A stretch of 64,000 nucleotides of DNA from a virus, in the IMG/VR virus record IMGVR_UViG_3300013005_000002, positions 15,791 through 79,790 of that record; one strand, 5' to 3'. Every line of letters starts with the position of its first letter. The first letter of the stretch is position 1. Both the position numbers and the translations under genes were made by a program. Below, in pieces: positions 1 to 64,000 of this stretch. Below the pieces are notes generated by a model. It ran no database searches. It was given only the letters and a program-made list of their open reading frames with translations, and was not told the DNA's origin.

Positions 1-127
1 AGTTCATTGTCGTTTAAATCCTCAAGGTCACCATCAAGATATCCTCCTGAAGAAATGTGAGAGTCACAAGCTGAATGTCTACCTAATTCAATTTCGAGTT
101 CTACAGGTCTATTCTTATAAGTTGTTT

Positions 128-382
128 TCATTTTACACGTCCTATTCTTTTTACTTCTTTAAGATTAAACCATATTCCAATTTGATATGGATTATTTTGA
201 GTTACAAATACATTAACAGATTCTCCGTCTACTCGATTTACAACACCTGTTTTACCTGGTAAGCCTTTTTTAATTCTAACAATATCTTTCGATTCAATAG
301 GTCTATTTTTATATGTTGTTTTCATTTTAAATATCCTCCCTAAAATAATCCTCAATTTCATTTTTTGCATCTCTAAAGTCAC
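128..382 (-). CDS. hypothetical protein (probable start at internal MKTTYK; possible SH3/KOW-like fold)
   Basis: ORF track; part of a tightly packed minus-strand early cluster; GGAGGA-like RBS before MKTT. Confidence 0.6.
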   Translation of the reverse strand: MTLEMQKMKLRIILGRIFKMKTTYKNRPIESKDIVRIKKGLPGKTGVVNRVDGESVNVFVTQNNPYQIGIWFNLKEVKRIGRVK

Positions 383-619
383 AGTTCAATAGAATGCTTG
401 CAATTGAACTCGCCCACATGTATTGTATGTTTTTATAACAATATCTTAAAACATCATCTATTTGTTGTTTATCAAACAAGTCATTCATATTATCACTTGA
501 ATTACTCATTTAAACATTCCTTTCACTAATGCTTTAAAAATAGCATATATTGGATATAAAATATATAAAGAGTATAATAGTATAAACGGTGAGAATAGGA
601 TGAATATTGCTGTTAACAT

Positions 620-955
620 TTATTCTCCTCCAATTTGTTGTTTTAATTCATTTACAATATAATGATCGTAGTTTAGTGCATTTTCTTGATATTGCCCCAC
701 AAATCCCCAACATGAGTCGATATGTTCCCAACCTATGTCAACTTCTGGATTCCATTTTTCTAGCACATATCCAAAGACACCGTCATCATTAATTCTTTGA
801 ATCATTTTCTTTTTATCAATTTCTAATTGTTTAGCGTCAATGTCTGGATTAGTCTTTGGACAGTAAGCATCTCCTAATAAATCATTGATTGGGCAACGAT
901 CGTCTGGAATTTCTACAATGCGATAATTGTTTTGTTGTAAAATGATACGTTTCAT
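620..955 (-). CDS. hypothetical phage protein
   Basis: 111-aa ORF with RBS; contains a DSCWGF motif common in phage hypothetical proteins. Confidence 0.7.
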   Translation of the reverse strand: MKRIILQQNNYRIVEIPDDRCPINDLLGDAYCPKTNPDIDAKQLEIDKKKMIQRINDDGVFGYVLEKWNPEVDIGWEHIDSCWGFVGQYQENALNYDHYIVNELKQQIGGE

Positions 956-957
956 AA

Positions 958-1239
958 CTATGTCCTTTCACTTAAAGATTCATTTAAGTCATAAATAATT
1001 GAATTTACTAGGTTATTTCTTTCTTGATCTGTCATCTTGTATTTATTGATGCAATCCCCTGCATAGCTGGATAAAACGTCAATCAATAGTCTAGTACCTT
1101 GTCTTGACAGAATTTCATTTAAAACTTTAACATCATTCTTTACTTGGTCAACATCACCATAATTTGTTGTAATACTTGAAACATAACTCATAAAATCTCC
1201 TTTATTAAAATGATTTATAAATAATTGTTTCGTCGTCAA
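958..1239 (-). CDS. hypothetical protein (probable start MSYVSS)
   Basis: ORF track; AAAGGAG RBS before the internal Met. Confidence 0.6.
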   Translation of the reverse strand: MTTKQLFINHFNKGDFMSYVSSITTNYGDVDQVKNDVKVLNEILSRQGTRLLIDVLSSYAGDCINKYKMTDQERNNLVNSIIYDLNESLSERT

Positions 1240-1495
1240 CTTGGATTACTGTCGTGTTGTCTTGTAAATCCTCCAAAGACTCGCACCCAGTCTCGCGCTC
1301 TATATCTTTGACATCAATCTCGCTGTAGTCACAGCATAGTGCAATAACGTCAAGCTCTAATTCCATGTCGCAGTCTTGCTCAAGCTGCTCCAAGTGCTCA
1401 AATAACGCTCTTAATCCTGCCCGGCTGAACTGGTCTTGTCTGCCATAAGCTGTGAATGCTCTGATAAAGTCTGATTCATCGATTGTTTGTTTCAT
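1205..1495 (-). CDS. conserved phage hypothetical protein
   Basis: 96-aa ORF with FSRAGLRALFEHLE...ELDVIALCCDYSE motif seen in many phage early proteins; GGAGG RBS. Confidence 0.75.
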   Translation of the reverse strand: MKQTIDESDFIRAFTAYGRQDQFSRAGLRALFEHLEQLEQDCDMELELDVIALCCDYSEIDVKDIERETGCESLEDLQDNTTVIQVDDETIIYKSF

Positions 1496-1649
1496 TTTAC
1501 TTCCCTCCGTTTGATTGTTTAATAATACACATTAAAAACACAACAACACAAATTAAATATCCATATTGGCCTAAAGTGATATTAGCTACAGAACATAAGG
1601 ATATTAATTTTACTGTTTCCATTGTCGCCTCGCTTGTACATATATCTAT

Positions 1650-1665
1650 TGCAATCGTTCGGCCA
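1650..1665 (-). promoter_or_regulatory. sigma54-type (-24/-12) promoter
   Basis: minus strand TGGCCG-AACGA-TTGCA; followed by GAGG RBS and ATG at 1622 heading the leftward cluster. Confidence 0.5.
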
Positions 1666-1820
1666 CCCTTGAATCAATTATAACACTTACTCGCACCACC
1701 CACACTGTCAAAAAATCATACAATTTATCAGTTTACCCGGCTAACCTGTTGATTTTACGTGCATTTCGCCACTGTAAAACTTACATGCATTTTAAAAAAC
1801 TTATACGCATCAAAATTAGA

Positions 1821-1850
1821 TTGACAAAATAACAAGTTAGAGTGTATCAT
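1821..1850 (+). promoter_or_regulatory. sigma70-like promoter with a TAACAAGTTAG motif in its spacer
   Basis: TTGACA 1821-1826, 18 nt, TATCAT 1845-1850; TAACAAGTTAG at 1830-1840. Confidence 0.45.
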
Positions 1851-2758
1851 AATGAGAACAACTGGTTGACAAGGTAATAGCTGCAAAATCAAGGCCTTAG
1901 TCAATTTGATACAGGTAATAGCTCGGATGGCACAAGGGTATTCTTCCCTTGAGTAAGTGGATGAACCTCAAGACTTATAAACTTGAGGTGGCATTAAATA
2001 GGCTTTACTCATAACCTGTATTGACGCTCACTAGAATAGCGAGACACTCTAGCCACTTCTAAATAACGTCTCAATCCGAGACAAATTATATCCTCACTGG
2101 ATAGTTAGTGAATATTGTCTCAAAACAAAGCACATTTGCTGTTTTAGCTTGAACCTTAGAGTGAAGCCGAAACAAAGTGAAAGGCTGAACGCTTCAAGCG
2201 TAAAACCACATCCCAAAATGATACGTCACGGATTAGTGGATTTTATTAAAAATCGGTGTATTAAATCGGGACTACCCCAATTAGTTTAAAAATTCATTGT
2301 TTTCATTGGATATAATCTCAAAATGAATCAAGTCTAAAAATGAAAAATCATCCATTTCTACAATTTTAAAATCATAATCTGGAAAGTCATGAGACAATTG
2401 AAACATTTTAATTTGAGACTCGGCATAATTATTGCAAGTGTTCTCAATTGAAGATACTTCTTTGTTATTTAATAGTTTAATACCTTTAATTTTCACCATA
2501 AAATGAACTCCTTATATCCAATAAGCGTTATAACTTGCCACTACCTTATTATAATGGCATATAATCCAAACATGAAGTGTATAATGTAGTATGTATCATA
2601 TTGCTACATATATAGACAAAGCATGAGTGTAGTAATTTGAGACATAATCCAGAAAGAGTGTATTAAACTGAGATTGGAATTATTCTCATCAATTTTCAAT
2701 TCAATCATTTTCTGTTTACACTCCACTCAACAACACTATCAATATTCTGTCTACTTGT

Positions 2759-2804
2759 TGGCATAATTCTTGCAAACTCTAATGCTATTGCAAGTATCAT
2801 ACCA
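2759..2804. promoter_or_regulatory. convergent pair of sigma54-type motifs
   Basis: + TGGCAT-AATTC-TTGCA (2759-2774) and - TGGTAT-GATAC-TTGCA (2789-2804). Confidence 0.45.
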
Positions 2805-2899
2805 ATGAGTACTAATCCTATTATTTTTTCAAACATATATTCTCCTTTTGAGATAAATAAAAATCCATCCTGTTAACCCCCCGATTGCGTTTCCCCCCC

Positions 2900-3103
2900 T
2901 TAAGCTTCTATCCACTGTAACAATGCCTCTATCGTCTTGTTGTGAATACCATTGAACCCCATGTCTCTTAGTACTTCGAACATGGCAAAGTCCATGTATC
3001 GAGGGCTACAACTATACTTAGACTGCCACGTGACATTGAACTGCTCTGCCAGTCTTGTCTTGTCAACATGTTGTTTTATATCTTTGAACTTCATATCATC
3101 CAA
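2900..3103 (-). CDS. hypothetical protein
   Basis: 67-aa ORF overlapping the stop of the upstream ORF. Confidence 0.6.
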   Translation of the reverse strand: MDDMKFKDIKQHVDKTRLAEQFNVTWQSKYSCSPRYMDFAMFEVLRDMGFNGIHNKTIEALLQWIEA

Positions 3104-3347
3104 CCTTTGGAAGTATGAAGATTAACTCATAGACGTTATCCACGCAATTGTAGCCATAAGTCTCGCACAAGTTGATAACATGTCTATCAATTTGACTGAT
3201 GTACTTCTTTGACTTGCGCTTAGACCTGACAATGCTGCTTGCAAGTTCTGTGCCAGAATAATGTTGTTGCAATTGTACCAGTCTTTGTGAGATGATATAG
3301 GATTCCGGATTCTGGTTTGAATATTCTAGACCTAGTTGTTGTTTCAT
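3096..3347 (-). CDS. hypothetical protein
   Basis: 83-aa ORF with AAAGGA RBS. Confidence 0.55.
   Translation of the reverse strand: MKQQLGLEYSNQNPESYIISQRLVQLQQHYSGTELASSIVRSKRKSKKYISQIDRHVINLCETYGYNCVDNVYELIFILPKVG
3240..3255 (-). promoter_or_regulatory. sigma54-type promoter (perfect consensus)
   Basis: minus strand TGGCAC-AGAAC-TTGCA, inside ORF 3096-3347. Confidence 0.5.
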
Positions 3348-3489
3348 ATAATCATCCTTTCCTGTTTACGTAAACGTGTCACTGTTGGCTTTGGTTGAAT
3401 TTTTTTAGTCCGTTGGGGTTTAGTCACCCCATCGGCGTAACCGGGTTTGCAGACAACATAGAGCGCATTCATTGAGCCGACTGGTAGTT

Positions 3490-3927
3490 TCACTTGACAC
3501 CCCCCTCTTGAATAGACATAGATCTGAATTCAAAGGGCAGGAACCCTTGACGGTCAACGGTGGACCCGTGAGCCTTGCAGATCTGCAGTCGGTAGGGTTC
3601 CAGGTCTTGCCATGAAAGATACAGCCTTAAGACTGAAGACTTGCCCTTGCCTCGGTATTCTGGTGGGAACTGATATCTGAAGCCAAGCCTATAGACATAG
3701 TTGCCTAGGTCTAGGGCCATGAGGCCTTTGTCCTTTGGAGTCTTGCCTAGGTGAATCTCTATGAAAGCCGGACACCCTGTTGGGCTGGTGTCGTGAGATA
3801 CAAGGTTGATTTTTAAAGTTTTAAAGTCCACGTTACTCCTCCCCATTGTAGCAAGTTTCATTCTGCAAAGTATCACTGATGTCCCACCCATTCTGAACTT
3901 GATCGTACAGGAAACTGATAGGGACAT
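3490..3927 (-). CDS. hypothetical protein (true start probably downstream, near 3831)
   Basis: ORF track; locally GC-richer; GGAG before GTG (VDFK). Confidence 0.55.
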   Translation of the reverse strand: MSLSVSCTIKFRMGGTSVILCRMKLATMGRSNVDFKTLKINLVSHDTSPTGCPAFIEIHLGKTPKDKGLMALDLGNYVYRLGFRYQFPPEYRGKGKSSVLRLYLSWQDLEPYRLQICKAHGSTVDRQGFLPFEFRSMSIQEGGVK

Positions 3928-4051
3928 CGATGATAGACTCTGAACTTGAAGCTCTGAATGTATCGTTGTCTAGGGTTTCAATTTTGAGTTCATTCTCGAC
4001 TGCGTATTGTATACATAGAGCCTTAATTTGGATTGCATGTACTTGTTTCAT
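3833..4051 (-). CDS. hypothetical protein
   Basis: 72-aa ORF with AAAGGAG RBS. Confidence 0.65.
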   Translation of the reverse strand: MKQVHAIQIKALCIQYAVENELKIETLDNDTFRASSSESIIDVPISFLYDQVQNGWDISDTLQNETCYNGEE

Positions 4052-4285
4052 TTTTTTTCTCCTTTGTTTGCGACCTATAAAATTTATCGGTTAATCTAAA
4101 AAAAACTTGAGTACTTTCTTAATTTATTTTTTTTCTCGGAACGGTACACTTGTTTCCGGTCTGAGTCAAACATTAAACCGTAGAGTCCCACAAGTAGAGA
4201 TACACCCACCATTATATTAGTTGTAACGTCGGGATTCAACATACTGTCTCCTTTTGAGATGCGTATCATTATAGGATTTGTATAC

Positions 4286-4301
4286 TGCATATGCTGTGCC
4301 A
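4286..4301 (-). promoter_or_regulatory. sigma54-type promoter
   Basis: minus strand TGGCAC-AGCAT-ATGCA upstream of AGGAG and ATG (MLNPDV) at the head of the leftward early region. Confidence 0.5.
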
Positions 4302-4548
4302 ATGTCTAGATGGGTTTTATTTGATCTGGAGTGGTGTCGGTGTCAACTGGATGAGCGTATCATTGTGGGATAGCTGAATGATTACATGGAGTTAGGTTGC
4401 AGGTGTTAGGATGCTGACATGTCAATAAGTTATGCGTTTCATTTGATACGGGGGTATAGCGGTTCTGTGGGTCTTGATATGTGCAAATATAGCCACACAG
4501 CAAACGGACCATTTTTTCATATTTTTTGCTAAATACATGTGTCCAAAA

Positions 4549-4559
4549 TAACAAGTTAG
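4549..4559 (+). promoter_or_regulatory. phage late-promoter/operator motif TAACAAGTTAG
   Basis: exact motif 19 nt before the ATG at 4579; one of 10 copies. Confidence 0.7.
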
Positions 4560-4578
4560 ATAAACCCCTGGAGTTAGT

Positions 4579-5322
4579 ATGAAGATAATGTCTAGCACGT
4601 GTAAATGTTGCAAACAAACCAAAACAAAGATAGCTAAAAAAGAAGGAAATAAATTTAATTATGTTGATGAAAATAATACACTCTGGAAAGGTAGGTATTG
4701 CCCTTCCTGTAAAAAAGAATATACAGCAAGTTACAATAAACTAAAGCCCCGGCCATCCGCCTACAAAAAATCAACTAAACCTCTTTTGGATAAAACTTGT
4801 ACTGTTTGCAAAACAGAGTTTAAAACAAAAAATCCAAGACAAGGACTATGTTCTAAGGAATGCAGAAGACAAGTTAAAAATTTAAAACGTAGAAAACCTC
4901 TATCTCCTAAAAAAGTAAAAGAACCAAAAATTGTACATCCTAAAAATTGTCTGACATGCAGTAAAAGCTTTTTACCTAAAAACTCACGAGGTAACTATTG
5001 TCAAAAAAAATGTATGCCTAGTGAAATTAAGTATCGCAAGAAAAGTAATCATACCGCTGCTGCCAAAAAACTAAGAAAACAACGAAAGCTTGTGCAAAAG
5101 TTTAAACAACCTATATCAAAGAAGTTTAAAAAAGAAATATTAGAAATATACGCTAGTAAACCTGAAGGATACGAGATAGACCACATTGTGCCTATAAACC
5201 ATCCTGACGTATGTGGATTACATGTGCCTTGGAATTTAAAAGTTTTAGCTAAAGAAGATAATTTAAAAAAGTCTAATAAGTTTGATGGTACTAATGAAAA
5301 TAATAATTGGGCTATCCTATAA
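4579..5322 (+). CDS. HNH endonuclease with CxxC zinc-finger repeats
   Basis: C-terminal EIDHIVPI..VCGLHVPWNLKVLAKEDNLKKSNK HNH motif; several CxxC pairs. Confidence 0.85.
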   Translation: MKIMSSTCKCCKQTKTKIAKKEGNKFNYVDENNTLWKGRYCPSCKKEYTASYNKLKPRPSAYKKSTKPLLDKTCTVCKTEFKTKNPRQGLCSKECRRQVKNLKRRKPLSPKKVKEPKIVHPKNCLTCSKSFLPKNSRGNYCQKKCMPSEIKYRKKSNHTAAAKKLRKQRKLVQKFKQPISKKFKKEILEIYASKPEGYEIDHIVPINHPDVCGLHVPWNLKVLAKEDNLKKSNKFDGTNENNNWAIL

Positions 5323-5479
5323 ATAGTACACTATTCTTCATTACTCTCCAATACAACTTGCTATACAGGGATAAGGATAGTCCTGTATAAATGTTAGACC
5401 TTAAATCAATTGGCATTGAAAGCACGTTAATTGTTCTATCTAAATTAAACACTATTACTACCCTATTATATTTTCTCAT
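5312..5479 (-). CDS. MxKY microprotein A11 (55 aa, MRKYNRVVIVFN...SVLFIG)
   Basis: hand-translated; converges on the HNH gene stop. Confidence 0.75.
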   Translation of the reverse strand: MRKYNRVVIVFNLDRTINVLSMPIDLRSNIYTGLSLSLYSKLYWRVMKNSVLFIG

Positions 5480-5628
5480 TAATAATACACTTTCCGCATA
5501 ATAGCTAGATACACCATAAAATACTGAGGACCACTTTCTGCAATTATAGTTTCTACGCTTGGTGACAATAATCCTATGTATTTAAATTTATAAACATTAG
5601 TTACTTCTATGTTTTTATACTTTCTCAT
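5479..5628 (-). CDS. MxKY microprotein A10 (49 aa, MRKYKNIEVTN...PQYFMVYLAIMRKVYY), paralog of A8
   Basis: hand-translated; TAATG overlap. Confidence 0.8.
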   Translation of the reverse strand: MRKYKNIEVTNVYKFKYIGLLSPSVETIIAESGPQYFMVYLAIMRKVYY

Positions 5629-5779
5629 AAAGAGAATCTCTCATATTTTTAAACAACTGATTATAGTCACTAAAGTCTAACAAAGAAAATCTTCTTTCTG
5701 TTATAAGAAGTATATTATAACATATATCGTTACTCATTTGAAAAGATAAATTCATTTCAATTATTTTATATTTCTTCAT
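5615..5779 (-). CDS. MxKY microprotein A9 (54 aa, MKKYKIIEMNL...DSLYEKV)
   Basis: hand-translated; stop inside the next start motif. Confidence 0.75.
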   Translation of the reverse strand: MKKYKIIEMNLSFQMSNDICYNILLITERRFSLLDFSDYNQLFKNMRDSLYEKV

Positions 5780-5931
5780 TAATAAAACACTTTTCTCATC
5801 ACAGCAAGTCTCACCATAAAATACTGAGGTAAAGCCCCTGCAATTAAAGTTTGAAGATTAGGCGCTATTTGTTGATACATTCTATTTCTACCATTAATAT
5901 TGTTTATTACTATTCTATTATACTTCTTCAT
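5779..5931 (-). CDS. MxKY microprotein A8 (50 aa, MKKYNRIVINN...PQYFMVRLAVMRKVFY), paralog of A10
   Basis: hand-translated; TAATG overlap. Confidence 0.8.
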   Translation of the reverse strand: MKKYNRIVINNINGRNRMYQQIAPNLQTLIAGALPQYFMVRLAVMRKVFY

Positions 5932-6071
5932 ACCTTACCTATATACTTTGCATTCATATATAATGCCAAAAGTGGATAATAGTCACATACAGTCAAATCA
6001 AGTTCTCGGGCTAAGCGGTCATACGCTATCATTGGAATAAAATCTATACTTACTAAATTATATTTTTTCAT
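5928..6071 (-). CDS. MxKY microprotein A7 (47 aa, MKKYNLVSIDF...KYIGKV)
   Basis: hand-translated; ATGA overlap with the next gene. Confidence 0.75.
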   Translation of the reverse strand: MKKYNLVSIDFIPMIAYDRLARELDLTVCDYYPLLALYMNAKYIGKV

Positions 6072-6228
6072 CATATCCCATTACCTTACTTATACTTAAC
6101 ATAGCAAAGAAATAAAACATTGCTATTCTAAGATTCCATACTGGCTTTAATTCTACAAGAGTATTATATTGTATAGAACGACGTAAGCTTTCTTTAATAC
6201 GTAAATCTAAATTGTTATATTTTTTCAT
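6058..6228 (-). CDS. MxKY microprotein A6 (56 aa, MKKYNNLDLRIKE...GYDEKI)
   Basis: hand-translated; hydrophobic C-terminal stretch. Confidence 0.75.
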   Translation of the reverse strand: MKKYNNLDLRIKESLRRSIQYNTLVELKPVWNLRIAMFYFFAMLSISKVMGYDEKI

Positions 6229-6231
6229 GTT

Positions 6232-6381
6232 TTACCAAAATAAAGGATACATTGGAATAAATATAAAACCACTTATAATTGTATGAATACGTAGTTCAGT
6301 TGCGTAATTTACTTCATACTTGAGTCCTTCTATTTTATTTAGAGTTAACCCCTTTATTTTTATGCATTTATATTTTTTCAT
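6232..6381 (-). CDS. MxKY microprotein A5 (49 aa, MKKYKCIKIKGLTLNKIE...YPLFW), paralog of A3
   Basis: hand-translated; clear alignment to A3. Confidence 0.8.
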   Translation of the reverse strand: MKKYKCIKIKGLTLNKIEGLKYEVNYATELRIHTIISGFIFIPMYPLFW

Positions 6382-6545
6382 ATATTTTCTTTTAAAGCAT
6401 AACACACTCTAGCATAAACCTGAAATCCAAAAGGTAAAAGAATTTCTTTAGACAGTTTATAATAAAATAAAACTTCAATTTGCGTTTTAAATACAGAGTT
6501 AAGATGACTGGATACTCCAGTATGTATATTTTTATATTTTCTCAT
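6378..6545 (-). CDS. MxKY microprotein A4 (55 aa, MRKYKNIHTG...YALKENI)
   Basis: hand-translated; ATGA overlaps at both ends. Confidence 0.75.
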   Translation of the reverse strand: MRKYKNIHTGVSSHLNSVFKTQIEVLFYYKLSKEILLPFGFQVYARVCYALKENI

Positions 6546-6697
6546 ATTTCACCAAAAAGAAACCACACAGGAAGATATGGAAACTGTCCTAGTATTATGT
6601 GGATATACAATTCAGTTTTATAATCTACCTCATACTTATAGCTTTCTATTTTATTAAGAGTTAGTCCCCTCATTTTTATGCACTCATACTTCTTCAT
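6542..6697 (-). CDS. MxKY microprotein A3 (51 aa, MKKYECIKMRGLTLNKIE...FLFGEI), paralog of A5
   Basis: hand-translated; ATGA overlap with the next gene. Confidence 0.8.
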   Translation of the reverse strand: MKKYECIKMRGLTLNKIESYKYEVDYKTELYIHIILGQFPYLPVWFLFGEI

Positions 6698-6845
6698 AAT
6701 ATAATGCTTCATTTCTTAATTTACACATTATTTGCCAAAATCCTTGGTCAAAGACCACATCTATTTGATGCGTAGTTTCAAAATTAAAACTCCGACATTG
6801 ATATAAATTTTTATAGTACAGGTATATTCTATTATATTTCTTCAT
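6684..6845 (-). CDS. MxKY microprotein A2 (53 aa, MKKYNRIYLYYK...ALYYEEV)
   Basis: hand-translated; overlapping junctions on both sides. Confidence 0.75.
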   Translation of the reverse strand: MKKYNRIYLYYKNLYQCRSFNFETTHQIDVVFDQGFWQIMCKLRNEALYYEEV

Positions 6846-7002
6846 AAATATAATGTTTCACTTTAAATTTTATTTGATGAGCAGTATGATGTGCACCTGT
6901 CGATAAAGCAGGAAATTTTATATATTTTGTCTGGTTTAAAAACAGTACACTTAACTGGTATCTTAAGCTAAACCATAAACTATAATTATGATATTTTCTC
7001 AT
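6832..7002 (-). CDS. MxKY microprotein A1 (56 aa, MRKYHNYSLWFSLRYQ...HYIYEEI)
   Basis: hand-translated; ATGA overlap with the PDZ gene stop; its own stop lies inside the next start motif. Confidence 0.75.
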   Translation of the reverse strand: MRKYHNYSLWFSLRYQLSVLFLNQTKYIKFPALSTGAHHTAHQIKFKVKHYIYEEI

Positions 7003-7412
7003 TTAACACATATCACTTCTCTAATTAAAACTATAATCCAAGTTTTATCTCCCCTAGTTACTGTAATCTCTACTTTAGTACCAGGCTTACCCCTGATCTC
7101 TTCATTAGAGTGTATAACATCCCCGGCTTTAAGTCCAGCTTTAAATGCTGGGTATCCTTCATATACAGATTCAATTAAGGGAAATCCAGAAAGACCTATA
7201 CCACCAAATGTATCCACACAGGCTTCACCTGGATTATCTCCTTTAGGAATAATAATGGTTTCTTCAAGTCCCCCTTTTGGATGATCGCCGCTACCTAATT
7301 CCTGCAAATCAACGGTGATTGATTTAGGCTGCTGAGGGGAGATGAAAATAAGCGACACCAATCCAAAATGGATAAGAGTACTAGCTATAAAAAATTTTAT
7401 ATCTCTAAACAT
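6999..7412 (-). CDS. membrane-anchored PDZ-domain protein
   Basis: N-terminal TM with S-x3-H (ASTLIH); GGIGL...VYEGYPAFKAGLKAGDVI...IRGKPGTKVEITVTRG resembles the PDZ domain of CtpA-type proteases. Confidence 0.75.
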   Translation of the reverse strand: MFRDIKFFIASTLIHFGLVSLIFISPQQPKSITVDLQELGSGDHPKGGLEETIIIPKGDNPGEACVDTFGGIGLSGFPLIESVYEGYPAFKAGLKAGDVIHSNEEIRGKPGTKVEITVTRGDKTWIIVLIREVICVK

Positions 7413-7578
7413 TTTTTAATACACCACTGGATATCTTATAATTAAATACTAACGAAATAAATAGTTTGGATATTTTATTCTCCACCATGTACCCAGCATT
7501 TTTTCTAATATAGCCGAGGTAGTGATAATACACTTGGTCATATACTTGACCTATGTGTACTGGTTTATATTTTTTCAA
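7405..7578 (-). CDS. dispersed MxKY-family microprotein (57 aa, TTG start, (M)KKYKPVHIG...)
   Basis: hand-translated; TTGA overlap with the upstream stop; exactly fills the intergenic gap. Confidence 0.65.
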   Translation of the reverse strand: MKKYKPVHIGQVYDQVYYHYLGYIRKNAGYMVENKISKLFISLVFNYKISSGVLKNV

Positions 7579-8030
7579 GCTTTAGTCCAGTATTTATCTT
7601 GGATAGTTTTTCCACATACATTACCAAAGATTCCTGGCTTTACAAACTCAATACCATCTAAAGACGACACAAGTTCATCGGTAATTTCAGGATAGATTTT
7701 GCACATACGTTGTATGGCAAAATTATACACTTGCTTCTGATACCATAATCCAAGTTTGTGTAGTCCTGTGTATTTAGTAAAAGGTTTAGTAACGTGCCAA
7801 TCAAAATTATAAAGAAGAGGCCACTTTATCCAAACATAGCCTGGGTACAATAGTGAGTGTAACCCGCCATCCCAGAAATATGGATGGTCGCGGAATGTGC
7901 CATACTTTTCTTTTCCATGAGTACCAATTCTACCATAGGTTTTCCATGTACGCATAATATAACTAATAGCAATATCTAGCTTATCTCCATGTTCTTCAAA
8001 CCATGTATCACCCCACTGATGACTTGGCAT
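7575..8030 (-). CDS. hypothetical protein
   Basis: 151-aa ORF with a KEKYGT motif; AGGAG RBS. Confidence 0.75.
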   Translation of the reverse strand: MPSHQWGDTWFEEHGDKLDIAISYIMRTWKTYGRIGTHGKEKYGTFRDHPYFWDGGLHSLLYPGYVWIKWPLLYNFDWHVTKPFTKYTGLHKLGLWYQKQVYNFAIQRMCKIYPEITDELVSSLDGIEFVKPGIFGNVCGKTIQDKYWTKA

Positions 8031-8385
8031 ATTTTCTCCTTTTTTTAGGTTTATATTTTTCTAATTTATAGAAAGAATTTTCTGTTTCTATTTGGTATCC
8101 GCCCTTAACTTTAATGCAACTTACAATAGGGGAGGATCTAAACCAACCAAATGCATTAGTAAGATAAATCCAAATAGATGTGCCTTTAGCAATAACCTGT
8201 ACTTTAGATGCAGTCATAACTAGGTTTTTAACTTCATATAAAGCTTCTCTTCTATCCTTAGTTCCTATTTTAGTTAATGAATACATAGACTTATAATCAA
8301 TTAGATCTAGTCCAGTGCTCTTAGCTAGCTTTATAGTTTCTTTTTTACTTAGTGGACTGTCTGGATATATTTTAATAGTGCCCAT
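8008..8385 (-). CDS. hypothetical protein
   Basis: 125-aa ORF; C-terminal W.RSS.I...IETENSFY motif common in phage proteins. Confidence 0.7.
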   Translation of the reverse strand: MGTIKIYPDSPLSKKETIKLAKSTGLDLIDYKSMYSLTKIGTKDRREALYEVKNLVMTASKVQVIAKGTSIWIYLTNAFGWFRSSPIVSCIKVKGGYQIETENSFYKLEKYKPKKRRKYAKSSVG

Positions 8386-8388
8386 ATA

Positions 8389-8616
8389 TTACACTTTTTC
8401 TCCACAATCAGGACATTTATAGTAGGCAGTTCTATCTGTCTCATAGTCATAGTGTCCGATTTCTCTTCCCCAACGATTAGCTAATCCGTGCTGCTTCCAG
8501 CCAGCGTAGTTTTTAGAAATACTAAGAGCTTTTTTTTCAGTATAACCTTGATCCAGAAAGGTCTGATAAATGAGTTCCCCATCTAAGTTTGTTCCGCAAT
8601 GTTTACAAGGTCTCAT
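8389..8616 (-). CDS. small zinc-ribbon protein
   Basis: CKHC ... CPDC. Confidence 0.7.
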   Translation of the reverse strand: MRPCKHCGTNLDGELIYQTFLDQGYTEKKALSISKNYAGWKQHGLANRWGREIGHYDYETDRTAYYKCPDCGEKV

Positions 8617-8693
8617 CTTATTTTTTTCCTTTCCTATAAATCAATACGTTTGAGCTGATATAGTAGTTTTAGTGTTTTTTTCAACGATAATTA

Positions 8694-8921
8694 TTAGTAT
8701 AGGCAATTATGTGCCTTCATAGCTTTTAAACAAAATTTATATAATTCTTGAGGTACGGTAAAAATTGCTTCTTCACCCTCTTGAAAAGTGTATAACTTCC
8801 CGTCATCCTTTTTGTATTGCATTACTTTTTTATTGATTTTTCTAGCTGCCCGGAAATGTTCAACAAATACTTTGTAGCCGGATTTTGTTTTTACTATGTT
8901 TTGGAATTCTACCATATGCAC
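8694..8921 (-). CDS. hypothetical protein
   Basis: ORF track; GAGG RBS. Confidence 0.6.
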   Translation of the reverse strand: MHMVEFQNIVKTKSGYKVFVEHFRAARKINKKVMQYKKDDGKLYTFQEGEEAIFTVPQELYKFCLKAMKAHNCLY

Positions 8922-8945
8922 CTCTGGATTAGTTTAAAATATAAT

Positions 8946-9155
8946 TTAGGACAAGTCAATATATAATACACTATTTATAAAAAAAGTGCTATCTAGAATA
9001 TTATCCCATAGCCACCCCGGATTTTTTAAATCTTCAGGAGAATCTTTAGTCCATCTAGTAATGTATTCACTTATCTCATATCTTGGATCATCCATAAAAT
9101 ATTCTTTTAATATTTCAAAGCCTTTATTAAATTCTACATTACGATATTTTCTCAT
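8946..9155 (-). CDS. dispersed MxKY-family microprotein (69 aa, MRKYRNVEF...)
   Basis: ORF track; ATGA overlap with the upstream family member. Confidence 0.7.
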   Translation of the reverse strand: MRKYRNVEFNKGFEILKEYFMDDPRYEISEYITRWTKDSPEDLKNPGWLWDNILDSTFFINSVLYIDLS

Positions 9156-9331
9156 AAAAATAGATTATTATTCCAAAGCAATCGGTTTAATAGAAGTTCT
9201 TCTATTAATCTTACTTCAAGAAAATTAATACTTTTTAATGTTGTGTACATATGATCACTAATGTAGCGTCTATATTGTGTATGAATTTCAAATACTTCGT
9301 ATACAAGCACTGTTTTTTTATACTTTCTCAT
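9152..9331 (-). CDS. dispersed MxKY-family microprotein (59 aa, MRKYKKTVLVYEVF...)
   Basis: hand-translated; first gene of the island, 6 nt downstream of a TATTAT -10 box. Confidence 0.7.
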   Translation of the reverse strand: MRKYKKTVLVYEVFEIHTQYRRYISDHMYTTLKSINFLEVRLIEELLLNRLLWNNNLFL

Positions 9332-9337
9332 TTAAAT

Positions 9338-9390
9338 ATAATACACTTTTATTTAAATTAATCAAGGAAAATATGATGTTAACAAGTTTA
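9338..9390. promoter_or_regulatory. divergent promoter: leftward sigma70 (TTGATT-16-TATTAT) and rightward TTAACAAGTTTA motif
   Basis: -35 at 9360-9365 and -10 at 9338-9343 on the minus strand; motif variant at 9379-9390. Confidence 0.55.
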
Positions 9391-9409
9391 ATTAGAGGTA
9401 GATAAGATT

Positions 9410-9673
9410 ATGTCAGATAAATCCCCGGCCAAAGGTAAAAGATTTAGTAAGCTGTTTAAGAATCCTGAGACTGGTAGGATGAATAAGGTATCTTATGGAC
9501 AAGCTGGTAAAGCTTCTGACGGTGGAGATAGGATTAGGCCGGGCACAGATAAAGCTGCGGCTTACTGCGCTAGGAGTAACAAGATTAAAGGTGACTGGAG
9601 AAGTGACCCCAATAGTCCTAATAATTTAAGCAGACGTAAGTGGAAGTGTGTAGGGGATAAGTCTAGGAAGTAA
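9410..9673 (+). CDS. small basic conserved phage protein
   Basis: YCARS...DPNSPNNLSRRKWKC motif widespread in phage; GAGG RBS. Confidence 0.75.
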   Translation: MSDKSPAKGKRFSKLFKNPETGRMNKVSYGQAGKASDGGDRIRPGTDKAAAYCARSNKIKGDWRSDPNSPNNLSRRKWKCVGDKSRK

Positions 9674-9744
9674 ATCTCTAGCAAGCAGAGCTTGCGGTGA
9701 TTTTCGGTAGAAAATCTATTGTGTAGTAGTCAAAGGAAGCGCGA

Positions 9745-9921
9745 ATGAAAAAAATGTTAAAAAGAGAAGATGGTAGTAAATCACAAAAAGGTCTCTGGGA
9801 TAATATCCGAGCTAAGCGTGAACGTGGTGAACCTAAAGCTAAACCAGGAAGTAAAGACTATCCTGAGAAAAAAGCTTTTGCTAAAGCTAGTGGTAGATTT
9901 AAAAAACTATTTAAAAAGTAA
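9745..9921 (+). CDS. small basic phage protein (58 aa, MKKMLKREDG...GLWDNIRAKRERG...RFKKLFKK)
   Basis: hand-translated; AAAGGA RBS; GLWxNIxAKR motif seen in phage proteins. Confidence 0.7.
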   Translation: MKKMLKREDGSKSQKGLWDNIRAKRERGEPKAKPGSKDYPEKKAFAKASGRFKKLFKK

Positions 9922-10230
9922 TTAGTTACCTTTAAAATATTTACTAATATCTATTGTAAATCCTTTAGGTAAATTTATAACACAATCCATACTGCTATCG
10001 GTGCTATCATCAAAATAATAAGCATCACTAGAACTAGTATACGGACTAAATCCATATTGTTTAGGGTCCCAGTTTGATCCACCAAAAAGAGTAGGCGCAA
10101 CTTCAGGTTCTGTATATGTGGGCTCTTTCTTACAAGACCTACAGAACCAAAACTCAGACCTACCCCATACTTGTTTAGCGATATCTAAACTATTACAATG
10201 ATTACATTTACTTGGCTCTTTTTTGTCCAT
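9922..10230 (-). CDS. zinc-finger hypothetical protein
   Basis: CNHC...CRSC. Confidence 0.6.
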   Translation of the reverse strand: MDKKEPSKCNHCNSLDIAKQVWGRSEFWFCRSCKKEPTYTEPEVAPTLFGGSNWDPKQYGFSPYTSSSDAYYFDDSTDSSMDCVINLPKGFTIDISKYFKGN

Positions 10231-10501
10231 TTTTGTTTTTCCTAAAAACGACAGTTCCTGTCGCTTTATTAAAATAGATTTTCATATTTAATAGTAATAA
10301 AAATTGATTAAAAACAAAAGACTTTAATCCTGATTCGGCTAAATAAATGTCGTAAGACAAATCCCATGAGTTTGTTTTAAAATGTGATTTTATATCATTA
10401 GCCATTAACTTTAACTTTGGATTAGTTTTTAATTCATCTTTTGCTTTTTTATTCATATTGGATACAAAGTTTTTTCTTAATTCTGCTATTTGTTTACTCA
10501 T
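10208..10501 (-). CDS. hypothetical protein
   Basis: ORF track. Confidence 0.6.
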   Translation of the reverse strand: MSKQIAELRKNFVSNMNKKAKDELKTNPKLKLMANDIKSHFKTNSWDLSYDIYLAESGLKSFVFNQFLLLLNMKIYFNKATGTVVFRKNKNGQKRAK

Positions 10502-10662
10502 TTATTTCCCCAATGTTTCAATTTCATCAATTGTTATTGTAACTACTTTATAATCTTTATCAATACATACAAAAATAATATCAGGCTTACCTATTGTTTT
10601 AGGAATACCTAATATACTTACTACTTTTAAGTTTAGTCCGGATTTAGTCTTTAATAATTGCA

Positions 10663-10890
10663 TTATAGTTCTCCTAAAAAAACAATTTCTTTTTCAAAAT
10701 TAGTTAGCAATTCATTAACCATTGTTTCTCTTGTTTTTTCTTCCCACCAAAAATCATCGATTTTAGCCGAGTGTTTATTAATAAGCCAAATAGCAAAGCT
10801 ATTATGTATTTTTTTTGGCACAAAACTAATATGATCCGTTAATGGAAAATAGTACACATACTCTTTATCCACGGTCACGTCTTTGTGCAA
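10663..10890 (-). CDS. hypothetical protein
   Basis: ORF track; C-terminal FLGEL motif typical of phage small proteins. Confidence 0.6.
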   Translation of the reverse strand: MHKDVTVDKEYVYYFPLTDHISFVPKKIHNSFAIWLINKHSAKIDDFWWEEKTRETMVNELLTNFEKEIVFLGEL

Positions 10891-11024
10891 TAAGTTCTTC
10901 TTTAACTAAAGTAAAATTATACAATTGATTCAATGTGATAAAACCATAAGCTTCATTGACATTGTCAAAAAAGCGCACATCCCACATTGAACTGGAATCT
11001 TCTTTAGGCATAAGATATTCTAAT

Positions 11025-11258
11025 CTATACTCTATTCTTTTTTCTTTTTCCATATATACCTTCCTTTGGTCCATAATAATATAAAGGTTTAGATCCGTCA
11101 AGATATTCTTCAATAGATTCGGGATTATGTACTTCAATGTGTGCTTTTACTAAAGCCAGTATATCACCTAGTTGTAATTCCTGGTTTATACACATTTCAT
11201 CAATAATACACTCTAAATCTAATAAAATCTTACCCATTGACCGAGTTTTTTTATCCAT
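11025..11258 (-). CDS. hypothetical protein (start reassigned to MDKKTR)
   Basis: ATG at 11258 lies just downstream of a sigma70 promoter. Confidence 0.65.
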   Translation of the reverse strand: MDKKTRSMGKILLDLECIIDEMCINQELQLGDILALVKAHIEVHNPESIEEYLDGSKPLYYYGPKEGIYGKRKKNRV

Positions 11259-11267
11259 GGTAAGTAT

Positions 11268-11314
11268 ATAATACAACGAATTAAATATAAAAGCAAGGTA
11301 TATTAACAAGTTAG
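11268..11314. promoter_or_regulatory. divergent promoter: leftward sigma70 (TTGCTT-17-TATTAT) and rightward TTAACAAGTTAG
   Basis: -35 at 11291-11296, -10 at 11268-11273; motif at 11303-11314. Confidence 0.7.
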
Positions 11315-11328
11315 GAAGTGAGGTGTAA

Positions 11329-12306
11329 TTGGCTGGTATTAATACAAAACTAGATGCTAACCAAGTTCTTAAACAGGCTTATGATGAGCCTAATCAAAGA
11401 CTTAGAGTAGATGCAACGCTAAGTGCAACTATTGGTGACGTAATAATTAAGGACGCTGACGGCGATGAATTGGCCGTTAATCCTGATGGAAGCATCAATG
11501 TACAGATTGCTGGAGGTGGGCTCCAGGTAGAAATTAGTGCAGCAGATGGTGATAATATTGCCATCTCAGATGGTACTAATACTGCTTCAGTAAATCCAGA
11601 CGGTAGTCTAAATGTAAATTTAGTGGGAACTAGTGAAGTTAAAATTACTGACGGAACTGATGATTTAGCAATCAACGCCGATGGAAGTATTAATTCTATA
11701 GTAACTGCAACAGATTTAGATATTAGAAATTTACAATTTTCTACGGACAAAGTAGATATTACTGGTTCTAACGTAGGAATACAAGGAACCGTTACAGTTC
11801 AGGCTACCGATTTAGATATTAGAAATTTACAGTTTACTCAAGATAAAGTTGACGTAAGTGGTTCTTCTGTAACCGAAGTAAATAGTTCTGGTATATTAAC
11901 TGAATTACAATCTATTGATTCTAAGCTTCCTTCTCTTGGACAACAAACTGCTGCTAATTCAATAAGCGTTACTTTAGCTAGTGACATTGGTCCTCTAGTA
12001 GCTAATGTAGAATTAAATGCTTTTACTAATACAAATCCAGACAATGTCCAATTAGTTGGAAGTATTAATGGAACTGCTACTGGAACTAAATACGGTATTG
12101 TTAATAATCTGCGTTTACAAATTTTAGATGCTCATGATAGAATTGCTAATTTTATTTATGCAGATTTTGGTACAAAAAATCAAAGAATTATACAAGTAAA
12201 TTATATCAGTGCTACGTTTTTAGGAACTACTGTTCAAAGAGTTTTTTCTTATACATTAGTTGGAAATAATTATAGGCGCGATAATGAAACTTGGACTATA
12301 GTTTAA
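11329..12306 (+). CDS. putative virion/tail-associated repeat protein
   Basis: repeats DG.D.LA.NxDGSIN (x3) and ATDLDIRNLQF..DKVD (x2); follows the late motif. Confidence 0.7.
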   Translation: MAGINTKLDANQVLKQAYDEPNQRLRVDATLSATIGDVIIKDADGDELAVNPDGSINVQIAGGGLQVEISAADGDNIAISDGTNTASVNPDGSLNVNLVGTSEVKITDGTDDLAINADGSINSIVTATDLDIRNLQFSTDKVDITGSNVGIQGTVTVQATDLDIRNLQFTQDKVDVSGSSVTEVNSSGILTELQSIDSKLPSLGQQTAANSISVTLASDIGPLVANVELNAFTNTNPDNVQLVGSINGTATGTKYGIVNNLRLQILDAHDRIANFIYADFGTKNQRIIQVNYISATFLGTTVQRVFSYTLVGNNYRRDNETWTIV

Positions 12307-12316
12307 GGAGAATAAA

Positions 12317-14659
12317 ATGAAATTGCTAGATGTAAAATTATTGGAAAGTGTTAATGGGACGTATGACCAAACGAGAACCACAACTCAAGGTCGTGTAACC
12401 CAGAGAACAATTGACTCCAAGCCAGTGCTGGGACCATCACCCACTCGATTTCTTGATGTGTTTTCTGATACTGCTGGCGCATTCACACCTACGACCACAT
12501 TGTTTGCGACTGATAATGGACGAATCTTTATGATCGGTGCCATTGCCGCTGGTGCCATTCCTGTTGTTTGTTATGAAATCAACCAAACTACAGGCGTTCA
12601 TACCTATGTTGGTCGTATCAATATTTCTGTTCCTTCATCCCCTGCGATTGTTCACACTATTCGTTCGATTAAAGTAATTGATAACGGAACTTCAGGATGG
12701 AAAATTTACATTATTGCGACCGGTACTTTATTAGTCGGTGGATCAGGTGTATTGCTTGCGAACAACATTGCACGAGCGGATTTTTCGCAGGTTTCTCCAC
12801 CCGTCATTCCATTTGCAACAGGTAACAACCAAAAAGCTGTTTATCAGCTTGGGAAACTTGCATCATTAAATTCAAGATCAATGACTATTACTCTGGGAAC
12901 TCCAGTAAAATTTAACTTTGTTGGTCATGGTTTTCAAAACAACGATCAAGTCTATTTTACATCGCAAGTTGGTTCTGCTTGGACAACTTCAACATTCGCA
13001 ATTAACGTTAAGTATTTCGTGAGAAATGCCTCCGCCAATGACTTTGAACTGTCAGCTTCATTTAACGGCGCTTCAATTGGCGCTGCTGCTGGTCCAACTT
13101 CTGTTGTCATGCAACCACTAAATCAAGAGATTGATGCCTTTGGTGCTATCATCGACGTTGCAGCAAACAGGCTTTATACGCACGTAGGAACAGCCGCCAA
13201 TCCACAATACTTTGTACGAGACACATCGGTTGCGCCAACTTATTCAACTCAGACAGCGGCTATTGTGGCTGGAACTCCAGGAAAAATCCAAATCAATGCT
13301 CATGGATTAACTGAAAACGAACCAATTAAGTTTTTAGCTGGATCGTTGCCAGTGGCTTTTGCTCTCAATACGACTTATTTTGTTCGTAATTTGACAGTCA
13401 ATGATTTTGAACTCTCTGCAACAGCAGGCGGTGCTTCAATTACCGTTGTTGGTAGCGCAACAGGCGTAACAGTCGGCAAGTCTTTTGGTTACACTGACTC
13501 TCAGTGGTTACATCAAACAAGCATCATGCCAGCTATAACTGGTACTCTACTTGCCTCAACTGACGTTGAAGCAATTGCTACACCCGTAAATGCTCCACTC
13601 AACGGACCACTTCTTAATGGTCAAAAATGTGCTTTCTTTGCGACATCTTCAAACCTTTACCTCGGAAGACTTGACGAGCTTACTGCTGGTGCAACCACAT
13701 GGCCTTCATTGACCACGTCTAATATGCTAGGACTGCCTTCTCAGATTGTTACTCCGATTGTGTTAAGTGCCTCATGGTCAGATTCTCTTGATCATGCCAT
13801 TGTGTTGATTGGTCAAACCTCAACTAACGCATATAGGTTTATGCTTAAGAAGGTTGAAAATAATAAATTAACAGCTCTTTTTGGTGATATGTGTATGGAT
13901 TTTTATGAAACAACTACTAGAGAGGCATATGAGCTAAGACCAGCATTGCAATATATTAACTTCACAAATCACGCAGGTTGGTTGTTTGCTCTATCTTCAG
14001 CAGTAGGACAAAGAGGTGTTTTTGCAGCAGATTTAAGATCGGATACACTTGCAGATCAAAGTTATATTGTTTCTAAAGTCGTAGATTTTCCAGACAATGC
14101 TGTTTTAAAAAACATTCAAGTTATGAAAGAGCTTGTAAAAACTGGAGGAGAGGTTAAAGTTGAATATAGAACCAGTGGATTTGCTTCTATTTCAGGAGGT
14201 TGGTTAGAATTAGACCCTGATCAGGAGCTGTCTATTCCTGTAGCAGATAAAATTCAATTTAAATTATCATTTAAAACTTTTTCTTTTGACAGAACTAGCC
14301 ATGTTCAGATTTCTGATATTTTTATTGGGTATGAAGCACAGGAAGATTTATCTGATAACTGGGAATATAGCTACGATGACTCTTCTTCTGGTTCTCCAAC
14401 TCGTATTGGGTTCCGTTTAAAACAAACATATGTAACGTCTGTGCCGTCTACACTTAAGTTTCAAGCAGCCGATCTTAGTGGATTAATTCTTGTAAGTCAA
14501 ACAATTACAACAAATCCTTCTAATTTCCAGTATTCTACAGATGGTGGAACAACATGGATTGCTCTTGGAACAATTCCAAACACAGTTGGAACGCTTGTAA
14601 GATACACATTTACAAGTCCTCCAGGAACAGATATTCGTCCGAGTTTAAAGGATAGCTAA
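12317..14659 (+). CDS. large virion structural/receptor-binding protein
   Basis: 780 aa, beta-rich; two HG(F/L)..N....F...YFVRN...NDFELSA repeats typical of phage structural proteins. Confidence 0.7.
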   Translation: MKLLDVKLLESVNGTYDQTRTTTQGRVTQRTIDSKPVLGPSPTRFLDVFSDTAGAFTPTTTLFATDNGRIFMIGAIAAGAIPVVCYEINQTTGVHTYVGRINISVPSSPAIVHTIRSIKVIDNGTSGWKIYIIATGTLLVGGSGVLLANNIARADFSQVSPPVIPFATGNNQKAVYQLGKLASLNSRSMTITLGTPVKFNFVGHGFQNNDQVYFTSQVGSAWTTSTFAINVKYFVRNASANDFELSASFNGASIGAAAGPTSVVMQPLNQEIDAFGAIIDVAANRLYTHVGTAANPQYFVRDTSVAPTYSTQTAAIVAGTPGKIQINAHGLTENEPIKFLAGSLPVAFALNTTYFVRNLTVNDFELSATAGGASITVVGSATGVTVGKSFGYTDSQWLHQTSIMPAITGTLLASTDVEAIATPVNAPLNGPLLNGQKCAFFATSSNLYLGRLDELTAGATTWPSLTTSNMLGLPSQIVTPIVLSASWSDSLDHAIVLIGQTSTNAYRFMLKKVENNKLTALFGDMCMDFYETTTREAYELRPALQYINFTNHAGWLFALSSAVGQRGVFAADLRSDTLADQSYIVSKVVDFPDNAVLKNIQVMKELVKTGGEVKVEYRTSGFASISGGWLELDPDQELSIPVADKIQFKLSFKTFSFDRTSHVQISDIFIGYEAQEDLSDNWEYSYDDSSSGSPTRIGFRLKQTYVTSVPSTLKFQAADLSGLILVSQTITTNPSNFQYSTDGGTTWIALGTIPNTVGTLVRYTFTSPPGTDIRPSLKDS

Positions 14660-15747
14660 TGTCTAATTTACTTTTTGCCGGGGGGGCTATCGTACAAGGT
14701 ACAACCCTTGGTGCTATATTTGGTAACCAGCTTGTGACAGGAGGAGCGTTTCAGCCCTCCTCACAGGCTTGTATTGTAGATCTAACTCCACCCATTTTTG
14801 GAGGAATTACCTTTCTTACTAGAGGGGCTTTAGGTCAACTTAGAGCGTCTTGGGCAGCAGCTACCGATCTATCGTCTCCTATCAAATACGAAGTTTATGT
14901 ACAAGCAGAAACAAGTTTAAATTTATTTAATGTTGTAAATATTGCATTTATTACTCCTAACTTACAAGCAGATATATTTTCTTTAGCTAATGGAACTCTT
15001 TTGCTATCTGGAGTTAGATATTATGTTGGAGTTAGAGCGGTAGATTCTATTGGCAATAGAGATAACAATACAATAAATTTCTTTCAAACAACTCCTGGGA
15101 TTACCGGAGCAACAAATGCAGAAATCAATGGAGTATTTGCAGTAAATACAAACAATCAACTTATTGCTAGTTTTTGGGTTAATGATAATGATGGCGTTAT
15201 AAATAATCCTAGTAGATTAGGGTTAGCTAGTTATGTAATTTACGATCAAAACGGTAATCTTGTGCCTAGCATGGCTCAAAATAATATTACAGCAGACGCT
15301 GAGGGATTTTACGAAATTACTCCTGTAAATTCTGTTTTAAGTTTAGATAATACATTTTACACAGTTAAAGTAACTATTTATGTTGATGGTATTGCTATTG
15401 TTTATAATCTACCAATCAGCTATGCTGAAGCTGGTCAGCAATATGAACCAAGAGCAGTGTTCTCTATTGATGCAGCAAATCAGTTACAAGCTACTATTTG
15501 GATTACTAAAAATGGAGAACAGATTAGTAGTAATTTAGGAACTGCTTCTTACGCAGTTTATAACAAAGAAGGAACAGCTTTAGGAATATCTCAATCGGGA
15601 ATTATTGCAGACGTTAATGGTCTATATAAAACAACTCCAGTATTAGCAACAGCTTTAACAGACTTGACGCATTATACTGTACTATTTAACATAACAGCAG
15701 ATGGTGCAGTAAGAAAAGGCGCAATTGGTATCACGGTGGCCGACTAA
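14659..15747 (+). CDS. virion protein with Fn3/Ig-like domains
   Basis: DLTPPIFGG...W.AATD...YYVGVRAVD..GNRD Fn3-like signature; duplicated C-terminal domain. Confidence 0.7.
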   Translation: MSNLLFAGGAIVQGTTLGAIFGNQLVTGGAFQPSSQACIVDLTPPIFGGITFLTRGALGQLRASWAAATDLSSPIKYEVYVQAETSLNLFNVVNIAFITPNLQADIFSLANGTLLLSGVRYYVGVRAVDSIGNRDNNTINFFQTTPGITGATNAEINGVFAVNTNNQLIASFWVNDNDGVINNPSRLGLASYVIYDQNGNLVPSMAQNNITADAEGFYEITPVNSVLSLDNTFYTVKVTIYVDGIAIVYNLPISYAEAGQQYEPRAVFSIDAANQLQATIWITKNGEQISSNLGTASYAVYNKEGTALGISQSGIIADVNGLYKTTPVLATALTDLTHYTVLFNITADGAVRKGAIGITVAD

Positions 15748-16292
15748 TGGCTAGTAGAAGAGTAATGATGCTTACTAATAATGAATATATACAACCACTT
15801 AAGTTGTCATTTAATAATAAAAAAGTTATTACACCAAATGCTGCATATAATTCTATTATAACAAAAATTAGTTTTGAAAGACCACAAAATAAAGAGTATC
15901 GAGTAAAAGCCTGGTTGCGATTTAATTCAAACACATTTAATGGTGTACAAATGGTAGGCTCTCTTTTTAGAGGTAAAACGGCTAAAACAATTGCTAGTTG
16001 TACATTTAAAATATACTCAATAGATGTTACTGATAATTGGACAGAAACTTTGCTTGTAACAACATCAGGAACAGCAGTTAATCAAAATAAGTTTACAGCA
16101 AGTTCACCTGAGTCGGCTTTGGCTCCTGCATTTCTGACTGGTGAATTAACTTATAAAATGGAAGTTGAAATTACAAGATTTAGTAAAACTTATTCTGATA
16201 TATTTTATTTTAATCACTTGGGTATTTACGATAGTTTTATTCGACTTAAAAATGATGTAGAGTTTTTAGATATAACTAAAAAAGATTTATAA
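15747..16292 (+). CDS. hypothetical virion-associated protein
   Basis: TAATG-coupled to the upstream gene. Confidence 0.65.
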   Translation: MASRRVMMLTNNEYIQPLKLSFNNKKVITPNAAYNSIITKISFERPQNKEYRVKAWLRFNSNTFNGVQMVGSLFRGKTAKTIASCTFKIYSIDVTDNWTETLLVTTSGTAVNQNKFTASSPESALAPAFLTGELTYKMEVEITRFSKTYSDIFYFNHLGIYDSFIRLKNDVEFLDITKKDL

Positions 16293-16389
16293 GGTAAAAA
16301 AATGGCTAGAATTACAGCTAAAGAAGCACCTAAAAAATTAACTAAAAAAATATCTATAAAAAGAATTATGGATTTATTGCAGTTTGTAG

Positions 16390-16605
16390 CTATTTGCTAT
16401 CTAGTTCTGGAACAGAGCAAGCTCCTCGATAAGATCCTTTTATTGTTTTAAAAAATTCAACAACACAAGGTTTTCTTATTCCTATACAATACATTTTTAG
16501 TTCCGAAAATCCAGCAATGTCTTCCTTAGACCAAGGAGGACTAACGTTAGTTTTCATTGGTTTACAAGTAGCAGATAATACAGTAAATAATAATAAATTT
16601 ATCAA
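16390..16605 (-). CDS. small secreted Cys-containing protein
   Basis: signal-peptide-like N-terminus, 4 Cys. Confidence 0.5.
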   Translation of the reverse strand: MINLLLFTVLSATCKPMKTNVSPPWSKEDIAGFSELKMYCIGIRKPCVVEFFKTIKGSYRGACSVPELDSK

Positions 16606-16749
16606 AATGTATCCTCATATTTTCTAATTTCTTTATTACAATAACAACAATGACTTGTAATTTTTGTTATCCTTTTATTTTTAAAAGAATAAAAATGTAT
16701 TTCAGTTATTTTAAATTTATGCTTACATAAATCAAATAAATCTACTAAA

Positions 16750-16995
16750 TTAGTGTAAATTTGTTTTATTTTTTTTATCATTACTATCTTCTATTGATTC
16801 AATTTTTTCTACTTCCATGCCAGTACTTTCTACGGCATCCATAACGAATTGTTCTGTTCCAACGATAAGACCATGCACGTTGTCTTCTTCAGATTCAACA
16901 ATAGGAATACCAATAATCCACCCAAGCTCTTCTACAATTTCAGTTAAAGCTTGAATTAATTCTTGTTGACGTTCTGTTGATAGTTCAGTTTTCAA
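16750..16995 (-). CDS. hypothetical acidic protein
   Basis: ORF track; AGGAGG RBS. Confidence 0.7.
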   Translation of the reverse strand: MKTELSTERQQELIQALTEIVEELGWIIGIPIVESEEDNVHGLIVGTEQFVMDAVESTGMEVEKIESIEDSNDKKNKTNLH

Positions 16996-17185
16996 GCTTT
17001 ACCTCCTGGTAAATTACTTCTTCAATATCTCCACTTGTTTTACTAAATGATACGTTTACAAACTTAGTATTTATAATACTAGGATTAACATAATAGCCAG
17101 TCATTGACATAAAATCAAAAACTTTATTTATATCTGATTCAATAAAAGATCCATCTAATCTTAGAATTTTAATTCTATACGTCAT
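16985..17185 (-). CDS. hypothetical protein
   Basis: ORF track; overlapping neighbours. Confidence 0.6.
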   Translation of the reverse strand: MTYRIKILRLDGSFIESDINKVFDFMSMTGYYVNPSIINTKFVNVSFSKTSGDIEEVIYQEVKLEN

Positions 17186-17399
17186 CTTTTAACCTCACTG
17201 ATTTAGTCAATTCTGGAAATTTACTTACAGATTCGGGGTGTACGTGTATTGTTACAAATTCACTTTTTAAATTACTAGCTTTAAGTGTTAGTTTAGATTC
17301 ATTAGGTTCGATGTATATATCTACACTACTCCCTGGACATTTCTTAGTTAAATACTCAGTAATTTCTTTTACATCACTTGCGCTTATTTTAAATCCCAT
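17175..17399 (-). CDS. hypothetical protein
   Basis: ORF track; TAATG coupling. Confidence 0.65.
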   Translation of the reverse strand: MGFKISASDVKEITEYLTKKCPGSSVDIYIEPNESKLTLKASNLKSEFVTIHVHPESVSKFPELTKSVRLKDDV

Positions 17400-17659
17400 T
17401 AAAACTCCATTTTATATGTTATTCTTTTATCAACAATTACGCTATACATTGTTCCAAAAAAAGGTATATACTTTTCATACTGTTTAGGTAATATTTCTTT
17501 TTGGATTCTTCTAAAAACTTCTTCTCCTAAAGCATCTACTCCATAAAATTTAGCAACAGCATCAATAGTTTTTTTTTGCATCTGCTCTTCTGTATAAGTT
17601 TGAGCATTGCAAATACTAGTTAAAAGACTTAGGATTAGTAATATTTTCATATATCTCAT
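17399..17659 (-). CDS. small exported protein ending in a beta-signal-like ITYKMEF
   Basis: signal peptide MKILLILSLLTSICNA; C-terminal Phe. Confidence 0.6.
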   Translation of the reverse strand: MRYMKILLILSLLTSICNAQTYTEEQMQKKTIDAVAKFYGVDALGEEVFRRIQKEILPKQYEKYIPFFGTMYSVIVDKRITYKMEF

Positions 17660-18974
17660 CTTCTAATAGTACCATAACTGCAAGCTCACTTAAACCACTA
17701 AATACTCTATCTCCTGTATTTAATTGATTGTATTGGTCTAATTTATCTCCATAAGCAAATTCTGAGTGCTTTAGTAATCCTAGAGGAATTGGAGTTGTAT
17801 TAGTTTTAAGTCCAATAGAATTATCATAGGTCCAGGTTAATGGATCTTCTTCATACATATATTCTTTAGCTTCTTCTAAGTACTTAGCGGTAATCATGTC
17901 TGGTGCTACTTCTTTAATTAATCCAACAAAATACAAGTTATACCAGGATTTACTTAAGTTAAAGATATATCTAAGCGCAAATCTATACACAAACTTTTCA
18001 ACCTTAGTGTCAGCAAGCTTTAAAAGGATGTAAAGCGCATGAACACAATTGGCATCATTGAAATATCCACGTCTATCTGGTAAATATGCGGTAGGTAATA
18101 ATGATAACAATGAATAACCTTTTTTATAGAAAAGATTCCAATATTCTTTTTCACTGCTTTTGGATTTATTCTTTTTAGCGTTAGTTTTAAGTGCTGCCAG
18201 AATTGTTAAAGCTTGTGCTCCTACAGTTTCTAGTCCAGGTTGAAACATTGCCCGACTGGATTTCATTCTTACTGCCTCTGGTCTTAAACTAGCTTCTTTT
18301 AATCGTTTATTCCATAGAGTTTTATATGGTTCATCTGGTGGTTCTTGTGCTTCAAGTATAGAATAATCAAACTCTATGATATTACTAACTAATTGGTCAT
18401 ATTTTTCAAGAAGCAGTTCTTGAGATGAATTTTGTAAATTAGTATCAAGCATAGCTAAAGATAAACCTAAAAGCATATCACCTGATGTAGATTTCATATT
18501 AAATATAAATTTATTCTCTGTGTAATCCCACTTGTAGCCGCGAGCTAAGTAGTTACCTTGCATACACTGAGTAAGAGCATAATCCATCTGAGCATTTCTT
18601 TTGCCTAGTTTAGACATTAAAAATACATACTGACCATGTCTCAATAGCTGATGGTCCGGACTGTGGTTTGCTCCGTTTAAAACATCAATAAGCTTATTTC
18701 TAGGTAAGTATAGCTCATAGAATTCATTCTTAAGTACAGGAAGAAATTTAAGGATTTTTTGCATCCGTTGAGTCTTTTGCGTTTTATTTAAACGCCTAGC
18801 GACAGGAGGACGTTTTTTATATTTAAATTTATTGTATAAAATACCGTAGATGCCTAAACATCCAATAAGTAATAGTTTAATTGGAAGACTAATCCAATGT
18901 AAAGTATCTCTAATAATATTTTTAAATGTATTGGTTTTAACATCAGTAACAATTTCTAAATATTTATTTAACAC
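17616..18974 (-). CDS. membrane-anchored helical protein of unknown function
   Basis: 452-aa ORF; N-terminal hydrophobic segment. Confidence 0.7.
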   Translation of the reverse strand: MLNKYLEIVTDVKTNTFKNIIRDTLHWISLPIKLLLIGCLGIYGILYNKFKYKKRPPVARRLNKTQKTQRMQKILKFLPVLKNEFYELYLPRNKLIDVLNGANHSPDHQLLRHGQYVFLMSKLGKRNAQMDYALTQCMQGNYLARGYKWDYTENKFIFNMKSTSGDMLLGLSLAMLDTNLQNSSQELLLEKYDQLVSNIIEFDYSILEAQEPPDEPYKTLWNKRLKEASLRPEAVRMKSSRAMFQPGLETVGAQALTILAALKTNAKKNKSKSSEKEYWNLFYKKGYSLLSLLPTAYLPDRRGYFNDANCVHALYILLKLADTKVEKFVYRFALRYIFNLSKSWYNLYFVGLIKEVAPDMITAKYLEEAKEYMYEEDPLTWTYDNSIGLKTNTTPIPLGLLKHSEFAYGDKLDQYNQLNTGDRVFSGLSELAVMVLLEDEIYENITNPKSFN

Positions 18975-19132
18975 AAATAATCTCCTAAATTAAAAAATTC
19001 ATCTTCTCTAAGAATATCTACAGTATCAACTAATTTAGTAGTATATTTAATAAAAAAGTTATCCCTAAAAAATGGGTATTTTTTAGCTAATATACCAGGA
19101 GTGTCTACCTCTATTTTTTGATATCTTTTCAT
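18968..19132 (-). CDS. MxKY-like microprotein variant (54 aa, MKRYQKIEVDTP...)
   Basis: hand-translated; ATGA overlap; fills the intergenic gap. Confidence 0.55.
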   Translation of the reverse strand: MKRYQKIEVDTPGILAKKYPFFRDNFFIKYTTKLVDTVDILREDEFFNLGDYLC

Positions 19133-19335
19133 AGTTCCCATAACTTTTCATACCATTTAATTAGCGCGTCTTCTGCTTGATGTTTTTTCTTAGTCTCATT
19201 GTAGTACGCGGCTAAATCCATTTCAAGAGAAAAAAGACATTGCTTAAATAAAGTTTTGTTTCTTCTATTATAAGCTTCAGCCAAAGCGTCTATATCGTTT
19301 AATACACTTTTATTTAATCTAATTTCTTTAAACAT
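19129..19335 (-). CDS. hypothetical protein (start reassigned to MFKEIR, probably leaderless)
   Basis: ATG 6 nt after a TATGCT -10 box. Confidence 0.6.
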   Translation of the reverse strand: MFKEIRLNKSVLNDIDALAEAYNRRNKTLFKQCLFSLEMDLAAYYNETKKKHQAEDALIKWYEKLWEL

Positions 19336-19341
19336 ATTAGT

Positions 19342-19387
19342 AGCATAGCACATCTTGGGTATAAAAGCAAGAAGATTAACAAGTTAG
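19342..19387. promoter_or_regulatory. divergent promoter: leftward sigma70 (TTGCTT-17-TATGCT, extended -10) and rightward TTAACAAGTTAG
   Basis: -35 at 19365-19370, -10 at 19342-19347; motif at 19376-19387. Confidence 0.7.
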
Positions 19388-19491
19388 ACTGTAAACCTTT
19401 GATTTCATACAAACGGCATAGTGGTGTTTCCACAATATAAATATAGGCCATGACGTACAAATCATTGTTTTTACTAAAGAAAAGGTAATAT

Positions 19492-19779
19492 ATGAATAAG
19501 ATGAATGAATTCTTATCAAAACTACCAGAGATGGCGTTTTTGATTTTTTCAATAAGACTTGCCATATTAGGCGCATCTATTGGTGACGCTTTAGCTCTAA
19601 TCTCAGTTGTTGCTTATATTGCATATAAACAATTTATTGAGGCTGGAGTAGTTAAAAAGTCAGACGAAGTTAACATTCGGTTGGAAGAATTAGAAAAATC
19701 TATTTCTGCATTAAAAATGGACAAAGTGATTCAGAGAGGTCCACAACCAAATGAGCAAAAAACAAAAAGATACTTCTAA
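19492..19779 (+). CDS. small two-TM membrane protein (holin-like?)
   Basis: two hydrophobic segments plus a coiled C-terminus; first gene of the packaging operon. Confidence 0.55.
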   Translation: MNKMNEFLSKLPEMAFLIFSIRLAILGASIGDALALISVVAYIAYKQFIEAGVVKKSDEVNIRLEELEKSISALKMDKVIQRGPQPNEQKTKRYF

Positions 19780-20215
19780 GACAGAAGTAGCAACAATTCA
19801 TGAACTTGCTGAAAAATTTGTTCAAACTACAGTTGTAGAAAAATTTGAACAGGACAATGTCTCTTTAGCTCAAGAGATTATTAATTTAAAACAACAATTA
19901 TCAGAAAAAACTAAACATATTCAACACTTAGAAGATATACTAAAACATACAGTATCTTCCTATTCCCCTGTTTTTAATGAAGTAACAGATGAGGAAATGA
20001 TTGCATTAAAGCAATTAGAGCGCCTTAAAGAAGCAGCACAAATTAGACCATTAAGTCTAGAAGAAGTGCGCATATACGATTTATTAGTAAAAAATAAAAG
20101 ATTAGCACAAGGTAAAGAAACTGGGATTATTGACACAGTTAAATTACCACAAGATAAAAAAGAATTAATTAAAATTGCAGCTAAAAAGATTCAAGTAGTA
20201 GACCAAGATGAATAA
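19751..20215 (+). CDS. coiled-coil protein, candidate terminase small subunit
   Basis: position directly upstream of terL; helical/coiled-coil. Confidence 0.4.
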   Translation: MSKKQKDTSKTEVATIHELAEKFVQTTVVEKFEQDNVSLAQEIINLKQQLSEKTKHIQHLEDILKHTVSSYSPVFNEVTDEEMIALKQLERLKEAAQIRPLSLEEVRIYDLLVKNKRLAQGKETGIIDTVKLPQDKKELIKIAAKKIQVVDQDE

Positions 20216-21707
20216 AAAGGGAATCTCTCTTAAAGAAAAAGAGATTCAAAAGAAAGCCAGGGAACAACTCTGGCGTGAAGGTATACTAGAGTGGAAATTA
20301 CATCCTTCTCAAAAGGATATGTATGATTTTTTCCACGGTAAAAAAGATAAAACTATAATCTTTAATTGCTCTCGACGGCTAGGTAAATCCTGGCTTTTAC
20401 TATTGATAGCAATTGAAGTTTGTCTTAAAAAAAAATCAACAGTTAAATTTGTACTTCCTGAAACTGGATGGGCTAGGAAAGTAATTAAGCCTGTAATGCA
20501 AAAAATATTAGAAGACTGTCCAAATGAATTAATCCCTACGTTTAAAACTCAAGATAACATGTATGTTTTTGCTAATGGCTCAGAAATCCAGTTAGCAGGA
20601 ACAGATAATGGTAATTATGAGAAGTTGCGTGGAGGAGATGCCGACCTTTGTCTAGTGGATGAGGCTGGATTTTGCTCTGATCTAAATCACATCATTTCAT
20701 CCATTCTTATTCCTACTACTTTACTTACAAAAGGTAGAATCATTCTTTCCTCTACAACCCCCGACAATCCAAATCATGAATTTATCCAACAGATGAAAAT
20801 GGCAGCTAGTGATAAGCGTATGATAGTTAAGACTTTATACGATGGACTTGAAGATAGCAAAAGGTCTGACTCTCCACACATTACCCCAGAGATTATTGAA
20901 GAGATTATCTTAGGTATTCCTGGTGGAGTAGACTCAGATGCATTTAAAACTGAGTTTTTATGTCAACTTATTTCAGATAGCGATAAATCCGTTGTCCCTG
21001 AATTTTCTAGACATGAAGAGGATGTAGTGTCTGATTGGCGTATGCCTAATTTTTGCGACAAATACGTTTCTATGGATATAGGATTTAAAGACTTAACTGC
21101 TGTACTATTTGCTTATTATGATTTTGAAAATGCAGTCCTTGTAGTCCAAGATGAAGTTATTATAAATGGACCAGAGCTTACCACTAAAAAACTTGCTGAT
21201 GAAATCCAAATAAAAGAATCTAAGCTTTGGACTAGTCCTTTGACTGGTGAGCAGGATAAGCCTTATTTAAGGGTATCAGACAATAACCTTTTAGTTATCA
21301 ATGACTTAGCTAAGCTACATGGCATCTATTTTAGCCCTACTGAGAAGCAAAACAAGGACGCAGCTATTAATCAGGTCAGAATGATGATAGACGAGGGTCA
21401 AATCAAAATTAACCCTAAATGTGTTCATTTAATAGACCATATAAAGCTTGCTACGTGGGGACCTAATAAAAAAGATTACGCTAGAGTTAGCGGACATCAC
21501 TACGATGCCTTAGACGCTTTTATCTATTTAGTAAGAAACGTGAGCTTTACACACAATCCTTTTCCAAAAGGTTATAGATATCAAGGACTTGGGAGCCGTG
21601 ATAACGTGTTTTTTAAGGAATCAGCTTATGAGCCCACCACAGACATAGAAAAACATCTGTCTGAACAATTTAAGCCAAGAACCACATATCGTAGAAAATC
21701 CAATTAA
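20208..21707 (+). CDS. terL: terminase large subunit
   Basis: Walker A SRRLGKS, Walker B LCLVDEAG, motif III LSSTT, nuclease SMDIG and HYDALDA. Confidence 0.92.
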   Translation: MNKKGISLKEKEIQKKAREQLWREGILEWKLHPSQKDMYDFFHGKKDKTIIFNCSRRLGKSWLLLLIAIEVCLKKKSTVKFVLPETGWARKVIKPVMQKILEDCPNELIPTFKTQDNMYVFANGSEIQLAGTDNGNYEKLRGGDADLCLVDEAGFCSDLNHIISSILIPTTLLTKGRIILSSTTPDNPNHEFIQQMKMAASDKRMIVKTLYDGLEDSKRSDSPHITPEIIEEIILGIPGGVDSDAFKTEFLCQLISDSDKSVVPEFSRHEEDVVSDWRMPNFCDKYVSMDIGFKDLTAVLFAYYDFENAVLVVQDEVIINGPELTTKKLADEIQIKESKLWTSPLTGEQDKPYLRVSDNNLLVINDLAKLHGIYFSPTEKQNKDAAINQVRMMIDEGQIKINPKCVHLIDHIKLATWGPNKKDYARVSGHHYDALDAFIYLVRNVSFTHNPFPKGYRYQGLGSRDNVFFKESAYEPTTDIEKHLSEQFKPRTTYRRKSN

Positions 21708-21708
21708 T

Positions 21709-21720
21709 TTAACAAGTTAG
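21709..21720 (+). promoter_or_regulatory. late motif TTAACAAGTTAG
   Basis: exact motif 22 nt before the portal ATG. Confidence 0.75.
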
Positions 21721-21742
21721 TGTATCCGGGAGAACACAATAA

Positions 21743-23812
21743 ATGTCTGATAATCAATATTTTGCAGCTAAAGACGGTAAAGAAACCGCTAATATTGTTC
21801 TTCAAAAAGCTAATATGTGGTTTAACGGATTAGATGCCAATGGCTATCTTGATCAATTGCGCGCTATGTATGCTGCTTATTATGGAGCTTACTATACCGA
21901 CAACGGAAATGCTAATTCTATTACATTCTCCGGTGAGCAAGGTGAGCTAGTAAATATTGCTGTAAATCATTTAAATAACTTAGCGTTACATATGCTTAAC
22001 ATGATTACAAGTGTTAGACCTACAATGCAAGCAAGATCTGTAAATACTGATTATAAATCAATGACTCAAACTAAGCTTGCTAATGGAATTCTTGATTACT
22101 ACATGCGTGAAAAACGTTTAGAGTATTATATTAAAACTGCCACAGAAATGGCAATAGTTTTAGGTTCTGGATATATCAAAATTGAATGGAATGCTACTAG
22201 TGGTGAAGTTTACGATTATTCAGAAGAAACAGATAATGAAATTTATGAAGGAGATATTGAAGTTTCAAATCTTTCTCCATTTGATGTAATTTTTGACATC
22301 AGCAGAGAAGACCAAAAACATGACTGGATTCTAACTCGGTCATGGAAAAATAAATATGACATTGCAGCAAAATTTCCCGAACTTGAAGAAAAAATTAAAC
22401 AACTTGAAACTAAAACACAACTATCTAATCTTTATCTTGATTCTTTCTTTGGTGATGATACAGATTTAGTTCCCGTATATGAGTTTTATCATAAAAAAAC
22501 AGAAAGCATGCCACAAGGTAGATACTTAATGTTTTGTTCTGATGACGTAGTTCTTATGGATAGTCCTATGCCATACAGAAATTTACCAGTATATAGAATT
22601 GCTCCTAGTAATATTATGGGTACGCCTTTTGGATATTCTCCGCTTTTTGGTATTTTACCAATACAAGATGCAGTAAATGCTCTTCATTCTACAGTACTTA
22701 CTAATCAAACAGCGTTTGGTGTTCAAAGTGTTGTTGGTCCTAAAGGTGGAGATATTTCTGTTTCTGAACTTTCAAGTGGTCTTACTTACATCGAAGTAGA
22801 TGAAACTAAGGGTCAGCTCAGACCTTTAAACTTAACACAAACTCCAGAAGAAATATTTAAATACATGCAAATGCTTGAAAAAGCTATGGAAACTATTTCT
22901 GGTGTAAACTCTGTTGCACGGGGAAATCCAGATCCTAATTTACGTTCTGGTAACGCTCTTGCTCTAGTACAATCTATGACTTTGCAATTTATGTCTGGTC
23001 TTCAACAATCATACGTTGCGTTAATTGAAGATTTGGGTACTGGTATCATTAACATTCTTAAAGACTACGCTGCAGTTCCTAGAATGGCGGCTATTGTTGG
23101 TAAATCTAATCGTACATACATGAAAGAGTTTACTGGAGATGATTTATCTTCAATCAACAGAGTTGTTGTTGAGCTTGGTAACGCACTTTCACGTACTACT
23201 GCTGGACGTGTTGAAATGGCAGAACAGTTATTACAAATGGGTTTAATTAAAACTCCACAACAATATTTTTCTGTTATGAACACAGGAAATCTGGATGTTA
23301 TGACTGAAGATGAGCAAGCACAATTATTTTTAGTTAAAGGTGAAAATGAATTTTTAATTGAAGGTAAACCAGTAATTGCAATCTTTACTGATGACCATAA
23401 TCTTCATATTAAAGAACATTCTGCAGTTCTTGCTGATCCTGAAATGCGTTTTGACCCTGAATTAGTACAAAGAACTTTGACTCATATTAATGAGCATATT
23501 GCTTTACTTAATGGTTCAAGTATGGCACCAAAGCCTGAAAGCAATCCAGATTATTTAACTATTAATAATCAACAACCTTTAGCTCCCGTAGGCGGAATGC
23601 CAGCAAATCAACCGCAACAAAATGTACCAGATGCTAGTATGACAGGACAAGCTATTCCCCAGGCACTTGATGCATCACAACAACTTGATCCTCAAGCTCA
23701 ACTTAATGTAAATATTCCTCAACCTGCTCAACCTCCAGCAATAAATGGAATTCCTCAACCGACTACACCAGAACAAGTTTTAGCATCTAGTGGAGGGATT
23801 TCTGTTGGATAA
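21743..23812 (+). CDS. portal protein (P22-like) with Pro/Gln-rich tail
   Basis: size and position after terL; PIQDAVN, ETISGVNSVARG, SGNALAL portal-type motifs. Confidence 0.88.
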   Translation: MSDNQYFAAKDGKETANIVLQKANMWFNGLDANGYLDQLRAMYAAYYGAYYTDNGNANSITFSGEQGELVNIAVNHLNNLALHMLNMITSVRPTMQARSVNTDYKSMTQTKLANGILDYYMREKRLEYYIKTATEMAIVLGSGYIKIEWNATSGEVYDYSEETDNEIYEGDIEVSNLSPFDVIFDISREDQKHDWILTRSWKNKYDIAAKFPELEEKIKQLETKTQLSNLYLDSFFGDDTDLVPVYEFYHKKTESMPQGRYLMFCSDDVVLMDSPMPYRNLPVYRIAPSNIMGTPFGYSPLFGILPIQDAVNALHSTVLTNQTAFGVQSVVGPKGGDISVSELSSGLTYIEVDETKGQLRPLNLTQTPEEIFKYMQMLEKAMETISGVNSVARGNPDPNLRSGNALALVQSMTLQFMSGLQQSYVALIEDLGTGIINILKDYAAVPRMAAIVGKSNRTYMKEFTGDDLSSINRVVVELGNALSRTTAGRVEMAEQLLQMGLIKTPQQYFSVMNTGNLDVMTEDEQAQLFLVKGENEFLIEGKPVIAIFTDDHNLHIKEHSAVLADPEMRFDPELVQRTLTHINEHIALLNGSSMAPKPESNPDYLTINNQQPLAPVGGMPANQPQQNVPDASMTGQAIPQALDASQQLDPQAQLNVNIPQPAQPPAINGIPQPTTPEQVLASSGGISVG

Positions 23813-24479
23813 GGTTAAAGCTTTAGCTAAAGAAAAACTAAAGGAATTTGAAGGCTCTTTAAATGAAGTGCATCAAGATAGCAAAGGTATTGACACTATT
23901 GGTTCAGGGATGGCTTTGCGAAGTCCTGCAACTAAAAACGCTTTTGCTAATTTAGGATATGATACTGAAAAAATTAGAACAGGTGAAACTTCCGTACCAC
24001 AAAAAGATTTAGATTCAGCTATGGATAAAGTTCTTAATGAAAAGTATGATCTTTTAAATAACATTAAAGAACGTTCTTTTCCTCAAAAAAACTTAAATGA
24101 GCAACAACAAGCTGCTCTATTATCTATGGTTTATAATAGTCCAGAACTTCTTGGACCTAATATTAGACAATATTTAAATGAAGATAAAGACGTAGATGTA
24201 ATGCGTGAGATTGTTTTAAATAGTAATAAAGATAAGTCTCCTGGAGTTCTTTTTAGAAGATTACAAGAAGCCGAGCTTTATGGTGGAGATATGGGCTTTA
24301 GTGACATGCTTTCTACTATGTCAGAACAAGAAAAAAATTATATTTTTAATACATTAAATGAAACTAAAAATGAGCAACAAAAACAAAAGATGATAGAGAA
24401 GTATCCACAATTTGCTCCATCTTATGTACCTACTGAAGCTCCTAAGTTTAACAAAGTACTTAAACTATTTAAAGGATAA
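23790..24479 (+). CDS. GH24/T4-type lysozyme, probably virion-associated
   Basis: E-x8-D-x5-T triad (FEGSLNEVHQDSKGIDTIG); Q.AALLSMVYN; GVLFRRLQEAELY. Confidence 0.8.
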   Translation: MEGFLLDKVKALAKEKLKEFEGSLNEVHQDSKGIDTIGSGMALRSPATKNAFANLGYDTEKIRTGETSVPQKDLDSAMDKVLNEKYDLLNNIKERSFPQKNLNEQQQAALLSMVYNSPELLGPNIRQYLNEDKDVDVMREIVLNSNKDKSPGVLFRRLQEAELYGGDMGFSDMLSTMSEQEKNYIFNTLNETKNEQQKQKMIEKYPQFAPSYVPTEAPKFNKVLKLFKG

Positions 24480-24482
24480 TAA

Positions 24483-24890
24483 ATGGCTGATGAAAGATTT
24501 CCACTATTAAAAAAAGCTTACAAGGCAGTAAAGGAAGCTACAGAACCTGCAACTGAGTATGAGCAAGGTATGGCTAATGCATACGATGAAATGCAAGGAT
24601 TGCACAATTTAAAACAAATATTTGGTGGATCAGAAATAGAACAAAGAAAACCTATTAAAAATATTGAACGAACCACTCCTCCTCCATATGGCACTAACTA
24701 TATGTCTGGAGACTATGGAAAAAGCAAAAATCCAATGAGTTTAGAAGAAGCAGATAGTAGATTAAATGATGCATATAAAATGCAACAAATGAAACAATTA
24801 GAAGATTTGGAGCAAATTGGGGAATTTGAAGAACCAGATTCTGAAGCTAATTTACGTGCTGCTAAATTGAGGGCTTTACTCGGTAAGTAA
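24483..24890 (+). CDS. hypothetical late protein
   Basis: ORF track; AAGGA RBS. Confidence 0.7.
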   Translation: MADERFPLLKKAYKAVKEATEPATEYEQGMANAYDEMQGLHNLKQIFGGSEIEQRKPIKNIERTTPPPYGTNYMSGDYGKSKNPMSLEEADSRLNDAYKMQQMKQLEDLEQIGEFEEPDSEANLRAAKLRALLGK

Positions 24891-24964
24891 TTAAATTATA
24901 TAAAATTGACACTATTTAAAACTACCTATCTCAATTAAGAGACGGTATATAACAAGGAGAATAT

Positions 24965-25924
24965 ATGTCAGACGCACAACCAGCAGCAGTAGCTGCGGAA
25001 ACAGCACCAGTTGAATCGACTGGTCAAGCAGTAGAATCACTAGATACAGGCTCTGCGCCTGTAGAAGCACAAGCTGATGCAATCGATCAAGCTGAAGCTT
25101 CAGGTGAAATTACTAAAAAAGAAGCACAATCTTTAAAAAAACAACTAAAGATTAAAATTGATGGTGTTGAAGAGACTATTGATTTGGATTTGTCTAATGA
25201 TGAAGAATTAAAAAGACACATTCAAAAAGGCAGAGCTTTTGATAAACGCGCTAAAGAATATGCATCATTAAAAAATACAGTAGAAGGCTTTATTCAACAA
25301 CTAACTTCTGGTGATGAATCCGCAGAAAAAGCATTAGCTCAACTTGGAATGAATCCTGAAGAATTTGCTGTAAAATTAATGGAGCGCAAGATTAAAGAAC
25401 TTGAGAAATCTCCAGAGCAAGTTGAACGTGAAAAAATGCAAAAAGAGCTTGAAGAGCTTCGCAATGAAAAAAAACGTGCTGAAGAAGAAAAACAACAGAT
25501 GCAAATGGAAAAGCTCAGAAATCAATATGCTGCTGAAATTGAAAATGAGATTGAATCTGGACTTAATGATGCTAAATCAAAGCTTCCTAAAGGTAACCCT
25601 AGAGTAATTAAACGTATTGCTCAAACTATGCTTCATGCTATGGAAAATGGATATAATGACGTAACTGTACGTGATGTTATTCCTGTTGTAGAAAAAGAGT
25701 GGCAAGAAGAATTACGTTCTTACTTTGATACATCTGCTGAAGATTTATTAGAAGAATTAGTTGGTAAGCACAATTTGGATAGAGTTAGAAAGAAGCGTTT
25801 AGGTTCACGTCCAAATGCACCTAAGACAAGTGCTAGTTCTATTAAAGATACAGGCTCTAGCAAAATCCAAGAAGATGTTGAAAGACCTAAGAAAAGTTTA
25901 AAATCATTTTTAAGAGATGACTAA
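24965..25924 (+). CDS. capsid scaffolding protein
   Basis: acidic Ala-rich N-terminus, KIKIDG motif, long coiled coil, position before the MCP. Confidence 0.75.
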   Translation: MSDAQPAAVAAETAPVESTGQAVESLDTGSAPVEAQADAIDQAEASGEITKKEAQSLKKQLKIKIDGVEETIDLDLSNDEELKRHIQKGRAFDKRAKEYASLKNTVEGFIQQLTSGDESAEKALAQLGMNPEEFAVKLMERKIKELEKSPEQVEREKMQKELEELRNEKKRAEEEKQQMQMEKLRNQYAAEIENEIESGLNDAKSKLPKGNPRVIKRIAQTMLHAMENGYNDVTVRDVIPVVEKEWQEELRSYFDTSAEDLLEELVGKHNLDRVRKKRLGSRPNAPKTSASSIKDTGSSKIQEDVERPKKSLKSFLRDD

Positions 25925-25935
25925 ACGGAGATAAT

Positions 25936-26217
25936 ATGAAAGTACATCATACAAGAATCAGATATGAAGACTCGGGGATCTCTAAACAGATCCTTACTCC
26001 TCATGGAATGATGCAAATAAAATTAAATAAAGAAGAAGGCAGCTTTAGTATTACAAATCATGTTGGATATGAAGTTGCTAATGGTAAGTCAAAAAGTTTA
26101 GCCGGACTTAAAAAGAAAGCCAAAAGTGTATTATGTAAGCTTACTGGCATTCAGTTTAAGAAAGAAGCTAAACCTAGTAGACAAGGCAAGCGTATTGGTG
26201 GAATTATTTCTAAATAG
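25936..26217 (+). CDS. small basic protein
   Basis: ORF track; GGAG RBS. Confidence 0.65.
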   Translation: MKVHHTRIRYEDSGISKQILTPHGMMQIKLNKEEGSFSITNHVGYEVANGKSKSLAGLKKKAKSVLCKLTGIQFKKEAKPSRQGKRIGGIISK

Positions 26218-26238
26218 TACACTAGCTAAGTATATAAA

Positions 26239-26250
26239 TTAACAAGTTAA
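26239..26250 (+). promoter_or_regulatory. late motif TTAACAAGTTAA (perfect TTAAC/GTTAA arms)
   Basis: 135 nt upstream of the MCP start. Confidence 0.75.
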
Positions 26251-26385
26251 ATCGAAGGAATAAATTTATAAGTAATTTTTAAGATTCATTAATACCCGTA
26301 AAAGGATTTAATGATACCAAGATTATAAAAGTAATATTTAAAAATTCACTAAATAAAATATAAAAAACTATAAAAGGAAAATAAA

Positions 26386-27594
26386 ATGGCTGTAGCAAAT
26401 ACACTAGACACATTAAATGGTCTATTCAAACAAGTTTATGCAGATCAACTGCAAGACTTAATCCCCGATGGCGTAAAACTATTAACAATGATCGATTTCT
26501 CTAAAAGAGACAGCATCGGTCAAGCTTATAACCAACCCGTAGTTCTTGGAATGGAACATGGCGTTACTTTTGCTGGTCCTACTGAAGATGCATTTACTTT
26601 GCAAGACGCAGTTGCTGGTCAAATCAAAAATGCTGAAGTTAAATCTTCTCAGTTACTTTTGAAATCATTACTTGGTTATGCTTCTGCTTCACGATCTGCT
26701 GAAGGCGGAGCTAAAGCTTTTAAATCTGCTACTAAGTTCCTAGTTGGAAACATGCTCCGATCAGTAACTAAGAAGCTTGAAATTGAAATGCTTTATGGAC
26801 AAGTTGGATATGCTACTCTTGCAGCGGCTGCTTCAAGCGTAACTATTGCTATCCCTGCTTCTGAATGGGCTCCTGGAATCTGGGCTGGTGCTGAAAACAT
26901 GCCTATCGATATCCGTGACTCTGTTGGTGGTAACTCACGTCTACGCACAGTAACTGCTGTTAACTTTGAGACACGTTCAATCACTGTTGATTCTGCTGTA
27001 GTTATTGCTTTGAATGACGTAATTTATCACAAAGGCGCTTTCGGAAAGCAATTTGCTGGTATTCACAAAATCATCACTAACACTGGTCTTTTGTTTGGTA
27101 TCAATGCTTCTGAATACTCTCTCTGGAAGGGTAACACATACGACGCAGGAGCTGCTCCTTTGTCTTTCCAAAAACTTCAAGAGGCAGTTGCTAAAGCTGT
27201 TGAAAAAGGTTTGGATTCTGATGTTAAAGTTATCGTAAATCCAGACGTATGGGCTGATCTTTTGACAGACCAAGCTGCTCTCCGAATGTACGATTCTTCT
27301 TACTCTCCTGCTAAGATGGAAAATGGTTCTAAAGAAATCAAGTTCCACGGTCAGAATGGTATGATTGAAATCGTTCCTTCAATCTATTGCAAGCGTGGCT
27401 TTGCTTACGTATTGTCAATGGACGAGTGGTTACGTATCGGTTCTACTGAGGTTACTTTCCGACGACCTGGTCGTGGTGATGAGTTTTTCCGCGATGTAGA
27501 AAATGCCGCGGCATATGAGCTGCGTTGCTACACGGATCAGTGCGTTTTTAGTCATGCTCCTGGTAAGAACGTTTTGATTCTTAATATTGCTTAA
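26386..27594 (+). CDS. major capsid protein
   Basis: 402 aa after the scaffold; highly biased codon use; followed by a strong terminator. Confidence 0.85.
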   Translation: MAVANTLDTLNGLFKQVYADQLQDLIPDGVKLLTMIDFSKRDSIGQAYNQPVVLGMEHGVTFAGPTEDAFTLQDAVAGQIKNAEVKSSQLLLKSLLGYASASRSAEGGAKAFKSATKFLVGNMLRSVTKKLEIEMLYGQVGYATLAAAASSVTIAIPASEWAPGIWAGAENMPIDIRDSVGGNSRLRTVTAVNFETRSITVDSAVVIALNDVIYHKGAFGKQFAGIHKIITNTGLLFGINASEYSLWKGNTYDAGAAPLSFQKLQEAVAKAVEKGLDSDVKVIVNPDVWADLLTDQAALRMYDSSYSPAKMENGSKEIKFHGQNGMIEIVPSIYCKRGFAYVLSMDEWLRIGSTEVTFRRPGRGDEFFRDVENAAAYELRCYTDQCVFSHAPGKNVLILNIA

Positions 27595-27621
27595 TAATAT
27601 CATATAGATAGCAAGTAGAGA

Positions 27622-27650
27622 GCCCTGGGGAAGCCCGGGGTTTTTTATTT
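27622..27650 (+). terminator. rho-independent terminator after the MCP
   Basis: GCCCTGGG-GAAG-CCCGGGGT stem-loop followed by a T-run. Confidence 0.85.
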
Positions 27651-27660
27651 TTTAATTACT

Positions 27661-27710
27661 TGTATTTTTTAGAGATTATCCTTGACTTTTATGTATTTTT
27701 TAGAGATAAT
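27661..27710 (+). promoter_or_regulatory. sigma70 promoter overlapped by a 16-bp direct repeat
   Basis: TTGACT 27682-87, 17 nt, GATAAT 27705-10; TGTATTTTTTAGAGAT at 27661-76 and 27692-707. Confidence 0.6.
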
Positions 27711-27731
27711 AATTTACATAGGAGTTTTTCA

Positions 27732-29195
27732 GTGACAAAAAAATGTAGTAAATGTAATTTAGAAAAAACTTTAGATTTATTTCCTAATTTAAAAAGGTCT
27801 AAAGACGGCAAGTATCCTCAATGTAAAGAATGTAAATCAAGTATAGATAAACAATATTATAGTTTTAATTCCGATAAAGTTAAAAATAATGCAAAAAATT
27901 ATTATTCTAATAATAAAGAAAACATTCTTCAAAATATAAACAAAGAAGCTAAGTCTCTATATAGAAAACAATATTACGAAAAAAATAAACATATTGAATT
28001 AGAAAACGGCAAGCAATATAAAGAACACAATAAAGAGTTTCTTTCTAAAAAAAGATCAGAGTATCGTAAAGAAAATAGAAATAAAATTAATGAATATACT
28101 AGAAATCGTAAAAAAGTAGACCCGTTGTTTAGACTAGGTATTAATTTAAGAAAAAGACTTGGTGAAGTATTAAGAAATAAAGATATCATTAAAACCCAAA
28201 AACTTAATGATTATATAGGATGTTCTAAAGATGAACTAATTAAACACATAGAATCTCAATTTAAATCTAATATGAATTGGGAAAATTACGGAACTGTTTG
28301 GAATATAGACCACATAATCCCTTTGTCTGCTGGCAAAACAGAAAACCATCTATATCAGCTTTCACATTATAAAAATTTACGCCCATTAGACTGTATGGAA
28401 AATTTTAAAAAGAATAATAAAATTGAAGTGTGTTGGCAAAAATTTCAAAGAGATAAAAACTTAGATAATGATATTAAAAGTGGATTTAATTTTAATTTAA
28501 CTCCTTCTGATTTCATTCTTTCTATAGAAAAGCTTTCATTAGAGCATAGAAAATTTATTCAAAAATATGAATGGTTAGGTACAATTGGATTTGGGGTTAA
28601 GTGGGTATTTACCGCTAGATATAAGGACGATTTGGCTGGGGTTGTTATGGTATCCGAACCTAATTCATACCATTTTGGTAAGGAAGAGGCTTTGATCCAA
28701 AGAGGAGCGGTATCTAGTTGGGCTCCTAAAAATTTAAATAGTAAATTAGTTATGTTTGCTTGTAGATGGATGGTTAGAAATACAGAAAAAAGAATTTTTA
28801 CTGCTTATTCTGACGTTGAAGCTGGTGAAATAGGAACTATCTATCAAGCTTGTAATTTTGATTACTTAGGGCAAGGATTTGGTGCGTCGGTTTACTATAA
28901 ATTAGCTGATGGTAGAGTGAAAGGATCTAGATATTTTACTAGAACTTCTGCTATGAAAAAATGGGCTAAGGAGTTAAACATTGAATGGAAATCAGAATGG
29001 TGTAAGGCAAATGGGTTTCAAGACGTAGCTAAAATCCCTCAAATCATAAAAGATTATGCTAAAGAAAAGATGAAAGAATGTGAAAAAGTACAACAATTGT
29101 CCAAACACAAGTATGCATTATTATTAAATTATGGTAAAAATAAAATTAATAAGCAATGGATACCTAAACCATATCCAAAAAGGATTAAGGATTAA
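27732..29195 (+). CDS. HNH endonuclease - Mom-like GNAT DNA-modification fusion
   Basis: GTG start after AGGAG; CxxC, WNIDHIIP..SHYKNLRPL..ENFKKNNK (HNH); C-terminal APKNLNSKLV...AYSDVEAGEIGTIYQACNFDYLG (Mom-family motif). Confidence 0.75.
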   Translation: MTKKCSKCNLEKTLDLFPNLKRSKDGKYPQCKECKSSIDKQYYSFNSDKVKNNAKNYYSNNKENILQNINKEAKSLYRKQYYEKNKHIELENGKQYKEHNKEFLSKKRSEYRKENRNKINEYTRNRKKVDPLFRLGINLRKRLGEVLRNKDIIKTQKLNDYIGCSKDELIKHIESQFKSNMNWENYGTVWNIDHIIPLSAGKTENHLYQLSHYKNLRPLDCMENFKKNNKIEVCWQKFQRDKNLDNDIKSGFNFNLTPSDFILSIEKLSLEHRKFIQKYEWLGTIGFGVKWVFTARYKDDLAGVVMVSEPNSYHFGKEEALIQRGAVSSWAPKNLNSKLVMFACRWMVRNTEKRIFTAYSDVEAGEIGTIYQACNFDYLGQGFGASVYYKLADGRVKGSRYFTRTSAMKKWAKELNIEWKSEWCKANGFQDVAKIPQIIKDYAKEKMKECEKVQQLSKHKYALLLNYGKNKINKQWIPKPYPKRIKD

Positions 29196-29610
29196 ACATC
29201 CTACTCTTTCTATCAGTTCTCACACCTAAGTCAAGGTGAACCCACGTCGTGACCTTACCTTTAGTAAAATCAGGATTTTCCAACCACAGCTCATATTTCT
29301 TTAGTACCTCAGGCTTCCCTTTCAGTATCCCCGCTATACTCTGCTTACTATCATCCAAAATGTCCACAGCTAAGCACTGTGTATGCAAGCTCTTCTTAGC
29401 AGCATTTGCAATCTGCGCATTTACAGCACTTGGTCTAAATCCTGAACTCACCTTAAGCTTAGTTGTATCAATCCCGCACTCAGCCAAACAAGCATTTACA
29501 GCTTTAAGCAACTTTGCTGCATTATCCAAATATTCTTGCGTAAGTTCCTTATTTTTTTCTCTGTCTGGATATGCTCCGCTTGCTGTCAAATATTCACGTA
29601 AATCAATCAT
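29185..29610 (-). CDS. peptidase M15-family endolysin
   Basis: SSGFRP..N......KSLH....AVDI ... WVHLD zinc-peptidase motifs. Confidence 0.85.
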   Translation of the reverse strand: MIDLREYLTASGAYPDREKNKELTQEYLDNAAKLLKAVNACLAECGIDTTKLKVSSGFRPSAVNAQIANAAKKSLHTQCLAVDILDDSKQSIAGILKGKPEVLKKYELWLENPDFTKGKVTTWVHLDLGVRTDRKSRMFNP

Positions 29611-29767
29611 AAATTTCCTCTATTGATGTTATAATATGGTGTATTTCTTGTCTAGTACTAATTATTTTCCAAAATAACCATCCATAATTAGTGCGATAAG
29701 TCATGTCAGAAAGAAATCTAGAAATTCTAAACGTGTCTCTACTCAATACGTTATTATATTTTTTCAT
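29603..29767 (-). CDS. dispersed MxKY-family microprotein (54 aa, MKKYNNVLSRDT...)
   Basis: hand-translated; ATGA overlap with the upstream member; overlaps the endolysin start. Confidence 0.7.
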   Translation of the reverse strand: MKKYNNVLSRDTFRISRFLSDMTYRTNYGWLFWKIISTRQEIHHIITSIEEIYD

Positions 29768-29946
29768 ATTAAATTATCTCCCGATAAATCATTACACAAA
29801 AAATATAGTAAATTATAAACATTAAAATCCATAAATAATCCATGAAAAAATATACTACCATAATAAGCTACTCCTAATTGTATAAACAAAAAAGGAGCCA
29901 TTTTTGCGTTAGAATCTGTTCTTAAAACTGCATTATACTTTCTCAT
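29764..29946 (-). CDS. dispersed MxKY-family microprotein (60 aa, MRKYNAVLRTD...)
   Basis: ORF track 29764-29955 with the start reassigned to MRKY; upstream gene ends in the same ...EKV* overlap seen in the array. Confidence 0.7.
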   Translation of the reverse strand: MRKYNAVLRTDSNAKMAPFLFIQLGVAYYGSIFFHGLFMDFNVYNLLYFLCNDLSGDNLI

Positions 29947-30133
29947 CTGCTTCAACTACATTACCTTTTTTATCATAAAATTTTAAAATCAAGCATTGCT
30001 CGTGAGTATCACCATCCATAGTAGTTTCCAGCGTATATTTCTTAACTTTACTAATATCTACAATATCAGCAAAATCCTCTAAGTCCAAGTAACAATTACC
30101 TTTTTTATCTTTTTTCACTTTAATATTTTTCAT
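29933..30133 (-). CDS. hypothetical protein
   Basis: ORF track; GAGG RBS. Confidence 0.65.
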   Translation of the reverse strand: MKNIKVKKDKKGNCYLDLEDFADIVDISKVKKYTLETTMDGDTHEQCLILKFYDKKGNVVEADEKV

Positions 30134-30387
30134 AACTTTACCTCATATTCATTAAATAATTCATATAGTTGCTCTCTTACTGCCTCAAGTACTGCTACTG
30201 TAATCTCTGGATGTGTCTTTAATAACTCAGCAAGTTTAGGATCACTCGATGATTCATACTTTAATGCTGATCGTAAATATGTCATGTCTAGTTCCCATAA
30301 AATACAGTGCATGGCTCCGGCTTTGCAAGTAGTTTCATATTCTTCTCTTTCTTCTGGTAAGTTAAATTCTAGTATAGCTTTTGGCAT
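30130..30387 (-). CDS. conserved phage hypothetical protein (MPKAILEFNLPEE)
   Basis: recognisable KAILEFNLP N-terminal motif of phage small proteins. Confidence 0.75.
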   Translation of the reverse strand: MPKAILEFNLPEEREEYETTCKAGAMHCILWELDMTYLRSALKYESSSDPKLAELLKTHPEITVAVLEAVREQLYELFNEYEVKL

Positions 30388-30542
30388 ATTACACTTCCTG
30401 TCTTATTTAGTACGTCTAGTTTTACCCACCAACGTTCTAGTTTAGCCGGGCGTTTCACATAAGTTACACCTAGCTGCATCCATAACACAAATCCAAAACG
30501 CAGAGGGTATTTGTAATTAGAAATAGGTTGATATTTTCTCAT
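30369..30542 (-). CDS. dispersed MxKY-family microprotein (57 aa, MRKYQPISNYKYP...)
   Basis: hand-translated; GAGG RBS; first gene after a sigma70 promoter; shares QLGVxY with 29764-29946. Confidence 0.7.
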   Translation of the reverse strand: MRKYQPISNYKYPLRFGFVLWMQLGVTYVKRPAKLERWWVKLDVLNKTGSVICQKLY

Positions 30543-30562
30543 TTTTCCTCAATATTTACATA

Positions 30563-30626
30563 ACTTTACCATAGTGTACTATATATGTCAAGTTCTTTGT
30601 AAAAATCAATAAAATTAACAAGTTAG
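30563..30626. promoter_or_regulatory. divergent promoter: leftward sigma70 (TTGACA-17-TAAAGT) and rightward TTAACAAGTTAG
   Basis: -35 at 30586-30591, -10 at 30563-30568; motif at 30615-30626. Confidence 0.7.
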
Positions 30627-30655
30627 ATTGTCAGCCCTTATAAGGAGCATTTTCA

Positions 30656-31147
30656 TTGAGTAGACCATTAATAGTCAATAATAAGACATTTAATTATCCA
30701 GATCCAGGTGAAGATCCTTCTTGGGGTGGTGAGGCAAGTGACTGGGCAAGTGAAGTAACTGAAGTCTTAAATACTATTCTTGCTCCTGGTGATATATTAG
30801 CTACAGCATTTGACATAAATGATAACACCACAGTTCCTACAAATATCCAAGGACTAGCATTTGATTCATCTTTAGCTAGATCCGCTAAAATTGTATATTC
30901 AGTTTATCGTACATCTACAAATACACCAAGTGGTAATGCTGAAACTGGTGAAATGGACATAATTTATGATAATGGCGCACCCGTAAATACAAAATGGAAA
31001 ATGACACAAAATAAAAATGGTGATGCTGGAATTGTTTTTAGTATTAATGACTTAGGTCAATTTACGTACACAACTACACAAATAGATTTAGGTGCTGGTG
31101 GATATGTTGGAATTTTAAAATTCTCAGCAAAATCTACAGCAATTTAA
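30656..31147 (+). CDS. tail-associated protein
   Basis: YPDPGEDPSWG N-terminus; C-terminal domain paralogous to the C-terminus of 35498-37291. Confidence 0.7.
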   Translation: MSRPLIVNNKTFNYPDPGEDPSWGGEASDWASEVTEVLNTILAPGDILATAFDINDNTTVPTNIQGLAFDSSLARSAKIVYSVYRTSTNTPSGNAETGEMDIIYDNGAPVNTKWKMTQNKNGDAGIVFSINDLGQFTYTTTQIDLGAGGYVGILKFSAKSTAI

Positions 31148-31160
31148 GGAGTATTTTTAC

Positions 31161-34100
31161 ATGGCTTTTAATCCCTTCACAATTATTAAATCTTTATTAA
31201 TTAAAGAAGAAAATGTTTTAAATCCAAAACAAATTGAAATTGTTCCTGGCGGTACAGCAAATACTAAAACAACACTAGTCGGTTCACAAACTACTGACAA
31301 AACTCTTACTTTACCAAATGCTACTGACACTTTGACAGCAAATGCCGCAACTCAGTCTTTAACAAATAAAACAATTGATGCAGATTTAAATACAATTACT
31401 AATATTGAAAATGCCGATATTAAAGTAGGAGCAGCTATCGACGCTGCTAAAATCCATAATGGTTCCGTTTCTAACACAGAATTTGGATACCTTGATGGTG
31501 TTACGTCAAGCATACAGACACAATTAAATACTAATGCTACAAATATTGCTGATCATATTTCTGATGCAGTTGGTGCTCATGCTGCAAGTGCTATTTCAAA
31601 TACACCTGCAGGTACAATTGCTGCTACTGATCTTCAAGCTGCTGTAAATGAACTTGATGGTGATATTCAAGCGCATATTAATGATACAGTAGGAGCCCAC
31701 GGTGCTGGTGCTATTTCAAACACTCCTTCTGGTAATTTAGTTGCTACCGATGTTCAAGGTGCATTAAATGAAATCCAGACAGAATTAGATGCTGCTGTTA
31801 TTGTTGGCAATAATGCTGCTACTAGAACTTTAAATAACTTAACTACTACTTCTCTTAACGCGGATCTTCTTCCTTCTGGAGCTGGTGCAAGAAATTTAGG
31901 CTCTAGCTCTTTACCTTTTGGAACAACTAATACAGAAACACTTACTCGTCAAACTGTTGGAAATTTAACAATTTCTACAAGTTCTGGATCTTTACTTTTA
32001 AATCCTTCTACAATTATTGATGTTAATAATAAATTAGTATCTAATGTTGCTGCTCCTGTTTCTGCTGGCGATGCTGTAAACAAAGAATACGCAGACAGTA
32101 TTGCTGCAGGATTTGATCCTAAAGCCGCTGTACGTGTTGCAACTACTGCTTCTCTTGGCGGTTCTTATGCTGCTACTCCTAGTAACGGAAGATTCACAGG
32201 CGCAGCTACTGTAGTTGATGGTGTTACTTTAGCAGCTAATGATCGAGTATTAGTTAAAGATCAAGTTGATTTAAAACAAAACGGTATTTACGTCTACGAT
32301 GGTGCTGGTCAATATACTAGAGCTGCAGATTCCGATGGAACTCCTGCTGCTGAAGTATCCAGCGGTAATTTTACTTTTGCCACACAAGGAACTATAAATT
32401 CTGCTGCAGGATTTGTTCTTCTTGGTAATGGAATTTTAACATTAAATACTGATAATCTTGCATGGACACAAAGCTCTGGTGGTTCAGGCGGAGCTTCTAG
32501 ATTCTTAGATAATCTTTTATCTCCTGTAGCTATTAATCAAGATTTATTGCCTGGAGCAACAAATTCTAGAGATTTAGGTTCTAGTTCATTACGTTTTAAA
32601 GATGCACATTTACAAGGAAATTTAAATTTTAATGGTTCTTTAATAGGAACAAATATTTCAGGATTAACGAATGATGTAACAACATCTAGTGTTAACAGCG
32701 TTCTTGAATCTCCAACATTAAATTTACGTAGTGGTAATAATTCAGGAGCTGGTGGGAGCGGAAATGTTATTTTAGACCCCGGTACAGCAGGAGGAACTAG
32801 AGGTTCTACTTTATTAAGAGGTAACAGAATTTCTGTTGAATCTACTTTAAATTTAGTTCAAGGTCAAAATGCAATTCCTTTGTCTGGTCAGCAATCTTTA
32901 ACTATTCCATCTAATAGTAACGCTGAAGGATTAGTTACGCTTACAGCAAGCGATTCTACTACAAGAAATATTTTAACTGCTGCGTCTACTGGACTTCCTC
33001 AAGCTCCAAATTTAATTATTAATGGAGATGCTGAAGGAAAACTTGTCAGTTCTACATCAATTTTTATACCTTATGCTGATGCTGCAGGAACATCTCCCGT
33101 AGATGGTATTGGTGGCTCTCCTAACGTTACATCCTCAGTAACAGCAACTACACCATTATCTGGTTCTAAATCTTATTTACTTACAAAAGATGCAGTAAAT
33201 AGACAAGGTCAAGGCTGGTCTATTTTAGACGTAGCTGTTCCTCAAGCAATGCGAGCAAGAGTGTTATCAATTAAATTTGATTATATTGTAAACTCTGGAA
33301 CATTTAATGCTGGTACTTCTTCTGCAGATTCAGATGTAACAATTTGGATTTATGATATTGGTAATCTAAGATTAATTCAACCAAGTTCATACAAATTATT
33401 ATCTAATTCAACGACAGTTGTAGACCAATTCCAAGCTGAATTTCAAACACCAATTGACATGTCTTCTTTTAGACTTATTGCTCACATTGGTACTACAAAT
33501 GCTTCTGCATATACTTTGGAATTAGACAACATTGTTGTATCTCCTAGTGAATATGTATTTGGTACACCAATTTCTGACTGGGCAGATTTTCCTAGTGTTG
33601 CTGCGGGAACATTAATTAAAGGAACTACAACAAATCCTACTTATGGAACAGTTTTAAGAAATCAGGCTAGATACCGAAGAGTTGGTAGTGATTTAGAAAT
33701 TAGATGGGATTACGCTCAAACTTCAGCAGGAAGTGCTGGTTCAGGCGAAATGCTTTTTGACATTAGTCAATTAGGTTTAGCAATTGATACAACTAAAGTT
33801 CCAGCAAGTACTAGTCCTTTTATTTACACAAGAGCAAATGGAGTTGGAGTTTTTTCTGGAAGTGACACATCAAATGCACACACTGGAGCAGTTGGAGTTT
33901 ATGATTCTACTAGATTAGTTGCTTATGGAAATTTTACTGGAGCTTCTCAAGGTGTAACTACTTGGAATTCTACAGGAGTTGCTCGATTTAATATTGCAAC
34001 TGTCTCTATGTCCTTAAATGCAAAAGTACCTATTGCTGGTTGGTCTTCTTCTGTCCAAATGGCAGACCAAACTTCAACTAGAATTGTTGCTGCTAGGTAT

Positions 34101-34892
34101 ACAACGGCTTCAGCCACGGCGTACTCAAATTCTGCTCCGCTAAATTTTGCTACACAAGTTTATGATACGCATAGCGCGGTTACGGTTGGTGCGGCATGGA
34201 AGTTTACTGCTCCGGTCCCTGGAATCTACCGAGTTGTGGCAGGAACAAGAAACAATGCTTTTTCTGGTGGCGACAGATTGTCCCTTTATAAAAATGGAAC
34301 AGCATTTGCTAACGCAAATACTCCAAGCAGCGACGGAGCGTCTTTTACTGGGGGAGGTACATTAAGTGCTGAAGTCCAGTTAAATGTTGGCGACTTTATT
34401 GATATTAGAAACTCAACTGCGACCTCTAGAACCACAATTGCTGACGCATTAGAAACTCATGTTGAAATAAACAGAATCTCCGGCCCGAGCCAAATTGCTG
34501 CTTCAGAAAAAGTTTTATTCTCTGGATATGTTTCTACTAACCAAGCGTTAACTGCAAACGTAACTAATTTACCAGTACTCGCAGTTAAAGATACACATGC
34601 GGCTTGGAATGGGAGTTTATTTACATGTCCGTTGCCTGGCGATTACCAATTAAATTTAGTTGCATTTGCATCTAGTGGTGGAGCCTCTATGAAAATTTAT
34701 AGAAATGGTTCTTTGTACGGAGTCCTTCAGGGGATTGGTATTGTTGCATGGACTGGCGGAGTAGTTGTTGTAGAGAATTGTTTAGCAGGTGACACAATTT
34801 CAGTAAGAGGCGATAGCGCAGTTACTGTAGTTGGTGGAGCAAGTACTGCGGGTTCTAAATTATCTATTGCTAGAATTCCTGGGAGTAACTAA
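31161..34892 (+). CDS. long tail fibre / receptor-binding protein
   Basis: 1243 aa; AH.ASAISN.P.G...ATDVQ.A.NE repeats; DAVNKEYAD..VRVATT..DRVLVKDQ..NGIY module; C1q-like C-terminus (FTAPVPGIYRV). Confidence 0.8.
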   Translation: MAFNPFTIIKSLLIKEENVLNPKQIEIVPGGTANTKTTLVGSQTTDKTLTLPNATDTLTANAATQSLTNKTIDADLNTITNIENADIKVGAAIDAAKIHNGSVSNTEFGYLDGVTSSIQTQLNTNATNIADHISDAVGAHAASAISNTPAGTIAATDLQAAVNELDGDIQAHINDTVGAHGAGAISNTPSGNLVATDVQGALNEIQTELDAAVIVGNNAATRTLNNLTTTSLNADLLPSGAGARNLGSSSLPFGTTNTETLTRQTVGNLTISTSSGSLLLNPSTIIDVNNKLVSNVAAPVSAGDAVNKEYADSIAAGFDPKAAVRVATTASLGGSYAATPSNGRFTGAATVVDGVTLAANDRVLVKDQVDLKQNGIYVYDGAGQYTRAADSDGTPAAEVSSGNFTFATQGTINSAAGFVLLGNGILTLNTDNLAWTQSSGGSGGASRFLDNLLSPVAINQDLLPGATNSRDLGSSSLRFKDAHLQGNLNFNGSLIGTNISGLTNDVTTSSVNSVLESPTLNLRSGNNSGAGGSGNVILDPGTAGGTRGSTLLRGNRISVESTLNLVQGQNAIPLSGQQSLTIPSNSNAEGLVTLTASDSTTRNILTAASTGLPQAPNLIINGDAEGKLVSSTSIFIPYADAAGTSPVDGIGGSPNVTSSVTATTPLSGSKSYLLTKDAVNRQGQGWSILDVAVPQAMRARVLSIKFDYIVNSGTFNAGTSSADSDVTIWIYDIGNLRLIQPSSYKLLSNSTTVVDQFQAEFQTPIDMSSFRLIAHIGTTNASAYTLELDNIVVSPSEYVFGTPISDWADFPSVAAGTLIKGTTTNPTYGTVLRNQARYRRVGSDLEIRWDYAQTSAGSAGSGEMLFDISQLGLAIDTTKVPASTSPFIYTRANGVGVFSGSDTSNAHTGAVGVYDSTRLVAYGNFTGASQGVTTWNSTGVARFNIATVSMSLNAKVPIAGWSSSVQMADQTSTRIVAARYTTASATAYSNSAPLNFATQVYDTHSAVTVGAAWKFTAPVPGIYRVVAGTRNNAFSGGDRLSLYKNGTAFANANTPSSDGASFTGGGTLSAEVQLNVGDFIDIRNSTATSRTTIADALETHVEINRISGPSQIAASEKVLFSGYVSTNQALTANVTNLPVLAVKDTHAAWNGSLFTCPLPGDYQLNLVAFASSGGASMKIYRNGSLYGVLQGIGIVAWTGGVVVVENCLAGDTISVRGDSAVTVVGGASTAGSKLSIARIPGSN

Positions 34893-35149
34893 TGGCAAAT
34901 TTAGTTAAAGAAAGAACAAAATTAGATCATCAACAAGTTCAGGAGTTTTCTTTTAACGACGTAGACAAGTCAGTTACTGTTGCTGGATTTATTTCTTCTA
35001 AAGTAGGAAATAAAATTGAAAGAACTCCAGTAAGTTCTAGTATTGATGATTACAGTTATTTTGATGGAACTAACTTGCTTTATACATTACGAGTTACATA
35101 TTCATCTTCATCAAAAGATCAAGTTAATTCTGTAGAAAGAATTGCTTAA
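34892..35149 (+). CDS. small tail-associated protein
   Basis: TAATG-coupled; KLDHQQV N-terminal motif. Confidence 0.65.
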   Translation: MANLVKERTKLDHQQVQEFSFNDVDKSVTVAGFISSKVGNKIERTPVSSSIDDYSYFDGTNLLYTLRVTYSSSSKDQVNSVERIA

Positions 35150-35484
35150 TGGGAACAACCTTTAATCCATTAAATCCGTTTTTTTTGGATTTTACAGGTT
35201 CTGGAGGCTCAGGGCCTGCTAGTGGTCCCGCTGAAAGATTTACTGATACATTTAATAATACAACAGATTGGGGCTCTCCTTCTTCTGGATTGTATTCTTT
35301 ATCTGTTACAGCTCTTGTTCATGGAAAAGGCACTAATCCAAATGTTCAAGTGTATGAATTAGTTAGTGGAAGTTACGAGCAAGTGCAACCAAATTCAATA
35401 GTAATTAATATGTCTGGAGATATTACTATTAGCGCGCTACAAACTCCAGACACAAGATTTACTGGTTTAATTTTAATATTATAA
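35149..35484 (+). CDS. small tail-associated protein
   Basis: FNPL N-terminus; HGKGTNPNVQVY H-type domain-like motif. Confidence 0.65.
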   Translation: MGTTFNPLNPFFLDFTGSGGSGPASGPAERFTDTFNNTTDWGSPSSGLYSLSVTALVHGKGTNPNVQVYELVSGSYEQVQPNSIVINMSGDITISALQTPDTRFTGLILIL

Positions 35485-35497
35485 TAGGAGCAGAGAG

Positions 35498-37291
35498 ATG
35501 TCATTTAAAATAAAAGGTTCAGCAGAAATTAGTGGTAAACTAAAACTAAATCCAGAAGCAATTAATAGAGCTTTGACTGTTGATGCAAATGGAGAACTTA
35601 CTTCTTCTACTGTTACATCTACTGAGCTTGGACAATTGTCTGGCGTTACAGGCCCTATCCAAACGCAATTAACAAACAATGGTACAGCAATTACTGACCA
35701 TATTAATGACGCTACAGACGCACATGACGCTTCTGCTATTAGCAATGTTCCTTCTGGAAACTTAGCAGCTACAGACGTTCAAGGCGCTTTAAATGAGCTA
35801 CAAACTGACATTAACTCTAGAGCACTAGATGCTGATGTAATTAAAAAAGATGGTTCTGTTGCTTTTACTGCAGATCAATCAATGGGTGGAAATCAGCTTA
35901 CTAACGTAGGCGCTCCTTCTGCTTCTAACGATGCTGCTACTAAATCCTATGTTGACTCTGTTGCTGAAGGTCTTAAACCTAAAGCTGCAGCACGTGTTGC
36001 AACTACTGCTAATATTACTTTATCTGCCCCTCAAACAATTGACGGTGTAGCTGTTGTTGCAGGAAATAGAGTATTAGTAAAAGATCAAACATTAGTTGAA
36101 AATAATGGTATATACATTGTTGCCGCTGGCGCTTGGTCAAGGTCATTAGATTTTGACTCCCTTACTCCTGTTGATGAAGTAAACGGAGCAATGGTAGCAG
36201 TACAAGAAGGAACATCTAATGCCGGAAAAGTTTTTGTTCAATCCGGAGTTGTTGCAACAATTGGTACCGACCCTATTAATTTTGTATTCTTTAATTCTTC
36301 CGCTTCTCTCGTAGGCGGAGATGGTATAACTGTTTCTGGTTCTAATATTTCTGTTGATCATGACGGTGAAGGTCTTACTTTTGTTGCTACGCAATTAGCA
36401 TTAGAGCTTGATGGTACAACTCTTACTAAATCGGCTTCTGGATTAAAACTTTCTAATACAGCAGTAACTCCAGCAACTGTTGGATCTGCTACACAAACTG
36501 TGACATTGACTGTAGACCAACAAGGTCGATTGACTGCTGCTTCTCAACAAGCTATTGCAATTCCTGCTTCTCAAGTCACTGATTTTAATGAAGCAGCCCA
36601 AGATGCTATAGGAAACATTTTTACAGACTCTGCGTCTGTTGATTTTACTTATGACGACGCATTAAACACAGTTAGTGCTGCAGTTTTACCTGCTGGCGTA
36701 AATCATAATGCTTTACAAAATTACGTAGCAAATCAACATGTTGACCACTCTGCTGTTCAGATTACTACTATTGCTGACTCTGGTCTTACAGGCGGCGGAG
36801 ATATCACTACTACTAGAGCATTAAGTGTTGATATTAATGGCACTACTGCTGAAACTGTACCATCTAATCTAGATAAAATTCTTATTTACGATGCTTCAGC
36901 TACAGCATTAAAGAGCATGACAAGAGGAAACTTTTTATCTGGACTTCCTGTTAGCTCTACTGGCGACATTAACGAGACAAGTTTTTCATTAGCTAATAAT
37001 CAAGCAACACCAGCTAATGTGACAGGACTTGCTTTTGCTGCAGGTGTAGTTAGAAGTTTTGAAGCTTTAGTAAGTGTTGAAATCGACGCTACTGCTGATT
37101 TATTTGAAGTATTTACATTAAGAGGAATCCAAAAAAATGGATCTTTTGACATGTCAATTACTGCAAATGGTGATGATTCTGGAGTTGTTTTTAGTATTAC
37201 AAATGCTGGCCAGGTTCAATACCTTTCTAGTAATAATGCGGGTTTTGTTTCTGGATTAATTAAATTCCGCGCACAAACATTGTCGGTATAA
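35498..37291 (+). CDS. second tail fibre-like protein
   Basis: shares AHDASAISNVPSGNLAATDVQGALNELQ and DAATKSYVD..RVATT..RVLVKDQ..NGIY modules with 31161-34892. Confidence 0.8.
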   Translation: MSFKIKGSAEISGKLKLNPEAINRALTVDANGELTSSTVTSTELGQLSGVTGPIQTQLTNNGTAITDHINDATDAHDASAISNVPSGNLAATDVQGALNELQTDINSRALDADVIKKDGSVAFTADQSMGGNQLTNVGAPSASNDAATKSYVDSVAEGLKPKAAARVATTANITLSAPQTIDGVAVVAGNRVLVKDQTLVENNGIYIVAAGAWSRSLDFDSLTPVDEVNGAMVAVQEGTSNAGKVFVQSGVVATIGTDPINFVFFNSSASLVGGDGITVSGSNISVDHDGEGLTFVATQLALELDGTTLTKSASGLKLSNTAVTPATVGSATQTVTLTVDQQGRLTAASQQAIAIPASQVTDFNEAAQDAIGNIFTDSASVDFTYDDALNTVSAAVLPAGVNHNALQNYVANQHVDHSAVQITTIADSGLTGGGDITTTRALSVDINGTTAETVPSNLDKILIYDASATALKSMTRGNFLSGLPVSSTGDINETSFSLANNQATPANVTGLAFAAGVVRSFEALVSVEIDATADLFEVFTLRGIQKNGSFDMSITANGDDSGVVFSITNAGQVQYLSSNNAGFVSGLIKFRAQTLSV

Positions 37292-37300
37292 AGGTGATTT

Positions 37301-37684
37301 ATGAGTAATTTAGTAAGAAGTAAATATGATGCTAACACAGTTCTTGGATTTGTCCTTGATGAGGAGCGCGGAGCCCTTATTACTGTTCCACATGAAAATC
37401 AAGAGTTTGCAATAGAGCTTAGTCATCAAGATGGAGATAGCGTTCTTTCTGTACTTCCTACTATAGAACTCCAAGGAAATCAAGAAAAACCTTGCATTGG
37501 TATTAAAAATGTGGTACTATATGTAGTAAAAGGTATAGCAAAAGTTGAAGTTTCTCCTCTTTCTGAGGGTGATCTATTTTTTGAGTTAAATCTTCTACAC
37601 ATGATTCCTAAAGACATTTGTGCTAAAAGAATCCGTTTAACTGTAGATGAAAATAGTGAAGCTTACATTTGCGGACAGGGCTAA
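37301..37684 (+). CDS. hypothetical virion protein
   Basis: KYDANTV and IELSHQDGDSV motifs resembling 11329-12306. Confidence 0.65.
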   Translation: MSNLVRSKYDANTVLGFVLDEERGALITVPHENQEFAIELSHQDGDSVLSVLPTIELQGNQEKPCIGIKNVVLYVVKGIAKVEVSPLSEGDLFFELNLLHMIPKDICAKRIRLTVDENSEAYICGQG

Positions 37685-38229
37685 TGGGAAAAGTAAAAGT
37701 TACTATAGATAAAAATAAAGAATATAAAGCTGTAGAAAAACAATCTACAAGTGAAATTATTTATTTAGAAAAACCAATAGAAACAATTATTGAAAAAATA
37801 GTTGAAGTTCCAGGCATATGTCAATGTAAGTGTGAAAAAGCTAAACCTGACACTAAGCTTAGAAATTACGCAAAAGCATTAAGAAAAGAAAATGATAAAA
37901 CACAAAGATTGTGTTCAATTCTTTTTGAAAAAGCTGATGAAACTATGCAAGGATTTGATGAAATGCATAAACAAATCCAAGAGCTTGAAAATAAAATTTT
38001 AAGTCAATCTAGTTTTTGTAAAGTACAAAATGAGGATATTCAACGTTTAAGTAAAGAACAAGATAAGTTGACTCATCATTTAGAATTAATTGATGAAGAT
38101 TTAAAAGTAAAGCCTGTTAGTATTAAAACTGAAAAAGTTATACACACGTTTGACCATAAGTTAGTTGTATTTAATATTTTAATGTTATTTTTAAATGTAG
38201 TATTTTTACTACAAATATTATCCAATTAA
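37684..38229 (+). CDS. coiled-coil protein with C-terminal TM
   Basis: start at MGKVKV via TAATG overlap; hydrophobic C-terminus. Confidence 0.6.
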   Translation: MGKVKVTIDKNKEYKAVEKQSTSEIIYLEKPIETIIEKIVEVPGICQCKCEKAKPDTKLRNYAKALRKENDKTQRLCSILFEKADETMQGFDEMHKQIQELENKILSQSSFCKVQNEDIQRLSKEQDKLTHHLELIDEDLKVKPVSIKTEKVIHTFDHKLVVFNILMLFLNVVFLLQILSN

Positions 38230-38240
38230 GGGGAGATAGA

Positions 38241-38642
38241 ATGAAAAAGGGAATGAGAGAGATGATGGAGGAAATGAATCCTTCTAAAAAGATGGGTAAA
38301 GAGGATATGTCCGCTAAAATGGACGTACTTAAAGAATTACTCCAAATGGCAGAATCTGAGCTTAAAGGCCGTTCTAAAATGGGACTTGATGGAGCCAAGG
38401 CTATGAAGGTTTCTGTAATGGCTAAAGATAAAGAAAGTCTTAAAGAAGGCTTAGAAAAAGCTGAAGACGTTCTTGAATCTGAAATGATGCCAGAAGAAAT
38501 GTCTGAAGAATCTGAAGATGAAATGTCTGATGAGTCTGAGGATGAAATGGAAGAAATGCCTAAAAAAATGATGGCTGATTCTTCTATGGTTGATGAAGAG
38601 GAAGAAGAGCCTAGTTTCTTTAAGAAAAAGAAAAAAGTTTAA
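38241..38642 (+). CDS. Met/Glu/Lys-rich low-complexity late protein
   Basis: ORF track; GGGAG RBS. Confidence 0.7.
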   Translation: MKKGMREMMEEMNPSKKMGKEDMSAKMDVLKELLQMAESELKGRSKMGLDGAKAMKVSVMAKDKESLKEGLEKAEDVLESEMMPEEMSEESEDEMSDESEDEMEEMPKKMMADSSMVDEEEEEPSFFKKKKKV

Positions 38643-38671
38643 TTCTTGTCTCTAAATATTAAGGAAGTAAA

Positions 38672-39622
38672 ATGAAGTTACCTTATTTCACTACAGATGA
38701 ATTAATTAAAGCGATTAAAAGAAACGTCACTGTACCTGTTTCACAAAAAACATTCCAGGACGAGGATTTTATTGCTTTTCTTAATGAGGAAATGTCTTTA
38801 GGACTTGTTCCTCAAATCATGAAAATGAAAGAAGACTATCTTCTTACTATTGTAAATATTCCTATCCAAGCAGGATTACGTGAGTATGAAATTCCTGCTA
38901 GAGCTGTAGGAAATAAACTAAAAGAACTAGCATATGTTGATGGAAACGGTAACATATGCGAAATGACTAAAGTTGATATTGGCGATCTTCCTTTTTGGAA
39001 TAATGAACAAAGAAATAACTCTGTTCCTTACGCATATTTTATTGCAAACAATGTAATAAATTTAATATCCACTTTTAATGTTGCTTCTGGATTTTTACAG
39101 TTTACTTATTATATGCGTCCTAACCAGTTAGTACTTTTAAAAGAAGTTGGTATTGTTCAAAGTATTGATACTATCACAGGTCAAGTCTTTTTGGATAAGA
39201 TTCCTACAGATTTTAATGTTAATAAACAGTACGATGTTGTTCAGCAAATATCTCCCCATAAATGCTTGACGATTGATTTAACAATTACTGGACTTAACAC
39301 TGTAAATAAATCTGTTACTTTTGCTACAGTTCCTAATGGTCTTAAAATTGGAGACCATTTAACTTTAGCTCAACAAAGTGCTATACCTCAAATACCTTCT
39401 GATATGCATCCTATCCTTGGTCATAGAGCTGGCCGCAGATGTGTGTCTTCTCAAGGTGACACTGAAGCAGTACAAGTAACTACTGGTATGGTAAATGAAT
39501 TTCAAGAAAACTCAATGAATATTATATCCGATAGAGTTGAAGATTCACCTAAGAAAATCGTAGGTAATCGCAATCTTATCCGTACAGGAATCTCTAGAAA
39601 ACGCTATAGATTTAGAGGTTAA
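38672..39622 (+). CDS. head-tail adaptor / tail tubular A-like protein
   Basis: size, position, FLNEE...EYEIPARA motifs. Confidence 0.6.
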   Translation: MKLPYFTTDELIKAIKRNVTVPVSQKTFQDEDFIAFLNEEMSLGLVPQIMKMKEDYLLTIVNIPIQAGLREYEIPARAVGNKLKELAYVDGNGNICEMTKVDIGDLPFWNNEQRNNSVPYAYFIANNVINLISTFNVASGFLQFTYYMRPNQLVLLKEVGIVQSIDTITGQVFLDKIPTDFNVNKQYDVVQQISPHKCLTIDLTITGLNTVNKSVTFATVPNGLKIGDHLTLAQQSAIPQIPSDMHPILGHRAGRRCVSSQGDTEAVQVTTGMVNEFQENSMNIISDRVEDSPKKIVGNRNLIRTGISRKRYRFRG

Positions 39623-39624
39623 TT

Positions 39625-42600
39625 ATGTCTTCACAAAATGTTGTACTTAAAGCCTCGGGCCTAAATACATTTCAAAATTATTTTAATGTTGCACCAGGAA
39701 CATTAATTGAAGCTCTTAATGTTAATATTGATAGAGATCAAATTATTGAGCCGCGCAGAGGCTATCCCCAATATGGAAATACTTTTGGTGGAGTAAATGA
39801 CCGCTGCAAACAACTATTATCCTATAAAAATACAGTATTAAGACACGTTCTTACTAAGCTACAATATGACAATGGTAATGGTCAGTTTTTAGACATCGCA
39901 GGATTAGTCAACGAAGTAAGTGAAGGTCTTAGGATTAAATCTATTGAACAAAATGGTAATCTTTATTTAACTACAAAAGATGGTATACAAAAAATATCTA
40001 TAGCTAATTCCACACAGTTTGGTACAGCTTCTGTTGTTCCTGCTGGCGGAGTTAAAGCTTTAAATTTAACAGCTAATGTTGACTATTCTACTAATGGATT
40101 TTTACTTCCTAAACATAAAGTAGCGTATAGATTAGTGTGGGGAATTACAGATCCAAATGACAATTTAATATTAGGTACACCTAGTAATAGGATTGTTCTT
40201 GAAAACGTCTCTGGATCTAGTGCTGTTGTAGAACTTAGTTTTCCTGTACCTAGTGATGTTACTAATATTAGTTATTTTTATCAAATATATAGAACTGCAA
40301 TTTTTGATAATAGTACTACGGAGATAGACCCTGGAGATGAGATGTATCTTGTCTTTGAGGAATTTGTTACTCCCGCTGAACTTATTTCAAAACAAGTTGG
40401 TCCTATTGTAGATATAACTCCAGAAGACATCAGGTCTGGTGGAGCTTTACTTTATACTAATCCCACAAGTGGTGAAGGTATTGAGCAAGCTAATGATAAG
40501 CCTCCTTTTGCTAGAGACATAGATAATTATAAAGGATATACGTTTTATTCTAATACATCTACAGTACAAAGATTAAATTTATCAGTATTGGCAATAGATG
40601 ATTTTGTAAGTGGTACTTCTAATATTACTATTACAAATGGAACTACTTCTAATACATATACGTTTAGAGGAACAAATGCTTCTGCAACATTAACTTTTAC
40701 TGGCAATAAAAATGATTATCATAATGCTTCCCCAGGAATAGCTAAATACTTCACTTTAAATTCTAGTTCTAATGAAAGAGAATATTTATTTTGGTTTAAT
40801 CATAATCCAACTCATGATTTAGAACCTAGTGTTACTGGTAAAATAAATATAGAGCTTGATGTTTCAGCAGCAAGTAATGTTGCTCAAATTCAAGCTATTG
40901 TTGATCAAGCTTTAGTAAATACTACCGATTTTAATGTAATTTCTTCTGTATCTACTTTAAATATTTCTTGGTCAAATAATGGATCTGTTGCTGCAAATGG
41001 TGGATATTTAGATACAGTAGGAACGTCGTTAAATATTAGCGCATTTGTAAATGGTACAGGAGAAAATTCGGCTAGTAACTTAATATTTTTACCTAGAGTT
41101 CCTGGGCTTGGTGAAGTGGGATTAACTCCATCACAACAGATTGAACAATTTGCGTTATCTTTAGTTAATGTTGTAAATTCAAAAGACACTTTAGTAAATG
41201 TTTACTATCTTTCTGGATTTAATGATGTTCCTGGACAATTACTTTTTGAAAATAGATTAGTTACTGGTCCCGCTTTTTACTTATACGCAAATTCTGTTGC
41301 CTCTGGATCAGAATTTAGTCCATCTTTACCAGCAACTAATACACAACTTGTAATATCAACAAATGAAGTAAGACCCAACAGATTATATTATTCTAAATTC
41401 CAACAACCTGATGCTGTACCTTTAGTTAATTTTCTAGATGTAGGCCCTAAAGATAAAGGTATTACTAGGATTGTTGCTTTAACTGATAGTTTATTTATTT
41501 TTAAAGAAGATGAAATTTATAGACTTTCCGGTGATAGTATTCCTTTTCAAGTTACCTCATTTGATAAATCTGTGTATTTAACTGCTCCAGATTCTGCTGC
41601 AGTTTTAAACAATCAGATATATGCTTTAACTACACAAGGTATTGTTGCAGTAACTGAAGGCGGAGTACAAGTAGTTTCCCGTCCTATTGAAAATTTAATT
41701 TTAGGAGTTCAGCGTTTTGGAAACAAATATCAAACTATATCTTTTGGCGTATCGTATGAGTCAGATAGAGCTTACCATATTTGGACTTTATCTAATCAAA
41801 ACGACACTGTAGCTACTCAATGCTTTAGATACAATACTTTCACTAGTTCTTGGACTAGATGGGATGTTTCAGCTACTTGTGGATTTGTAAATTTTACTGA
41901 CACTAAGATGTATCTTGGTGCAGGTGATGATAACATTATCCTTCAAGAAAGAAAAACTTTAACAAGGCTTGACCATGCCGATAGACAGTATGATTTAAAT
42001 TTATTATTAAATCAAGTTAATGAAAATGTGATTAAATTAAGTTCTATTGGTTTGTCCGATATTGGAGACAGAGTAATCCAAAAACAATATTTAACTATTG
42101 GCCAGTACAATAGATTACTTAAAATGATTGATAGAGATGTATTTATTAATCAATTTAGCACATCTAATTATTTCTCGACACTAGAAGCTTTACCTGGAAA
42201 TAATGTTAGATCTAAACTTGTACAGTTAGCTACAAAGTTAGATATAGATCCTCAAGTTAATTTTACTAATTATTTATCTTCAATAAATACAGTAACTTAT
42301 CCAATACTTTCTACAACTCATACTTTAAATCAAGTTGTTATTAATGTAACTGCCAATACTATTCCTGTAGGTAGATATATTAGTATTACTGGTTTAAATA
42401 CAGTCCCTGCTATATCAGGAGTTTATGAAGTTGTTGCTTCTAGTGCAACTAGCTTAACTATTAATGCTAAAATTAATACTAATGGTAACACTGGAACATT
42501 AATTACTGCAGACCAAGACTTTAGAGATGCACAAGCTTGTTTTAATATTATTACAAATAAAATGAATCTTGATGATGGTCTTTTCTTTTCTAATTATTTT

Positions 42601-43098
42601 CAATCTACAGGAAGCGTAGATGAAGAAGATGTTATTTTAGATTTTGATTCTGTAAACAATACATTAACACTTCAGTATTCTTTACCTTACTTCCAAGGTA
42701 CAATTACTCTTTATAAAGCAATTGAAACAGAAGTAGTATATTCTCCTCAGTTTTTTGGTGACCCTTCAATGACTAAGCAAGTTAGTGAAGGAACTATGAT
42801 GTTTGAAAATTCTAACTTTTCAAATGTAAGTTTATCTTATTCCTCGGATTTATCTCCTGCTTTTGAGACTATTGAGTTTGAAGGTCAGGGATTGGGAGAC
42901 TTTGGTCAATTTCCTTGGAGTAATCAAAACTGGGGTGGAATTGGCGCTGCTATTCCATTACGTACATACATACCTCGTCAAAAACAAAGATGTCGATTTT
43001 TAAATGTAATGTTTAAACATAAAGCAGCTTTTGAGAAATTTAGTATATACGGTATGAGCTTAAGCTTTAGAATTATAAGTAATCGTGGGTATAAATAA
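39625..43098 (+). CDS. tail stabilisation / tubular B-like beta-propeller protein
   Basis: N-terminal GLNT...A.NV.ID....I.PRRG; NRLYYSK..QPDAVP; LFIFKED. Confidence 0.7.
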   Translation: MSSQNVVLKASGLNTFQNYFNVAPGTLIEALNVNIDRDQIIEPRRGYPQYGNTFGGVNDRCKQLLSYKNTVLRHVLTKLQYDNGNGQFLDIAGLVNEVSEGLRIKSIEQNGNLYLTTKDGIQKISIANSTQFGTASVVPAGGVKALNLTANVDYSTNGFLLPKHKVAYRLVWGITDPNDNLILGTPSNRIVLENVSGSSAVVELSFPVPSDVTNISYFYQIYRTAIFDNSTTEIDPGDEMYLVFEEFVTPAELISKQVGPIVDITPEDIRSGGALLYTNPTSGEGIEQANDKPPFARDIDNYKGYTFYSNTSTVQRLNLSVLAIDDFVSGTSNITITNGTTSNTYTFRGTNASATLTFTGNKNDYHNASPGIAKYFTLNSSSNEREYLFWFNHNPTHDLEPSVTGKINIELDVSAASNVAQIQAIVDQALVNTTDFNVISSVSTLNISWSNNGSVAANGGYLDTVGTSLNISAFVNGTGENSASNLIFLPRVPGLGEVGLTPSQQIEQFALSLVNVVNSKDTLVNVYYLSGFNDVPGQLLFENRLVTGPAFYLYANSVASGSEFSPSLPATNTQLVISTNEVRPNRLYYSKFQQPDAVPLVNFLDVGPKDKGITRIVALTDSLFIFKEDEIYRLSGDSIPFQVTSFDKSVYLTAPDSAAVLNNQIYALTTQGIVAVTEGGVQVVSRPIENLILGVQRFGNKYQTISFGVSYESDRAYHIWTLSNQNDTVATQCFRYNTFTSSWTRWDVSATCGFVNFTDTKMYLGAGDDNIILQERKTLTRLDHADRQYDLNLLLNQVNENVIKLSSIGLSDIGDRVIQKQYLTIGQYNRLLKMIDRDVFINQFSTSNYFSTLEALPGNNVRSKLVQLATKLDIDPQVNFTNYLSSINTVTYPILSTTHTLNQVVINVTANTIPVGRYISITGLNTVPAISGVYEVVASSATSLTINAKINTNGNTGTLITADQDFRDAQACFNIITNKMNLDDGLFFSNYFQSTGSVDEEDVILDFDSVNNTLTLQYSLPYFQGTITLYKAIETEVVYSPQFFGDPSMTKQVSEGTMMFENSNFSNVSLSYSSDLSPAFETIEFEGQGLGDFGQFPWSNQNWGGIGAAIPLRTYIPRQKQRCRFLNVMFKHKAAFEKFSIYGMSLSFRIISNRGYK

Positions 43099-43508
43099 TG
43101 GCTAAAATTGAAATCCCCAGTAAGATTAGAGCTGAGAACTTTAAAGAAGATGAGCGTGGAGTAGCTTCTGGTATAGGGGCTATTTACAATCAATTTGTAG
43201 ATCAAATCTATTTTTTAGTTAATGGTGGTCTGGATTTTGAAAATCTTAATAGGCAATTAGTTACTGTTATAGTTACTATGGATAGTACTGGAAAAGTGGT
43301 AAATTCTCCAGCAGTACGCTATAGTCTAAGAACTAGGGTACAAGGTGTAAATTGCGTTAAAGCTGTGTGTTTATCTAGTAATACCCTTACGCCGTTAAGC
43401 CAACCGTTCATAACCTTTGGTTTAAACCTAAATACGCTCATTATAACGAATATAACGGGGTTACAGGCAGATACTCAGTATGAATTAACCCTGGAGTTGA
43501 TAGGTTAA
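43098..43508 (+). CDS. tail-associated protein
   Basis: TAATG-coupled; NGGLDFENL motif. Confidence 0.6.
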   Translation: MAKIEIPSKIRAENFKEDERGVASGIGAIYNQFVDQIYFLVNGGLDFENLNRQLVTVIVTMDSTGKVVNSPAVRYSLRTRVQGVNCVKAVCLSSNTLTPLSQPFITFGLNLNTLIITNITGLQADTQYELTLELIG

Positions 43509-43520
43509 ACCTGAGTTAAA

Positions 43521-43532
43521 TTAACAAGTTAG
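43521..43532 (+). promoter_or_regulatory. late motif TTAACAAGTTAG
   Basis: 18 nt before the ATG at 43551. Confidence 0.75.
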
Positions 43533-43550
43533 GATACAGGATACAACATA

Positions 43551-45323
43551 ATGGCTTTTATATCAAATCAACAGACTAATCCAAATGATCCTCAAGCTAA
43601 TCAGGCTCCGTCTGCTCAGCCGTCTGTTACTGCACCAAATCTTGCTCAAACCTCTAGTCCTGCTGCTAATACTCCACAACAAAAAGGTTCTGGACGTTTT
43701 ACTAATATCCAAAAATATATAAGTGCTAATCAAGGAGCAGGTGAAAGACTTGCTAGTGGTGTTGGTAAAAAAATTGAGTCTCAAATTAATCCACAAGCTA
43801 CTCAGGCTCAACAACAAGCTCAATCTGTTAGAGAAGGTATTCAGTCCGCTGAAAGTCAACTTCAACAAGGTCAGCAATTAAGGTCGCAAGCAGAACAACA
43901 AAATTTTGATGCTGCTGGATTTGTTGCTAATCAAGACAATTTAAATAAGTTTACACAATTTAGAACTGGTCAAGGAATTGATGAGAAAGCTTTACAACAA
44001 AGCGCAATTGCTAACCAACAAAATGCTCTAGCTGCACAACAAGCAGCTCAAGGCTTTGGTCAGCAATTAGGAACAGAGCAAGGTAGACAACAGTTACTGA
44101 AGCAAACATTTAGTCCTACTAAAAATTATAGTGCAGGACAGCAACGTTTGGATAATTTGTTTTTATCTCAAGCTAATCCTCAGCTTCAAGGTATCCAAGG
44201 TAATTTAAATACTACTAGTCAAAACTTAGGTACATTGATAAATGAAAATCAAGTTAAACAACAAAAGATTCAAGATTTAACTAACCAAGAACAAGAATTA
44301 TCTCAAGGTTTAAACAAAGCTATCCAAGATAGAGATGTAGAATTAGAGCAGCAATTAACTCAAAGAATTGGTGAAGTTAATGCTCAGCGTGATTTAGAGC
44401 GTAAAAAATATACAGATTTTACTGATTCATTGTTAAAATCAGGTCAGGGTCAGAAAATTGAAACTCCTTTAGATGAGAGTCTTATTTCTGAAGCAGGACT
44501 TAATTTAGGTCAGCAAACATTTAATGTATTTAAAAATCCAGCACTTGCTTCAAATGAATTATTAAACTTATCTACTAGACAAGCACAAGGAATTCAAGAC
44601 GTAGCACAACAATCTGATGTAGATAGATACAGAGCACTTGCCGCATTAGGTGGAATAGAGCCGAGTAAATTAACTCAAGCAGGACAATTAGAACGTGCTG
44701 CTGGATTTAGAACTGGTGAAGGTTCTATCCAAAATAGAATTCAAGATGCTAAAATGAAATTTTTAGAAGACGCAATTAAGCAGAATCTTGTTGGTTCTGG
44801 TGCACAAAATTGGAAGTCTAAAGATACATTTAGGGGTAAAAAAGGAACAGAAACTGCTTCTGCTACATTAAATTTGGCTGATGTTTTAGGTGGAGATTAT
44901 CAAACAGCTATAAATAATGCTTCTGCGTCTAAAGCTGGAACTTTAGCGCAACAATCTTTTCAAAATGATTTAGGTGATTTTTCAAATAATTTAGGAGCAA
45001 TTCCTATCGGAATTGCAAATGCTCCTGGGGCTTTTCTTGGTAGAACTCTTAGTGCTGTTGCCAACGCTCTTCCTGGAGTTTTTGGAGACCCTAATGCAGG
45101 AAAGCAATCTAGAGCCAGGACTGCTGCTCAATCTCAAGCAAATCAAGATGTTATGAATAAGTTAAATGCTTACTTGCAACAAGCAGGATTTGACCAGTAT
45201 TTAGGTAGCCAAGGTATTGCTTCTGGCACTACTAAACTAGAAGATTATGGATACGGTGCTACTACTGATAAAACTAATCAAGGTAGATTTAATATGTTAA
45301 AAAAGCTACCAAAGGTTGAATAG
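43551..45323 (+). CDS. Gln-rich internal virion (ejection) protein
   Basis: Q/A/G-rich helical composition; position after the tail genes. Confidence 0.6.
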   Translation: MAFISNQQTNPNDPQANQAPSAQPSVTAPNLAQTSSPAANTPQQKGSGRFTNIQKYISANQGAGERLASGVGKKIESQINPQATQAQQQAQSVREGIQSAESQLQQGQQLRSQAEQQNFDAAGFVANQDNLNKFTQFRTGQGIDEKALQQSAIANQQNALAAQQAAQGFGQQLGTEQGRQQLLKQTFSPTKNYSAGQQRLDNLFLSQANPQLQGIQGNLNTTSQNLGTLINENQVKQQKIQDLTNQEQELSQGLNKAIQDRDVELEQQLTQRIGEVNAQRDLERKKYTDFTDSLLKSGQGQKIETPLDESLISEAGLNLGQQTFNVFKNPALASNELLNLSTRQAQGIQDVAQQSDVDRYRALAALGGIEPSKLTQAGQLERAAGFRTGEGSIQNRIQDAKMKFLEDAIKQNLVGSGAQNWKSKDTFRGKKGTETASATLNLADVLGGDYQTAINNASASKAGTLAQQSFQNDLGDFSNNLGAIPIGIANAPGAFLGRTLSAVANALPGVFGDPNAGKQSRARTAAQSQANQDVMNKLNAYLQQAGFDQYLGSQGIASGTTKLEDYGYGATTDKTNQGRFNMLKKLPKVE

Positions 45324-45712
45324 TGAATTTAAAAAAATATAAACTCTCAGATTATTCAGAACTTACTCAATGGTGGAAAGCACACAATCATCCAGTAATG
45401 AATGAATCTGCTATACCGTCAGAAGGTATAATTGTTTCTGAAAATGGTCTTAATGTTTGTATGGGGTTTATATATTTAGCCAGTAACGCTAATCTTGCTC
45501 AGATTGCTTGGATAACTACAAATCCAGAAATATCTTTGAGAAAACGGTATAATGCTGTAAACTTATTTATGGATGGTTGTGTTAGTTATATCAATAGTTT
45601 AAATGTAAAAAATGTAATGTGCTTTACCGACAGTTATGCTATGGCTAAAATGTTTAATCGCAAAGGTTTTAGAGTTGGCAATTCACATAATCTTTGTATT
45701 GGGAGTTTTTAA
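45323..45712 (+). CDS. GNAT-fold protein of the podovirus ejection-protein cluster
   Basis: GFIYL...WITTNP...KMFNRKGF pattern; typical position. Confidence 0.6.
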   Translation: MNLKKYKLSDYSELTQWWKAHNHPVMNESAIPSEGIIVSENGLNVCMGFIYLASNANLAQIAWITTNPEISLRKRYNAVNLFMDGCVSYINSLNVKNVMCFTDSYAMAKMFNRKGFRVGNSHNLCIGSF

Positions 45713-46614
45713 TGGGTGCTGGAAATAGAGAAGCAAAAAAATCTAGGAATATTCTACGTGAAAACGTTGCTCAAGTTGATGCATTAAAACTGCCTGAACT
45801 TCAACAGCTTTATTTAGAGCAGTTACAGAGCGCAGGGAACTTGACTCCAGATATGGAGCAAGCTATTCTTCAACAAGCTTCTGCAATGGGAGAAATCTCA
45901 GTTGACCCTAGACTTAAGAGTCAACAAATGTCTGCTTTAGAGCAGCTTGCTGGTATTGCAGAAACTGGTATGTCTCCTGCAGACCAAGCAGCTTTTGAAC
46001 TAGCTAGACGTGGTGCTGCTCAAGAAGAACAAGCACGCCAAGGACAAATCTTGCAAGAAATGCAAGCCCGTGGTCAAGGTGGTTCTGGAATAGAATTAAT
46101 TTCTAGACTTAAATCTAATCAGTCTGCTGCTGATAGATTACAAGAAGCGCAGCTTCAACAAGCGCAAGCACAACAACAAGCTCGTATGCAAGCATTAGGT
46201 CAAGTGGGTAATTTATCTTCTCAAGTACGTGAACAAGATTTTGGTGAGCAAGCAAGAATTGCTCAAGCTACTGATATGATTAATCAATTTAATGCTCAAA
46301 ATCAACAAGGTGTGCAGTCGCGTAATGTTGGTTCTAAAAATCAAGCACAAATGGCTAATTTACAAAATCAACAGAATATTCTGAATCAGAATGTTGGATT
46401 ACGTAATCAGCAACAGCAATTTAATAAAGGTTTAAGTCAGCAACAGTTTCAAAATGAGATTACTAAACAGGGTTTAAAGAGTGGTGCTAATTTACAATTA
46501 GGTAGTAACTATGCTCAGTCTGCTGCCAATGCTGCTGCTATGGAAGGTCAATTACTTGGGGCTGCTATTGGTGCTGGAGCTACAGCATTCACTGGTGGAG
46601 CCAAAGGGGGCTAA
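45712..46614 (+). CDS. Gln-rich ejection/pilot protein
   Basis: start at MGAGNR via TAATG; Q/N-rich body and Gly/Ala C-terminus. Confidence 0.6.
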   Translation: MGAGNREAKKSRNILRENVAQVDALKLPELQQLYLEQLQSAGNLTPDMEQAILQQASAMGEISVDPRLKSQQMSALEQLAGIAETGMSPADQAAFELARRGAAQEEQARQGQILQEMQARGQGGSGIELISRLKSNQSAADRLQEAQLQQAQAQQQARMQALGQVGNLSSQVREQDFGEQARIAQATDMINQFNAQNQQGVQSRNVGSKNQAQMANLQNQQNILNQNVGLRNQQQQFNKGLSQQQFQNEITKQGLKSGANLQLGSNYAQSAANAAAMEGQLLGAAIGAGATAFTGGAKGG

Positions 46615-46616
46615 TT

Positions 46617-47954
46617 ATGCGTAAATTTGATTTACCAGAATTAGAAGATGAAGAAAAAAATCAATTTGAGACTAGTCTTTTAATGGATGAACTTGCTCGT
46701 CAACAAGCTCCTACTACAGACATTCCTGATATGTCTCAAGACATAGTTGAGCGTGAAGTTTCTGCTGCTGATGAAATTTCTAGTGAATCTCAAGATTTAC
46801 AAGATAAACAGCCAGACCAAAAACAACAATATGAACAAATGCTTTCTCAATTTTCTAAACTTAAACCTAAAGAACAATCAGCAGTTCAAGATGATTTAAA
46901 GGCTTTGCAAGAAGAATCAAGAAAAAAATCAAGTAATTTAAACTGGTTTAGACTTGGTGATAAAATTGCACAGGCATATGGTCAGCGTCATGGTGGTAAG
47001 GTTGCTGGATTTCAAGACATTTATGATAGTCTAGAAAAGCAAGCACAACAGCCTGTTCTGGATTATAAGAATTTACAAAAAAATGAATTAGATAAATTAG
47101 GACTTCAATTACAACAAGAACAAATTGACCCTAACTCTCCTCTAGCTAAGACTCAAAGAGATATAAATACTCAACTAGCTAAAGAAGCAGGTATTAACTT
47201 GCAAGATTATGGTGACATGAGTGCCAAATCTCAAGAACAGCAAATGCGTTCTTTGGCGTATATATTAGGTAATCGTAGACAAGCAGAGCAGTCTGAACTA
47301 AATCGATTACAACGAAATCAAGATATATTAATGCGGATGAATGAAGCAAGAGAAGCTCGTAAAGATAAAAAAGAAGCTCAAGATGTTGCTAAATTAGATA
47401 AAAAAGTAGAAACTATTTCTAAAAGAATAGAAACAGACCAAGTTATTCCTAAGAATAATGCTCTAGAAAACATTAATAGTTATTTAGACCGTAAATTTAA
47501 TGTTAATTTAAATTCTAATGAAAAAGATTTAAAAAAAGTAGATATTGAAGGTATCGGATTTTTAGGAGCTATGCGTCCTGACTTTCTTACTAATAAAGAA
47601 GATGTTGAATTTAGACAGCAAGTTTCATCTTTAGCTAATGCATTATTAAAATCACGTTCAGGTGCTGCAGTAACGGACCAAGAATATGGTAGATTTTTGA
47701 AAGAAGTAGGTTCTGGTAATTTTTCAACTGAATCAAACTTACTCTCTGGTCTAAAGAAAATGCAAAGAGATATTGAAGACCAAAATAAAAATATCGGTAA
47801 GATTTATGGTAAGGATGTTTTAGATGAGTATCAGTCTAGAACTGGTATTCAGTTAAAAACTGAGCCTACTCCTAGTCCAGAATCCGGAAGTGGGCTTACT
47901 CCAGAGCAAAGAAAAAAAAGAATACAAGAACTAAAAGCTAAGCAAGGTAAATAA
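46617..47954 (+). CDS. internal virion (ejection) protein
   Basis: RSGAAVTDQEY motif common in podovirus injection proteins; coiled coil. Confidence 0.6.
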   Translation: MRKFDLPELEDEEKNQFETSLLMDELARQQAPTTDIPDMSQDIVEREVSAADEISSESQDLQDKQPDQKQQYEQMLSQFSKLKPKEQSAVQDDLKALQEESRKKSSNLNWFRLGDKIAQAYGQRHGGKVAGFQDIYDSLEKQAQQPVLDYKNLQKNELDKLGLQLQQEQIDPNSPLAKTQRDINTQLAKEAGINLQDYGDMSAKSQEQQMRSLAYILGNRRQAEQSELNRLQRNQDILMRMNEAREARKDKKEAQDVAKLDKKVETISKRIETDQVIPKNNALENINSYLDRKFNVNLNSNEKDLKKVDIEGIGFLGAMRPDFLTNKEDVEFRQQVSSLANALLKSRSGAAVTDQEYGRFLKEVGSGNFSTESNLLSGLKKMQRDIEDQNKNIGKIYGKDVLDEYQSRTGIQLKTEPTPSPESGSGLTPEQRKKRIQELKAKQGK

Positions 47955-47955
47955 A

Positions 47956-49614
47956 ATGGCACTAACTGAAAAAGAAGAGCTAGAACTTTTAGAGCTAGAA
48001 GAGGCTGAGTATCAGGATTCTTTAAAAGCTCAAAAAAATACAGAACCTTTTGTTGCAGATACTGCCGTTGGTAGTGCTTTACAGGGTGCTACTTTTGGAT
48101 TTGGTGATGAACTCACTGCTGCTGGTGCTGCCCTTACTGACATAGCTGTAGGTGACCCTAAGCTTAATGATTACAAAGATTTATATAATAAGTATTTACA
48201 AGATGAGCGCCAGCAATTAAAGCTTGAAGCAGAAGCAAATCCAAAGACAGCACTAGGTGCTGGTTTAGCTGGTGGATTAATGACCGCTATGGTTCCCGGT
48301 GCTGGTATGTTAAATACAGTTAAAGGTGCTACTGCCGCAGGTGCTGCTACTGGTCTTGGAATGTCTGAAGCTACTAGTTTACCTGAAGTTGCACAAGACG
48401 TTGGTTATGGCGCGGCTGGTGGGGCTATTTTATCTAAAGCTCTGCCTTTGGCCGCACAAATTCCTTCTGCTGTTGGTAAAACAGTTAAAGGTGCTGGTAG
48501 TTTTGTTGCAGACCTTCCTTTGGTTAGAGATGTAGTAGATGCTGCTCAAGGTGCATTTCAAGGTAAAACATATTCTGGTGCAGACCAAGTACAAAAGTAT
48601 CAAAGTCAAATCCGAGACACAGCACAAAATACAATTGATTTATTAAAAGAACTTAGTCTTAAAAAAGCAGGTCAAAAAAGTAAAGTAATTGAAGAAGCAG
48701 TAAAAGAAGGTAAGACTTTAGACATTGCTCCTGATGTTTTAGAAACATATAAAAAACTTAAAGGTTTAGGTCCTTCTGAGCTTTCTACAAAAGAAGCTAG
48801 AAAAGCAGCTAAAGAATTAGAAAAGCTTACGCAAGCTGAATTTGAAGGCTCTCTGGCAACTGGTAAGAATGTTAAAGAACTAGATAAAGTTGCTAAAAAT
48901 TTACAATCGGTAATTGATTCTAATCAAACTAATACAGAAGCCCGTCAGTACGCTTTGGATTTGTTAAGTAAAATTAAATCCAAAACACAAGAGCTTAGTC
49001 CTGACTTAAAGAATGCTAATCAAGAAATTGCTGATACTATGGGTCTTTTTGAAAGATTTACTGGCAAATCTCCTAAAGAATATATCCCTGGAATGAATGT
49101 AGCTGATAACGCGGCCATGCTTGATAGAGCTTCAAGAGTGCTTTCTAGAGTAGACGATGAGCCTACTAAAGTAAATGACTTAGTTGAAGGTATATTAGGT
49201 CAGCGCGGTCTTAAAGATTATGCACCAGATGTAGCCGATTATGTAAAAAAATCAAGTACTGAATTAGCTAGAGATTTAGACCTTGCTAGAAAAGCTTCAG
49301 GTGACGTTAAGTTTGTAGGAGAAAGACTTTCTACTCTTTCTACAAAACTTGGTGAAAGCGCTGGTAAAATGGGCAAATTTGCTAAAGATTCAGCTCTTGC
49401 TACAATTAAAAACGTAACTCCAAATTTTATGGAAAACACAGCTTTAAGAGCTAGCCAACAATTTGGTGAAACAGGTAAAAAATTATCCAACATACTCATG
49501 TCTGTAGCACCTAAAGGTGAGCAGCAAAGAACAGCAGTTATGTTTAGTTTAATGCAGAATCCTGAATATAGGGAAATACTTGAACAATTAAATCCAATGG
49601 GCGAGGGTGAGTAA
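47956..49614 (+). CDS. internal virion (ejection) protein
   Basis: QGATFGFGDEL motif and Gly/Ala-rich membrane-inserting segments. Confidence 0.65.
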   Translation: MALTEKEELELLELEEAEYQDSLKAQKNTEPFVADTAVGSALQGATFGFGDELTAAGAALTDIAVGDPKLNDYKDLYNKYLQDERQQLKLEAEANPKTALGAGLAGGLMTAMVPGAGMLNTVKGATAAGAATGLGMSEATSLPEVAQDVGYGAAGGAILSKALPLAAQIPSAVGKTVKGAGSFVADLPLVRDVVDAAQGAFQGKTYSGADQVQKYQSQIRDTAQNTIDLLKELSLKKAGQKSKVIEEAVKEGKTLDIAPDVLETYKKLKGLGPSELSTKEARKAAKELEKLTQAEFEGSLATGKNVKELDKVAKNLQSVIDSNQTNTEARQYALDLLSKIKSKTQELSPDLKNANQEIADTMGLFERFTGKSPKEYIPGMNVADNAAMLDRASRVLSRVDDEPTKVNDLVEGILGQRGLKDYAPDVADYVKKSSTELARDLDLARKASGDVKFVGERLSTLSTKLGESAGKMGKFAKDSALATIKNVTPNFMENTALRASQQFGETGKKLSNILMSVAPKGEQQRTAVMFSLMQNPEYREILEQLNPMGEGE

Positions 49615-49882
49615 TGTTATGTCTGACCAAAGAATTTTAGATAAATTAGAAGAAATGGACCAAAGGCTAGACAACATTGACATCACGTTAGTACGTCAAG
49701 AAGGTCAATTAGCTGAGCATATGCGTAGGTCTTTGCTTAATGAAGAAGCAGTTCAGTTACTAAAAACACAAATTGAGCCTGTAAAAGACCACGTAAAATC
49801 AGTAAATGCTGTATTAAAATTTGCTGGTGGTATTGCTATCTGTTTAGCAGCTTTTGAATCTATTAAGAATCTTTTTTCTTAA
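49607..49882 (+). CDS. small coiled-coil plus C-terminal TM protein (holin/XhlA-like)
   Basis: coiled coil followed by a hydrophobic C-terminus. Confidence 0.5.
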   Translation: MSNVMSDQRILDKLEEMDQRLDNIDITLVRQEGQLAEHMRRSLLNEEAVQLLKTQIEPVKDHVKSVNAVLKFAGGIAICLAAFESIKNLFS

Positions 49883-50432
49883 TTTTCTTTTGTTCTTCAA
49901 AAATTTCAGGATAATTCTCTGGATTTCTTTTTACGTCTATACTAAGTAACATTACGTCTTCTGTTATATTAGGATCTGTGTCATTCCAGATATCTCTATT
50001 CATGGCAAGTCCAGCTAAATCCATTTCTAGTAATCCATTAATCTTAGTCACACCATACACATCATTATTACGTTTATTGTTATCATCAAATATTGATTTA
50101 GCTTGTTCTTTAGTTTTATGGATATGTCCTTTTTTAGGCTTGCCTTCTTTTTTAGAAGGCTTATATCCTCCACCAATCATTTCTTTTTTAGACTTTTTAT
50201 ATCCAATTCCATTAGCTTTAGAATACTCTTGGATTAGTGGGTCTTTCTCTACGGTAAGTGTAGCATTAGCATATTCTGACATAAACTGCTTGTAATACTC
50301 TAACTCTTCTCTGCTCAAGAGATGAGCATAATCCATATCCCAAAGCTCTGCTCTGACTCTAGGATTAAAGTACTTCTTTGTTGCGTCTGGCTTTTTTTTC
50401 AAGTTGTTTTTTTCTTTTCTCTTTTTGCTCAC
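49863..50432 (-). CDS. hypothetical protein
   Basis: 189-aa ORF. Confidence 0.7.
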   Translation of the reverse strand: MSKKRKEKNNLKKKPDATKKYFNPRVRAELWDMDYAHLLSREELEYYKQFMSEYANATLTVEKDPLIQEYSKANGIGYKKSKKEMIGGGYKPSKKEGKPKKGHIHKTKEQAKSIFDDNNKRNNDVYGVTKINGLLEMDLAGLAMNRDIWNDTDPNITEDVMLLSIDVKRNPENYPEIFEEQKKIKKKDS

Positions 50433-50793
50433 GGATAAATTCCTTAGCTAGTTTAAAATCTTTATGTGTAAATTCTGGAAAGCCTTCAATTTTATAAGTT
50501 ACATATATAACTTTTTTATTCATTCTAAATTTAAAGCCTTTGATAATCTTACCCATTTGATTAGCAAACTGCTTAAATGTAACAGGCTTTTTATTGGATG
50601 TCTCTTTTACCCATTTGTAGTAAAAGTGATACACTAGGGTAGCTGGGATGTGTTTGCCTTGGCCGTACTTTAGGTAATGTGCATCTGCAAACTTTTCAGG
50701 CTCACTAAATCCAAGAGCACTTTTGTAGTCCTTAAATGATTTAGAACTACCCTTAGCTAGCTTTATTAATTCTTCTTTAGTTTTTTGGTCCAT
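50365..50793 (-). CDS. hypothetical protein, possible winged-helix DNA-binding domain
   Basis: LVY..Y.KW.....KPV....F...M pattern as in primase C-terminal winged helices. Confidence 0.5.
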   Translation of the reverse strand: MDQKTKEELIKLAKGSSKSFKDYKSALGFSEPEKFADAHYLKYGQGKHIPATLVYHFYYKWVKETSNKKPVTFKQFANQMGKIIKGFKFRMNKKVIYVTYKIEGFPEFTHKDFKLAKEFIREQKEKRKKQLEKKARRNKEVL

Positions 50794-51000
50794 CTATTCA
50801 ATAAACTGATATAATCCATCTGCTATTTTTACCGCTTCAGCATAACCTAATGTAATATAAGATTCAGAATTATTTAAAGCAACTCCATATGCTGCAATAT
50901 TTTCAAATTCAATTACTTTTGTAATTTTTTTAAATCCTACAATTTCATTGTTTTCATTTTTTACTGGATAAAATTTTCCAATTAATTTTTCTTGAAACAT
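50794..51000 (-). CDS. hypothetical protein
   Basis: ORF track. Confidence 0.6.
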   Translation of the reverse strand: MFQEKLIGKFYPVKNENNEIVGFKKITKVIEFENIAAYGVALNNSESYITLGYAEAVKIADGLYQFIE

Positions 51001-51001
51001 A

Positions 51002-51436
51002 TCAAAACTCCATTCCTAATCCGATGCCCATTTGGAATTCCCCGTCAAATGTAGCTAAATTTCCAGTTAAAAATAAAGGTCCTAGCTGTCTACGAGATAC
51101 ACTTAGCTGATAACCATCAGCGTCTAAATTCTTGTTATAAATTAAAGAAGCCATCCAGTTTTTAGCCAAAATCTTAGTTTCAGTTTTACTGGATTCTGCT
51201 TGCTTCTTTGTTTTATCTACAATCTCGGTAATTGTTTCTTTTGTACCATCTTTACGTACTATTTCTTTAATAATAGTTTTGATGTCATTTCTTACCACTT
51301 CTTTTTCTACAATTTCAGTTTTAGTCTGAACTTGAGGAAAATAGTAACGTGTAACTACAGCGGTAATTACACAACACACTAATAATAAGATTGCAGTGTT
51401 ACGGATTGTCATTATCGAAGTCCTGGCATAATCCAA
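51002..51436 (-). CDS. envelope protein: N-terminal TM, coiled/extended linker, C-terminal beta strands ending GIGLGMEF
   Basis: sequence composition. Confidence 0.6.
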   Translation of the reverse strand: MDYARTSIMTIRNTAILLLVCCVITAVVTRYYFPQVQTKTEIVEKEVVRNDIKTIIKEIVRKDGTKETITEIVDKTKKQAESSKTETKILAKNWMASLIYNKNLDADGYQLSVSRRQLGPLFLTGNLATFDGEFQMGIGLGMEF

Positions 51437-52242
51437 ATAATGTCAAACTCTTTTGCCTTAGCTTTAACTGATTCTTTTTTATTAGTGAATTGACCAGTCT
51501 CAAATACTGATGCATCAATTTGGATATTTACTAGTCCGTCTACAACATTATCTTTTAGTGCGTCTTCTGCATCTACCCAGTATTCATTTTGAATTTTTTG
51601 TTTATATTCAGCAAAAGTAATTTTCATACGTTTTGCTACTTCAGCTTCAAGCTTATTTGTGTATCTTTGGATTGTTCCGATAAAAGACATAATTCTATCT
51701 ACATCACCTTCATATCCAACACTTGCTGGATGTGACATAAGAATTGCTCTGTCTAATGCAAGTCTTTCAGTTCCATATTGATGAATCATAAATGCCATAG
51801 AAGCGCACATTGAAACGCAAATTGTACGTACTTTAGCTTTACTTGCTTGCATAGCTGAAATGAGTCTAGCTCCGTGAATAACGGAACCACCTGGGCTGTT
51901 CAGCAATAGAGTAATAGGTTCACTAGAAACCGCATTTAGTTTTACAATAGCTATAGCTGCTTCAGAAGCATTGTTTTGGATTACACCTTCAAGCATAATA
52001 GTTCTATCTATATTTAGTTTAAAGTTTTTAATGACTTTGTTAGTTTCTACTGGCTCTGCTTTTACTGGATTAGTAAAAGTAATTCCACCGATAGTATTTT
52101 CAGAAGCGTTTACTGTTACCGCAGGAGTGTCTAAAATAACACTAGTTGCTTCTTCTATTTTAGGTTTTGATTCTTTTAGTGCAAGACTAAATCCAACTAA
52201 AATAACAATACCTGCAGATAATACTAATTTTACTTTACTCAT
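51412..52242 (-). CDS. ClpP-family serine protease with N-terminal signal anchor
   Basis: LLLNSPGGSV, CASMA (Ser), MSHPAS (His); start reassigned to MSKVKLVLSAGIVILVGF. Confidence 0.8.
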   Translation of the reverse strand: MSKVKLVLSAGIVILVGFSLALKESKPKIEEATSVILDTPAVTVNASENTIGGITFTNPVKAEPVETNKVIKNFKLNIDRTIMLEGVIQNNASEAAIAIVKLNAVSSEPITLLLNSPGGSVIHGARLISAMQASKAKVRTICVSMCASMAFMIHQYGTERLALDRAILMSHPASVGYEGDVDRIMSFIGTIQRYTNKLEAEVAKRMKITFAEYKQKIQNEYWVDAEDALKDNVVDGLVNIQIDASVFETGQFTNKKESVKAKAKEFDIIWIMPGLR

Positions 52243-52552
52243 TATTTTTTTCCTTTTTTTGTTTATTGTTTTCAAGTGCAATAGATCTGTCGTCAACATC
52301 TATCTTTACTGAGGTAAGCTTACGCATCATATAGAATACGGTAGCTAAACACCAGAAAACAATAGCAGTATAAGTGCCAGTTTCTACGTCTTTTAAAATT
52401 AAAAATATATTTGATACAATCGCAAGTACTAATACTGAATACATTGTGAGTAAAGATATACTTGGTTTTTTTGTAGCGGGATCATAAGCAAATGGTAATT
52501 TTACACCAGGAGTATTAAAAGATTCAAGTATTTTTAGTAATTTTTCTAACAT
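52235..52552 (-). CDS. two-TM membrane protein (holin-like)
   Basis: two hydrophobic helices; first gene after a sigma70 promoter. Confidence 0.55.
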   Translation of the reverse strand: MLEKLLKILESFNTPGVKLPFAYDPATKKPSISLLTMYSVLVLAIVSNIFLILKDVETGTYTAIVFWCLATVFYMMRKLTSVKIDVDDRSIALENNKQKKEKNNE

Positions 52553-52558
52553 ATTTAG

Positions 52559-52587
52559 ATACTAGCATAAATCATGCCAGTTGTCAA
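52559..52587 (-). promoter_or_regulatory. sigma70 promoter (TTGACA-17-TAGTAT), probably leaderless transcript
   Basis: -35 at 52582-87, -10 at 52559-64, ATG 6 nt downstream; spacer also reads TGGCAT-GATTT-ATGCT (sigma54-like). Confidence 0.65.
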
Positions 52588-52596
52588 GAGAAAAGT

Positions 52597-52791
52597 GCGT
52601 TAGGCTAGACGCGACTCTAGCTTAGTTAATACTTGAGGCTGTCATTACCTCACCTACCGTTACACTCCGACAAAAGAATCCTAGTCGCCAATATTAACTT
52701 TATAGGTTTAGTGTGTCTCCAGTGAATAATTGGATTTATCTTTCGGTAGCATCCCGCTGCTACAATTCACAGCTTTCCACACAGCTAACGC
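52597..52791 (-). ncRNA. tRNA-like structured RNA, copy 1 (195 nt)
   Basis: 7-bp closing stem GCGUUAG/CUAACGC; T-arm-like GCUAG-AGUCGCGU-CUAGC; GUGUGGAAAGCUGUG...CACUGGAGACACAC core. Confidence 0.7.
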
Positions 52792-52809
52792 TAAAATTAC
52801 TTAAAAAGT

Positions 52810-53012
52810 GTAAGAGGCCAGTCGCGACTCTGGCTTAGGTTTGCGGATAATAGTACAGGTCAATCAACCATTCACTACTGACACGTCCACCACGGCTTTA
52901 CCCGGACCTTAAGTTGTGTCTTCTTTGTGTGTCTCCAGTGGGTCAATCCTACCTACGACGGCATATTAAGTCGGGCTTTAACCGACCCCACAGCTTTCCA
53001 CACCGCTCTTAC
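52810..53012 (-). ncRNA. tRNA-like structured RNA, copy 2 (203 nt)
   Basis: 7-bp closing stem GUAAGAG/CUCUUAC; GCCAG-AGUCGCGA-CUGGC; same core as copy 1 with compensatory changes. Confidence 0.7.
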
Positions 53013-53024
53013 ATATTTAGTATA

Positions 53025-53393
53025 TTATTTAGTTTTCTTTTTTGCAAGCTTATTTTTAGCTTTTTCTTCACGCTCTTGGGCTGTCACCTTGTTGTGACAT
53101 TCTGTACATAAACACTCTAGGCCTTCAAGACCACAGAATAGTAAATTAGAAATAAAGATTCCCCAGTCTTTTCCGTTATTTAAGCCATCTTGAGGTGTAA
53201 CGACAATTTTGTGATTTACTTCAATATTGTGTGTATCTACTAAAGCAGAACAGTGCTCACACTTGTACACACCGCGCTCTTGTCTAGACCTTGCTAGAGC
53301 TTGCCGTCTTAAGTCTGAATATAACCATTCTTTTCTTATAGCAGAGCGGAGTCTGGATTTATTGAACAATGGTTTAGGCTTAGTAGACTTCAT
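53025..53393 (-). CDS. HNH-like endonuclease
   Basis: YKCEHC...EVNHKI...LECLCTECHNKVT. Confidence 0.75.
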   Translation of the reverse strand: MKSTKPKPLFNKSRLRSAIRKEWLYSDLRRQALARSRQERGVYKCEHCSALVDTHNIEVNHKIVVTPQDGLNNGKDWGIFISNLLFCGLEGLECLCTECHNKVTAQEREEKAKNKLAKKKTK

Positions 53394-53396
53394 ACC

Positions 53397-53408
53397 CTAA
53401 CTTGTTAA
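53397..53408 (-). promoter_or_regulatory. late motif TTAACAAGTTAG on the minus strand
   Basis: 3 nt before the ATG of the HNH-like gene and upstream of the two tRNA-like RNAs. Confidence 0.65.
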
Positions 53409-53416
53409 GTTGTGTA

Positions 53417-53716
53417 TTATTTCTTAACTACTTTTCTAAATTCACATGAATTACAACTAAAAATATCTTTATCATTTAACTCAATACTTAGATTAAGAGA
53501 ACCAGTAAAACACTTGGGACAATTAGCTACCTTTGGAATCACTTCCTCTTTAACCTCATCCAATAAAGAATTTTCTATAACATCTTCATACTGGTGTTGA
53601 TATTTACCTGCATCTTTGAGTTGTCTACGTAATTGTCCATTTTCTTTTTTAAGCTCTTTAACTAAGCCTCGAAGATGCTCAAGCTCCGAGTGCGATTTAT
53701 TCTTTACTTTACCCAA
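53417..53716 (-). CDS. coiled-coil plus zinc-ribbon protein
   Basis: CPKC...CNSC. Confidence 0.65.
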   Translation of the reverse strand: MGKVKNKSHSELEHLRGLVKELKKENGQLRRQLKDAGKYQHQYEDVIENSLLDEVKEEVIPKVANCPKCFTGSLNLSIELNDKDIFSCNSCEFRKVVKK

Positions 53717-53725
53717 TTGGATTTC

Positions 53726-54169
53726 CTATTTTAAATTAGTTGAACCAAAACCGCCATCAGAACGCTGGGTCTTTTCTCCTAATTCTTTTACTTCTTTCAC
53801 ATCACATAATTCTACTGGACATAGTACCGCTTGTGCAATTCTATCTCCTCTAGCAATAATAAAGCTTTCTGTGCGTGAAATATTATCTACAAGTACACAA
53901 ATCTCACCTTGAAAATCTTGGTCGATAGTGCCTGGAGCATTGCTAATACGCAAAGATGTTTTTGCAGACAATCCAGAGCGCGGTCTAATTTGTACTTCAT
54001 AGCCTTCAGGGATAACAAATGCTAACCCTGTGCTTACTTTAGCAGACTCACCTGGCTTTAATTTGTGTGTAGACAAAGCTTCTAGGTCTAATCCAGAAGA
54101 CTTAGGACTACCTCTTTTTGGTAGATTTGCGCTGGGGTGTAGTTTCTTTACTTTCAGTGTTTCTTTCAT
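53726..54169 (-). CDS. dut: dUTPase
   Basis: SGLDL, QIRPRSGLS, NAPGTIDQDFQGEI, GDRIAQ, RSDGGFGST motifs. Confidence 0.95.
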   Translation of the reverse strand: MKETLKVKKLHPSANLPKRGSPKSSGLDLEALSTHKLKPGESAKVSTGLAFVIPEGYEVQIRPRSGLSAKTSLRISNAPGTIDQDFQGEICVLVDNISRTESFIIARGDRIAQAVLCPVELCDVKEVKELGEKTQRSDGGFGSTNLK

Positions 54170-54350
54170 TTTTTGCTCCTAAGTCTGTTAGTGCTTGTTC
54201 TATTTCTGCTTTTACTTGTAATGCATTTTGTAAGTCAGATTCACTCTCAGCTAAATCTTTTTTTAATTGTTTAACTCTTTCACCTGATAACTCAATGTTG
54301 CGCTTTACGTTATCTAGTGATTTATGCAAAATTAATTCTACGCTAGTCAT
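54108..54350 (-). CDS. coiled-coil hypothetical protein
   Basis: ORF track. Confidence 0.6.
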   Translation of the reverse strand: MTSVELILHKSLDNVKRNIELSGERVKQLKKDLAESESDLQNALQVKAEIEQALTDLGAKNERNTESKETTPQRKSTKKR

Positions 54351-54648
54351 TTTAAATCCTTATTTAATGTATTTATCTCTTGTTTAAATTTTTCATTTAA
54401 AATTAGCTTTAGTGTTTTTAAAGTATGCTTTACGAGTACATTATGTTGTTTTTTGACTTCTTTTAAAAGTTTTTTATGTTTAAGCGTTTTCATCTTTATC
54501 TCCGTCAAATATGCGACCTGTTAAAAACCAAGGAGCTACAGTTACGCCCATTACTATATTAAACACTAAAATTACATTTTTGTCAACAAAATTAATGCTC
54601 ATTAGAATATTAGCTAAAAGCATAGGAATAATGTAGTAGATTAATCCT

Positions 54649-54840
54649 TTAAGACTCAAGGAGCACCCGATAAACAAAAAATGTAAACATAATAAAAAAT
54701 AGTAATAAAAATGCGTATATAGGCCCAGTAGGTCCTATATAAATTATAGATAAGTAAATATAAAAAGATAAACCAACTATTGCTAAACTAAATGTTAGTA
54801 AAATAAGTATAGACAGTCCTAAAGCTTTTAATAACTTCAT
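54649..54840 (-). CDS. small membrane protein
   Basis: two hydrophobic segments; GAGGA RBS. Confidence 0.55.
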   Translation of the reverse strand: MKLLKALGLSILILLTFSLAIVGLSFYIYLSIIYIGPTGPIYAFLLLFFIMFTFFVYRVLLES

Positions 54841-55006
54841 GTTTTATCCTCAAAATAAGTTAAATCTAACTCTATGTCTCTTTTTTTCCACAAATAATTA
54901 CTATATGTTGTACCGGGAACGTCACAATCCCTTAAAGCTTCTTCACACAAATTCAGAATATCATTCAGTCTTTTTATTTCAATTAGAAGAAGCTCTTCTT
55001 TAGTTT

Positions 55007-55372
55007 TCATGTTTTATCCTCAAAGTATAATCTTACACCAATAATGGATTCTTTGTCTTCTTTATCGTCAAAGTGTCTATTAGGCTTAGTCATAACAAAA
55101 TCCACATATTCTTCTAATCCGAAAGCTTTTATAACCGCTTCTGCGTGACGCACTCCACCCGCTGACCATACAATGTTAGTAAAGCCGCGACCTTTGTACT
55201 CTTTCATAATCCTGATGTGTACTTTGTGTGGACGTAGGTATACTACTTCTCCGCTGTATGGATTTTTTATTTCTACCGCATCTTGATGTGGTTCATTATG
55301 GTTAGCGTCCCAAAGTGCAATAGTGTCATCGATATCAAAGCAAATGACATCCTCACCTTTAATTACTTTCAT
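55007..55372 (-). CDS. HAD-superfamily hydrolase-like protein
   Basis: ICFDIDDTI, IVWSAGG, KP..FDD motifs. Confidence 0.75.
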   Translation of the reverse strand: MKVIKGEDVICFDIDDTIALWDANHNEPHQDAVEIKNPYSGEVVYLRPHKVHIRIMKEYKGRGFTNIVWSAGGVRHAEAVIKAFGLEEYVDFVMTKPNRHFDDKEDKESIIGVRLYFEDKT

Positions 55373-55707
55373 TTGTCACCACAACAAGCTGAAATTATTA
55401 CTTCTTTTCCCATGTGTTTAATTTTATGAGCATTGCTTGGTAGATACCAAGGATTTGAATTTACAACATATTGTATATACGGAACAATTTTTTCTTCTAC
55501 GGTATATCCTAATTCAATTAATTTTTTAGTAATTTCTTCATTTGGATGTGGTATCATCCGTCCATCATAACATTTATAATCGGGTTCTCCTTTAGTATAT
55601 TCATTGGGAGAAAATTTTATTTCTCCTCCATAATCATATAACATTTTTAAATAAATATTTAAATTATAATTTTTTAATTCTTCACACATTTCTTTAGCTG
55701 TTTTCAT
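55369..55707 (-). CDS. hypothetical protein
   Basis: ORF track; ATGA overlaps. Confidence 0.65.
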   Translation of the reverse strand: MKTAKEMCEELKNYNLNIYLKMLYDYGGEIKFSPNEYTKGEPDYKCYDGRMIPHPNEEITKKLIELGYTVEEKIVPYIQYVVNSNPWYLPSNAHKIKHMGKEVIISACCGDK

Positions 55708-56528
55708 TCTTTATCCTCTTGGTGTATTGGACAATGTCTAGCATTGATTTCTCCACATACACAATCTGTGCTAAATTTTAAAAATTGTTCTTTGTTTAAT
55801 CCGGCATCAGTATAGTCTTTACTTGTAGGAGGTTCTATGTGTATCGGACGTTGTCCTCTGGATCTGCCTGAAGGAACAGAAGACCAATTTTCTGTATATG
55901 GATACTTTAAATCTTGTATAATATCTTCTTTATCCAAAGTACCTTCTACTTTAGTGCTAGCTTCTTCGTATGAAGATTCTAATTCTTTTAAAAAATCATC
56001 AAAGCTAGAGCCGGTGTGTTTATTTTTGTCACTTGAAAATATTTCAATATTTTCTTGTTTTGCTTTTTCTCTTTTGAGTTTATCTAATAAATCATAATAT
56101 AGCTCTTCACCCATTTTAGCTACAAACTTACCCTTATGTTTAATCATATTGTTTATTTCATCTTCAGTAGTAAATATAGTAAGATTTTGATTTGGCTCTT
56201 TGTACCTATCATCTAATTCTGGATGATTCTTTATCGTATACATAAGCATATTAATGTTGGCGGCAGCGTGGCTTAAGTGAGATTCACCTGACTCATTGTC
56301 ATTATCTTCACCCCATGTAAACGCAATCAAATGTCTCATTGCTGCATCTAGCAATCTAGTATAAGCTAATCCATTACAGAAATTATAATCACCATATTTT
56401 TTAGCACCAAAAGCCTGAGCTTGGGCTACACCTTCAATAAATTCCCTAGTAAGAAAATGAATGGGGGCTTTACCAGAATCATTCTTTTTACCTTCAGACA
56501 TATTATTTTTTCTCCAGTGATTTACCAT
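55704..56528 (-). CDS. dATP/dGTP diphosphohydrolase-like (DUF5664-type) domain with C-terminal extension
   Basis: KNDSGK...FGAKKYG..N...G....RL.DAAMRHL.AF..GED.D.ESG..HL.HAAAN. Confidence 0.8.
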   Translation of the reverse strand: MVNHWRKNNMSEGKKNDSGKAPIHFLTREFIEGVAQAQAFGAKKYGDYNFCNGLAYTRLLDAAMRHLIAFTWGEDNDNESGESHLSHAAANINMLMYTIKNHPELDDRYKEPNQNLTIFTTEDEINNMIKHKGKFVAKMGEELYYDLLDKLKREKAKQENIEIFSSDKNKHTGSSFDDFLKELESSYEEASTKVEGTLDKEDIIQDLKYPYTENWSSVPSGRSRGQRPIHIEPPTSKDYTDAGLNKEQFLKFSTDCVCGEINARHCPIHQEDKE

Positions 56529-56661
56529 ATCTATTTTTAATTCTAATTACAGTACGCATAAAATCCTGCTTTACTTCAACTAAATCCAAAGTATCAGCAA
56601 GTTCTTTAGGAATTACTATTTTTACACCAAGATGCTCTATTGTTGTATCTTCTGTATTCAT

Positions 56662-56859
56662 TTAGTATCCTTTACTTTCATTATACAATGTTCGTTTTAA
56701 TTGATAAAAAATATCTTCCATATTAGGATTACGGTTATCATAAGCCATCAAAAATTCTTTTAATTTTAAAATTAAATCTGACCTTATTTGAATTCCATTA
56801 TCTTTTGCTTTTTCTAGTTCACTTAAATATAAATCATAATCTAAAGTAATTGTTTTCAT
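56662..56859 (-). CDS. hypothetical protein
   Basis: ORF track. Confidence 0.6.
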   Translation of the reverse strand: MKTITLDYDLYLSELEKAKDNGIQIRSDLILKLKEFLMAYDNRNPNMEDIFYQLKRTLYNESKGY

Positions 56860-57188
56860 TTACCATCCCTTAGTTGTAATAATTCATTATATATTTCATC
56901 GGCTAGCTTGTCAATCTTTTTGCCTTGATATGCAAATAATTCTGCGGTAACTTCTTCCATTTGTAAACTATCCAAATCTGCAGTATTAGTAAATGTATAT
57001 CCATAAAAGAGATGCCAAATTTCATGACGTACTGTGCTTAGTTTTAATTCACTTTTGCGGAAATATATCTCTTTAAGTTCAAAATCTGTTTCCGCTTCAG
57101 AGCCTTCATCAATAACGACATTATCTCTTTCTTCAGAAAGATAAATTGTCCAAAAATCGTCGTATATTGTTTTGGATATATATTTCAT
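56856..57188 (-). CDS. HExxH metalloprotease-like protein
   Basis: TVRHEIWH ... EEVT motif. Confidence 0.6.
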   Translation of the reverse strand: MKYISKTIYDDFWTIYLSEERDNVVIDEGSEAETDFELKEIYFRKSELKLSTVRHEIWHLFYGYTFTNTADLDSLQMEEVTAELFAYQGKKIDKLADEIYNELLQLRDGK

Positions 57189-57764
57189 TTATTTTCCATG
57201 CTTTTTTAGATAAGTTATTGCATTTTCTAAAGTAGGGATAGAATCTTTAAATTTACCTAAAGATGAGTTGCAGGCAAAACATAGAAGTCCTCTTACTTTA
57301 CCTGTAGTATGACAATGGTCCACACACAAGTGTTTTATCTTTCCTGTTGTCGGATTTTTTCTAGACTCAGGATTTTTGCAAATATCACAAACGCCATTTT
57401 GTGATCCCATCATTTGGTTAAAATCTTCTCTAGTTATTCCAAAAGTACGTTTTAAATGACCATTGTGTTCAACTTCAGAATTTTTTCTATACCATTTTCT
57501 TCCTGCTGCATTTTCTTTTTCTCTAAATCCAGGGTTAGTTCTATATTCTTTCATATATGCTTTACGTTCTGGATTATTATTGTATTGGTAATCGTATGCT
57601 TTTTTTCTTGCTCTTTTTTCTTCTGTCATTGTTTCTTTATATTTTATCTGAGCTTTTTTTAAGCTATCTTTTTTACATTTTTCACTACAATGAGTAGAAT
57701 TAGTTTTATGTCCTTCCCAACTAAAAACATTTTTACACGCAGAACAAATTTTATTTTTTATCAT
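57189..57764 (-). CDS. endonuclease VII-like (homing) endonuclease
   Basis: QNGVCDIC...LCVDHCHTTGKVRGLLCFACNSSLGKFKD. Confidence 0.85.
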   Translation of the reverse strand: MIKNKICSACKNVFSWEGHKTNSTHCSEKCKKDSLKKAQIKYKETMTEEKRARKKAYDYQYNNNPERKAYMKEYRTNPGFREKENAAGRKWYRKNSEVEHNGHLKRTFGITREDFNQMMGSQNGVCDICKNPESRKNPTTGKIKHLCVDHCHTTGKVRGLLCFACNSSLGKFKDSIPTLENAITYLKKHGK

Positions 57765-58575
57765 ACGCTCTTAATGCTGATGCTACTGTTTTATTATTTT
57801 TAACATATTTAGATAGTTCCAAAAAAACTTCTTCAAGAGCAAGGACATCTAAAATATTATATTTTTTCATTGAATTCCACGCTTTAACGTTTCCTTTGAG
57901 GCATTGATCCCAAAGTTTAAAACCAGGGAAATCGTTATGTTCATCTTTTTTATGTGTTTTAGCTAATATGCTAGATAAATGAGCTAATTTATTAGAAAAA
58001 AATCCAAAGTTATTCTTTGCAAGTCTTAGTGTATCTATTTTTTTATATTCACTAGGAGCTTCAAATCCATTAGCAATAAATCGAGTATTAATTTTAGGAA
58101 GGTCAAATCTTATGTGATTTTGTCCTATAACAATGTCGGCTTCGTCTAATAACTGCCAAAGTTTTTTCATCATAACTTTGTCATTAAATAAATTTTTTTC
58201 TTTACCTCTTTGGTCCATATAAATAATTTTATTATCTCCTGCCCATTTTGCACAAAAAGAAATAATTCCGCCATCTTCAATTAACATATCCAAAGAAACG
58301 TTATTTTCCCACTGACCCCATACAAATGCTTTGGCTGGTTTTGTCTCAATATCAATATACAATACTTTAGGAACATCTTTTTTAATATGCTGACAATATA
58401 CTTCAATACCATGTTTAATAGAATCAGGACTTCTTGTCCATCCATTTTTAAAAAACTTCTCGGCATATAGCTTGGATATCTCTGTTCTGCTATATCCAGA
58501 TTTGTACTTATTTTCTAAGAATGTAATCTCAGATTTAGTCCACTCTCTACCATGTGATACTTTTCTTTTACTCAT
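57751..58575 (-). CDS. DnaQ/RNase H-like 3'-5' exonuclease with N-terminal Myb-like helix domain
   Basis: VLYIDIET, GQNHIRFDLP, IDTL, KYNILDV motifs. Confidence 0.8.
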   Translation of the reverse strand: MSKRKVSHGREWTKSEITFLENKYKSGYSRTEISKLYAEKFFKNGWTRSPDSIKHGIEVYCQHIKKDVPKVLYIDIETKPAKAFVWGQWENNVSLDMLIEDGGIISFCAKWAGDNKIIYMDQRGKEKNLFNDKVMMKKLWQLLDEADIVIGQNHIRFDLPKINTRFIANGFEAPSEYKKIDTLRLAKNNFGFFSNKLAHLSSILAKTHKKDEHNDFPGFKLWDQCLKGNVKAWNSMKKYNILDVLALEEVFLELSKYVKNNKTVASALRAYDKK

Positions 58576-59026
58576 CGTTTTTTCCTTCTATATGCCGTTG
58601 ATATCTACGTCTTTGTTTAGCCACGATTTGTCTAATACGTTCTCTAGTTACTGTATATTCATCTGCTAGTTCTTCAAAAGATTTACCAGCTAAGAATTTC
58701 TCTGAAATCTCTATGCTGCGACTAGTAACAATTTCTCCAGTATAAATATTTTTTAATGGAATTATTTCAAAATCCCTGGCATTATCTTTTCTATCTTGTT
58801 CTGCAAAATATGCGTCCCATCCTTCTTCGGGCTCATATGGAACTTCTTCAATTTGAGAACCGTCATAACCATAATCTTTATCTACTACACGTTTAAATCC
58901 TAATTCATTTTCTAATGTGTAAAGAAAGTTATCGGCCCATTCTTTGTAATTATTGCTATATACATCATGTAGTATTTCAGGAGAAGCCCATCCAGCAATG
59001 ATATCAATAAGTTGGCTACGTTTCAT
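58568..59026 (-). CDS. protein with sigma70 region-4-like HTH
   Basis: C-terminal SFEELADEYTVTRERIRQI matches the sigma region 4.2 signature. Confidence 0.65.
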   Translation of the reverse strand: MKRSQLIDIIAGWASPEILHDVYSNNYKEWADNFLYTLENELGFKRVVDKDYGYDGSQIEEVPYEPEEGWDAYFAEQDRKDNARDFEIIPLKNIYTGEIVTSRSIEISEKFLAGKSFEELADEYTVTRERIRQIVAKQRRRYQRHIEGKNDE

Positions 59027-59121
59027 TTATATCCTTTTGTGCTTGTACAAACCCATGTTTTGTAGCAGAAAAAAGTAAACCCATTATGTAACCTAATATA
59101 ACTAAAGGAAGTAATAGTAAT

Positions 59122-59850
59122 CTAATTATTGTCATCGACAGCTCCTAATTCTTCTTTATAGCTCTTTAAACTATAATTCAAAAATTGGTTCATGTCAATT
59201 ACATTTTTAAATACTTTTAAGCAATTAAATAAACCTTTGATGAGATCCAGTCTAGAATAATCTCCGTTAAAATCCTCTAAAAGAGATACTGCTCTAGACT
59301 CTAAAAAGAATGTGTAAATTTTATCACCTTCTTGAACGTGTCTGCCTTTTAAAGCGTCATATACTTTAGTTTCATTTGGTCTTAGCTTTAAGTCTTTGAG
59401 TTCTTGTTTAGACAGTGTCTCATGTCCTTTACACTTTAGGATTTTATCTGTAATAGTTACTTTTTTACACCAAGGAGCTATGTCTTTGATATTCTTAGTC
59501 ATTTTGATATATTTAAAGTATAATTCATTAATCTCAGGCTCTTTGCCTTCTTCAAGAAGAATGTCTACAATATCCTGCATAAACTTCAGTAGGATTGGTG
59601 CGCGTTTTGCATCTTTCAAAGCTGAGCCTTTAACCTTCTTTTTACCATTTTCAATTAGCACATAGTTTTTTGACTTTAGAACTAATACTTTTTCATAAAC
59701 ACCGTCATGATCCCATTTAATTAAATCGGGAAAATTACTATTGACGTAATCTAAAAATTTAGTCTGTTCTTCTTTTGTCCACGGGGATTGGTCTGGTTTA
59801 CAGACGCTAAAACTATCCGTGTCTACTCCTGTTAATATTAAATTCTGCAT
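59122..59850 (-). CDS. polB: family B DNA polymerase, C-terminal part (motif C, thumb)
   Basis: GVDTDS, KSKNYVL, KVKGS. Confidence 0.85.
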   Translation of the reverse strand: MQNLILTGVDTDSFSVCKPDQSPWTKEEQTKFLDYVNSNFPDLIKWDHDGVYEKVLVLKSKNYVLIENGKKKVKGSALKDAKRAPILLKFMQDIVDILLEEGKEPEINELYFKYIKMTKNIKDIAPWCKKVTITDKILKCKGHETLSKQELKDLKLRPNETKVYDALKGRHVQEGDKIYTFFLESRAVSLLEDFNGDYSRLDLIKGLFNCLKVFKNVIDMNQFLNYSLKSYKEELGAVDDNN

Positions 59851-60374
59851 ACACGTTTTCCTTTTATAAATATACTATCACTCTTTTGTAAAGCTCGACA
59901 TAAATAAGCAGGAGAAATATTTAAAAAATTTGCAGCTTCTTTTTGAGATTGAAATTCAGTATTTTCCACTAACAATACTTTTCTTCTATCTTTACAAGTA
60001 TTTTCGGCATGTGAAATAAATCTTAAATTATCCAAACTGTAATCTTTTTTATTATTAATTCTGTCGATTGATGGAGAAAATTTTCTTTTAAATGAATTTT
60101 TTTGCCAATTTTTATACAGTTTTAAAAAAGTAATATCATTTTTAAATTTAGTAATAAATTGTTCTTTGCTTAGCTTTTTTTTACCAAAATAATTAGGTCT
60201 TTGTTTATCAAAATGATTGCATCTTCTAGATATTTCAGAATAACAAGTTCCTAAGTAAAATTCAGGTCTAGTTTCTCTTTTAGTTCGACGAAGACAGGCA
60301 GAACACATTCCGTTTCCAAAATGTTGTTTTTCTTTATTACATCTAGAACAAATAACTATTTTTCTAGACTTCAT
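59838..60374 (-). CDS. HNH-type homing endonuclease inserted between the polB halves
   Basis: start at MKSRK; CxxC pairs; SPSIDRINNKKDYSLDNLRFIS..EN; NUMOD1-like C-terminus (FQSQKEAANFL). Confidence 0.8.
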   Translation of the reverse strand: MKSRKIVICSRCNKEKQHFGNGMCSACLRRTKRETRPEFYLGTCYSEISRRCNHFDKQRPNYFGKKKLSKEQFITKFKNDITFLKLYKNWQKNSFKRKFSPSIDRINNKKDYSLDNLRFISHAENTCKDRRKVLLVENTEFQSQKEAANFLNISPAYLCRALQKSDSIFIKGKRVCRI

Positions 60375-61923
60375 CTTCAGACTCCTCATTAGATTCTTCT
60401 TTAGTTTTCCAAAATTCAACATTTTTACCAGTAACTAATTGAACACCCTTATTTAAAATTTCTCTACCATGAGAAGTAACTAAACTTGCTCCTTCTGGAA
60501 AATTGTAATTAAGACCTGCACTTCCAAGAAAACCATAACCAGAATTTATCACAATTTTCTTTGAACTTTCTAAATCTTTATAATATTTTAATCCAGTTTC
60601 TTTTGCAAGCTTTTTATCTCTAAGCCTATCCAAAGTCAAAGTTTCAATAATATTTAAAAAGTTAGCTTCTGGGTCTTTTTGTTTATTGTATATTTTATAC
60701 TGTCTGATAATACTAGGATACAGCGAGGCTACGTCAAGTTTAAATACATTTTTATAGAGCCCAGGAATACCAAAACTAATAGCTCCAGTAAATCCTTCTC
60801 TGTCATCAGCTTTAGCTATGCTCTTACCCTTTTGTAAATATGAGCGTACCATCATATTATTTACTTGTGCACCAGTTGCTCTATTAATAATTTGCTGTAG
60901 TGGAATGCTTACTTGCTGAGAAAAGTAAAAATAGCTAGGTAGCATCATGTCGTAAATTTTAATCAAATCCTCTGCGTCATCCATTGCGTATTCTTTAACG
61001 CGCTGCCACATCTCTGGATTGGTCTCTCTTTCATTCCAATACTTTTCCATTTTAGAAGCGTCAACAAAGACCCTGTCTTTCTTTTCCATTCCAATATGTT
61101 TAATAATTTGTTTTAAACCATAGGAAGGAAATTCCCGTGCAAAGTCATACTTAATGCTCAAAAAGAATGTGTCGATAATTTCACGGCCATAAATCCAGCA
61201 ATTGTGGTACTCATAACTTTGTGAGCCATCTTTTCTAAATTGGCTAGTATATCCAGCAAACTGGACATCATTCCCATTTCTACCTAAGCTAAGTTTTGCA
61301 CCGCATAAATCTGCAACATGTTGTAAATAAGGTAAGTCATATCCAAATCCATTGTGGACTGCAATAATACTTGGGTCATAGTGTTTTACACAATTACACC
61401 AGTCTTCTAGCATTTCAGCTTGAGATGCATAATCATCCAGAAAAAAATTCTCTTTAAAAATCTCACCTTTATGATTTCTAAAAACATTAGTAATTACAAG
61501 TACTTTAGAGTTTTTATTATGTGTAAGACCAGTTCCTTCTATATCAAAAAATAATACGCTTACATCACTTGGTTTCATATTCTTAAAATATGTAACACCG
61601 TTATAAGTCATGTAATGTTCTTTGGATTCATTCATTGTATAGTAGTCTACATTTTTTTTCTTACAAGCACTCTTAGCTTGCATCCAATCACTATGTTCTT
61701 TGAATTGTGCTAAATATTTGTAGTGCTGGCCGCCAGGAAGTTCTTTTTGCTTGCTTGAAGCTTTTGCGTTGGTAAGAAGCCAGAATTGATTATCTCTGAC
61801 TTCCTTCTTTACCACGCCATCTTTTTCAATAAATAAAACAACCTTATCATCTTTTACTTCAACAGAAACAATATTCTCTGTTTTGTCTTTACCAAAGATG
61901 AGGTCATTCTCATATTGAGACAT
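60364..61923 (-). CDS. polB: family B DNA polymerase, N-terminal part (exonuclease, motifs A and B)
   Basis: FDIEG, HNGFGYDLPYL, YAMDD; LDVASLYPSII; KIVINSGYGFLG; VTSHGREIL. Confidence 0.9.
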   Translation of the reverse strand: MSQYENDLIFGKDKTENIVSVEVKDDKVVLFIEKDGVVKKEVRDNQFWLLTNAKASSKQKELPGGQHYKYLAQFKEHSDWMQAKSACKKKNVDYYTMNESKEHYMTYNGVTYFKNMKPSDVSVLFFDIEGTGLTHNKNSKVLVITNVFRNHKGEIFKENFFLDDYASQAEMLEDWCNCVKHYDPSIIAVHNGFGYDLPYLQHVADLCGAKLSLGRNGNDVQFAGYTSQFRKDGSQSYEYHNCWIYGREIIDTFFLSIKYDFAREFPSYGLKQIIKHIGMEKKDRVFVDASKMEKYWNERETNPEMWQRVKEYAMDDAEDLIKIYDMMLPSYFYFSQQVSIPLQQIINRATGAQVNNMMVRSYLQKGKSIAKADDREGFTGAISFGIPGLYKNVFKLDVASLYPSIIRQYKIYNKQKDPEANFLNIIETLTLDRLRDKKLAKETGLKYYKDLESSKKIVINSGYGFLGSAGLNYNFPEGASLVTSHGREILNKGVQLVTGKNVEFWKTKEESNEESEDEV

Positions 61924-62912
61924 TATGATTCTTTCTTTTCCATTGATTTTTTAACTTTAGTCGTCCATTCACGCATCTTTTTAATTGTATCATGAATTGG
62001 CTCATTGTACACTAATTTTTTAATACAAGCATCTTTAACGTGAGCAATTGATAGCTCACCTTTTTCAATCTCACGCTTATCAAAATCAGTAAGACTATCC
62101 TTCATAAATTTTTCAGCATATTCTATTAGTAATGCACCTTCTGGATACTTTGTCTCAATTACTTCATCAAATCTTCCTGGCCTATCGATTAGGTTAGCCA
62201 GAAACAACATTGGATAGTTTGTTGTAGAAAATATGATAATCGGTAAGTGTCTCCAGCTATCTGGAATATTATTACCATCCAAAAAAGAAAGCAATGAGTC
62301 TTGGCTAGATTGTACTCTAAATCCTAAGTCTGGCTGCTCTCCTCCACCTAAGTCCTCAATAACAACAAAAAGCTTATCTACATTTTCTGCTGGGGGGTTT
62401 TCTGACAAATATTCAACAAACTGACCCATATCTATTTCAGACATAGCAAATGAGAAGCTCACGCCATTCTCACCTAAACACTGGTCAACTGCATTATTAA
62501 TTTGATGAGTTTTACCTCCGCCATGTGGTCCATGGACTAGGTAGCCGCGCTTTATAAGACCAACACCTAAAGACTTAAGTAAATCTTTTTTATCTAAAAA
62601 TGTATTAATTTTTTGTTTAAAATTAATATTTTCTAGCTTAGGGAAATTTTCATCATGTAGTAATGTAATTGGTACTTTTTTTAAAGTATAGTTAGCAGGA
62701 ACTAACTTAAACATACCGCATTCCATTGTTGCTTTTTTGTATGATAAATCTTTAAGCTCATACACATAATTACCTTCAATTTGAAACCATTCACCGTTTC
62801 CTTTTTTTGGTAATTTTTTGTTATTACAATCTTGAGCATGAGTAACTTTTGTTATGACAATATTGTCACTTTCTAGTGTTTCCATATCATGTATTAAATC
62901 TCTTATTTTCAT
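61923..62912 (-). CDS. AAA+ ATPase
   Basis: GPHGGGKT Walker A, VIEDL Walker B, TTNYP sensor 1, DRPGRFD arginine finger. Confidence 0.85.
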   Translation of the reverse strand: MKIRDLIHDMETLESDNIVITKVTHAQDCNNKKLPKKGNGEWFQIEGNYVYELKDLSYKKATMECGMFKLVPANYTLKKVPITLLHDENFPKLENINFKQKINTFLDKKDLLKSLGVGLIKRGYLVHGPHGGGKTHQINNAVDQCLGENGVSFSFAMSEIDMGQFVEYLSENPPAENVDKLFVVIEDLGGGEQPDLGFRVQSSQDSLLSFLDGNNIPDSWRHLPIIIFSTTNYPMLFLANLIDRPGRFDEVIETKYPEGALLIEYAEKFMKDSLTDFDKREIEKGELSIAHVKDACIKKLVYNEPIHDTIKKMREWTTKVKKSMEKKES

Positions 62913-63658
62913 TTAATTTCCTTTTTATTAAGTTGATGAGTGTGTATTTTTTGCGCCCATTCCAAAAAGTATTCTTCCGTAAGATTATGTTTTGCTATGT
63001 TACATATTTTACAACAAGTAACGGCGTTTTCTTTAGTATAACCTAATTCATTAACTTTTCTATCAATTCCATTATAGCGATAATTATATACTCCATTTAC
63101 TAAATTTCTAACAATACTACTATTTAAGGGTTCTATTCCGCAATAATAACAATTACTATCTAACATATCAGTAAATTCTTGTTCAGTCAATGTAAATGGT
63201 AAATTTCTCTTTTTTGATTTATTTTTATAATTATTATATATTTGTTTCTTTATTCTAGCAAAAGGATTTTTTGCACAATTTTCTTGTGTTGTTTTAAATT
63301 TTAAACACCCACAGCTTTTAATTTTACCAACTTTTACGTCTGATCCTTCAGATACAATTACGTTACCACAATTACAAACACATTCATAAATGTTATTATT
63401 GGTTTTGTTTTTTCCTATATGTCTTTTAATGGTAAGATCATTAAATTTCTGACCAGTTAAATCTATAAAATGTTTTTTAGATAAACAACCACAGCTTCTA
63501 GTTCCATTTTGGGCCTTTAAACTATGACCTACTATATTTGTTATTTTACCACATTCACAAATACAATTCCAAGTTACATCACCATGTATATTAGTGTGAC
63601 CACGATTTAACACAGTAAGTAATCCGAATTTTTTATTTGTAAGATCAATTAATTTCAC
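62909..63658 (-). CDS. HNH-type homing endonuclease with duplicated DLTG.KF..L/C.C.CG domains
   Basis: two N-terminal repeats; CYYCG..NGIDRK...GY...N.V.CC..CN..K. Confidence 0.85.
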   Translation of the reverse strand: MKLIDLTNKKFGLLTVLNRGHTNIHGDVTWNCICECGKITNIVGHSLKAQNGTRSCGCLSKKHFIDLTGQKFNDLTIKRHIGKNKTNNNIYECVCNCGNVIVSEGSDVKVGKIKSCGCLKFKTTQENCAKNPFARIKKQIYNNYKNKSKKRNLPFTLTEQEFTDMLDSNCYYCGIEPLNSSIVRNLVNGVYNYRYNGIDRKVNELGYTKENAVTCCKICNIAKHNLTEEYFLEWAQKIHTHQLNKKEIK

Positions 63659-63999
63659 TAAAATACATCTCCGTCAGCTCTGGCCTTTTTAGCTTGAGAA
63701 ATTTCAATTATTTCTTTTAATCTTTCTTCTTCATCTACATTCATTTCTCTTATTCTACCAGAAATTCCATCCCAATAAAAATCATATTTTCCACATGGTC
63801 CCATGTTATTTTTGACTACAGCAATTGATGCAAAATTATCATTCTCGTTATTGTTTTCAGGATCAAAGCCTGGTCTCCAATTTGTGAGAATAACTCGGCT
63901 ATCTTGCTCGATGACCGAAGCTCCTTTTATTTTTCTGTAAGAAAGTAAAGGGTCAGAAACTGTTCCTGCTGATTTTTGAGGTTGAAGTAATGTTATTAA
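63658..63999 (-). CDS. DnaB-like helicase, C-terminal fragment (runs off the window)
   Basis: hand-translated LLQPQK...IKGASVIEQDSRVIL..R....AVVKNNMG, matching DnaB motifs H3/H4 and the KNR-like motif. Confidence 0.75.
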   Translation of the reverse strand, partial: LITLLQPQKSAGTVSDPLLSYRKIKGASVIEQDSRVILTNWRPGFDPENNNENDNFASIAVVKNNMGPCGKYDFYWDGISGRIREMNVDEEERLKEIIEISQAKKARADGDVF

Positions 64000-64000
64000 A

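Follow-up and report, generated by a model that had tools for sequence, protein, structure and literature searches.

A tandem array of small overlapping genes with a common start sequence, and its wider family, in a lake-water phage genome

The array and its surroundings

The window, i.e., the whole stretch of DNA analysed here (64,000 nucleotides; positions 15,791 to 79,790 of IMG/VR record IMGVR_UViG_3300013005_000002), belongs to a 79.8-kb lake-water phage genome. On its minus strand, positions 5312 to 7002 are occupied end to end by a series of 11 overlapping open reading frames (ORFs) of 47–56 amino acids (aa) each, all of which (11/11) begin with the sequence ATG-ARR-AAR-TAT-VA and whose successive starts lie 157, 148, 152, 164, 153, 157, 140, 152, 151 and 149 nt apart. 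Four of the junctions are 14-nt overlaps, three are ATGA and two TAATG overlaps, and one is a 3-nt gap; at the 14-nt overlaps the stop lies within the start motif of the following gene, which gives the C-termini ...YEEI, ...YEEV, ...DEKI and ...YEKV. An earlier, sequence-only reading had described such an array with M-K/R-K-Y starts at a spacing of 140–164 nt, and every feature named there was present: the ORF coordinates bore out the junction types, and the synonymous variation of Lys codons was confirmed by the use of both AAA and AAG in the start motifs. The 11 ORFs of at least 45 aa cover 99.8% of this stretch, whereas 1000 Markov-1 simulations yielded 0.3 such ORFs on average and never more than 3, and the plus strand holds no ORF of at least 45 aa here. 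A chance origin of the tiling is excluded. Genome-wide, the 12-nt motif was counted 21 times on the array strand and once on the opposite strand, compared with 4 and 0 occurrences of the reversed control.

The first four units are absent from the close relative L010, namely unit 11 (6832..7002; 56 aa, MRKYH...), which opens the array and whose ATG overlaps the TGA of a PDZ-like gene (ATGA), unit 10 (6684..6845; 53 aa), which shares a 14-nt overlap with unit 11, unit 9 (6542..6697; 51 aa from the motif ATG) and unit 8 (6378..6545; 55 aa). Orthologues in L010 are present for unit 7 (6232..6381; 49 aa from the motif ATG; 92% at the aa level, and the first array unit there), unit 6 (6058..6228; 56 aa; 96% identical), unit 5 (5928..6071; 47 aa from the motif ATG; 94% identical) and unit 4 (5779..5931; 50 aa; 96% identical). 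Instead of unit 3 (5615..5779; 54 aa) L010 has an unrelated unit, alike in the first 7 residues only; unit 2 (5479..5628; 49 aa) is again absent, and the counterpart of unit 1 (5312..5479; 55 aa), the last of the array, is just 51% identical. Unit 9 is a paralog of unit 7 (62% aa) and unit 4 of unit 2 (44% aa). Variants of unit 9 (P0010, 78% identical) and of unit 1 (P0003, 95% identical) were found on two other contigs of ~81 kb (80,961 bp) and 8,799 bp, respectively.

The array is part of a long minus-strand block shared with replication genes. Directly upstream lies the minus-strand PDZ-like gene (6999..7412), which is stop/start-coupled to the array in both the window phage and L010; its 137-aa product has a hydrophobic helix at the N-terminus and a weak PDZ-like domain. 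Between it and a conserved 151-aa gene a further family member with a TTG start is situated (7405..7578, minus strand; 57 aa, MKKYKPV...). Two members of 69 and 59 aa, joined by an ATGA overlap, follow at 8946..9331 on the same strand, and two more of 54 and 60 aa (29603..29946, minus strand) lie directly upstream of a Peptidase_M15_3 gene (29185–29610); this pair belongs to an island of minus-strand genes within the late operon. The island that holds the peptidase gene is headed by another member (30369..30542, minus strand; 57 aa). The far end of the array is overlapped by 11 nt by a convergent plus-strand ORF (4579..5322; 247 aa), which is Cys-rich, has an HNH-like C-terminus as read by eye, matches PHROG families of unknown function, is absent from L010 and stands outside the MKKY family.

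A family with a conserved N-terminus

The array, although present as described, is not the whole family, which comprises 22 members in this genome. They form six clusters on a single strand, the largest of which is the array with its 11 members. The only feature common to the members is the pattern of their first nine residues, M-[KR]-K-Y-polar-x-aliphatic-x-hydrophobic. An aliphatic amino acid, encoded by seven different codons, stands at residue 7 in 20/22 members (p = 4e-10) and a hydrophobic one at residue 9 in 16/22, while residues 6, 8 and 10 are polar. The start codon varies (ATG, GTG or TTG) and no conservation was detected upstream of it; nucleotides 7–12, by comparison, read AAR-TAT in 23/24 starts and AAG-TAC in the remaining one. 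This preference for the Tyr codon TAT is not significant as a nucleotide-level constraint when compared with its share of 83% within the units. Arg at codon 2 is always encoded by AGR and never by CGN, which accounts for 32% of the Arg codons in large genes.

Beyond residue 5 the claim of unalignable bodies holds for all pairs of units (z ≤4) except two, the paralogs 2 and 4 and the paralogs 7 and 9 (z = 21–24). The likeness within these pairs begins at the ATG and ends just past the start motif of the next unit, and two-unit ('period-2') duplications were rejected, because it spans one unit and the next start motif only. Most units are basic and the family is rich in aromatic residues. The maximum 19-residue Kyte-Doolittle mean ranges from 0.15 to 1.48 across the 22 members, below the usual transmembrane threshold, and AlphaFold2 predictions reached a mean pLDDT of 58 with an alignment of 23 members and of 52 with the subfamily of units 7 and 9. 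Longer or fused forms of the units were looked for but not found, though this counts as weak evidence.

A pN/pS of 0.28 was obtained for orthologues of the window phage and L010 pooled over units 4–7, and for the TTG-start member the orthologue dN/dS was 0.09. At the level of sequence comparison these ratios show the units to be real protein-coding genes under purifying selection. The suggested constraint on the protein is corroborated likewise by the variable start codons, the wobble in the Lys and Tyr codons and the several codons used for the aliphatic residue 7. Were the ORFs incidental, the periodic motif would represent an array of binding sites or non-coding DNA or RNA repeats, a reading to which the 12–14-nt word on one strand and its regular spacing of ~150 bp lend themselves. 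Stops or frameshifts in relatives had been named as a sign of such repeats; the frames are, however, intact in L010. Together with the excess of open frames over the simulations, the low pN/pS, a conservation which tracks codon positions and the lack of both a tandem DNA repeat in TRF and an Rfam family, this leaves the non-coding reading close to refuted. Descent of the array from a decayed long gene or polyprotein was also rejected, because every segment opens with an in-frame start motif and the reading frame shifts from one segment to the next.

Distribution and turnover in relatives

As far as found by sequence searches, the family is restricted to a narrow lineage: 17 more distant relatives lack it, and L010 was the only match when viral contigs were scanned with the family alignment. 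No match below E = 0.06 was obtained in PHROGs for 10 units, no family match in Pfam, none in Rfam and no usable one in the ESM Atlas, and among 5.8 billion proteins searched with a profile the matches came from this lineage only. A three-motif scan retrieved 42 loci in metagenomes and 24 in 185,579 prokaryote genomes, which apart from the relative L040 were simple tandem repeats or unrelated sequences. The phage itself has no DNA match among INPHARED phages, and its terminase matches that of a Silvanigrella phage at only 27%. The assertion that no family with this layout had been described thus stood up in PHROGs, the profile search and the ESM Atlas.

Turnover of units was assessed between the window phage (G000) and one independent close relative, L010; L040 has the same number of units. 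Both possess arrays of 6 units compared with 11 in the window phage, whose flanks are 93–99% identical to those of the close relative. One breakpoint junction between G000 and L010 falls within the ATGA of a start motif and the other past the common M-x-K-Y-K-I-I, and with one breakpoint inside and one just after the motif the difference amounts to gain or loss of whole units. Unit-level presence and absence with breakpoints at the motif, as had been predicted, was therefore observed in the one relative compared. The term 'hypervariable' is only partly appropriate: units do turn over, but this is known from a single relative, 9/16 scorable family members are 82–96% identical between both phages, and losses and replacements are about as frequent among small non-family genes of the same region as among family units, so that the region is to be regarded as a generally mosaic accessory region. 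Likewise, the location of breakpoints at or just after the motif agrees with the proposed role of the junction as recombination microhomology; however, motif-mediated recombination remains unproven, because selection for intact frames would leave the same borders.

A comparable arrangement is known from the hyperplastic regions of T4-type phages, where short repeats, the PeSLs, flank small ORFan genes (Arbiol et al., 2010; PMC2839356) and recombination between them explains indels and replacements among phages which are otherwise ~95% identical (PMC2839356). The indels and replacements between G000 and L010 are similarly bounded by the repeated start motif, as seen in this one relative. The PeSL, however, is an intergenic promoter with a stem-loop terminator, whereas here the repeat coincides with the beginning of every coding sequence and the array lacks intergenic DNA; promoter- and terminator-like sites were at chance level (promoter-like sites 43 vs 38.5 ± 6.4 expected), and a minus-strand terminator-like site was not found in the array.

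The shared start and its possible meaning

Among the high-yield variants of a reporter library with 250,000 members, AADUAU at codons 3–4 (Lys/Asn-Tyr) was the most enriched motif, and the peptide MVKYQK was produced within seconds in vitro (Verma et al., 2019; PMC6920384). AAR-UAU at nucleotides +7 to +12 of the units matches this 'short translational ramp' in hexanucleotide and in position, the very one at which protein yield was highest, and codon 5 of the units is often Gln, Asn or Lys, comparable to the tested MVKYQ. An SD-like 4-mer precedes only 5/22 units, compared with 27/44 large genes (p = 0.004) and 22/38 neighbouring small ORFs (p = 0.015), so that the absence of Shine-Dalgarno (SD) sequences noted earlier is mostly, yet not entirely, true. 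Taken together, the ramp match and the poverty in SD sequences suggest that the main purpose of the 'tag' may lie in translation. The ramp is, however, an engineered-library result in E. coli systems, while the units form a natural gene family. Moreover, were the ramp all that mattered, Asn should also appear as the third residue or Ile as the fourth, which was seen in 0/24 starts; the ramp predicts neither the exclusive use of Lys nor the conservation of residues 7 and 9.

M-K-K-Y starts recur on small ORF pairs of unrelated viral contigs (e.g., L076, L104, L109, L132, L136), which are tiled as well, of similar size and phage origin, and display stop/start overlaps of 1, 4 or, in some, 14 nt; this recurrence supports a translational reading. 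The pairs belong to PHROGs 3674, 9642 and 10718, all of 'unknown function', and differ from the units in being acidic, in an '...EA-x-x-EEA' helix signature, in a hydrophobic register of 4-6-8 instead of 4-7-9 and in occurring as pairs rather than in 11–22 copies, with no detectable homology to the units. SD sequences precede 16/41 MKKY-start small ORFs of other viral contigs and 172/645 large ORFs, i.e., the former are not SD-poor, and the idea that MKKY starts generally replace SD sequences in phages was not borne out.

The explanation to which we would give about even odds is that of a lineage-restricted multigene family with repeated duplication, fast divergence of the bodies, a start fixed by ramp and shared fold, turnover by microhomology and an accessory role. 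Units would have been duplicated repeatedly, after which their bodies diverged very fast, whereas AAR-UAU (Lys-Tyr, codons 3–4) behind an A-rich second codon would act as an optimal early-elongation ramp and secure the expression of these SD-poor, translationally coupled mini-genes. Residues 4–9 may constitute an amphipathic strand which is conserved as part of a small fold common to the units. The start word of 12–14 nt, repeated in one orientation every ~150 bp, would provide in-register microhomology, and it is proposed that units could therefore be lost, duplicated or exchanged with the frames left intact. The proteins would most likely be dispensable host-interaction accessory factors. 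Against this explanation stand the MKKY-start small ORFs of other contigs, which are not poor in SD sequences, and the fact that common descent of all 22 members is not demonstrable from alignments of their bodies. Large DNA viruses have multigene families or gene 'accordions', such as MGF110/360 of ASFV and the amplification of poxvirus K3L, with which the units have in common lineage-specific tandem paralogs, variable regions, recombination between copies and presumed host-interaction genes. These are, however, eukaryotic viruses with far larger proteins and recognisable body homology, while the units are alignable over the first nine residues only.

Alternatively, the nine-residue N-terminus may dock or target changeable small effectors to one partner, either the virion interior or a hub protein of phage or host. 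This appears unlikely to us, although a conserved N-terminus on otherwise unrelated bodies, a constraint which reaches residues 7 and 9, and Lys3 and Tyr4, which are never swapped for other ramp-permitted residues, are what it would predict. [quoted passage not shown] However, in T4 the prohead protease cuts this sequence and the internal proteins are packaged, whereas neither such a protease nor another candidate partner was found among the proteins scanned here, including those encoded between the genes for the portal and the major head protein, and neither a conserved Glu nor a cleavage motif (L/I-x-E) follows the unit tag. The unit genes lie in a replication-side operon outside the head module and number 22 copies compared with 3; their proteins are half the size of the T4 proteins and lack sequence homology to them beyond 3 residues. 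Basic composition would be expected from A-rich coding DNA anyway, judging from base composition, an address of four invariant residues would be very short, and the translational reading accounts for the same invariance. Improbable, too, is the proposal that the start is a short strand which docks ~22 interchangeable effectors of ~50 residues on one partner, the virion interior or a hub such as the co-translated PDZ-like membrane protein; the phage would then possess a set of exchangeable host-interference peptides, injected or bound to the hub and ready for recombination. The E-x-[IV] C-termini were considered as PDZ ligands, a notion that was rejected: they arise because the next start motif is read there in the -1 frame (TAT-GAR-RAA-RTA-TAA), and L010 does not retain them. 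No finding demonstrates the docking tag or anti-defence effectors suggested by the sequence-only reading, to which the AADUAU match and the SD poverty give a translational alternative: a translational reason for the conserved start is at least as likely, and common descent combined with an optimal translation start explains the shared start at least as well.

RegA is a translational regulator of T4 early mRNAs, and AUG-ARR-AAR-UAU-AA could similarly be the site of one regulator which switches the whole family together. An identical 12–14-nt word over the start codon of 22 genes, its variation exclusively between A and G, and the strict use of AGR at codon 2 would be in line with such an operator; it is nevertheless very improbable, as the variable positions are exactly those which preserve K/R-K-Y, the start codon varies, one Tyr codon is TAC, the conservation at the second position of codons 7 and 9 is a protein signature, no candidate regulator was identified and Rfam gave no match. 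Equally small is the probability that the units are small hydrophobic, aromatic peptides acting on membranes or modulating lysis, in the manner of holins and antiholins or exclusion factors. This would suit the two members directly upstream of and overlapping the Peptidase_M15_3 gene, one of which has a hydrophobic stretch of ~24 residues, the coupling of the array to a membrane-anchored PDZ-like protein and the hydrophobic C-terminal halves of several units. Yet no unit attains the usual transmembrane threshold, charges break up the hydrophobic runs and the majority of members lie away from lysis genes.

If an address label were true after all, the family would be a set of exchangeable effectors to which the T4 internal proteins are the only known parallel, and of clear interest for phage–host conflict. 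Should the explanation as a lineage-restricted multigene family hold, an accessory family would be able to expand and shed whole genes with their own start sequence as the sole recombination homology, and a Lys-Tyr ramp found in a library would have been kept by selection across 22 diverged, mostly SD-less genes. Ramp conservation and start-word recombination, usually subjects of separate studies, would thus be joined in one natural example, and an identical start word at gene-length spacing would become a search rule for microprotein families which gene callers and ORF-length cut-offs miss. In either case, 4.5% of the phage genome encodes proteins described in no database.

The eleven-unit array and its wider family

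The sequence-only reading had proposed that 5312-7002 is tiled on the minus strand by eleven ORFs of 47-56 aa, and ORF analysis together with simulations bore this out. ORFs of at least 45 aa cover 99.8% of the stretch, Markov-1 simulations of it (n = 1000) yielded a mean of 0.3 and a maximum of 3 such ORFs, and its plus strand holds none. All 11 starts read ATG-ARR-AAR-TAT-VA at a spacing of 140-164 nt, and the units adjoin by 14-nt overlaps (four), ATGA overlaps (three), TAATG overlaps (two) or a 3-nt gap (one). The 14-nt overlaps follow from the start word itself (ATG-ARR-AAR-TAT, M-K/R-K-Y), which, shifted one base earlier, reads TAT-GAR-RAA-RTA-TAA, hence the unit endings YEEI, YEEV, DEKI and YEKV. 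Stop/start-coupled to the array in the window phage and in its close-relative contig L010 is the gene of a small, membrane-anchored PDZ-like protein (6999-7412, minus strand), the domain of which is weak: its Pfam score is under the gathering threshold, and in the PDB it matches (E = 0.003-0.08) PDZ domains of carboxyl-terminal protease and of DegP.

Across the whole genome, 22 small ORFs of 47-70 aa begin with the start word; they form six clusters, every one on the minus strand, and three of the ORFs have GTG or TTG as start codon. Outside the array, members lie at 7405-7578, 8946-9331, 29603-29946 and 30369-30542, and five more in the 15.8 kb preceding the window, while the remaining small genes of the same operon have different starts. 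The family strand has 21 copies of the 12-nt word and the opposite strand one, as against 4 and 0 for the reversed control. Past residue 5 only u2 with u4 and u7 with u9 (numbered from u11, first, to u1, last) are alignable (z = 21-24); the remaining pairs resemble shuffled sequence. Most of the proteins are basic and rich in aromatic residues, and two structure predictions were both of low confidence.

Some members belong to a minus-strand island (29185-30542) within the plus-strand late operon, composed of a family unit, an 85-aa ORF, a 66-aa ORF, two family units and the gene of a cell-wall peptidase (Peptidase_M15_3), which overlaps the unit preceding it. Among the island's family units, one has a hydrophobic stretch of ~24 residues and could have a holin-like role. 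Just ahead (27660-29195, plus strand) a 511-aa protein combines an endonuclease VII/HNH-like N-terminal part with a Mom-like DNA-modification domain (PF25680).

Level of conservation and selection

Within the start word the start codon (ATG/GTG/TTG), codon 2 (AAA/AAG/AGA/AGG, Lys/Arg) and codon 3 (AAA/AAG) vary, and one Tyr is encoded by TAC. Seven codons supply the Ile, Val or Leu found at residue 7 in 20 of the 22 members (p = 4e-10), 16 members have a hydrophobic residue 9, and residues 6, 8 and 10 are polar, a pattern that reads as an amphipathic-strand signature. Against close-relative orthologues pN/pS was 0.28 (four units pooled) and 0.09 (the TTG-start member), compared with 0.12-0.25 in neighbouring ordinary genes. 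The protein-level constraint claimed earlier for the start is upheld by the varying start, Lys and Tyr codons, by residues 7 and 9 and by low pN/pS; start conservation points to the protein rather than the nucleotide level, and the units are protein-coding genes under selection. Upstream of the family starts no information content was found. Less likely are an RNA operator at the start word, as the start codon itself varies and conservation extends to residues 7 and 9; a non-coding repeat, TRF having detected no DNA tandem repeat in the array and Rfam likewise no match; and membrane peptides, no transmembrane segment having been found in the family proteins.

Distribution and unit turnover

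The virus record (79,790 bp, with terminal repeats, rated complete; GC ~33%), of which the window spans bases 15791-79790, encodes a T4-type large terminase, a P22-like portal, a major head protein and a family-B DNA polymerase, and AGGAG-type ribosome-binding sites are clear ahead of the larger genes. The polymerase is apparently split (60364-62912, minus strand) into two successive ORFs of 519 and 329 aa, the first with the exonuclease domain and only a portion of the polymerase domain. Public runs containing the window stretch are lake-water metagenomes; no close isolate phage was found, with no match in DNA and terminase identity at best 27%.

A three-motif scan found L010 (14.1 kb) as the sole other match in 2.9 million viral contigs, one real addition, L040, arranged like L010, in 241 million metagenome records (the rest being simple repeats) and no real match in 185,579 prokaryote genomes. 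A profile search of 5.8 billion proteins matched only the window phage's lineage, including variants of unit 1 (95%) and unit 9 (78%) on other contigs; longer forms of the proteins were sought and not found. Since MKKY-type ORFs are also absent within 7 kb at 17 related viral loci (33-65% identity; several ~80-kb genomes), the family is restricted to a narrow lineage, and no curated family matches the units, which agrees with the earlier statement that no described family was known to have this layout. The 151-aa protein encoded upstream of the array (7575-8030, minus strand) has 99 homologues, found in metagenomes, with many invariant residues (e.g., R34, I35, K40, E41, K42, G44), lacks a Pfam or PHROG match and is a conserved marker of the phage group. 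More distant ~80-kb relatives (L061, L066, L068, L070, L071) have no MKKY units and instead carry another multi-copy small-protein family starting M-K-R-S-E-[AM]-[VIL] and ending around LGMLPP; this group seems prone to fixed-start, multi-copy small families. Tiled pairs of acidic MKKY-start ORFs (~50-65 aa; register Y4-V6-hydrophobic8, some with the 14-nt stop-in-next-start overlap) occur in unrelated contigs (L076, L104, L109, L132, L136, L156, L159, L160, L164), and a few match PHROGs 3674, 9642 and 10718 (function unknown).

L010 has six units against 11 in the window phage, between flanks 93-99% identical: four orthologues of u7-u4 (92-96% aa), one novel unit in place of u3 and u2, and a u1 counterpart 51% identical. 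One joint lies inside the ATGA of the start word, the PDZ-like gene leading directly into u7, and the other downstream of the common M-x-K-Y-K-I-I; similarity of paralog pairs in the window runs from ATG to just past the start word of the next unit. Unit presence/absence with breakpoints at the motif, proposed as a test, was thus seen in this one independent relative. Such joints and paralog borders would be expected from recombination within the repeated start word, and selection for frames that stay intact would leave the identical joint pattern. Next to the array, and convergent with it, lies a Cys-rich ORF of 247 aa (4579-5322, plus strand) with an HNH-like motif at its C-terminal end, which shares 11 nt with the end of the array and is absent from L010. 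Its neighbouring units, u1-u3, are the ones that have been replaced or have diverged most, a pattern that a homing-type insertion carrying flanking DNA along would produce. The first interpretation holds for the observation, protein-level selection and unit-level differences; 'hypervariable cassette system' is too strong, because the whole accessory region is a mosaic, non-family small genes being lost or replaced in L010 at about the family's rate, and nine members are conserved at 82-96%. Among known mechanisms, unit turnover comes closest to the shuffling of T4-type hyperplastic regions through PeSLs (PMC2839356), where promoter and terminator lie between genes, whereas both are missing between the array units. 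As a concept, viral multigene families or gene accordions describe the family most closely.

Why the start is kept

A screen of ~250,000 reporters with random codons 3-5 found AADUAU (Lys/Asn-Tyr) at codons 3-4 to be the motif most enriched in high-yield variants; it acts on early elongation, and an MVKYQK peptide was produced within seconds (Verma et al., 2019; PMC6920384). Nucleotides 7-12 of the family are AAR-UAU, exactly this position, often followed by Asn, Lys or Gln. The units are also poor in Shine-Dalgarno sequences, which precede 5 of 22 of them. Large genes have one in 27 of 44 cases (p = 0.004 for the difference) and small ORFs of the neighbourhood in 22 of 38 (p = 0.015). Successive units are chained by stop/start overlaps. 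Taken together, these features make a translational reason for the conserved start a strong candidate. Such a short translational ramp does not account for the complete lack of Asn3 and Ile4 or for the conservation of residues 7 and 9, and Shine-Dalgarno poverty was not found in MKKY-start ORFs of other phages, which counts against it as a full account. As it explains only part, the start may owe its conservation to common descent combined with a ramp retained for expression and with an N-terminal strand common to the units.

That the N-terminus serves as a targeting tag has a genuine precedent in the T4 internal proteins, diverse defence proteins whose sole common part is the capsid targeting sequence MKTYQEFIAE (PMC3012670). 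However, a prohead protease was not found among the phage proteins scanned, the cleavage motif is absent from the units and the family genes are located among replication genes, so that we regard this explanation as improbable beside the combination of descent, ramp and N-terminal strand. If true, a targeting tag would be the much more interesting outcome.
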